A model generated the notes under the pieces. It was given only the letters and a program-made list of their open reading frames with translations, made no database searches and had not been told where the DNA came from. A DNA stretch of 32,000 bases from Methanobacteriota archaeon (lineage in GTDB: Archaea; JAADCQ01; Methanopyri; Methanopyrales; Methanopyraceae). The stretch covers positions 52,372-84,371 of the forward strand of contig JAMOPO010000052.1 in assembly GCA_027064425.1 (NCBI GenBank), in the 5' to 3' direction. The position numbers and the translations under genes were made by a program. Positions 1 through 32,000 of this stretch are shown in pieces; position 1 is the first letter of the stretch; each line of letters begins with the position of its first letter.

Positions 1-313
<313 letters not shown>

Positions 314-314
<1 letters not shown>

Positions 315-1096
315 TGAAGGTCTCCGTCCCCGGCTCCATCACCTGCTTCTTTTACCCGCTCCGCCACCGCGACCCGAGGCGCGCCGGCTCCATCGGGCTC
401 GGCATCGCCGTCGAGGACGTCGTAAAGATCCGCGCCCGCGTCCTCCGCTCGGACCGCGTCCGCGTGCGCTCGAACTACCCCATCGGCGACGAGATCGCGA
501 GGGCCTGCGCGGAGACGCTCGGCGTGGGGCTCAGCGTGCGGTACGAGTTCCGCGTCCCGCCCGGCTGCGGGCTCGGAACCAGCGCCGCCTCCGCCCTGGG
601 CACGCTGCTGGCCGCCAAGCTGGAGCTCGGCGAGCGACCCGACCCCACGTGGATCGCCCGCCGCGCCCACGAGATCGAGGTTCAGCTCGGCACCGGCCTG
701 GGTGACGTCGCCACCATCTGGCACGGCGGCTCCGTCCTCCGGCTCCGGACCGGCTACCCGGACCGGGTGAAGACCGTGCGCGTGCCGCTCCGGGAGCGCG
801 TCGTCACCCTGGAGGAGCCCGCCCCGATCGACACCCGGAAGGAGCTACCGCGGCTGAGCGAGCGCCTCCTCGAGCCCGCGCTGGCCTACGCGCAGCGCCT
901 CGCCAGGAACCCGGACCCGAGCCTCGCGCTCCACCTCTCCCGCCGCTTCGCTCGGAGGCTCGGCCTGAACCCGCCCCGAGATGGCTCCATCGCCATGCTA
1001 AGCCGCACCAGATTTAGGCTGGGAGAGCGGGACGGGGCCCGCCGCCTGCGGGTCTCATCTCGGCCATTCCCGAAAATGATATCGTCCGTAACCTAG
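314..1096 (+). CDS. GHMP-family kinase, archaeal pantoate kinase-like (COG1829-type)
   Basis: ATG 314 overlaps the sucD stop (ctgATGAag). The N-terminus KVSVPGSITCFFYP resembles the PoK-type xPGHITGFF. GHMP motif II is present as PPGCGLGTSAASAL. The 260-aa product has acidic, real-protein composition. Confidence 0.55.
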
Positions 1097-1119
1097 GCTG
1101 GTATTACGGGGCGGTCGGT

Positions 1120-1296
1120 ATGTGTGAATTCCGGGTGCGCCTGAACGGCGAGACCGTGGCCGAGGACGTGCTGTACCTGGAGGTCAAAGAGGGCGGAGTG
1201 CTCCTGCGCGACGTGATGGGAGAGGAGAAGTTCATCGAGGGCGTTCGGGTCAAGAAAATCGACATGGACGAGCACGTGGTGGAGCTGGAGCGGTAG
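1120..1296 (+). CDS. CooT-family small protein (58 aa; formerly called predicted RNA-binding protein, PF10133-like)
   Basis: Hand-translated; it is below the 60-aa cutoff of the ORF track. ATG 1120 to TAG 1294-1296 gives MCEFRVRLNGETVAEDVLYLEVKEGGVLLRDVMGEEKFIEGVRVKKIDMDEHVVELER. It has the N-terminal Met-Cys-Glu and the beta-rich pattern typical of CooT-like proteins. The 60-aa minus ORF 1093..1275 is its antisense shadow. Confidence 0.6.
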   Translation: MCEFRVRLNGETVAEDVLYLEVKEGGVLLRDVMGEEKFIEGVRVKKIDMDEHVVELER

Positions 1297-1320
1297 TGGG
1301 CTCAGGGCTCATAGGGCTCT

Positions 1321-1983
1321 TCATTCGTCCCCGTCCGTCGGCCTGGAACTCGTCATCGCCCGGATCAGTTCCTCCGCGGTCCGCTCGGGATCCGAGGCCC
1401 GAGTGACCGCACGCCCCACGATTTCGAAGTCGGCCCCGGCCTCGATAGCCGACCCCGGCTCCGCGCCCTGGGCGCCCACGCCCGGGCTGATTATGACCTT
1501 GTCGGTCAGCTCCCGGACCTCTCGCACCCGGGCCGGGTGCGTGGCCGGGGCGACGAACCCCACCACCTCGTCGATGTGGTTGCAAAATCGGACGATCTCC
1601 CGGCACACGTCGTCGTAGAACTGCCTCGCACCCGGGTGGCTCATCGTCGCCACGACCACCACCGGAGCCTCTCGAGCGCACTCCCGGACGACGTCCCGAC
1701 CCACGAACCCGTGCACTATCACGGCGTCCGCGCCGTGGTCGGCTACGGTGGAGACGATGCGCCGTGAGATCTCCGGAATGTCCGCCACCTTCAGGTCCAC
1801 CAGGAGGAAGGACTCGTCCACCGCCTCCGCGACCTCTCGGATCCCCTCCGCACCCGCCTCCAGGACGACGTCGTACCCCAGCTTGAACCCGTCCACCCGG
1901 CCGTCCAGCCGCTCAGCCAGCTCCACCGCCCGCCTCAGCCCCACGTCCAGCGCCACGATCAGGTGCGTGCGCGGCTCGAGCAA
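1321..1983 (-). CDS. pyrF: Orotidine 5'-phosphate decarboxylase
   Basis: TTG start at 1983. Motifs seen: LIVALDV, FKLGYD, LVDLKVADIPEI, and ISPGVGAQG near the C-terminus. Confidence 0.85.
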   Translation of the reverse strand: MLEPRTHLIVALDVGLRRAVELAERLDGRVDGFKLGYDVVLEAGAEGIREVAEAVDESFLLVDLKVADIPEISRRIVSTVADHGADAVIVHGFVGRDVVRECAREAPVVVVATMSHPGARQFYDDVCREIVRFCNHIDEVVGFVAPATHPARVREVRELTDKVIISPGVGAQGAEPGSAIEAGADFEIVGRAVTRASDPERTAEELIRAMTSSRPTDGDE

Positions 1984-2461
1984 GCAGCCGCACCCCCACG
2001 AGCTCCCCGAGATGGTACCCTAAGTCGAAGGCCAGGGCGGCCACCGTCACGGCCGCGGTTAGGGCCCCGACCGCCCAGCCGAGCACGACGCCCACCTTTA
2101 GGACCGGACGGAGCCCCAGCGGGTCCCGTGGATGGACCAACTCGTCGACGGCCGCGAGCAGCGCAACGACCAGGAGCGCGGTCACGTCGAGGTCCGGCGC
2201 CAGGAGCAGCGTCCCGGCGGCGACCGTGACCGCGGCCAGCCCGTGACAGGGCTCGTCGATCTTGCCGACCACCCCGTTCCCCAGGATCAGGCCCAGGTAA
2301 AACTCGGGCCTGACTCCCGCTGGGACGGAGGCGATAGCGGTCGAGGCCGCGAGCGCCCCCGGGACCATCGAGGCGCGGCGCCTCCCGACCCGATCCACCA
2401 GGTCGTCAGCCAGCTTGAGCGCCAGCCCGGAGACCGCGGACAGGAGCGCCCCAATCAGCAT
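1913..2461 (-). CDS. Small polytopic membrane protein, function unknown
   Basis: ATG 2461 overlaps the upstream gene's stop by 7 nt. There are four to five hydrophobic segments rich in A/L/V/G. The 3' end overlaps the pyrF start by 71 nt, so the last ~24 residues (G/A/R-rich) are read out of frame across pyrF. Confidence 0.45.
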   Translation of the reverse strand: MLIGALLSAVSGLALKLADDLVDRVGRRRASMVPGALAASTAIASVPAGVRPEFYLGLILGNGVVGKIDEPCHGLAAVTVAAGTLLLAPDLDVTALLVVALLAAVDELVHPRDPLGLRPVLKVGVVLGWAVGALTAAVTVAALAFDLGYHLGELVGVRLLARAAHAPDRGAGRGAEAGGGAG

Positions 2462-3354
2462 TCGCCGATCCCCAGCCGCTGCAGGACTCCGGTCACGAGG
2501 AGCGGGAACAGGACGGTGTAGTCCCCGATGACGGTGGCGACCTCCGCCTCCTCGCGCACCTTGTCCCAGGACTTACCCTCCTCGAGCGGGGCCCCGCTGA
2601 GGCTTCCGGTCTCTGGCCGGTCCATGGTGATCTGGACCGCGTAGTCGAGCCCGCCCCGGAGCATGGCCGCGCCCATCGCGAAGTGCTTGGGGACGCTCCC
2701 CCCAAGCATGATCGCGCCCAGCTCCTCCGCCTCGAACACCAGGTCGGACAGGTGGTGCATGTCGTCCACCAGGTCCAGGTGCAGGTCGTGGTCCTGGGAG
2801 TACAGCCACACGTGCAGCCCGACCATCGAGTCCAGGATGCCCGGGGAGTAGACCGGGACGCCCTCGTCGGCGGCGGCCCTCAAGAACCCGTCATCGAGCC
2901 GCCTCCCCATCTCCCAGAGCAGCTCCCGCCCCGAGACGCGCTCGGGCAGGTCCTCCAGCACCTCGTGCATGAACCGCTCGAAGCGCTCGAACGCCTCCAT
3001 CGGCACGTGAACGTCGTAGATGCGACCGTACCCGTCGACGTTCCTTCTCCCCTTGACAACGTGAACGCCGCCGAGGGACTCCAGCACGTCGTGCACAACG
3101 TTCGCTCCGGAGGTGATGATCGCGTCCACCAGCCCCTCCCGGATGAGCAGGGCGAACAGGTCCCGGAGCCCGCCCGCGACGGCCGGGCCGGCGACCGTCA
3201 GGAGGACGGTCGCATCCGAGCTCCACATCTCCTCCAGCACCTCGGCGGCGCGCGCCAGCCGGCCCGCCCCGAACGCCCCCACCCTCTCCATCTGCCGCAG
3301 GAACTCGTTCACGTCCATGTCCGGATCGTACCGGAAGGGCCGGCGCTCGCTCAT
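2455..3354 (-). CDS. dys: Deoxyhypusine synthase
   Basis: ATG 3354 forms an ATGA overlap with the agmatinase stop (3351-3353). The sequence FGAGRLARAAEVLEEMW...TVLLTVAGPAVAGGLR...IITSGANVVHD...GKSWDKV is typical DHS. The track ORF reaching 3435 is an N-terminal over-extension. Confidence 0.85.
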   Translation of the reverse strand: MSERRPFRYDPDMDVNEFLRQMERVGAFGAGRLARAAEVLEEMWSSDATVLLTVAGPAVAGGLRDLFALLIREGLVDAIITSGANVVHDVLESLGGVHVVKGRRNVDGYGRIYDVHVPMEAFERFERFMHEVLEDLPERVSGRELLWEMGRRLDDGFLRAAADEGVPVYSPGILDSMVGLHVWLYSQDHDLHLDLVDDMHHLSDLVFEAEELGAIMLGGSVPKHFAMGAAMLRGGLDYAVQITMDRPETGSLSGAPLEEGKSWDKVREEAEVATVIGDYTVLFPLLVTGVLQRLGIGEC

Positions 3355-4124
3355 CCCTCGAGGATCCCCTTGAGGTACTCCCCGATCAGCCGGCAGGCCA
3401 CGACCGGGGTCACGTGGTCCTCCACCGTCGGGCACAGCTCCACCACGTCCAGGTGCGCGCCGGCGCGGCCCGCCGCCCGCACGATCCGGGCCACCTCCTC
3501 GAACCCCAGCCCACCGGGCTCCGGGGTGGTCACGCCGGGCGCCAGGGAGGGGTCCAGCACGTCCAGATCCAGCGACACGTAGTCGACGCGGTCCACCACC
3601 TCCAGGGCCTCCTCCGGCCGGAGAAGGTGCAGCCGGTCTGAGCGCTCGAACTCCTCGCGCTCCCGTCGCGACCAGGTCCGGACGCCCACCAGGTACGCCT
3701 CCCTGGCGTGATCCAGGCAGGAGCGCAGGGCTCCGTCATGCCGGTCCGAGGGGAGCAGGTCCGGGTGGGCGTCCAGCCACAGGATGCGACGCGGGCGCAG
3801 CCTGGAAGCGACCTCCGGGGCGACGGTGTGGTCGCCACCCAGGATGAGGAAGGCGTCGGGCCGGGTCTTGGGCTCGAAGGTCTCGGCGTTCCCCTCGTCC
3901 ACCAGCTCGAGCTCCTCCAGGGGATCCCCCAGCCCGGGCTCGAAAAAGTCCAGCCCGCGCGCCGTCCTTCGGACCGTGTCGGGGGACCTGGCCTGGCCGC
4001 GCGGGTACTCCGGGAGCACGCGCTCCAGCGGTAGGCCAAGAATGGTTACGTCGGGGGAGCGCACCTCTTCGGGGGGGAACGAGAGGGGGAACCGGGGCCT
4101 ACTCCTCCTCCTTGATGTCGACAA
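3351..4124 (-). CDS. speB: Agmatinase / ureohydrolase family protein
   Basis: Mn-ligand motifs are present: [36 protein letters not shown]. The start is ambiguous: TTG 4124 overlaps the aIF5A 3' end by 26 nt, and the alternative is GVG 4064 (GTG). Confidence 0.8.
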
Positions 4125-4503
4125 TCTTGCGCTTACCCGCTGCCTCCATGTACTCCACCGTCACACCCTCCTCCAGCTGCGAGGCCAGCTCCTCGTCGTC
4201 CGGCTTCGGCACCTCGAACGTCTCGTAGGTCTCCGTGTCCATCAGCTGCACCGTGTCGTCCATGACCGAGATCACCTGCGCGGTCTTGCGCTCGACCACC
4301 GGCACCTCTACCTTGGCGTCCACCGGCTTGGTCAGCGTCCGCTTCTTGCCGTCGAAGAGTCCCACCGCGACGATCCTGGCCTTCGCCGACCCGTGCTTGC
4401 CCGGCGAGGACGTCGTGTACTCCACGATCTTGCAGGGCTCGTCGTCGATCATGATGTACTTGCCCTTCTTCAGCTGGCGGACTTCTACCTTCTTGACCGA
4501 CAT
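4099..4503 (-). CDS. eif5a: Translation initiation factor 5A (aIF5A), hypusine-containing
   Basis: ATG 4503. The 134-aa product carries the hypusination loop [15 protein letters not shown] and is preceded by a G-run Shine-Dalgarno-like element (GGGGGGTTATCGA-ATG). Confidence 0.92.
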
Positions 4504-4510
4504 TCGATAA

Positions 4511-4524
4511 CCCCCCTAGGGGGG
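4511..4524. repeat. Perfect 14-nt palindrome CCCCCCTAGGGGGG in the aIF5A/pdaD divergent spacer
   Basis: Read directly. On the minus strand its 3' half is the G-run 7 nt upstream of the aIF5A ATG. Confidence 0.95.
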
Positions 4525-4543
4525 CGGTCCCCCTGGTCGTCGC

Positions 4544-4556
4544 CTAATAAGCTTAG
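4544..4556. promoter_or_regulatory. Palindromic AT-rich element (CTAATAAGCTTAG) that could act as a bidirectional TATA box for aIF5A (-) and pdaD (+)
   Basis: It is the only AT-rich stretch in the 69-nt divergent spacer. It lies about 26 nt from the pdaD ATG (predicting a leaderless or near-leaderless mRNA) and about 45 nt from the aIF5A ATG (predicting a ~20-nt leader containing the G-run SD). Confidence 0.4.
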
Positions 4557-4572
4557 CCTTGGGGGGACCGGG

Positions 4573-5058
4573 ATGGGATCGACCGCCCGGTACGCCCTGG
4601 TGACCGGGTCCGGCAGGGCGGGCACCTCCCTGGCCGCGTTCGACGCCGCGCTGCTTGACGCGGGCATCGGGGACTGGAACCTGGTGGAGCTCTCCAGCAT
4701 CCTCCCCCCGGGCGCCGAGGAGTCCGAGCTGCCGCCTCTACCCCCGGGAACGATCGTCCCCGCGGTCGTGGCCCGGGCGGTGGGCCGGGGCCCGGTGGCC
4801 AGCTGCGTGTGCGTGGCCAAGCTCGAGTCGGGCTTCGGGGTCATCGCCGAGCGGGCCGGCGAGTCGGACCCGGAGACGGTGGAGGAGAAGGCCCGCAGGG
4901 ACGTGGAGGAGATGGCGAGGGCGCGCGACGAGGAGATCGTCGAGGTCAAGACCGCGACCGCCTTCAACGAGCCGGAGGGGGACGAGTGGGCGGCGGCCGT
5001 GTCGGCGGTCGTCCTGTGGGGGAGGCTCCCGCTTGGAGTCCGTGAAGGAGGAGATTAA
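4573..5058 (+). CDS. pdaD: Pyruvoyl-dependent arginine decarboxylase proenzyme
   Basis: ATG 4573 lies in frame inside the long track ORF 3784..5058. The 161-aa product shows AAFDAALLDAGIGDWNLVELSS|ILPPG, with the Ser41-Ser42 self-cleavage site at nt 4693-4698. Upstream of 4573 the ORF is antisense to aIF5A/speB and has junk composition. Confidence 0.85.
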   Translation: MGSTARYALVTGSGRAGTSLAAFDAALLDAGIGDWNLVELSSILPPGAEESELPPLPPGTIVPAVVARAVGRGPVASCVCVAKLESGFGVIAERAGESDPETVEEKARRDVEEMARARDEEIVEVKTATAFNEPEGDEWAAAVSAVVLWGRLPLGVREGGD

Positions 5059-6058
5059 ACGGATCGTGACCGATCGCGTCCTGCCCCGCGTGTCCCGGGT
5101 CGAGAGAGGGTGGGAGGAGGTCGGCCGCGGCGCCGACGGCACGCCGACGATGCGGGTCGACGAGGTCGCGGAGCGGGAGTTCCTGAAGGGACTCGAGGAG
5201 CGCGGCCTGGAGGCCAGGGTGATCAGCGAGGAGGCGGGCGAGGTGATCGTCGGGGAGTCGCCGGAGGTTACCCTGGTCCTGGACCCGCTGGACGGGTCCC
5301 ACAACGCATCGAAGGGACTGCCGTTTTACTGCGTCTCCGTCGGCTTGGCGGACCCGGAGGCCGACTCGCTCTCGGACGTGGAGGACGGGCTCGTGGTCTC
5401 GGAGCTGATGACGTTCGAGTCGACGGAGCCGGTGGAGGAGCGACCGGTCGTTGAGCGACCGGTCGTCGCGGCGTATTACTACGGGACCGACCGCCTGCCC
5501 ACCGGGCTCCAACGCGAGTTCAAGCTGCGGTGCCTGGGCTCGGTGGCGCTGGAGCTGGCGATGACCTGCCAGGGGATCCTGGACGGGTTCGTGGACGTCC
5601 GCGGGAGCCTCAGGCCGACGGACGTGGCGGGAGCCTTCGGGCTCGGTCGTGACAGCGCCGCCTTCCTGTTCTTCAGGGAAGGGAGGGAGCTCGGCCCGGA
5701 GGACATCCCACTGCGGCCGGACTTCCGCTTCGAGCTGGCGGCCGCCCGGGACGAGGGCACGGCGAAGAGGCTCTACGACGGGCTGCGGGAGGACGTCGGG
5801 ATTCGGCACGTCCAGGAGCTGTTCGGGAAGCACCCGGAGGGACTCACGCGCCACGAGCTCTGCGGCAAGCTGGGAGAGGAGTGCTGCGAACTGGCGCACG
5901 CGGTGGGCAAGGGAGAGGGGTACGAGGAGGAGCTGGCCGACGTGCTCGCCCTGGTGATGAACCTCGCGAACGAGCTCGAGGTGGACGTCCTAGACGCGCT
6001 CAAGCGCAAGTTCCGGCGGGTGTTCGAATGCCGCGGGCGCCGAGGACGGTCGGGATAA
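5042..6058 (+). CDS. Inositol-monophosphatase/FBPase-family (MJ0109-like) domain fused to a C-terminal MazG-like NTP pyrophosphohydrolase domain
   Basis: The likely GTG start at 5042 overlaps pdaD by 17 nt. IMPase motifs: ISEEAG, LDPLDGSHNA, RPTDVAGAF. From about nt 5800 the sequence LGEECCELAHAV...YEEELADVLALVMNLANELEVDVLDALKRKF is a MazG/all-alpha NTP-PPase signature. Confidence 0.7.
   Translation: MKEEIKRIVTDRVLPRVSRVERGWEEVGRGADGTPTMRVDEVAEREFLKGLEERGLEARVISEEAGEVIVGESPEVTLVLDPLDGSHNASKGLPFYCVSVGLADPEADSLSDVEDGLVVSELMTFESTEPVEERPVVERPVVAAYYYGTDRLPTGLQREFKLRCLGSVALELAMTCQGILDGFVDVRGSLRPTDVAGAFGLGRDSAAFLFFREGRELGPEDIPLRPDFRFELAAARDEGTAKRLYDGLREDVGIRHVQELFGKHPEGLTRHELCGKLGEECCELAHAVGKGEGYEEELADVLALVMNLANELEVDVLDALKRKFRRVFECRGRRGRSG
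5438..5467 (+). repeat. Tandem 15-bp in-frame duplication (gagcgaccggtcgtt / gagcgaccggtcgtc) encoding ERPVV-ERPVV
   Basis: Read directly from the sequence; 14 of 15 nt are identical. It lies inside the IMPase-like domain. Confidence 0.95.
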
Positions 6059-6855
6059 CCGGGCGCACGGACGTGGACGAGGCCACCGAGGTCGCGCGCG
6101 AGGTCTGCCGGCTGTGCCGCGATTACGGGCTCGAGGTCGTCGTGGACGAGTCGCTGGGGATCGAGGGCGTGGAAACGGCGGACGTCCGCTCGCTGGGCGA
6201 GACCTCGGACGTGATCATCACCATCGGCGGCGACGGCACCATCCTCCGCGTCTCTCGCCTCACGTCCGAGCACGAGGTGCCCATCTTGGGGGTCAACCTG
6301 GGAAAGTTCGGGTTCCTCACCGAGGTCGGCAAGGATGAGATCCGGGACGCGGTCCGGAGGCTGGCGGAGGGGGAGTTCGAGGTCGAGGAGCGCAGCAAGC
6401 TGCTCGTTGAGGTCGGCGGGGAGGAGCGCGGAGACGTGCTCAACGAGGTGACCGTGATCACCAGCCGCCCCGCGAAGATGATCCAGTACGGCCTGCTGAT
6501 CGACGGGTTCGAGGTCGAGCGGGCCTGGGCCGACGGGGTCCTGATCTCCACCCCCACGGGCTCGACGGCCTACTCCCTGTCCGCCGGTGGCCCGATCGTC
6601 GAGCCGGAGGTGGAGTGCACGATCATCACGCCGCTCAACCCGTTCAAGCTCGAGGCACGACCGATGGTCGTCTCGATGGATCGCCGGATCGAGGTCGAGG
6701 TGCACGACCCGGACCGCGCCGAGGTCGTGCTCGACGGGCAGAAGTACCTCAAGTTCGACGAGCCCGTGATCGTCAGGCGCTCCCCGAGGAAGGCCCTGTT
6801 CGTGCGGTTCGACTCCTCGTACTTCGAGCGGCTGAGGGAGAAGTTCTTAGGGTAG
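6028..6855 (+). CDS. nadK: NAD kinase
   Basis: ATG 6028 overlaps the upstream gene by 31 nt. Motifs: ITIGGDGTILR, NLGKFGFLTE, STPTGSTAYSLSAGGPIV. Confidence 0.88.
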   Translation: MPRAPRTVGITGRTDVDEATEVAREVCRLCRDYGLEVVVDESLGIEGVETADVRSLGETSDVIITIGGDGTILRVSRLTSEHEVPILGVNLGKFGFLTEVGKDEIRDAVRRLAEGEFEVEERSKLLVEVGGEERGDVLNEVTVITSRPAKMIQYGLLIDGFEVERAWADGVLISTPTGSTAYSLSAGGPIVEPEVECTIITPLNPFKLEARPMVVSMDRRIEVEVHDPDRAEVVLDGQKYLKFDEPVIVRRSPRKALFVRFDSSYFERLREKFLG

Positions 6856-6957
6856 GCGGGTGGCCCCGCGTGCGCCGGCTGGCCCGACGGGCCGCCCGAG
6901 CGGCCCTCCGAGCCCTGGTGTGCGGACGGATCACGCCGGCGCTCTCGCGGGTGTCCT

Positions 6958-7233
6958 TCATCCTCTGGAGGACCCTCTACCGCGAGGGTCGCAGAGCGAA
7001 GACACCACCCTGAGCGCCCGGACGGCCAACCGCACGTCCTCCTCGCGCACCGTTTTACGGCCCGCGTGCCGCGCGGCGATCACCGACAGCTCCGCCAGGA
7101 CCCGCCCGAGCTCGTCGATCAGTCGGTAGTACTCCTCCTTCGCCTCCATCCGGACGCCCACCACGTCCCCCGCCGAGCGGGCGGACTCCCGCAGAATCCG
7201 CTCCAGCACGTTGGTCGGTAAGTCCACGTCCAT
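6958..7233 (-). CDS. Archaeal histone-fold protein (single fold) with a short C-terminal tail
   Basis: From ATG 7233: MDVDLPTNVLERILRES...AARHAGRKTVREEDVRLAVRAL. This aligns with HMf-type histones (ELPIAP..RI.K; ARHAGRKTI.AEDIELA). There is an extra ~14-aa tail, SSLCDPRGRGSSRG. An alternative GTG start lies at 7242. Confidence 0.75.
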   Translation of the reverse strand: MDVDLPTNVLERILRESARSAGDVVGVRMEAKEEYYRLIDELGRVLAELSVIAARHAGRKTVREEDVRLAVRALRVVSSLCDPRGRGSSRG

Positions 7234-7648
7234 GCCCACCACCTCCGGGGTGCCCGGGTTGCGGGCCTACGTCCTAGACACCTCCGCCTTCATCAAGGGT
7301 GCCGTCCCGCACCGAGGGCGGCTCTACACCGTGCCCGAAGTCGTCGACGAGCTGCGCGACCCGCTCTCCCGAGCCCGGTACGAGTCCTCCGACGTCCGGG
7401 TCCGCGAGCCCGCCGAGTGGGCCGTCAACCGAGCCCGGAGACGCGCCCAAGTCACCGGCGACGCGGACCGCCTGTCCACCACGGACCTAAAGGTCGTTGC
7501 GCTGGCCGTCGAGCTGCACTCCGAGGGGAAGAAAGTAACCGTGGTCAGCTCCGACTACGCGGTACAGAACGTCGCGAAGTCCCTGGGAATCGACGTCTTC
7601 GGCCCCGTGCACGGCGAGATAAGGGAGGTGAGGGGTCCAAGCCGATGA
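7232..7648 (+). CDS. nob1: PIN-domain endonuclease, Nob1-like, lacking the C-terminal zinc ribbon
   Basis: YVLDTSAFIKG...YTVPEVVDELRD...TGDADRLSTTDLKVVALAVEL...VVSSDYAVQNVAKSLGI matches the archaeal Nob1 PIN domain. The start is ambiguous (ATG 7232, GTG 7250 or TTG 7259). The protein ends at TGA 7646-7648 with no CxxC pairs. Confidence 0.7.
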   Translation: MPTTSGVPGLRAYVLDTSAFIKGAVPHRGRLYTVPEVVDELRDPLSRARYESSDVRVREPAEWAVNRARRRAQVTGDADRLSTTDLKVVALAVELHSEGKKVTVVSSDYAVQNVAKSLGIDVFGPVHGEIREVRGPSR

Positions 7649-8502
7649 GCACCGTCGGCATCACCACCACCGTCACCGTGGCCGGCCTCACCGGGGTCAA
7701 GCGGGTCACCGCCCGCGTGGACACCGGCGCCCGCTACGACTCGCTGGACTACGCCCTCGCCTCCAAGATCGGCGCCGGCCCCATCGTCGACGTCAAGAAG
7801 GTCCGCTCCGCCACCGCCTCCCGACTCAAGGCCGAGCGCCGCCCCGTCGTCCCCATAACCGTCCGACTGGGCGACAAGGTCGTGCACACCCACGCCACCC
7901 TCGCAGACCGCCGCAAGATGAGGTACCCCCTGATCATCGGGCGGGAGACCCTCCGCCGAGCCGGCGTCCTCATCGATCCGAGCCTCGAGTCGGACGGGAA
8001 GGACGAGGAGAAGGAGACCGGGCGGCAGGCGGCCAGCATGCTCAAGCTGCACGCCAAGCTGCGCCGCGTGGTGCCGGAGGAGCGCGCCATCACCCCCGCC
8101 ATCCTGGCCCTTCAGCACGGTGGGGCCTGGTCTTACCGGGACGAGGACGTCTCCTCCGTGGCCGTTCCCGTCCGAGAGGAGGAAGACGGGGCCATTCTCG
8201 AGCGGCTGTACCTGCTGGTTAACCCTCGGGTCGAGCGCTCCGAGGACCGCATCATCCGGCTGGAGAAGTGCGGAGAGAAGGAGCTCCGCAGGGTGGCCGA
8301 GCGCCCGCGGGTCCTCGAAGTCAGCCACGAGGGAGGGGCCACGATCCTCGTCGACCCCCGCCGCCGCGTCGTCGAGGTCTCCCGGCTCGAGCCCGGCAAA
8401 ATCACCTTCCGGGGGACCGCCGCGGCCAACGTCCACCACGAGCTCTCCCACCTAACCGAGGAGGAGTCCGGCCCCACCATCCTGGACTTCGAGGTGGAGT
8501 AG
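7645..8502 (+). CDS. Retropepsin-like DUF785 (COG4067, misnamed 'ATP-dependent Zn protease') domain protein with an uncharacterised C-terminal domain
   Basis: ATG 7645 forms an ATGA overlap with the PIN gene. ARVDTGARYDSL...TLADRRKMRYPLIIGRETLRRAGVLIDPS matches the DTGA-type PF05618 pattern. The C-terminal ~170 aa are acidic and were not recognised. Confidence 0.6.
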   Translation: MSTVGITTTVTVAGLTGVKRVTARVDTGARYDSLDYALASKIGAGPIVDVKKVRSATASRLKAERRPVVPITVRLGDKVVHTHATLADRRKMRYPLIIGRETLRRAGVLIDPSLESDGKDEEKETGRQAASMLKLHAKLRRVVPEERAITPAILALQHGGAWSYRDEDVSSVAVPVREEEDGAILERLYLLVNPRVERSEDRIIRLEKCGEKELRRVAERPRVLEVSHEGGATILVDPRRRVVEVSRLEPGKITFRGTAAANVHHELSHLTEEESGPTILDFEVE

Positions 8503-8513
8503 GGTGACCGGCG

Positions 8514-9410
8514 ATGCCCGAGGTGCTCCGAGTCGCCACCCGGTCCAGCCGGCTGGCGCTCATTCAAACCCGAGAGTTCCTGGAGCACCTCCGCCACGAG
8601 CTGCCCCGTGACGTCGAGTTCAAGCTGGTAAAGGCCCGGTCGAAGGGCGACAGGGTCCGGGATCGCCCACTGCACCGGCTGGGAGAGAAGGGCGTCTTCG
8701 TCAAGGCGATCGACCGGCTGGTGCTCAAGGGCAAGGCGGACTTCGCCGTGCACAGCGCCAAGGACATGCCCTCCGATCCCGGCTACCCCGTCGAGTTCGC
8801 GGCCGTGCCGCCCCGTCGGGACCCCCGAGAGTGCCTCGTCTCGCGCACCGGGGCTCGCCTCAAGGAGCTCCCGAGCGGGTCCACCGTCGGTACCAGCAGC
8901 CCGCGCCGCCGCGCCCAAATCCTCCTCGAGCGTCCGGACCTGGAGGTTAAGCCCCTCCGCGGGAACGTGGACACCAGGGTCAGGAAGGTGAAGAACGGCG
9001 AGGTCGACGCGACGGTCCTGGCCAAGGCGGGGCTCGAGCGCCTCGGGATGGAGTCGCACATCTCGGAGGTGTTTGAGCCGGAGGAGTTCGTCCCACCCGC
9101 CGGCCAAGGGGCGCTGCTGGTCACCTGCCGCCGGGGCGACGACCGCGTCAAGCGGCTGCTGGAGCACGGGGACGACCCGCGGAGCCGAGTTGAGGTGGAG
9201 GTGGAGAAGGAGGTGGTGCGACGACTCGGCGCGGGGTGCGCCGAACCCGTCGGGGTGCACGCCCGCGCGCGGGGCTCCCGGGTTCACGTGATCCTGAAGC
9301 TGCTGGACGAGGACGGGGCTCAGGCCAAGCTGGTCCAAGGCAGGGGAGATCCGGAGGAGGTCGTGGAGGAGGTCGTCTCTCGGGCTCGGGGCGTAGGGTC
9401 AGTTGAGTGA
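8514..9410 (+). CDS. hemC: Porphobilinogen deaminase (hydroxymethylbilane synthase)
   Basis: LRVATRSSRLALIQT, KGVFVKAID, DFAVHSAKDMP, GTSSPRRRAQ, RGNVDTR, and GAGCAEPVG carrying the cofactor Cys. Confidence 0.9.
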   Translation: MPEVLRVATRSSRLALIQTREFLEHLRHELPRDVEFKLVKARSKGDRVRDRPLHRLGEKGVFVKAIDRLVLKGKADFAVHSAKDMPSDPGYPVEFAAVPPRRDPRECLVSRTGARLKELPSGSTVGTSSPRRRAQILLERPDLEVKPLRGNVDTRVRKVKNGEVDATVLAKAGLERLGMESHISEVFEPEEFVPPAGQGALLVTCRRGDDRVKRLLEHGDDPRSRVEVEVEKEVVRRLGAGCAEPVGVHARARGSRVHVILKLLDEDGAQAKLVQGRGDPEEVVEEVVSRARGVGSVE

Positions 9411-10212
9411 GCGCACCCTCTACCTCGTCGGAGCCGGGCTGGCGAACGTGCGCGACCTCACCGTCCGCGCCCTGGAGGTGCTGGCCCGGGTCGACCTGAT
9501 ACTGGTGGACACGTACACCAGCGTGTACGAGTTCCGAGAGGGGGAGCTCAAGCGCCTGCTGCGCGCGCTCGGCGGTGGGGGCCCGCCCAGGATCAGGCCG
9601 TGCTCGCGCGAGGACCTCGAGGACCGGTTCTTCGAGGTCTGCGGTGACGCGGAGGAGGTGGCCGTCCTGTGCCCGGGCGACCCGATGGTCGCCACCACGC
9701 ACTCCGCGCTGGCCGTCGAGGCCGCCAAGCGCGGCTGGAGGGTCGAGATCGTCCACGGGGTCTCGATCCTCACCGCGGGCCCCGCGAGGTCCGGGCTGGA
9801 GCTGTACCGGTTCGGCCGCACCGCCACCATCCCGCTGCGCGTCCGGTCCGTGTACCCGTACGACGTGCTGGAGGAAAACCTGTCCTCCGACCTCCACACC
9901 CTGTTCCTGCTGGAGGCGGTCTCCGAGCGCGAGTACGTCTCCGTGGCGGACGCGGCGAGGTACCTGCTGAGGCTGGAAGAGGAGGAGGGTCGCGGGGTAG
10001 TCTCACCCAATCACGAGGTGGTCGGGGTGATCCGCCTGGGCTTCGAGAACGAGCGGCTGGTCCGTGGAACGGTCCAGGAGCTGGCCGACTGGGACCCGCC
10101 CGGTCCACCACAAGCTCTTATATACCCCAGTCCCAGGCTGAGGGAGCCGGAGCGAGAGTTCCTGAACCTGCTAGTACCTCACATCCGAGACGTGGCGAAG
10201 CGTGGGGAGTGA
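9403..10212 (+). CDS. dph5: Diphthine synthase
   Basis: The TTG start at 9403 overlaps hemC by 8 nt. LYLVGAGL...DLTVRALE...[26 protein letters not shown] and LHTLFLLE are Dph5 signatures rather than those of a precorrin methylase. Confidence 0.8.
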
Positions 10213-10571
10213 CCTTGGCCGAAGAGGAGGGTGGCGACTACCACGTCGTGCTGGAGGCCGCGTGGATAGTGTACAACGTTGATAGCGAGGATGACGCCAT
10301 CAACATCGCGATCGCGGAGGCCGGTAAGCGCCTGAACCGTCACGGGCTGGATTACGTGGACATCGATGTCGGGTTCTACGAGTGCCCCGAGTGCGGTGAG
10401 GAGGTGGAGGGAGTGTGGATCGTCGCCAACACCGCGCTGGTTAGGCTCCTCCTGTCCATGCGCGTGTTCAACGCCGAGAGCGAGGAGCACGCGATCCGGA
10501 TCGCGAAGTACGAGATCGGTCAGGCCCTCGAGGACGTACCGCTGGAGGTCGTGGAGGTTACCCCGCTCTGA
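10209..10571 (+). CDS. UPF0212 / DUF555 family archaeal protein (CxxC-containing)
   Basis: GTG 10209 forms a GTGA overlap with the dph5 stop. [25 protein letters not shown]...YECPECG...[19 protein letters not shown]...VPLEV matches the MJ0068-type UPF0212 pattern. The upstream part of track ORF 9669..10571 is out-of-frame dph5. Confidence 0.7.
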
Positions 10572-10593
10572 GCCTGGTTTCTCCGAGGATCCT

Positions 10594-11709
10594 CTAAAGC
10601 CTGGTCCGGATGACCGTGTGGCCCCAGATCGCGGCGGACAGGATCGTGAACGTGGCCAGCGCGAACGAGTTCATCGCCCGTGAGAACAGGAAGGCACCGA
10701 TCAGCGACTGGACGGCGAAGGCGATCAGGCACCCGAACAGCATAGCCTCCCGGGCCACGATCCGGGAGGAGAACTCACACTGATGCATCTTGATGTATCG
10801 GGCCAGGCACCGGGAGCCCACGTACAGCGTGAGCCCCACCCACAGCGACAGCAGGAGCGAGCCGATGTACCCGAAGTCGAAGGCCCAGACGAAGACGCCG
10901 GGGAGCATGTAGTCGAGCAGGTCCTTTCGCGTGACCAGCGCGCCGTGCAGGGTGGGCACGTCCAGGTTGAACATGACCAGGTATCCCACGGGCAGCGTCA
11001 CGAACCCGTCACCGAACCCGCGCCAGTGGTAACCTGCCGGGAGCGGCTTCGTCGAGTGCCCGATCAGGTGCGCGTTCTTCAGGATGAGGTCGAGGCCCGG
11101 GACCGTGTACTCGGCGAAGCGCTGGACTCGGACGACCGGGCTGAGCACGGGCTTGTTCAGCGCGCGGGCCAGTGCCTCCATCATCGCCACGAACCCGACC
11201 GCGATCACGGACACCGCGGCGATGGTCCGACGGCTCATCCTAGCCGCGCGCATGGCGAGCGCTCCAACCCGCGTCTCCCCCTCCAGGTACCTGGCGATCA
11301 GGTACTCCGTGCCGACCCAGCAGAGGAACCAGGAGAGCAGGTAGTCACGATGCATTAGCCCGCCAACCATGCCGACGTAAAGCCAGAGCAGGTTCAGCAC
11401 CGGCCGGGTCCGGCGCGCGGCCGAGATGCCCCGACTCTCTAGGATTCCCACGAGGTACCGCGCCGAGGCCCAGGCGGCCAGCGTCAGCGGTCCGAAAGGA
11501 TGGGTGAACTCGTGCCGAGGCATGGGCAGGAACAGGGACAGCACGTCCACGGAGAACAGCAGGGCCATGACCACCAGGGTGAAGATTGACAGCGAGAGCA
11601 CGCGCTGGATGGTCACCGTGGAGTAGGCCAGCGTGAGTGGGATCAGAGTGTGGGTCATGATGACGAAGTCCAGCAGCGCCTCTCCGGTGTTGTGCGGTAC
11701 CAGGTACAA
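10594..11709 (-). CDS. Polytopic membrane protein (9-10 TM), possible SEDS/Wzy-like glycan polymerase; last gene of the Mur-ligase operon
   Basis: TTG 11709 lies 1 nt after the upstream stop. About six N-terminal TM segments are followed by an ~85-aa loop (..GHSTKPLPAGYHWRGFGDGFVTLP..DLLDYMLPG) and three C-terminal TMs (VFVWAFDFGYIGSLLLSLWVGLTLYVGSRCL...). The function is an inference only. Confidence 0.5.
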   Translation of the reverse strand: MYLVPHNTGEALLDFVIMTHTLIPLTLAYSTVTIQRVLSLSIFTLVVMALLFSVDVLSLFLPMPRHEFTHPFGPLTLAAWASARYLVGILESRGISAARRTRPVLNLLWLYVGMVGGLMHRDYLLSWFLCWVGTEYLIARYLEGETRVGALAMRAARMSRRTIAAVSVIAVGFVAMMEALARALNKPVLSPVVRVQRFAEYTVPGLDLILKNAHLIGHSTKPLPAGYHWRGFGDGFVTLPVGYLVMFNLDVPTLHGALVTRKDLLDYMLPGVFVWAFDFGYIGSLLLSLWVGLTLYVGSRCLARYIKMHQCEFSSRIVAREAMLFGCLIAFAVQSLIGAFLFSRAMNSFALATFTILSAAIWGHTVIRTRL

Positions 11710-11710
11710 G

Positions 11711-12901
11711 TTACCACCCTCTGGTCCGCCGGTGTAGCAGCTCTCTGACGCATCCGAGCACGATCAGGGTGACGCCCAGGGCCGATCCCAGCAGGCCGAG
11801 CGCGTGCAGCACCTCGGACGGAACGGGGGTCTTCAGCGGGCGCTTCTTGTACCCGGGAGGCAGCGGCCGCATGTACACCGTGACCAGGTTAGCCTTCGGT
11901 TCCACCTTGATGTCGCTGGGCAGCACGTAGTCGTAGCCCAGCAGGGTGTTGTTGTCGATCGCGTTGTCAATGGCCCGGGCGATGTGCGTTGGGTCCCGCT
12001 TCCCGCGCTGGATCAGCGACTGCACGATCTCCACGATGGTCGCCTTGTCGTAGGCGCTCCTGACCCCGTACACGCGCACCACCGGCTGGTTCTTACGCAC
12101 GGTGATCAGGTCGCGCGCCACCTGCCAGGCGTACTCCGTCTTCAAGCTGGAACCGCACACCGGGCACCGGGTGTACCTGCCCGCCGCCGGGTACGGCGCG
12201 CTCCAGCCGCACTTGGGGCACACCTTCCGGTAAGGAGCGTCCAGCGGAAACCCGCGCTCGTTGAGCCGAGCGGGCACGAACGTGTCGCCGGTGGAGAGTC
12301 CCGCGGTGATGTTCACGGCGCCGCCACCGTACTTCTCGCCCGACTTCCTGGCCACGTAACCCATGACCCGGGTGAGCACCTCCGTCGCGGGCAGCCCGTC
12401 CCGGATCATTCGGCCCGCCATGATCGCCGCCTCGACGCGAACCTTGGTCGCCGTACCGTACAGCGGGTTACCCGGCGTGTTACGCAGGTGGATGACCGCG
12501 CACTTGACGTTGGGCGGGATCTTGACGATGTTCGGGCCCGCGCTGCTGTGGTACTGCTTGATGATGATCTTGTTCCCCTTCACGATGACCACGGTGATGT
12601 CGTAGCTACCGCCCACCACGATGCCCCGACGCGGGCCGCCCACCAGCAGTCGGTCCGTAGGCGACTTCTCGACACCGGCCCGGACGGCCTCCTCCAGCGG
12701 CATGCCCAGCTCCAGGCGACGGATGCACGCCAGGATCGCCTCCAGCCGCGCGGTACCCTTACCTAGACCACCCGCCAGCACGGCCACGTGCAGCTTTTTG
12801 GAGACCAGGAACGTGGACTGGAACATGTTGGGAGCGAACGACATCGAGCCGGCGGCTGCGCCGTTCGGGTCCTTGCCCGTGGGATCCGTGATGACGATCA
12901 T
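11711..12901 (-). CDS. Membrane-anchored envelope protein with an internal CxxC..CxxC ribbon and a C-terminal TM; function unknown (the true start is probably upstream of the first ATG)
   Basis: The first canonical start is ATG 12901. C-terminus: LHALGLLGSALGVTLIVLGCV followed by RELLHRRTRGW. Cys pairs: CPKCG...CPVCG. An in-frame signal-peptide-like stretch (RRKIIRWAAILALALLLLPSASSA) is encoded at 12902-12982 with no ATG/GTG/TTG. Confidence 0.6.
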   Translation of the reverse strand: MIVITDPTGKDPNGAAAGSMSFAPNMFQSTFLVSKKLHVAVLAGGLGKGTARLEAILACIRRLELGMPLEEAVRAGVEKSPTDRLLVGGPRRGIVVGGSYDITVVIVKGNKIIIKQYHSSAGPNIVKIPPNVKCAVIHLRNTPGNPLYGTATKVRVEAAIMAGRMIRDGLPATEVLTRVMGYVARKSGEKYGGGAVNITAGLSTGDTFVPARLNERGFPLDAPYRKVCPKCGWSAPYPAAGRYTRCPVCGSSLKTEYAWQVARDLITVRKNQPVVRVYGVRSAYDKATIVEIVQSLIQRGKRDPTHIARAIDNAIDNNTLLGYDYVLPSDIKVEPKANLVTVYMRPLPPGYKKRPLKTPVPSEVLHALGLLGSALGVTLIVLGCVRELLHRRTRGW

Positions 12902-12987
12902 GTTGAACGTGGCCGAGGAGGCCGAGGGGAGGAGCAGCAGGGCCAGCGCGAGTATCGCCGCCCACCGGATGATCTTCCGACGCCCCC

Positions 12988-13404
12988 TTACCTCGGCAGC
13001 CCGTAGTCCTCCGTCACCCTCACGACCACGACGCCTGACCGCTTGATCGTGATCTGGACCGACTTGACGGGCTTAATTTTGGTACCGGGGATAACGCTGC
13101 GCATGGCGTAGATGCGCGCCCTCCTGACCGCCTCCTGCAGCGGGATTCGCTTGCCGTCCGGGGTGATCAGCACCCCGTTCTTGATCGTGGCACCCGGCCT
13201 CAGTCCCGCCGCCATCACGTTGCTCCTGACCACCTCCTCAGGCAGGAAGTCGCACCCTACCACGTCCACACCCACGATCTTGACCCCTCCCTGCTTGGGC
13301 AGCGGGCGGCTCGCCCAGGCCGTGTACTCGGCCAGCCTCCCCAGGGTGAGCAGCAGCGCTCCCAGCAGCATGATGGCGAGGTTACGCCTCGACACCCGGA
13401 TCAT
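12988..13404 (-). CDS. Bitopic membrane protein with a possible FtsQ/DivIB-like POTRA ectodomain
   Basis: The likely ATG at 13404 (MIRVSRRNLAIMLLGALLLTLG...) overlaps the Mur-ligase stop by 23 nt. It has one N-terminal TM. The following KIVGVDVVGCDFLPEEVVRSNVMAAGLRPG...IKPVKSVQITIKRSGVVVVRVTEDYG resembles a POTRA pattern. The track ORF reaching 13557 is an over-extension. Confidence 0.5.
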   Translation of the reverse strand: MIRVSRRNLAIMLLGALLLTLGRLAEYTAWASRPLPKQGGVKIVGVDVVGCDFLPEEVVRSNVMAAGLRPGATIKNGVLITPDGKRIPLQEAVRRARIYAMRSVIPGTKIKPVKSVQITIKRSGVVVVRVTEDYGLPR

Positions 13405-14860
13405 CCTCGCCCACCACCCCCATCTCCCGGAGGATCTTCCGGGCCGGCTCCATGCCCTGCGCCCCGCCCAGCAGCACCACCGTGTCCTCATCACTGAGCT
13501 CCAGCGCGCGCTCCAGCGCGTCCTCAAGCCGGTTGAAGTGCTCCCACTCCACCCCACCGCGCCTCAGCTCCTCCAGGAAGACCTCCCGCTCCTCGTCCCG
13601 AACGACGTTCGCCTCGTCCACCAGACCCTCCGAGTCCGTGGCCAAAATCCGCACCTCCACGCCCTCCCGCTCCAGCTCTCGAGCCCCCTTCACCAACGCC
13701 CTCGCGATCTCCCGGTTGATCTCCGTCCCGCGCGACCCCCGGATGGCGAAGACGATCACGGCCCGATCCTTGCCCAGCCTCCGCAGGGCCCGCACCGTCG
13801 CGAGGACACCGTCCGGATTGTGGCAGAAGTCGTCCACGATCAGCGGATCCTCCGACAGCCGCTCGAACCGGCGCTTGAGCGGGCGGTACGTGCGCAGCCC
13901 CTCCGCGATGTCCTCAGCGTCCACGCCCAGGGCGTGAGCGGCCGCGGTCGCGGCGAGCGCGTTGTACAGGAAATGGTCCACCGGGAGCGGGAACTCGCGG
14001 ACGGGGATCAACGGTTCCCCTTCCAGCAGAATCCACTCCTCCCCGTCCACCTCACCGATCCGGGCGACGCCCTCCTCCCACCCGTACCACACTACCTCCG
14101 GCGCGAGCGACTCCATCTCCGCCACGCGCTCGTCGTCCGCGTTCAGCACCGCGACCCCGTCCTCCAGCGCCCTGACAACCCCCGAAACCGCCTCCGCCAT
14201 CTCGTCCAGCGAGGAGACCAGGTTCGTGTGATCCACTCCCACGTTCGTTACCACGGCAACCTCACAGTCCAGGGCACGAGCCATCCGGTACGCGTGGTCC
14301 TCCATAACCCGGCCGGTCGGCAGGCCCTGAACCTCCGAGACCTCTACGCACAGGAAATCCTCCGGCCGGGCCTCCCGGATCTCCATAGCCACGACGGGGT
14401 CAATCAGCGTGTTCTTCTCGGACCGGAAGTCAGTGTTGCAGTACACGTCCCGGCCCGCCGACCTCAGGATGTGAGCGAGCAGGTGGTTGGTGGTGGACTT
14501 GCCGTTGGTGCCCGTGACGCACGCGGTGACGGCGTCGGGCGCGTACTCCCTTTTCGCCAGCTTCAGCGCGTACTCGTTGGCCCGGTCCACCTCCGTCAGG
14601 ATGAGGGGGAGACCGCGGCGCTCGCACTCTTCCTCCAGCCTGCCCCGCGGCTCCTCCGTGATCAGGCACGCCACACCGCGCTCATCCGCCAGCTCGGCCC
14701 CACGCTCATCGAGCCACCACCTGACCACCACGTCCCCCTCGCTCGCCCGCCCGAGCGTGGAGAACCAGCCCCGAACTCTTCCGTCGGGGTCCCCGACGAC
14801 CAGCTCCCCGTCCACCCTTTCAGCCAGCTCGCCCACGGTGGTTCTCAGCAGCGCGATCAC
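13382..14860 (-). CDS. Mur ligase family protein (MurE/MurF-like; candidate pseudomurein peptide ligase)
   Basis: GTG 14860 forms a GTGA overlap with the MraY-like stop. The N-terminus ELAERVDGELVVGDPDGRV is MurE/F-like. Motifs: P-loop VTGTNGKSTT, EVSE, TNVGVDH, DDFCHNPDG. The track ORF reaching 15391 is an over-extension into the upstream gene. Confidence 0.85.
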   Translation of the reverse strand: MIALLRTTVGELAERVDGELVVGDPDGRVRGWFSTLGRASEGDVVVRWWLDERGAELADERGVACLITEEPRGRLEEECERRGLPLILTEVDRANEYALKLAKREYAPDAVTACVTGTNGKSTTNHLLAHILRSAGRDVYCNTDFRSEKNTLIDPVVAMEIREARPEDFLCVEVSEVQGLPTGRVMEDHAYRMARALDCEVAVVTNVGVDHTNLVSSLDEMAEAVSGVVRALEDGVAVLNADDERVAEMESLAPEVVWYGWEEGVARIGEVDGEEWILLEGEPLIPVREFPLPVDHFLYNALAATAAAHALGVDAEDIAEGLRTYRPLKRRFERLSEDPLIVDDFCHNPDGVLATVRALRRLGKDRAVIVFAIRGSRGTEINREIARALVKGARELEREGVEVRILATDSEGLVDEANVVRDEEREVFLEELRRGGVEWEHFNRLEDALERALELSDEDTVVLLGGAQGMEPARKILREMGVVGEDDPGVEA

Positions 14861-15933
14861 CCCGCGAGCCAGAGGGCGATGCCTGCGAGGAAGGCGCCGG
14901 CCATCCAGTGCAGGGCCACCACGATCGGCTCGGGCAAATCGTACTTGTACTGGAGGTGATGATGCAGGGGCTCGACCGCGAGCCGGATCACGCCGGCGCG
15001 GTGGAGCAGGCTGATGATCGTGGACCCCACGGGCACGCCGAGGGCGATGACGGCGGGCACCTCGATCTTGTAGTACAGCGCGCCGGCGGCGTACGCGGCC
15101 CCCAGGAAGCAGCTCCCGGTGTCGCCCATGAAGATCTTGGCCGGGTACCTGTTGTGGAACAGGAAGCCGAGCGAGGCTCCGGCGAGCGAGGCGAAGAACG
15201 CGGCGCCCGGGAGCTGATTGTGGGCCAGGCACACGCCCGAGCACGCCAGAGAGGCCAGAAACAGGAGGCCCGCGGCCAGCCCGTCCATGCCGTCGATAAG
15301 GTTCACCGCGTTGGTCGCGCCCACGACGCCGAAGAGAGCCAGCGGGTAGAACAGCCAGGAAAGGTCGATCGTCCCTAAGTGCGGGAACCACAGCCAGGTG
15401 GCGGGCACGATAGGGAGAACGAAGAGCGCGGCTCCGGCCTGAAGCAGCAGCTTCTCCCGCTCGCTCAGCTCCTTCTTGATCGGCACCTCGCCCACGATCT
15501 CGATCTTGTCCGGCTCCTCCCTGAGCAGGCGCTTCAGGTCCCGCTTGGCCTTCTTCGTCGCCACCCGGGCCTCCTCACCGGGCTGGAGCACGAGCCGGCC
15601 GATCCTGATCGGCTCGTTGGAGACGTTCTTAACCACCTTCTGGTACTCCTCCACCTGCAGCCCGAGCAGGTCGTCCACCACTCCCAGCACCATCATGGGG
15701 AGTGCTGAGGCCAGGGGTGGCAGGGCCTGGATCGACACGAGGAGCGGTCCGGCGGCCGTGCCCAGGACGATCCCGAAACCGCCCATGATCGGTGTACCGG
15801 CCTTGTGAGAGTGCTCCGTGACGATCGGCCTGTCCACCACCCGGGCCTCCTTCATGTACCGCCGGAGGAGCCTGACGACAGCCCACGACGTCATCGTTGA
15901 GACGGCGAACGTCTCAACGATCAACCCGGTCAT
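14857..15933 (-). CDS. MraY/WecA-family (GT4) polyprenyl-phosphate sugar-phosphate transferase-like protein
   Basis: ATG 15933. It is a multi-TM protein with motifs GVVDDLLG (DD) and NAVNLIDGMDGLAAG, and a His-rich C-terminal loop VEPLHHHLQY. A ~68-aa charged insertion follows the DD motif. Confidence 0.85.
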   Translation of the reverse strand: MTGLIVETFAVSTMTSWAVVRLLRRYMKEARVVDRPIVTEHSHKAGTPIMGGFGIVLGTAAGPLLVSIQALPPLASALPMMVLGVVDDLLGLQVEEYQKVVKNVSNEPIRIGRLVLQPGEEARVATKKAKRDLKRLLREEPDKIEIVGEVPIKKELSEREKLLLQAGAALFVLPIVPATWLWFPHLGTIDLSWLFYPLALFGVVGATNAVNLIDGMDGLAAGLLFLASLACSGVCLAHNQLPGAAFFASLAGASLGFLFHNRYPAKIFMGDTGSCFLGAAYAAGALYYKIEVPAVIALGVPVGSTIISLLHRAGVIRLAVEPLHHHLQYKYDLPEPIVVALHWMAGAFLAGIALWLAG

Positions 15934-15939
15934 CCCCGC

Positions 15940-17079
15940 TCAGAGGAACCTGCTAGCCTCCCTGAGCCGCAGCTCGAACTCCTTCTCGGCCAGCTTCAGG
16001 TTGGCTCCTGCCGCCTTGAACGCCGACCGCAGCCTCTCGAACGCTTCTTTAAACGATTCCCCTCTCACCGCGATCCGGCCGGCCACGTCCACTCTACCGT
16101 AGTACTCGTAAAACACGTGGTACACTCCTCCGTCGAACATCTCCCGCAGGGGCTCCCGCCGGGAGGCGTTCCACACCGGGCACTCGATCGCGTGCCAGAC
16201 CTTCCTGACCCGGGGCGGCCTCCAGCGATCCACGACCATGTCTACGAGCTCCCGCAGCGGCCAGATCCCGGAGCACCCGGAGGTCATGTACCGCGTACCG
16301 CTGGGCCGCGGGTTGAACTCCAGGAACCAGAACTCGTCCTCCCGGACCACCACGTCGAAGTCGATCGTGCCCTCCAGCCCCAGCCGCTTGACGAGCTTGA
16401 CCGCGCAGCGCTTGATGCCACGCTCCACCGACTCGTCCAGCGGGGCGGGGGCCATCCTCATTCGATCGATGGGGTGGTCGTCGTCCAGCGTCGACCCCTT
16501 GAACACGGGAACGAGCGGGACGACCTCCCCGTTCCAGGATAGGACCTCGATCGACACCTCCGCCCCCTCGATGAACTCCTCCACCAGCCGCCTACCGTGA
16601 ACCCTGGGCGCCGACCGCTCGTAAACGTCCACGTTAATACCGGCCTGCGACCGCGGGTCCTTCACGACGAGGGGCGGGCGCATCCGGGGCCGGTCGTCCT
16701 CCACCACCTCCCACTCGGGCGTCGGGATGTTCAGCTCCTCGAACGCCCGCTTCGCCTCGATCTTGTTCACACCGGTCTGAACGCCTCTCGGCCCCGAGGC
16801 CGCGACGGGGATTCCCTCCTCCTCCAACATCTCCTTCATCTCCGCCACCTCGGGGAGCGGATCGTCCACGCCGATGAGCGGGACCACCCCGTCCACGCCC
16901 CGCTCGAGCGCGATCCGCGCCGGGTGAGCCATCCCGCGGGGCACGAAGTGAACCTCGTCCGCCAGGTCCCAGTCCCTGCTCTCCGGGTTCGACTCGGTCA
17001 GGATCCGGTAGATCCCGGTGGAGGCCGCGTACTCCGCCACGTCCCGGAACAGCCGGGCGCCGACGAACAGGACCTTCAA
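15940..17079 (-). CDS. ATP-grasp ligase (carbamoyl-phosphate-synthase/Ddl-like fold)
   Basis: TTG 17079 forms a TTGA overlap with the upstream stop. KIEAKRAFEELNIPTPEW...PLVVKDP...LVEEFIEGAEVSIEVL...WFLEFNPRPSGT is a typical ATP-grasp core. Confidence 0.8.
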   Translation of the reverse strand: MKVLFVGARLFRDVAEYAASTGIYRILTESNPESRDWDLADEVHFVPRGMAHPARIALERGVDGVVPLIGVDDPLPEVAEMKEMLEEEGIPVAASGPRGVQTGVNKIEAKRAFEELNIPTPEWEVVEDDRPRMRPPLVVKDPRSQAGINVDVYERSAPRVHGRRLVEEFIEGAEVSIEVLSWNGEVVPLVPVFKGSTLDDDHPIDRMRMAPAPLDESVERGIKRCAVKLVKRLGLEGTIDFDVVVREDEFWFLEFNPRPSGTRYMTSGCSGIWPLRELVDMVVDRWRPPRVRKVWHAIECPVWNASRREPLREMFDGGVYHVFYEYYGRVDVAGRIAVRGESFKEAFERLRSAFKAAGANLKLAEKEFELRLREASRFL

Positions 17080-18608
17080 CCCTCCTCCCCCAGCGTCTCT
17101 TCCAGCTCCCTCAGAATGTCCTCCTTGAACTTCAGCGCCGCCTCGCCGAACAGCACGATCACCTCACACTCCGACTCCAGCGCCGACCTGAGACCGTCCA
17201 GAACCTGCTCCCTGGAGGCCCCCAGCGTCCCCCGCTTCTCGAAGCGCTCCGAGGCGCTCTCGGCCGCCACCACGTTGTCCGCCTCAACGTCATCGAGCAC
17301 GCGGTAGCACGCGTACGAGGCCGCGATGACCCGGTCCGAGAGCTTCGCCGCCCGCTCGAGGATCTCCCGGTCGCCCTCCGGCCCCAGCTCCGAGGCCACG
17401 GCGATGACCGCGCAGACGCGCCGGTCCTTGAACAGCTGCCGCAGGCAGCGCAGGGTCGCCTCCACTCCCGCCGGGTTGTGGCCGTAGTCGATGATCACCA
17501 CGCGCTCGCCGTCGTCCCACACGGTCTCCAGCCGCCCTTCCACCCCCTCGAACGAGGAGAGCGCGTGCGCCACCTCCCCCGGGTCCAGGTCCAGGAACTC
17601 GATGCAGACGGCCGCGGCCGCCACGGCGTTGTACACGTTGTGAAGGCCCATCACGGGCAGGCTGACCTCGAACTCGCCCCCCGGGCAGGCCAGCGTGAAC
17701 CCGTCCAGGGAGACGTCGGTGGCCAGGTAGTCCGGCGTCGGCGTCCTCAACCCGCACTCGCACCGGAAGTCGCCCACCCACGGGAGGATCTCCTCCACCT
17801 CCGCCCGCTCGCCGCACCAGCACTCCTTCTCCACGGTACCCACGGGCTCCGCCTCCACCCCGAAGTAGACGATGTCGCCGTCGAACCCGACCACGTCCGG
17901 CGCGCCCACGACCAGCGGGTCCTGAGCGTTCAGGACGGCCAGCTCCACCGAGTCGGGCTCAAGCAGCTCGATCTCGCACCGCGCGTACGTCTTGAAGTCG
18001 CCCGCCTTGTTCAGGTGATCGGGCGTGATGTTCGTCAGGCAGACGCACTCCACCTCGGACCACTCGGCCGCCTCGAGGATCTCCCCGCGCTCACCGAACG
18101 TCGCGATCTCCAGCACGCTCACGTCGCCCGGCAGCCGAGCCTGCAGCGGAGGCAGGTACCCGACGTTCCCCTGCATGCCCGGCAGTCCGGGGCCCCGGGC
18201 CTCCAGCCCCAGCTCCCGGCACACGTGCCGGATCATCGCCACGGTCGTCGTCTTCCCGTTCGTGCCGCCCACGCCCACCACCGGCCGCGTGGGTGGGATC
18301 TTCTTGAGCACGTCCTCCACCTCACAGACCCGGCACCCGTGCCGCTCGGCCATCCGGTACGGGGGAGCGCCCTCGTCCAGGCTGGGCGGGAGGACCACCG
18401 CGTCGGCCCGCTGGAACAGCTCCGGCGGGTGCCCGCCCAGAACGATCTCGATGTTCGCGTAGTCCAGCAGGGGCTCCAGCAGCTCGCACTCCTCCTCGTC
18501 CTTCACGTCCGAGGCGATCACGTGGTAGTCCCGCTCCGCGAGCACCCGGGCGACCAGGTTGCACACGGGCCCGCACACGCCGATGACCAGCACGGTGAAC
18601 CCCTTCAC
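17076..18608 (-). CDS. Mur ligase family protein with a MurC/D-like Rossmann N-domain and a MurT-like Cys4 ribbon insertion
   Basis: GTG 18608. N-terminus VLVIGVCGPVCNLVARVLAERDYHVIASD; P-loop GVGGTNGKTTT; LTNITPDHLN; IDYGHNPAG. The insertion is ECWCGERAEVEEILPWVGDFRCECGLRTPTPDY (Cys263/265/283/285, nt 17754-17822). Confidence 0.85.
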   Translation of the reverse strand: MKGFTVLVIGVCGPVCNLVARVLAERDYHVIASDVKDEEECELLEPLLDYANIEIVLGGHPPELFQRADAVVLPPSLDEGAPPYRMAERHGCRVCEVEDVLKKIPPTRPVVGVGGTNGKTTTVAMIRHVCRELGLEARGPGLPGMQGNVGYLPPLQARLPGDVSVLEIATFGERGEILEAAEWSEVECVCLTNITPDHLNKAGDFKTYARCEIELLEPDSVELAVLNAQDPLVVGAPDVVGFDGDIVYFGVEAEPVGTVEKECWCGERAEVEEILPWVGDFRCECGLRTPTPDYLATDVSLDGFTLACPGGEFEVSLPVMGLHNVYNAVAAAAVCIEFLDLDPGEVAHALSSFEGVEGRLETVWDDGERVVIIDYGHNPAGVEATLRCLRQLFKDRRVCAVIAVASELGPEGDREILERAAKLSDRVIAASYACYRVLDDVEADNVVAAESASERFEKRGTLGASREQVLDGLRSALESECEVIVLFGEAALKFKEDILRELEETLGEEG

Positions 18609-18619
18609 GCGTATCCCCC

Positions 18620-19639
18620 TCAGACGCGCGTCCCCGGGATCTCCCGACCGTACTCGCGCAGCAGCTCGCGCATCAGCGAGCGCACGTCCTCCAGGAGCCT
18701 CCTGGCCGCCTCCTCATCCCTCTCGACGGCTAGGCGGGGTAGGACGTCGTACCCTAAATCGTCGACTCGGTCGTCGATCTCGGAGTACTCGGACAGGACC
18801 GCGTGCAACTGCGCGAGCCGTTCCGTCCGCTCAACCCGGTTCAGCGTCCCGTGGACGTACGATCTCAGCGCGCTCTCAAGGTACATGAGCAGCCGGTACG
18901 TGAGGTCGCGGACGACGTCGCCCTCGTCCCGCGGTCCCTCCGGCACCCCGCCCCGGAACACCCGGCTCAGCTCCAGCCCCAGCCTCTCCTCCACCTCCCC
19001 CGCGTCCCACCTCGGGGTCTCCGTCTCGACCAGGTACTCCAGGCACTCCCGTGGAGACGCCACCCGCTCCACCATGAGCGAGCAGGCCCGGCCCGTGAGC
19101 GGGTTGTATCCCACCCGCTCGATGAACCGGTGCACTCCGTAGGGCCGGATGGGGCACGTGTAGTCCTCGTCGAACCATCCGCATTCCGAGACGATCCGCC
19201 GCACGTCCTCCCACGTCCACCGGCGCAGCGCCGGGTACCGGACCATCGTCACGCCGGGGGGGTATGGGTGGGTCACCCGCCGCCCGTACTTGCCTCGCAG
19301 CTCGTGGCCCGTGAGGACCGTGAGCAGCCCCAGCTGCTTGGCGCGTAGGCAGGCGGCGGTCAGGACCGTCCTCGCGCACTTGGTGCAGATGGGTAGACCG
19401 CGCCGGAGGGCTCGGCGGAACCACTCTCGAAGCCGAACGCGGACGACCTCGTGGCGGAGGCCCAGCCGCTCCGCGCACCTCCTGGCGTTCTCCAGGCACA
19501 CCTCGTCCAGGAACTCGTGAACGACCGTGACCGCCGCCTCCAGACGCCATCGTTCGGAGGCGTGGAGGGCGGTCGCCACGCTGTCCCGGCCGCCGGAGAG
19601 CGCCACGCAGGCGGGGTTGCTGGGGCTAGTCGTGCGCAT
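18620..19639 (-). CDS. PP-loop ATP pyrophosphatase (TtcA/TtuA/TilS-like core) with an uncharacterised acidic C-terminal domain
   Basis: ATG 19639 overlaps the gltX stop by 14 nt. PP-loop VALSGGRDS, then PICTKCARTVLTAACLRAKQLGLLTVLTGHE (the CxxC..R..L...A...G....GH pattern). The C-terminal ~150 aa are helical, acidic and unrecognised. Confidence 0.7.
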   Translation of the reverse strand: MRTTSPSNPACVALSGGRDSVATALHASERWRLEAAVTVVHEFLDEVCLENARRCAERLGLRHEVVRVRLREWFRRALRRGLPICTKCARTVLTAACLRAKQLGLLTVLTGHELRGKYGRRVTHPYPPGVTMVRYPALRRWTWEDVRRIVSECGWFDEDYTCPIRPYGVHRFIERVGYNPLTGRACSLMVERVASPRECLEYLVETETPRWDAGEVEERLGLELSRVFRGGVPEGPRDEGDVVRDLTYRLLMYLESALRSYVHGTLNRVERTERLAQLHAVLSEYSEIDDRVDDLGYDVLPRLAVERDEEAARRLLEDVRSLMRELLREYGREIPGTRV

Positions 19640-21344
19640 ACACGGCCCTCACACCGCTCGGCCCACACTCCTCGATCCGGGCGAAGTACAGCCGCTCGAA
19701 CTGCACCGTGCGCCCCGGCTCCTCCCGCTCCACGTTGGCCTCGACGTAGCCCCTATCCACCGACCCGTCCGGCCGCAGCACCTCGCACGGGATCGCCTGA
19801 TCCACCGGCACCCAGTGCACGATCCGCGCCCCCTCCCGTCGCGCGGTCCGGTAGTCCTCACTGTGGTACCGCCCCTGAACGACGCCGTCCCCCACCTCGA
19901 CGATCTCCACGTTCACCGCGTTCATCAGCCGGATCAGGTCGCCCTCCTCCAGCTCCTCACCGTCCTCCCGGTCCAGCCAAACGCGACACTCACCGTCCTC
20001 CGGATGCAGCACGAGCGCGCGCTCGCCCCGATCCTTGTCCGGGTGCAACGGGACCGTGGCCGCGTGGGGCTCCTCTAGCCCCTCGATCCGGAGCTCCACC
20101 GGGTCCCGGACGAAGAAGTACCGGTTGGACTTCGGGTCGATCAGGCGCCGGTTGCGCGAGTACAGCTGCTTCCAGCTGAAGGTCGCGTCCACGTCCGTCA
20201 GCCCGATCTCGAGGATCGTCTCACGGAGCGCCTCGGGCTCGATGCCCCGGCGCCGCAGCGCGCGCAACGTCGCCGTCCGCACGTCGTCCCAGCCCGTGAA
20301 CTCACCCGACTTAATGCCCTCCTTGATCTTGGACGTGCTCAGGACGGAACCCTCAACCTTCAGGATCCCGTAGTGCACGTACTCCGGTGTCTCCCACCCC
20401 AGGTGCTCGAAGATGAACTCCTGCCGCCGCGTGTTCGACTCGTGGTCCTTGCCTCGCAGTACGTGAGTAACCTCCATGAAGTGGTCGTCCACGGCGACGG
20501 CGAAGTTCATCGTCGGCCAGACGAGGTACCGGTCTCCCACCATCGGGTGCTCCTCCTCCACCACGCGGAACGCGACCCACTCGCGCACGGCCGGGTCGGG
20601 GTGGTCGACCTTCGTCTTGACCCGCACGACCGCCTCGCCCTCCGAGAACGCCCCGTCCAGCATCTCCTCCCACAGCTCGAGGTTCTCCTCGGGCTCCCGA
20701 GACCGGCACGGACAGGCCTGTCCCCGGTCCCGGAGCCGGCGGAACTCGTCGGCGTCGCACGTGCAGACGTAGGCCCCGCCCCGCTCCAGCAGCTCCTCGG
20801 CCACCCGGTAGTAGAGCTCCATCCGGTTCGACTGCACGTACCGCTCGTCCACGCGCACGCCCAGCCACTCCAGGTCCTCCTCGATCATGTCGTACGCCTC
20901 CGGGTCCACCCGCCGCGGGTCCGTGTCCTCGAACCGCAGGATCAGCGTGCCGCCGTACCGCCGGGCGTACTCGTCGTTGAGCACCGCCGCCCGAGCGTGA
21001 CCCAGGTGCAGCGGCCCGGACGGGTTGGGGGCGAACCGGAGCCGAACCTCGCCCTCCTTCGCCCCCGGGAGCGGCTTCAGCCCACCCTTCTCCCCCGCCT
21101 CCTCTTCCTCCTCCGCGCCGAGCTCCTCCAGCTCGCGCTTGATCTCCTCCAGGGACATCTTGTTGACTTCCTCGACCACCTCCCGGACGAGCTTGAGCAC
21201 CTCCTTCGCCCGGTCCCGGTACTCCTCGTGCTCTCGCATGACCTTCTTCATGACCGCGTTGGGGTTGGCCTTGCCGTCGTACTTGGCCGCGTTCTCCAGC
21301 GCGTACCGCCGGATCACGTCCCGAAGCTCCTCCAGCTCGCTCAC
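19626..21344 (-). CDS. gltX: Glutamyl-tRNA synthetase (archaeal type)
   Basis: HIGH motif RFAPNPSGPLHLGHARAA. The N-terminus VSELEELRDVIRRYALENAAKYDGKANPNAVM aligns with archaeal GluRS N-termini, so GTG 21344 is preferred over ATG 21437. The 31-aa extension from 21437 is G/P/R-rich and spans the putative promoter. Confidence 0.88.
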   Translation of the reverse strand: MSELEELRDVIRRYALENAAKYDGKANPNAVMKKVMREHEEYRDRAKEVLKLVREVVEEVNKMSLEEIKRELEELGAEEEEEAGEKGGLKPLPGAKEGEVRLRFAPNPSGPLHLGHARAAVLNDEYARRYGGTLILRFEDTDPRRVDPEAYDMIEEDLEWLGVRVDERYVQSNRMELYYRVAEELLERGGAYVCTCDADEFRRLRDRGQACPCRSREPEENLELWEEMLDGAFSEGEAVVRVKTKVDHPDPAVREWVAFRVVEEEHPMVGDRYLVWPTMNFAVAVDDHFMEVTHVLRGKDHESNTRRQEFIFEHLGWETPEYVHYGILKVEGSVLSTSKIKEGIKSGEFTGWDDVRTATLRALRRRGIEPEALRETILEIGLTDVDATFSWKQLYSRNRRLIDPKSNRYFFVRDPVELRIEGLEEPHAATVPLHPDKDRGERALVLHPEDGECRVWLDREDGEELEEGDLIRLMNAVNVEIVEVGDGVVQGRYHSEDYRTARREGARIVHWVPVDQAIPCEVLRPDGSVDRGYVEANVEREEPGRTVQFERLYFARIEECGPSGVRAVYAHD

Positions 21345-21377
21345 GGGCGCTCCCCCCGCCCGCCCCCTTTTCGGTTG

Positions 21378-21385
21378 ACAATAAG
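21378..21385 (-). promoter_or_regulatory. Candidate TATA box (CTTATTGT on the minus strand) for the gltX-led operon
   Basis: The minus-strand sequence cacGGCTTATTGTCAA lies ~37 nt upstream of GTG 21344 and shares GCTTATT with the aIF5A-side element at 4549-4555. GGGGGGAG lies between it and the start codon. Confidence 0.3.
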
Positions 21386-21474
21386 CCGTGAGCGTGAGGG
21401 GACGGGGGTGTCCCCCGCCCTCCGGTCCCGAGATCATCGAGCGGCGACGGCCGCCTCACCCGGGAGACCCAGAC

Positions 21475-21503
21475 GGGGGTCATCCTTTGAGGATCTGACC
21501 CCC
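21475..21503. other. Stem-loop GGGGGTCA-TCC-tttga-GGA-tc-TGACCCCC in the gltX/tRNA-Lys spacer
   Basis: An 8-bp perfect inverted repeat plus a 3-bp inner extension with a 2-nt bulge and a 5-nt loop. It is followed 20 nt later by the AT-rich GGTTTAATTAGTT (21522-21534). Confidence 0.5.
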
Positions 21504-21560
21504 GTGCGCCCGCCCCCGATTCGGTTTAATTAGTTCCCCGGCGCCCGCCCCACGCGCGGG

Positions 21561-21574
21561 GAAAGCTTTTTATA
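21561..21574 (+). promoter_or_regulatory. Archaeal BRE/TATA promoter for tRNA-Lys
   Basis: GAAAGC-TTTTTATA. The TATA is centred about 34 nt upstream of the mature tRNA 5' end (21605), which predicts a TSS near 21597 and a short leader. It is the only strongly AT-rich octamer in this GC-rich spacer. Confidence 0.6.
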
Positions 21575-21604
21575 GGACGGGCCCGCTGGCCGGGCCTGGA
21601 CGCC

Positions 21605-21682
21605 GGGCCGGCAGCTCAGTCTGGTCAGAGCGCGGGACTTTTAATCCCGTGGTCCCGGGTTCAAATCCCGGCCGGCCCACCA
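21605..21682 (+). tRNA. tRNA-Lys (anticodon UUU) with genomically encoded CCA and C at position 8
   Basis: Folded by hand: acceptor GGGCCGG/CCGGCCC, C8-A9, D-arm GCTC-AGTCTGGTCA-GAGC, anticodon arm CGGGA-CTTTTAA-TCCCG, variable TGGTC, T-arm CCGGG-TTCAAAT-CCCGG, discriminator A, CCA at 21680-21682. Confidence 0.93.
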
Positions 21683-21748
21683 GCCCGGATCGTTACGAGT
21701 CCCAAAACGTTTCGTGTGTAATAACGACCGCCCGGGGCGTGGGGGCGT

Positions 21749-23533
21749 CTACATCCGCTCGAGCGCCGGGATGCCGAGCAGGTTCATGACGTTCTCCATG
21801 ACGATGGTGAACGCCTCGACCAGCTTCAGCCGCGCCTTTCGGACCTCCTCGTCCTCCGCGTGCAGCACCGGCACCTCCTCGTAGAACGTGTGGAACGCCC
21901 GGGCGAGCTCGTAGGCGTACTCCGCCAGGATGTCCGGGCGCCGCTTCCGCACGCACTGAGCCACCTGCCGCGGGAACATGGACATCTTGAACACCAGCTC
22001 GAACGAGTGATCGTCGTCCAGGTAGGCCGCGTCAAACCGCTGCACCTCCTCGTCAGCCTGCCGCAGGATCGACTTAGCGCGCGTGTAGGCGTACTGGATG
22101 AACGGGCCGCCCCGGCGGAAGTCCAGGGCCTCGTCCCAGTCGAACTCTATGGGCTTGTTCGGGCTGACGCGGGCGATGGCGAACCGGACGGCCCCGATGG
22201 CCACGTTCTCCGCGATCTCCTCCCGCTCCTCCTCGTCCAGGTCCTCGGCGACGCCCGCCTCCTTCATCTTCTCCAGCGCGCGCTTCTTGGCCTCGTCCAG
22301 GAACTCGTCCAGGGTCACGTACCGGCCCTTCCGGGTCGACATCGAGCCCTCGGGCAGGTGGATGAACTCGTAGAAGATCACGTCCACGCGGTCCGGGTCC
22401 GCGTCCAGGATGTCGAGCACCGCCTTCAGCTGCTGCACGGCGAGCTTGTGGTCGGCCCCGAGCACGTCGATGACGAACGCGGCCCGCTTGAGCTTCCACA
22501 GGTGGTACGCGATGTCTCGCGTCGTGTAGAGGGTCGTACCGTCGCTCCGGGTGAGCACGAGCTCCTTGTCGATCCCGTAGTCCTCCAGGTCGAGGATCAC
22601 GGCCCCGTCGTCGCGCTTCTCCGCCGCGCCCATGTCCACGAGCTTCTCGACGATCTCGACCGCATCCTCCACGAACTCGCTCTCGTACACGAACCGATCG
22701 TGGGCCACGCGGAGCCGCTCCAGGGTCTCGATGTGACCCTTTAGGCACTCCTCGACCACGACCTGGAACGCCTCCGCGATGCGCTCGGCCCGGGACTCCT
22801 CGTCCAGCAGGTACCGCTCGTAGGAGCGCAGGAAGCGCTCCACGACCTCCTCCAGCTCGGGGTCCTCCTCGATCTCCTTCGCGGCCTCCGCGTACAGCTC
22901 GCCGAAGAACTCGTCCGGCTTCTTGTCCTCTGGAACCTCCGGCCGCCCCTCCTTGATGTACTTCCAGGCGAGCATCGCGATCTGCTTGCCCATGTCGTTC
23001 ACGTAGTACTGCACCTCAACGTCGTAGTTCGTGAACACCATGCACCGGGCCAGGATGTCGCCGATGATCGCGTTCCTGCCGTGGCCGATGTGGAGCGGGC
23101 CGTTCGGGTTCGCGCTGGTGTGCTCCAGGATCGCGGGCCGACCCATGCCCAGGTCCAGCGAGCCGTACTCCTCCTCGTAATAGAAGATCGATCGCAGGAC
23201 GAGGGCGGCGTACTGGGGCCGGTTCAGCCTGATGTTGATGTAACCCGGCCCGTCCACCCGGGCCTCGTCGACGAGGACGACCTCGTCCAGGTCCGACTCC
23301 TCGAGGATCGTCTCCGCGATCTTCCTGGGCTCCTCGCCCACCTCCTTCGCCAGCGAGAGGGCGACGGGCGTGGCCACGTCCACGTCCTCGACCGGTGGCT
23401 CCGGATCCACCGGCACCTCCACGGGCTCGTCGACGTCGTACGCCGAGGAGATGGCGTCGCGGATCGAGGTCCGGATCGTGCGGACGAGAACCGAGTACGG
23501 GTCGTGGGGTGGAGCCTCCTCTTCCTCCGCCAA
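21749..23533 (-). CDS. argS: Arginyl-tRNA synthetase
   Basis: TTG 23533 lies 14 nt after the aRF1 stop and is preceded by AGGGGT. Motifs: HTSANPNGPLHIGHGRN (HIGH) and the DALR anticodon-binding C-terminus ending ...LLGIPALERM. Confidence 0.9.
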   Translation of the reverse strand: MAEEEEAPPHDPYSVLVRTIRTSIRDAISSAYDVDEPVEVPVDPEPPVEDVDVATPVALSLAKEVGEEPRKIAETILEESDLDEVVLVDEARVDGPGYINIRLNRPQYAALVLRSIFYYEEEYGSLDLGMGRPAILEHTSANPNGPLHIGHGRNAIIGDILARCMVFTNYDVEVQYYVNDMGKQIAMLAWKYIKEGRPEVPEDKKPDEFFGELYAEAAKEIEEDPELEEVVERFLRSYERYLLDEESRAERIAEAFQVVVEECLKGHIETLERLRVAHDRFVYESEFVEDAVEIVEKLVDMGAAEKRDDGAVILDLEDYGIDKELVLTRSDGTTLYTTRDIAYHLWKLKRAAFVIDVLGADHKLAVQQLKAVLDILDADPDRVDVIFYEFIHLPEGSMSTRKGRYVTLDEFLDEAKKRALEKMKEAGVAEDLDEEEREEIAENVAIGAVRFAIARVSPNKPIEFDWDEALDFRRGGPFIQYAYTRAKSILRQADEEVQRFDAAYLDDDHSFELVFKMSMFPRQVAQCVRKRRPDILAEYAYELARAFHTFYEEVPVLHAEDEEVRKARLKLVEAFTIVMENVMNLLGIPALERM

Positions 23534-23547
23534 GCGGACCTACCCCT

Positions 23548-24783
23548 CTAACCCGGTCTGAACCTTAGCAACGCTCCGAGCCCGTTAAACGCCTGGTGGA
23601 ACTGCGCGCCCTCCTCCGTCTCGGTTGAAATTATCTCCACCCGAGCACCCATCTGCTCCGCCAGCTCGATGTAGTAATCCACGATCTCCTTAACGTCCTC
23701 CACCTCCAGCTCCGCCTCCCCGCACTCCGGGCACTCGCCGACGCGCTCCTCCACCTCCTCCTTCTCCCGGACCGTGATCACCTCCTCGTGCCCGCACTCC
23801 GGGCACCGGAGCACGGCCTTGTAACCCTCCAGCTCCTCCGAGATCAGCAGCGTCTCAACGGCGCCCATCCGGAGCATCCGCTCGACCTCGTCCTCACCGT
23901 ACGCCGCCAGCTCCCCGTTGACCGCCTCCTCCATGAACTTCCGCACCAGCCGCTTCTCCCGGACCAGCTCCGCCTCCTTGAGCGCGTCCTCCGCCTTGTC
24001 CAGCGCCTCCCGAATGCCCGACTCGTCGGTGTTCCCGATGTCGACCACGGCGATGACCTTCTCCTTCAGGTCCTTGGGTAGGTAGTCCCCGTCCAGGAAC
24101 TCCTCCTTCGTCGGGCCGGGCCCGCCCACGATGATGCCCTTCAGGTTGTCCACCTCCTCGAAGACCTCCCGCGCGGCCTCCCCCACCTCCTGGTAGAACT
24201 CGTGCGCCGCGTGCTCGATCAGCCGGTCGAAGCGGCGCTGCGACTGACCTCCGGCCTTGTGCTTGCCCGGCACGTCGGACTTGAGCTGCTTCTTCACCTC
24301 GATCCGCTTGCCCTTAACCAGCCCGATGGTCGCCTCGCGGCGGTCCATGACCAGGACGCCGTAAACGTCCTTCTCCTCGAGACACTCCTTCAGCGGCTCC
24401 AGGTAGAACTTCGAGTCGCAGCGGTAGATGAACCGGTCCACGGGCTCCGGCGGCTCGATGAGCTCGGCCACCATCTTCTCCTTCGTCCCGTCCTTGACCA
24501 TACCAACCAGCACGACCAGCCCGTTCTCCGGCGTCTCACCCACGGTTTTAAGCCTCTGAATGACCACTTCGATGGCGGACTGAACGTTCTTTCGAGTCCT
24601 CTTGCTCTTGATATTGCTGGCCTGTGAGTACTCCTCCCTCATCATCGCGATCACATCACTAAGTCGCTTCTCCGGCGGGATGTATATCGTGATTAGCTCC
24701 GTGCCCTCACCCTCGAGGCTCTCCAACCTTTCTAGCATTTTTTTGAACTTGTACCGCTCGACGGTCTCGGACGCCGTCCCCAA
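23548..24783 (-). CDS. prf1: Peptide chain release factor aRF1
   Basis: The preferred TTG start at 24783 gives (M)GTASETVERYKFKKMLERLESLEGEGTELITIYIPP...ASNIKSKRTRKNV...GGQSQRRF (NIKS and GGQ motifs). It is 411 aa, the normal aRF1 length. The track ORF reaching 25515 is antisense to pyrH and is junk. Confidence 0.9.
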   Translation of the reverse strand: MGTASETVERYKFKKMLERLESLEGEGTELITIYIPPEKRLSDVIAMMREEYSQASNIKSKRTRKNVQSAIEVVIQRLKTVGETPENGLVVLVGMVKDGTKEKMVAELIEPPEPVDRFIYRCDSKFYLEPLKECLEEKDVYGVLVMDRREATIGLVKGKRIEVKKQLKSDVPGKHKAGGQSQRRFDRLIEHAAHEFYQEVGEAAREVFEEVDNLKGIIVGGPGPTKEEFLDGDYLPKDLKEKVIAVVDIGNTDESGIREALDKAEDALKEAELVREKRLVRKFMEEAVNGELAAYGEDEVERMLRMGAVETLLISEELEGYKAVLRCPECGHEEVITVREKEEVEERVGECPECGEAELEVEDVKEIVDYYIELAEQMGARVEIISTETEEGAQFHQAFNGLGALLRFRPG

Positions 24784-24810
24784 CGCGGTTCCCCCGGGGG
24801 GTGGTCGAGG

Positions 24811-25482
24811 TTGTACGCGGTCGTGGCCCTCGGTGGGTCCGTGCTCAACGTGGAAAACCCGGACCGGGTCCGGAAGGCCGCTGATCTGATCTCTGAGGCG
24901 CTGGAATCCGGGCTGAAAATCTGCGCCGTCGTCGGTGGAGGGCCCGTCGCCCGTGAGTACATAAACGTAGCGCGAGAGCTCGGAGCGCCCGAGACGGCCC
25001 TCGACGAGCTGGGCATCGCCGTCACCCGGCTGAACGCCGCCCTGCTCAACCTGGCCCTCGGCCGGCCCGAGGCCGACGTCCCGGAAACCCCCGCGGAGGC
25101 CGCGGAAACGGTGCGCCGGGAGGGCGTGGCCGTCTGCGGCGGCACGCACCCGGGCCACACCACCGACGCCGTCGGGGCCATGATCGCCGAGCTCCTCGAG
25201 GCGCCGCTGATCATCGTCACCAACGTCGATGGCGTCTACGACCGCGATCCGAGCGAGCCCGGGGCCCAAAAGCTCCGGGAGCTGGACGCTGACGAGCTCG
25301 AGCGGCTGGCCTTCGAGGCCGACCTGGAGGCGGGCGGCAGCTTCGTGGTCGACCCAGTCGCCGCCAAGATCATCCGGCGCGGCCGCGTGACCACCCACGT
25401 CCTGTCCTGGGATGACTTCAAAAGCGTCGGGATAGAGGGCGCCCTCAAAGGCAGGCACGGGGGCACGATCATCCGGGGGTAG
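24811..25482 (+). CDS. pyrH: Uridylate (UMP) kinase, archaeal type
   Basis: TTG start at 24811. (M)YAVVALGGSVL...AVVGGGPVAREYI...GGTHPGHTTDAVGA...IVTNVDGVYDRDP...VVDPVAAKII matches archaeal PyrH along its whole length. Confidence 0.9.
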   Translation: MYAVVALGGSVLNVENPDRVRKAADLISEALESGLKICAVVGGGPVAREYINVARELGAPETALDELGIAVTRLNAALLNLALGRPEADVPETPAEAAETVRREGVAVCGGTHPGHTTDAVGAMIAELLEAPLIIVTNVDGVYDRDPSEPGAQKLRELDADELERLAFEADLEAGGSFVVDPVAAKIIRRGRVTTHVLSWDDFKSVGIEGALKGRHGGTIIRG

Positions 25483-25487
25483 GCGCG

Positions 25488-25685
25488 GTGACGGAGCGCG
25501 ACCGCGTCCCACCACACTCTCACTGCGTCGTGTGCGGCGCCGCGATCCCGGAGGGGGAGCGCTTCTGCAGCGAGAAGTGCCGACGGGAGTACGAACGCCG
25601 ACGGCGCAGGGTCGTCCTTACCCAGTGGGCCCTTGCGGGCGGTCTGATCGCCCTGGGCGTCGTGCTCATGCTCCGCGGCGTTTAG
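25488..25685 (+). CDS. Small zinc-ribbon protein (DUF2116-like) with a C-terminal TM helix
   Basis: GTG 25488 lies 5 nt after the pyrH stop. HCVVCGAAIPEGERFCSEKCRREYERRRR is followed by the hydrophobic stretch WALAGGLIALGVVLML. Confidence 0.55.
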   Translation: MTERDRVPPHSHCVVCGAAIPEGERFCSEKCRREYERRRRRVVLTQWALAGGLIALGVVLMLRGV

Positions 25686-25693
25686 ACGCGCTC

Positions 25694-26422
25694 CTAGACG
25701 TGTTCCAGCGATGCCAACCCCTCGCCCCGCTCACCTCGAACGCCGCGTCCCGGCGTCCTCACCCGCAGCCCGGGGCAGAAGACCTCCGAACCGCCCGCCA
25801 CGCGCCCCTCGTACTCGACCCACGTCAGGAACTCGTAGCCGGTCCCGGGCGTCTCGTACTCGAACGATTTCGGTATTTTCCGGTCGGTCCGGATCACCTC
25901 CAGGCACTCCGCCCCCCGGACCTCGGTGGGCGCGTACCGCGGCACGCGAGGAGGATCGCTCAGCGGCCTCCGGCCGATCCAGACCCTCGGAGGCAGCACC
26001 CGGGGCCTGTACTGCTCCAGGACGGCGTTAATGACGTCGACGAAGTCCTCTTCCAGCAACAGCGTGTCGATCATCTCGCAGACGACGACGTCAGCGTCGA
26101 TCTCAACGCTCCGAGCGTCGGCTTTCACGACCTCCCAGCTGACCTCCTTGGGCGCGTGCTTCCTGAGGTTCTTCTCCAGCAGCCGCGCCCGCTTAGGGTG
26201 CCTCTCCACCGCGACGACGCGCCGGGCGCCCGCGTTCGCGGCGACGACTGAGAGGGGACCCGTGCCGGCACCCAGGTCCGCGAAGTCGGCGCCGTCGGCC
26301 CAGTCGTACACCATCCGGGCGAAAACGCTCGTCCGGTCCTCGTCCCGGAGCAGGTCGTCCTGGTAGGCGTCCACGAGCAGGCGGAAGGTCCCGGCCGGCG
26401 TCTTGAGCGTTCGCACCTGCAT
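25694..26422 (-). CDS. Class I SAM-dependent methyltransferase, PRMT-like (COG4076-type)
   Basis: ATG 26422. LLRDEDRTSVFARMV (PRMT-like pre-motif I), DLGAGTGPLSVVAANAGARRVVAVE (motif I and post-I), VVCEMIDTLLLEED. Confidence 0.7.
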   Translation of the reverse strand: MQVRTLKTPAGTFRLLVDAYQDDLLRDEDRTSVFARMVYDWADGADFADLGAGTGPLSVVAANAGARRVVAVERHPKRARLLEKNLRKHAPKEVSWEVVKADARSVEIDADVVVCEMIDTLLLEEDFVDVINAVLEQYRPRVLPPRVWIGRRPLSDPPRVPRYAPTEVRGAECLEVIRTDRKIPKSFEYETPGTGYEFLTWVEYEGRVAGGSEVFCPGLRVRTPGRGVRGERGEGLASLEHV

Positions 26423-26425
26423 GCC

Positions 26426-26968
26426 TCAGCTCTCCGCTGCCTCCCGCTTCTTCTCTCGGCCCTGCTCCTCGGCCTCCCGATCCTCCTCCCTCCCCGTTTT
26501 CAGCTTGATCACGTAGTCCGCGGCGTTCTGGAGCGCCGTGCTGAACCCGGGCTCGGCACCGATCACGATGGTGACCTTGCCCATCTCCTTCGCCTTCGCG
26601 ATGATCGGGAGGAAGTCCGTGTCGCGCGTCATCAGGGCCAAGGCGTTCACGCTGTCACTGTACACGATTTCCATCGCCTCGACGGCCAGGTACACGTCCA
26701 CGTCACCCGGGATGACCCGGGGAACGAAGCCCTGGTTAGCCACCGCCTCGATGAGCTTGTCGGAGGCGTACTGGTTGAGGAAGGCCAGCCCGATGCGAAT
26801 CGTCCCGAGCTCCTCGACCAGCTCTCGCACCTCCTTCAGGCTGATGTCGAACTCACGCCGGAGCATGTTTGGACCGTCGATCAGCATCGCGATGTCCAGA
26901 TCGCCCTTCTTGGTCTTCCGCTTGATGACGCCGCTCATGTAATCCTTCACGGTATCCAGCAAGCTCAC
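26426..26968 (-). CDS. NYN-domain (LabA/DUF88-like) predicted ribonuclease
   Basis: GTG 26968 forms a GTGA overlap with the upstream stop. IAMLIDGPNMLRR...GDVDVYLAVEAMEI...LMTRDTDFLPIIAKAKEMGKVTIVIG is a typical NYN pattern. The tail is acidic and lysine-rich. Confidence 0.75.
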   Translation of the reverse strand: MSLLDTVKDYMSGVIKRKTKKGDLDIAMLIDGPNMLRREFDISLKEVRELVEELGTIRIGLAFLNQYASDKLIEAVANQGFVPRVIPGDVDVYLAVEAMEIVYSDSVNALALMTRDTDFLPIIAKAKEMGKVTIVIGAEPGFSTALQNAADYVIKLKTGREEDREAEEQGREKKREAAES

Positions 26969-27738
26969 CCACCCTGATCGGCTGTGAATACGCGTAGTCG
27001 AGTCTCACCCGGACAGAAGTGGAATGGGAAGGATTCAACGATTGCAACGTCCACGACTCCGGCACGGGCGAGCAACGGTGTCAAGTTTGGGCAAGTTTGG
27101 GAGTATAGCATTATGGGACCGCGGTGACGGGCCACGATGCGCTTGAACGAGCCGTTCGCCAGCACCATTCCCGTGGCGACGATTGGGAACTCGCCCAGCT
27201 CCGCGCGCCGCGGGACGCTCACCCGGGGGTCCGCGTCCACCACCCCTCTCAGCAGCCCCCTCCGCTTGAGCTCCCGGTGGATCGCGCTCGAGTACCCAAT
27301 CAGCAGCGCGCTCTCTCCGAAGCGGTCCTCCACCGTGTCCGCTATGACCCTGGCTCGCAGCTTTTCAGCCTTCCTATAACTTCGAGGGAGCCTCTCGGAG
27401 AACAGCGGCGAGACCTCACCGGACCGGGCGCTGGCCATAGCGTCCAGGGCTAGGGCGCTCAGGTGCGAGGGAGCCGAGGAGCGCCACACCGACTTAAGCC
27501 GCCGACCCAGCAGGCTCGGCCCGGACCCGAGCCCGCTGGGGTGCAGCACGGCGCCCTCGAGACCTCTTTCCGTTTTGATCATTATAACGATGTCGTCGTG
27601 CACGCGCTCCCCGTCCGGGGGCCTGCGAGCGCCGCTCAAGGTGAGCACCGAGGCGATGCGGTCGTCCGTTCTCCTATCCCTCACCAGCCTCCTTACCACC
27701 CTGGAATAGGTCCGCCAGCGCCCGGTCATCGCACTCAC
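26965..27738 (-). CDS. DUF4213/DUF364-like (putative chelatase-fold Rossmann) protein
   Basis: ALLIGYSSAIHRELKRRG...FPIVATGMVLANGSFKRIV...IMLYSQTCPNLTPLLARAGVVDVAIVES follows the DUF364 layout. The start is uncertain (GTG 27738, ATG 27729 or GTG 27648); the first two overlap the upstream gene by 56-65 nt. Confidence 0.45.
   Translation of the reverse strand: MSAMTGRWRTYSRVVRRLVRDRRTDDRIASVLTLSGARRPPDGERVHDDIVIMIKTERGLEGAVLHPSGLGSGPSLLGRRLKSVWRSSAPSHLSALALDAMASARSGEVSPLFSERLPRSYRKAEKLRARVIADTVEDRFGESALLIGYSSAIHRELKRRGLLRGVVDADPRVSVPRRAELGEFPIVATGMVLANGSFKRIVARHRGPIMLYSQTCPNLTPLLARAGVVDVAIVESFPFHFCPGETRLRVFTADQGG
27081..27100. repeat. Perfect tandem decamer caagtttggg x2 inside a local AT-rich island
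   Basis: Read directly. It lies within the DUF364-like coding region (codes ..CPNLTPLL.. on the minus strand). The surrounding 40 nt are ~45% GC, well below the window's high background. Confidence 0.95.
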
Positions 27739-28018
27739 CCGACGCGTCCCGCCTGCCGACCTGCACCTCCGGCTCGCCGTAGCGCTCCAGCACGGACCTC
27801 ACGACCTCGCTCGGGTCTCCCTCCCCCTTCACGTCCACCAAAATAACGTACTCTCGCGCGGCGCGGTCTCCGGCCAGGACCAGCGCTCCCTCGTTCACCG
27901 CCACGCGCTCGACCTCGAACCCCTCCGCCCGGAGCGCCCTCCCCAGCCGCTCCTCCAGCTCGCGCGGTTTAAGAGATTTGGTGGAGAGGAGGTGGGCGTC
28001 GATCATCAGCCGGCTCAT
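27674..28018 (-). CDS. Small Hjc-like (PD-(D/E)xK fold) protein; possible Holliday-junction-resolvase relative
   Basis: ATG 28018 forms an ATGA overlap with the PhoH-like stop. ELEERLGRALRAEGFEVERVAVNEGALVLAGDRAAREYVILVDVKG...VVRSVLERYGEPEVQVG parallels Hjc (ERELIKLLEKHGFAVVR..VDLVAG...YLCIEVK...FSRRFGGIPVLAVK). Ala sits where the first catalytic Asp is expected. Confidence 0.4.
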   Translation of the reverse strand: MSRLMIDAHLLSTKSLKPRELEERLGRALRAEGFEVERVAVNEGALVLAGDRAAREYVILVDVKGEGDPSEVVRSVLERYGEPEVQVGRRDASGECDDRALADLFQGGKEAGEG

Positions 28019-29145
28019 GCCTGCTCGACCTCCAGACCCATGCCGAGGAGCTCCTGCAGCACCTCCTCGACGAACCTGGCGTACCGGCCTCGCTGGCCCA
28101 TGAACGGGCCGAAGTCCTTCTGGTCGATCCACACCTTCAGGTTCGGTCCGGCGATGTCCACGTCGACGATGCGCTCGCCGATCCACGGCACCGGGTGGAT
28201 GTCCGCGATGAAGTCGATGAAGTCCAGCGTCAGGTGCGTGACCACGATCCGCATGTTCGTCTCTGCCTCGATGTTGTCGATCCGCTCACCGCCGGTGCCG
28301 ACCACCCGGCCCACGTGACCCTCCTTGGTCACGATCACGGCCTGCGGCACGTTCTCCGTGTCGATCTCCAGGTCCTCGGCGATGGGCTCAACGTACAGGA
28401 CCGTGAGCACGTCAGCGTCCGGCGCCTCGACCTTGACCACGTCCATGATCTCCTGCTCCACGTCGTTCAGCTCGCGGTTGCGGACGCGGATCTCCAGCTG
28501 CAGGTGCACGCCTCGCTCCGCGCCGGGCCGCACGATGTCCCGGGTGCCTAGGTCGATCACCGCGGCCTTGGGCTCCTCCGCCAGGATCTCTCGCATGACC
28601 GTGGCACCGCACCGCTCCACGTCGATGTCCTTCTGGAAGACCGGGTCACCGGTGATCAGCAGGCGGGAGTTGTGGCCCATCCGTGCCAGGACCTCGCCGG
28701 CGTTCTCCGGCAGCATGTTCTGGACCTCGTCCAGCAGGATCACGGCGTCGTCGAACGTGCGCCCCCGGACGAAGTGCGTGTCGACGATCATGATCTTCTC
28801 CTCTTCCATCAGCCGCTTGAGCTCCCGCCGACCGGTGAACTGCGAGAGCACGTCCATCACCGGCGTGACGACCATCTCCTCGAACTTCTCCGGCACGTCG
28901 GCGGAGCTCATCTCCTCCTTCGTCGCCACGTCGACGAGCGGCCGCGTGACGATGAACTTCTCGTACTCGCCCTCCATCACCGCCTTCACGCCGTAGGCGG
29001 CGCAGAAGAGCGTCTTACCGGTCCCCGTCGGGCCGAACACGGCCACGATCTCGTTCTCCTCGTCCAGCAGGGCCTCGTACAGCTCCTTCTGACCGTCCGT
29101 CTGGGGCTCTACCCCGAGCAGGTCCTCCACCATCTCGCCCTCCAC
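28015..29145 (-). CDS. PhoH-like P-loop ATPase with C-terminal KH-type RNA-binding domains
   Basis: PQTDGQKELYEAL..IVAVFGPTGTGKTLFCA...FIVTRPLV...VRGRTFDDAVILLDEVQNM...LLITGDPVFQKD is the PhoH core. The C-terminus has GHVGRVVGTGGERIDNIE and GPFMGQRGRYARFVEEVL, which are KH-like GxxG loops. Confidence 0.78.
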   Translation of the reverse strand: MEGEMVEDLLGVEPQTDGQKELYEALLDEENEIVAVFGPTGTGKTLFCAAYGVKAVMEGEYEKFIVTRPLVDVATKEEMSSADVPEKFEEMVVTPVMDVLSQFTGRRELKRLMEEEKIMIVDTHFVRGRTFDDAVILLDEVQNMLPENAGEVLARMGHNSRLLITGDPVFQKDIDVERCGATVMREILAEEPKAAVIDLGTRDIVRPGAERGVHLQLEIRVRNRELNDVEQEIMDVVKVEAPDADVLTVLYVEPIAEDLEIDTENVPQAVIVTKEGHVGRVVGTGGERIDNIEAETNMRIVVTHLTLDFIDFIADIHPVPWIGERIVDVDIAGPNLKVWIDQKDFGPFMGQRGRYARFVEEVLQELLGMGLEVEQA

Positions 29146-29154
29146 CCCCAGCCG

Positions 29155-29952
29155 TCATCTACCGAACCTTCTCTCCCGCTTCTGGAAGTCTCGGATCGCC
29201 CGGAGCAGGTCGATCTTGCGGAACTCAGGCCAGTACACGTCCACGAAGTACAGCTCGGAGTACGCGGAGTACCACAAGAGGAAGTTACTCAACCGCTCCT
29301 CACCGCTCGTCCGGATGATGAGCTCAGGATCGGGCAGGTCACCCACGTAGATGTAGTCGCGGAACGTCTCCTCGTCTATGTCGTGCGGGTTCAACCGGCC
29401 CGATTTAACGTCTTGGGCTATCTCTCGCACCGCATCGATGATTTCCTGTCTGCCCCCGTACGCCACCGCCACGTTCAGGAACCGCTCCGAGTAGTCCCGC
29501 GTGGCCTCCTCCGCCGCCTTGATCGCCTCCCGCACCCGACGAGGCAGGAGGTGCAGTCGACCCACCGCTCGGATGGCCACCTTCCGCCGGTGAATCCGCT
29601 CGCTCTTCGCCAGCGCCCGAAACCGCTCCTCCATCAGGTCGAAGAGGCGCCGCAGCTCCTCCTTAGGACGGTTCAGGTTCTCGGTGGAGAGGGCGTAAAC
29701 CGTGACGATCCTAACGCCGAGATCGTAGCACCACTCCAGCACCTCCTCGAGCTTGTTCGCCCCGTAACGGTGCCCCTCCCACGGCTTCAACCCAAGCTCT
29801 CGGGCGAACCTCCGATTACCATCCATTATGATGCCGACGTGCTCGGGGATCTTCCCCCGCCGCACCTTCCGCTCCAGCACCCGCTCGTACATCTTATATA
29901 CCGGCTTGAGGGACGCCCGGACGACCTGCCTCATTGCGCGGCGTGGGCTCAT
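29155..29952 (-). CDS. uppS: Undecaprenyl/di-trans,poly-cis-polyprenyl diphosphate synthase (cis-prenyltransferase)
   Basis: IPEHVGIIMDGNRRFA, VTVYALSTENLNRP, RTSGEERLSNFLLWYSAYSELYF. ATG 29952 is preferred, with an alternative ATG at 29934. The track start at 30045 would overlap the divergent gene. Confidence 0.88.
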   Translation of the reverse strand: MSPRRAMRQVVRASLKPVYKMYERVLERKVRRGKIPEHVGIIMDGNRRFARELGLKPWEGHRYGANKLEEVLEWCYDLGVRIVTVYALSTENLNRPKEELRRLFDLMEERFRALAKSERIHRRKVAIRAVGRLHLLPRRVREAIKAAEEATRDYSERFLNVAVAYGGRQEIIDAVREIAQDVKSGRLNPHDIDEETFRDYIYVGDLPDPELIIRTSGEERLSNFLLWYSAYSELYFVDVYWPEFRKIDLLRAIRDFQKRERRFGR

Positions 29953-30013
29953 GGACGCGATCCTGTCAAGGACCGGCGGTAACTTCCGCTCACCCCCTCG
30001 GGGGGTCGGCACG

Positions 30014-30508
30014 ATGATCGGGCTGATCTCGGACACGCACGACAACCTGAAGGCCGTGGACGAGCTGGCGGACCGACTTAATGACGTGGGCGTTGAGGTC
30101 GTCCTGCACGCCGGCGACTACATCGCGCCGTTCACGATCCCCGAGCTGGCGAAGGTCGAGTGCGAGGAGTTTATAGGCGTTTTCGGAAACAACGACGGCG
30201 AGCGCGACTTCCTCCGGGAGAAGGCCGAAGAGGTCGGCTTTAACCTCGCTGGAGAGGTCTTCACGGGGGAGGTCCTCGGGCTGAAAGTGGCCATGGTGCA
30301 CGGCCACGAGGAGGCGGTCGTCGAAGCCCTCGCCCGCTCCGGCCAGTACGACGTGGTCGTCTACGGGCACACTCACGAGCCCGAGGAGCGTAAAGAGGGA
30401 GACACCCTCGTCGTGAACCCGGGCGAGGCCTGCGGGTACGTGACCGGGCGTCGCACCGTCGCCGTGCTGGACCCGGACGAGCTCACCGTTGAGATGATTG
30501 AGTTTTAG
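30014..30508 (+). CDS. MJ0936/YfcE-family metallophosphoesterase
   Basis: ATG 30014 is preceded by GGGGGG and an 8-nt spacer. Motifs: ISDTHDN, HAGDY, GNNDGE, HGH, GHTHEP. Confidence 0.82.
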   Translation: MIGLISDTHDNLKAVDELADRLNDVGVEVVLHAGDYIAPFTIPELAKVECEEFIGVFGNNDGERDFLREKAEEVGFNLAGEVFTGEVLGLKVAMVHGHEEAVVEALARSGQYDVVVYGHTHEPEERKEGDTLVVNPGEACGYVTGRRTVAVLDPDELTVEMIEF

Positions 30509-30514
30509 GAACCG

Positions 30515-31720
30515 ATGACGAGCACGGCCTTCGCCCGACGGGGTGATGACATCCACCCGAGCCGAGGACTCCCCCCGTTCGCCAGGCCCGACCTGGACGA
30601 CCCCCGAGTGGTGAACTTCCTCCGCGCCCGCACTCGGGACTACTCCCGGCTACTCTCCACGCTCACCGCCCCCGTCCGCTGGTACACCCTTCGAGTTAAC
30701 ACGCTGAAAACAGACCGCGACAGCGTCCTCGAGCTCCTGTCCGAGGAGTTCCCGGATCGGCGCGTCCGCCCCTCCCCCTACTCCGATCACGCCGTGGAGA
30801 TCGAGGTTAAGGGCCCGTACCGGATCCCGCGCGAGGAGCGGGTCGTGGTGGTCGACAAGTTCGCGGCGGAGAGCGTGTACGTGGGCGCCGACCTGTACGC
30901 TCCCGGCGTGCTCGAGGCCGAGGGTGTGAGGAAAGGGGACCGAGTGACGGTCGTCTCCGAGCGCGGTCATCCGGTGGCCGTCGGTGTCGCCGAGATGGAT
31001 GGGGAGGAGATGGAGGAGCGGGACCGGGGGCTGGCCGTCCGCATCGAGCGCTCCGCGTACAGTGCTCCCAAGGTGCGAGCCACCCGCGCCTACGCCAAGG
31101 GATGGATTTACTCCCAGGGGCTCCCCTCCATCCTCGCCGTCGAGGCCCTCGACCCTCAGCCGGGTGAGTCCGTCATCGACCTGTGCGCCGCACCGGGCGG
31201 CAAGTGCTCGTACGTCGCCCAGCTCACGGGCCCCGACTCCAAAATCGTCGCCATCGATCGGTCCAGACCTCGCCTGGAGAAGATGGAGCGGAGGCTGAAG
31301 CGGCTCGGCATCGACTGGGTCAGGGTGATCCACGGGGACGCCCGAGAGGTGGTGCGGCAGCGGTTCCGGGAGCGGTTCGACGTGGCGATCGTGGACCCTC
31401 CCTGCACCGCCCTGGGCGTGCGGCCCAAGCTGTGGATCGAGGCGACCTACGAGGAGTGCGTGGGGCTACCCTCTTACCAGTTCTCCCTGCTCAAGGCCGG
31501 CTACGAGGCCCTGGTGGAGGGCGGGCGACTGCTCTACGCCACCTGCACGCTGACTCGTGAGGAGAACGAGCTCGTCGTTCGGAGGGCCGTCGAGGAGCTG
31601 GGGATGGAGCCCATCACCAGGGTGCTCGAGCCCGCCAAACCCTGCGGGCACGGCGCGATCTTCCTACCGCACGAGGCGGACACGCCCGGCTTCTTCTACG
31701 CCGTGCTCAGGAAGGAGTAG
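30515..31720 (+). CDS. RNA (cytosine-C5) methyltransferase of the NOL1/NOP2/Sun family with a PUA domain (NSUN6/aTrm4-like)
   Basis: PUA-like segment VVVDKFAAESVYVGADLYAPGV...GDRVTVVSERGHPVAVGVAEM. Catalytic motifs: DLCAAPGGKCSY, VDPPCTALG, LYATCTL. Confidence 0.82.
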   Translation: MTSTAFARRGDDIHPSRGLPPFARPDLDDPRVVNFLRARTRDYSRLLSTLTAPVRWYTLRVNTLKTDRDSVLELLSEEFPDRRVRPSPYSDHAVEIEVKGPYRIPREERVVVVDKFAAESVYVGADLYAPGVLEAEGVRKGDRVTVVSERGHPVAVGVAEMDGEEMEERDRGLAVRIERSAYSAPKVRATRAYAKGWIYSQGLPSILAVEALDPQPGESVIDLCAAPGGKCSYVAQLTGPDSKIVAIDRSRPRLEKMERRLKRLGIDWVRVIHGDAREVVRQRFRERFDVAIVDPPCTALGVRPKLWIEATYEECVGLPSYQFSLLKAGYEALVEGGRLLYATCTLTREENELVVRRAVEELGMEPITRVLEPAKPCGHGAIFLPHEADTPGFFYAVLRKE

Positions 31721-32000
31721 GTGGGAGTCCCCGTGATCGGCTGGACGCTCGACAGGAAGATGGTGGCGGCGATGGCCGCGGGCGTGGCCATTCTCGCCCT
31801 CATGATCTGGTCCTTTAACCCCCGCGAGATCGTCTCCGCCCTGTACCGCGTGAACCCCACCTTCCTCGCGCTGGCCGTCATCGTGCAGCTGGTCGACCTA
31901 GCCCTGTGGTCCCTCCGCTGGCACACCGTCCTCGAGCGGGCCGGCGTGAGGGCGCCGTTCGTCCTAACCTTCCTCATCAACAACGTTTCCATGCTGGTCA
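31721..32000 (+). CDS. Membrane protein, UPF0104/LPG-synthase-TM 'flippase-like' domain; N-terminal fragment (3' end outside the window)
   Basis: Hand-translated from GTG 31721, directly after the upstream TAG and preceded by GGAAGGAG. VGVPVIGWTLDRKMVAAMAAGVAILALMIWSFNPREIVSALYRVNPTFLALAVIVQLVDLALWSLRWHTVLERAGV.. has the RW-containing pattern of the family. It is absent from the track because there is no stop in the window. Confidence 0.45.
   Translation, partial: MGVPVIGWTLDRKMVAAMAAGVAILALMIWSFNPREIVSALYRVNPTFLALAVIVQLVDLALWSLRWHTVLERAGVRAPFVLTFLINNVSMLV

Follow-up and report, generated by a model that had tools for sequence, protein, structure and literature searches.

Near-cognate start codons are a known kind of translation start. 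In Deinococcus, the ATC start of dnaA and the CTG start of rpsL have been proven by N-terminal proteomics (Baudet et al. 2010, PMC2830850), and the AUU starts of Escherichia coli infC and pcnB, as well as the CTG start of plasmid RepA, are among the cases that the same paper summarises. For archaea, ribosome profiling of Haloferax volcanii found near-cognates at approximately 30% of the putative alternative initiation sites, which were set aside (PMC7261190), and a CTG start was suspected for the HVO_1510 orthologs in haloarchaea and left as speculation (PMC8305020). Our literature search found no paper on Methanopyrus start codons, and no Methanopyrus translation data turned up. Here we describe a gene of a Methanopyrus-type locus which, judging from comparison of orthologs, rather likely starts at a Shine-Dalgarno (SD)-led AUC (position 12973) and not at ATG 12901, and whose product is probably an exported precursor with the fold of an Ntn hydrolase.

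The window, i.e., the whole 32,000-nt stretch of DNA analysed, is located on contig C52 of the source genome G000 (57 contigs, 1.54 Mb, 67.8% GC), and close homologs of the proteins encoded at the locus bear the name Methanopyrus. On the minus strand, the gene order is a MraY-like gene, a Mur ligase gene, a gene for a 138-aa bitopic protein, the gene for a 396-aa protein and a gene for a polytopic membrane protein, matching the pseudomurein "cluster A" of Lupo et al. (PMC11915815). The upstream operon gene (nt 12988–13404, minus strand) encodes the 138-aa protein with one N-terminal transmembrane helix, which has a syntenic counterpart of 140 aa in the Methanobacteriales-type locus L006, and its TAA stop (nt 12988–12990) lies 14 nt before the start proposed below. 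The downstream operon gene (nt 10594–11709, minus strand) encodes a 371-aa polytopic membrane protein without a Pfam match, probably the counterpart of OG0000796, a polytopic protein of pseudomurein cluster A (PMC11915815). Pfam searches with the product of the 396-aa gene and with its two neighbours assigned no family. It was also noticed that in L006 the upstream gene and the ortholog of the 396-aa gene overlap as ATGA, which suggests a translationally coupled operon, whereas in G000 the two are separated by a 14-nt gap carrying an SD of its own.

The frame of the 396-aa gene (minus strand) ends with TGA at 11713–11711 and is open upstream from ATG 12901–12899 to position 13072, where the extension is bounded by an in-frame TAA (13075–13073). 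No ATG, GTG or TTG was found among the 57 in-frame codons upstream of ATG 12901; the near-cognates present in this frame are ATC 12973, ATC 12970, ATA 12955, CTG 12946, CTG 12940 and CTG 12937. The extension reads ...EVRGRRKIIRWAAILALALLLLPSASSATFN-M-IVITDP, and the TAA of the upstream gene (12990–12988) sits within GAGGTAAGGGGG. When the sequence was re-read, the coordinates that an earlier note on this DNA had given for the frame, the near-cognates and the stops were all correct. From ATC 12973 to AAC 12904, 23 of the 24 codons have G or C at the third position, as compared with 14 of 24 at position 1 and 13 of 24 at position 2; such a third-position content fits that of the gene body (0.90) and has a P of about 0.001 at 68% GC. 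The extension is coding-like, beyond what is expected by chance.

Read from ATC 12973, the first 21 codons (nt 12911–12973, minus strand) would encode a signal peptide consisting of an (M)IRW n-region, an AAILALALLLL h-region and a PSASSA c-region ending in an SxA cleavage motif. On reading, it has the attributes of the Sec type, namely a basic n-region, a hydrophobic core of at least 10 residues and small residues at -3 and -1. Orthologs with the same gene order came from six loci, five of the Methanopyrus type and one of a more distant methanogen, and the one metagenome scan that was carried out brought up no close relatives other than L007 and L008. In all orthologs examined the signal peptide was conserved in kind, i.e., a hydrophobic segment followed by a small-residue site and then by T-(F/L/C)-N-(M/V/I)-I-V-(I/V)-TDP. 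The L006 protein starts at an ATG with MKGKIIKLLGIFLLF...AAA|TLNV, the position of Met-12901 being occupied by Val, as in Methanobacteriales. These comparisons bear out the earlier note, which had claimed that a signal peptide is encoded in frame upstream of the first ATG, GTG or TTG: the hydrophobic segment is kept in all orthologs, and canonical starts are found upstream in some of them, an ATG in the Methanobacteriales-type and a GTG in some Methanopyrus lineages. The orthologs neither begin at the equivalent of Met-12901, which is Val or Ile elsewhere, nor lack the upstream segment.

The mature protein, with its stop, would occupy nt 11711–12910 (minus strand) and, according to an AlphaFold model, would comprise an Ntn-hydrolase-like ectodomain and a basic tail. 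A C-terminal transmembrane helix (about nt 11747–11806) precedes this tail, and a CxxC-x14-CxxC ribbon, for which Pfam gave a sub-threshold zinc-ribbon match, is inserted at about nt 12155–12220. The export topology argued for in the earlier note is upheld for the family, which combines an N-terminal signal peptide with a C-terminal anchor; a cytoplasmic location does not follow from the Cys pairs.

As G000 yielded no 16S rRNA gene, the anti-SD sequence was taken from the genus relatives G001 and G002, in which the 16S 3′ end reads ...GGATCACCTCC. The GGGGG at nt 12983–12987 (minus strand) pairs with the CCUCC of this 3′ end through one G.U, and 9 nt lie between it and ATC 12973–12971. In G000, GGGGG peaks at an aligned distance of 11–15 nt before the first canonical starts (26–74 per 1000) and amounts to at most 7 per 1000 at 16–25 nt; the aligned distance from GGGGG to ATC 12973 is 14 nt, within this peak. 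Hence the SD-like G-run to which the earlier note had drawn attention stands at the spacing that G000 uses for its SD.

All of the Methanopyrus relatives have in common an intergenic G-run, a spacer of 8–10 nt and an ATC followed by an Arg codon. The aligned distance from SD to ATC is 14 nt in G000, 15–16 nt in L002, L003 and L007, 13–14 nt in L004 and L005, and 14 nt in L008. The corresponding distances to the GTGs are 6–7 nt in L002, L003 and L007, 19–20 nt in L004 and L005, and 20–38 nt in L008, and G000 has no GTG. These GTGs occupy non-homologous codons, being located 1) three codons upstream of the shared ATC in L002, L003 and L007, 2) two codons downstream of the ATC in L004 and L005, and 3) eight codons downstream of the ATC, in the middle of the h-region, in L008. 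In L008, an in-frame TAG is present two codons before the ATC; a start at this ATC would give MRRFLAILVAL..., and a start at the GTG a weak, uncharged, Thr-rich stub. Upstream of the ATC, the residues encoded in the different lineages (RRK, VGA, DPA and TP) showed no conservation at the protein level. Based on the shared SD-spaced ATC-Arg, which recurs in four lineages, the misplaced GTGs and the lack of protein conservation upstream, we propose that the start is the near-cognate AUC at nt 12971–12973 (minus strand). Non-canonical initiation, for which the earlier note had listed ATC 12973 among the candidates, is thus supported by both the conserved ATC and the SD geometry. As a counterpoint, the relatives carry a nearby GTG, so the conserved ATC could be a mere conserved Ile codon.

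A non-canonical start at some other codon, i.e., ATC 12970, ATA 12955 or one of CTG 12946, CTG 12940 and CTG 12937, is unlikely. These codons are all in frame, near-cognate starts elsewhere in the genus are more often CTG, and SD-independent re-initiation after TAA 12990–12988 would be a possible route, the two genes being apparently coupled as ATGA in the distant relative L006. However, ATC 12970 and ATA 12955 are 17 nt and 32 nt from the SD, respectively, both beyond the 11–15 nt peak, and the CTGs are without an SD and lie inside the h-region, where a start would lose the n-region and part of the core. The ATC of the other lineages has its aligned counterpart in ATC 12973 alone. The second ATC (nt 12968–12970, minus strand) is regarded as the second choice because of its 17-nt distance from the SD and its alignment with a GAG in the relatives (L002 and L003). 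C-to-U editing of an ACG to AUG was also considered and rejected; this region has a single in-frame ACG, which encodes the Thr following the signal peptide.

Between G000 and the complete genome G002 (1,694,969 bp), 1,198 ortholog pairs were then compared as stop-to-stop translations. The test took in aligned columns that in each genome precede every canonical start by three codons or more, and each was scored for an SD at 12–16 nt in both. An SD was present in both genomes for 10 of 35 CTG/ATH pairs vs. 81 of 5,075 pairs of other codons (odds ratio 25, P = 2.5e-10), and for 7 of 28 vs. 29 of 1,165 when only identical codons were counted (P = 9e-6); these P values overstate independence, since G000 and G002 are related. 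The second-position near-cognates ACG, AAG and AGG gave no signal in the G000–G002 columns (SD in 2 of 78). The comparison yielded nine candidate near-cognate-start genes, and one of the ten column-wise hits was an internal site in NMD3, i.e., a false positive. A TGA (Sec) case, SelD-like, served as the positive control in the screen. The column-wise test replaced a first comparative screen that had over-called N-terminal extensions (209 of 1190 pairs; for example, TGGGGGATCGCTTTATC and WRRRRRST...), owing to alignments into GC-rich non-coding DNA, out-of-frame overlaps and conserved promoter DNA. Within G000 alone, codons upstream of the first canonical starts showed an approximately 2-fold enrichment of SD before CTG and no enrichment before ATC (5.3% vs. 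a background of 5.8%).

Taken one by one, the cases are clear nonetheless. Two of the candidates have a conserved CTG as the proposed start. In NMD3, the arrangement is GGGGGTGA-N7-CTG-AT(C/A)-TGY-CAY in five genomes and GGGGG-N10-CTG-ATA in the remaining one, G004; the CTG is directly preceded by an in-frame TAG in G002 and G001, and position 1 of the Pfam profile falls at residue 3 counted from the CTG. Among the NCBI records for Methanopyrus NMD3, comparison indicates that the initial M of P0137 corresponds to the ATC codon and that of P0138 to the CTG codon, and therefore the pipelines accept such starts case by case. The THEP1-type NTPase has SD-N8/9-CTG-CCN-CAY-AAC in all six genomes, and its Walker A loop is encoded upstream of the first canonical start, which lies 25 codons downstream in G000 and 93 codons downstream in G002. 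Counted from the CTGs of these two genes, the Pfam profiles begin at residue 3 or 4. The DUF2117 gene has AAGGGGG-N8-ATC-Arg in four genomes and a TTG at the same site in the most divergent species, G004; in G003, an in-frame TAA is located six codons upstream and no canonical codon is nearby. Similarly, five genomes share GGGGG-N7-ATC in the DUF2096 gene, and in G004 an SD-spaced GTG is present. Weaker candidates are a transglutaminase-like membrane protein, a radical SAM protein and a metallo-beta-lactamase-fold protein for CTG, and a TrkA-N/DHH protein (ATT/ATC) and an RsmB-like methyltransferase (ATC/ATA) for ATH.

These genes also bear on the explanation that the consensus is wrong at about 12970–12990, or that the start has just been lost, with the gene dying or giving a useless cytoplasmic product from Met-12901; we consider such an artefact or very recent lesion quite unlikely. 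G000 does seem to be a draft, MAG-like assembly in 57 contigs and without a detected 16S rRNA gene, and in comparison with L002 and L003 it has a G-to-C change where their GTG stands, plus small indels. However, the position of the relatives' GTG is out of frame in G000 and no single error restores a GTG, whereas the extension has stayed in frame through a 3-nt indel and has retained the GC content of its third positions (23/24) and its signal-peptide character. In addition, the gene body is 90% identical to those of the relatives with all invariant residues present, and two near-identical proteins from other assemblies are likewise called at 396 aa (such calls in other strains are P0128, P0130, and P0003-type and P0135-type proteins). 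WP_456466581.1 and WP_456482912.1 are examples of 396-aa calls in other Methanopyrus assemblies. NMD3 and the NTPase, too, are without a canonical start in any genome of the genus. The earlier note had offered a sequencing error or a strain-specific start-codon mutation as the alternative, which now appears improbable; conservation of the ATC across the genus and the presence of other genes with ATC or CTG starts suggest that the unusual start is probably not a strain-specific accident.

An AlphaFold model built from 24 homologs (pLDDT 82.8, pTM 0.73) was a four-layer alpha-beta-beta-alpha sandwich of the Ntn hydrolase type, as judged by Foldseek (E = 1.5e-6) and VIA-align (Z 12–17.6). The matches were circularly permuted taspase-1 (6ugk_B; Z 17.6, 222 residues aligned, rmsd 3.9 Å), a DUF1028 protein (2imh_A; Z 15.4), and HslV, Anbu and 20S proteasome beta subunits (Z 12–13.8). 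In most alignments the first aligned residue of the model is residue 22, which stands opposite the Thr1 nucleophile, i.e., residue 1 of HslV, Anbu and proteasome beta and residue 2 of the permuted taspase-1. This residue is encoded by ACG (nt 12908–12910, minus strand) and would be residue 1 of the mature protein and the candidate N-terminal nucleophile. Thr22, N24, T29, D30, P31 and D35 are invariant in the 24 homologs, and K59 is nearly so. At the level of sequence profiles, Pfam gave only a sub-threshold DZR zinc-ribbon match, with no membership in the Ntn hydrolases, and a literature search found no paper tying pseudomurein genes to an Ntn hydrolase. The model makes Thr22 the probable catalytic nucleophile, and, read most simply, the protein would be an exported enzyme of the Thr1 Ntn type, with removal of the signal peptide freeing its nucleophile.

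The protein shares with the Thr1 Ntn hydrolases (HslV, 20S proteasome beta, Anbu and taspase-1) the sandwich fold and an invariant Thr at the first core residue. It differs from them in having no detectable sequence similarity and in being, as predicted, exported and membrane-anchored with an inserted Cys4 ribbon. Moreover, the nucleophile of the known enzymes is exposed by propeptide autolysis, whereas here it would be unmasked by removal of the signal peptide.

The fold also makes it very improbable that translation starts at ATG 12901 (nt 12899–12901, minus strand), giving a cytoplasmic or tail-anchored 396-aa protein with the upstream hydrophobic frame left untranslated. This ATG was picked by gene finders, and the protein has zinc-ribbon-like Cys pairs; however, no SD was found before it, and the Met appears to be internal, being replaced by Val in L006 and L014 and by Ile in L008. 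A start at this codon would truncate the invariant Thr22 and Asn24 along with the first beta-strand of the fold, and therefore the probable nucleophile would be lost, whereas the homologs started with ATG include the signal peptide. Finally, a programmed -1 frameshift fusing the 138-aa protein to the downstream product was rejected as hardly credible: the downstream frame, free of stops up to 13072, overlaps the 3′ end of the 138-aa gene in the -1 frame, but the frame relation of the two genes varies (+1 in L002, same frame with a TGA between in L003, ATGA overlap in L006), the overlap has no protein conservation in the downstream frame, no slippery heptamer was seen by eye in nt 12991–13072, and a fusion would flip the topology of the ectodomain.

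In the mechanism that we propose, translation of the 396-aa gene would start at AUC 12973–12971 instead of ATG 12901. The 30S subunit would be placed by the GGGGG SD 9 nt upstream of the AUC, either arriving directly or as part of a ribosome that has just terminated at TAA 12990–12988, and the initiator Met-tRNA would pair with the AUC via a third-position mismatch. The resulting 420-aa precursor would bear a 21-residue Sec-type signal peptide, and cleavage after ...SASSA would uncover the invariant Thr as residue 1 of the exported Ntn-hydrolase-fold domain, which would be kept on the membrane by the C-terminal helix. The predicted processed peptide with a free Thr N-terminus is TFNMIVITDPTGK / TFNMIVITDPSGK. 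We infer that the AUC is decoded as a start, that signal peptidase would cut before Thr22 and that pseudomurein may be the substrate.

SD-directed initiation is enough to account for the data. ARAGORN detected no initiator-like tRNA whose anticodon is GAU or CAG, but it listed only two CAU tRNAs in each genome, so that the set is incomplete and the evidence weak. Loss of aIF1 as a cause of the near-cognate starts was rejected, since aIF1 (SUI1) is present in all six genomes. Its presence counts against relaxed initiation; in Sulfolobus, aIF1 is reported to discriminate against non-canonical starts, in a statement for which PMC8211752 cites earlier work.

By extension to the genus, a strong GGGGG/GGAGGTGA SD at 12–15 nt may let AUC, AUA, AUU and CUG start genes. 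AUH and CUG would then be regular and evolutionarily stable starts for about 1% of the genes, including NMD3, the THEP1-type NTPase and the 396-aa gene, and the nearby GTGs chosen by annotators would often be mere Val codons. The two propositions taken jointly, namely that start choice in Methanopyrus is systematically relaxed and that the gene encodes an unrecognised exported enzyme with the Thr1 Ntn-hydrolase fold, have in our estimation about an even chance of holding.

Comparison with the described systems places these starts as follows. As in Deinococcus, ATC or CTG appears to begin intact and conserved genes, relatives keep the codon, annotation pipelines shorten the proteins or set their starts wrongly, and several genes within one lineage are affected. 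The Deinococcus starts were proven with peptides, whereas that of the 396-aa gene is proposed from comparison and would belong to a secreted precursor, whose N-terminus would be removed and so escape direct detection. Deinococcus species are bacteria with IF1–3 and formyl-Met-tRNA, whereas Methanopyrus is a hyperthermophilic archaeon with aIF1, aIF1A and aIF2. Similar to E. coli infC and pcnB and to plasmid RepA, a near-cognate codon would be read by the initiator tRNA behind an SD; unlike infC, whose weak start codon underlies the autoregulation of IF3, the 396-aa gene shows no evident regulatory logic. With the haloarchaeal cases the candidates share the archaeal background, the near-cognate codons and the conserved N-terminal regions that have no canonical start. 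Haloarchaea are mostly leaderless. In contrast to the haloarchaeal sites, those of Methanopyrus are SD-led, operon-internal and conserved across the genus. What is added to a known kind of start is likely the genus-wide pattern, together with the Ntn-hydrolase fold of a protein encoded in the pseudomurein cluster.

For annotation, the finding means that public records give a protein of 396 aa without the signal peptide and without the invariant, probably catalytic Thr, and the same truncation or mis-starting touches other Methanopyrus genes. Direct evidence on start-codon stringency in archaea is very thin, and M. kandleri, a cultivable hyperthermophilic archaeon, would offer a concrete system for its control by aIF1, aIF2 and the SD. 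An exported Ntn-hydrolase fold with an N-terminal Thr is a testable candidate for an extracellular step in pseudomurein assembly. If the proposal is true, the protein would be a candidate for the extracellular peptide-processing or cross-linking step of pseudomurein synthesis.

The start region of the L008 ortholog (L008:2426-2520, contig Ga0256835_1000017), which comes from a Methanopyrus-like lineage and is 68% identical, carries the conserved ATC preceded by an in-frame TAG two codons upstream, and its sole GTG falls within the hydrophobic core of the signal peptide. A proline stands immediately before the conserved threonine in this ortholog, a residue seldom seen at that position of a signal-peptidase site. 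The 396-aa version starting from the internal Met is common to many other Methanopyrus assemblies, RefSeq entries included (proteins P0003, P0124, P0126-P0131 and P0135).

In both the assembly studied here (G000) and the complete Methanopyrus genome (G002), the commonest Shine-Dalgarno (SD) form was GGGGG, whose pairing with the anti-SD includes a G.U pair; in G000 this motif lies 11-15 nt before about 23% of first canonical starts. ARAGORN identified only two CAU tRNAs in each of these whole genomes.

A candidate CTG start was found for NMD3 (L115-L120; G000:C57:159089-160150 and orthologs), for which none of the six Methanopyrus genomes had a canonical start before the first zinc knuckle; in all six, CTG-AT(C/A) comes after an SD. 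The codon immediately 5′ of this CTG is an in-frame TAG in G001 and G002. Public records place the NMD3 N-terminus variously at the CTG, at ATC or at a downstream ATG, and those begun at the downstream ATG represent a truncated protein. Similarly, the THEP1-type NTPase (Pfam NTPase_1; L121-L126; G000:C52:137776-138309 and orthologs) had a candidate CTG start 8 or 9 nt after an SD in 6/6 genomes, and its Walker A loop precedes the first canonical start. For the DUF2117 (L138-L143) and DUF2096 (L132-L137) genes, the candidate start was an ATC at SD spacing in four or five genomes, replaced at the same site by TTG or GTG in the most divergent species, G004.

Additional candidate near-cognate starts (L108, L109, L111, L112 and L114, on G000 contigs C45, C27 and C15) were conserved in both G000 and G002: 1) a transglutaminase-like membrane protein, a radical SAM protein and a metallo-beta-lactamase-fold protein with CTG, 2) a TrkA-N/DHH protein with ATT/ATC, and 3) an RsmB-like methyltransferase with ATC/ATA. 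The screen itself also found its positive control, a SelD-like ORF on the minus strand of contig C15, paired with minus-strand bp 296794-297748 of G002; both genomes read ...HG-TGA-ACKLPQGDLE, in which the in-frame TGA is a probable selenocysteine codon.

The mature protein (window 11714-12910, minus strand) is predicted to adopt an Ntn-hydrolase fold, its structure model giving Z of 12-17.6 in comparisons with taspase-1, HslV, Anbu and proteasome beta. In the model, an invariant Thr directly after the signal-peptide site occupies the Thr1 position of Ntn hydrolases. Published analyses report no known domain in the two hypothetical proteins of pseudomurein cluster A (PMC11915815), and this family is probably among them.
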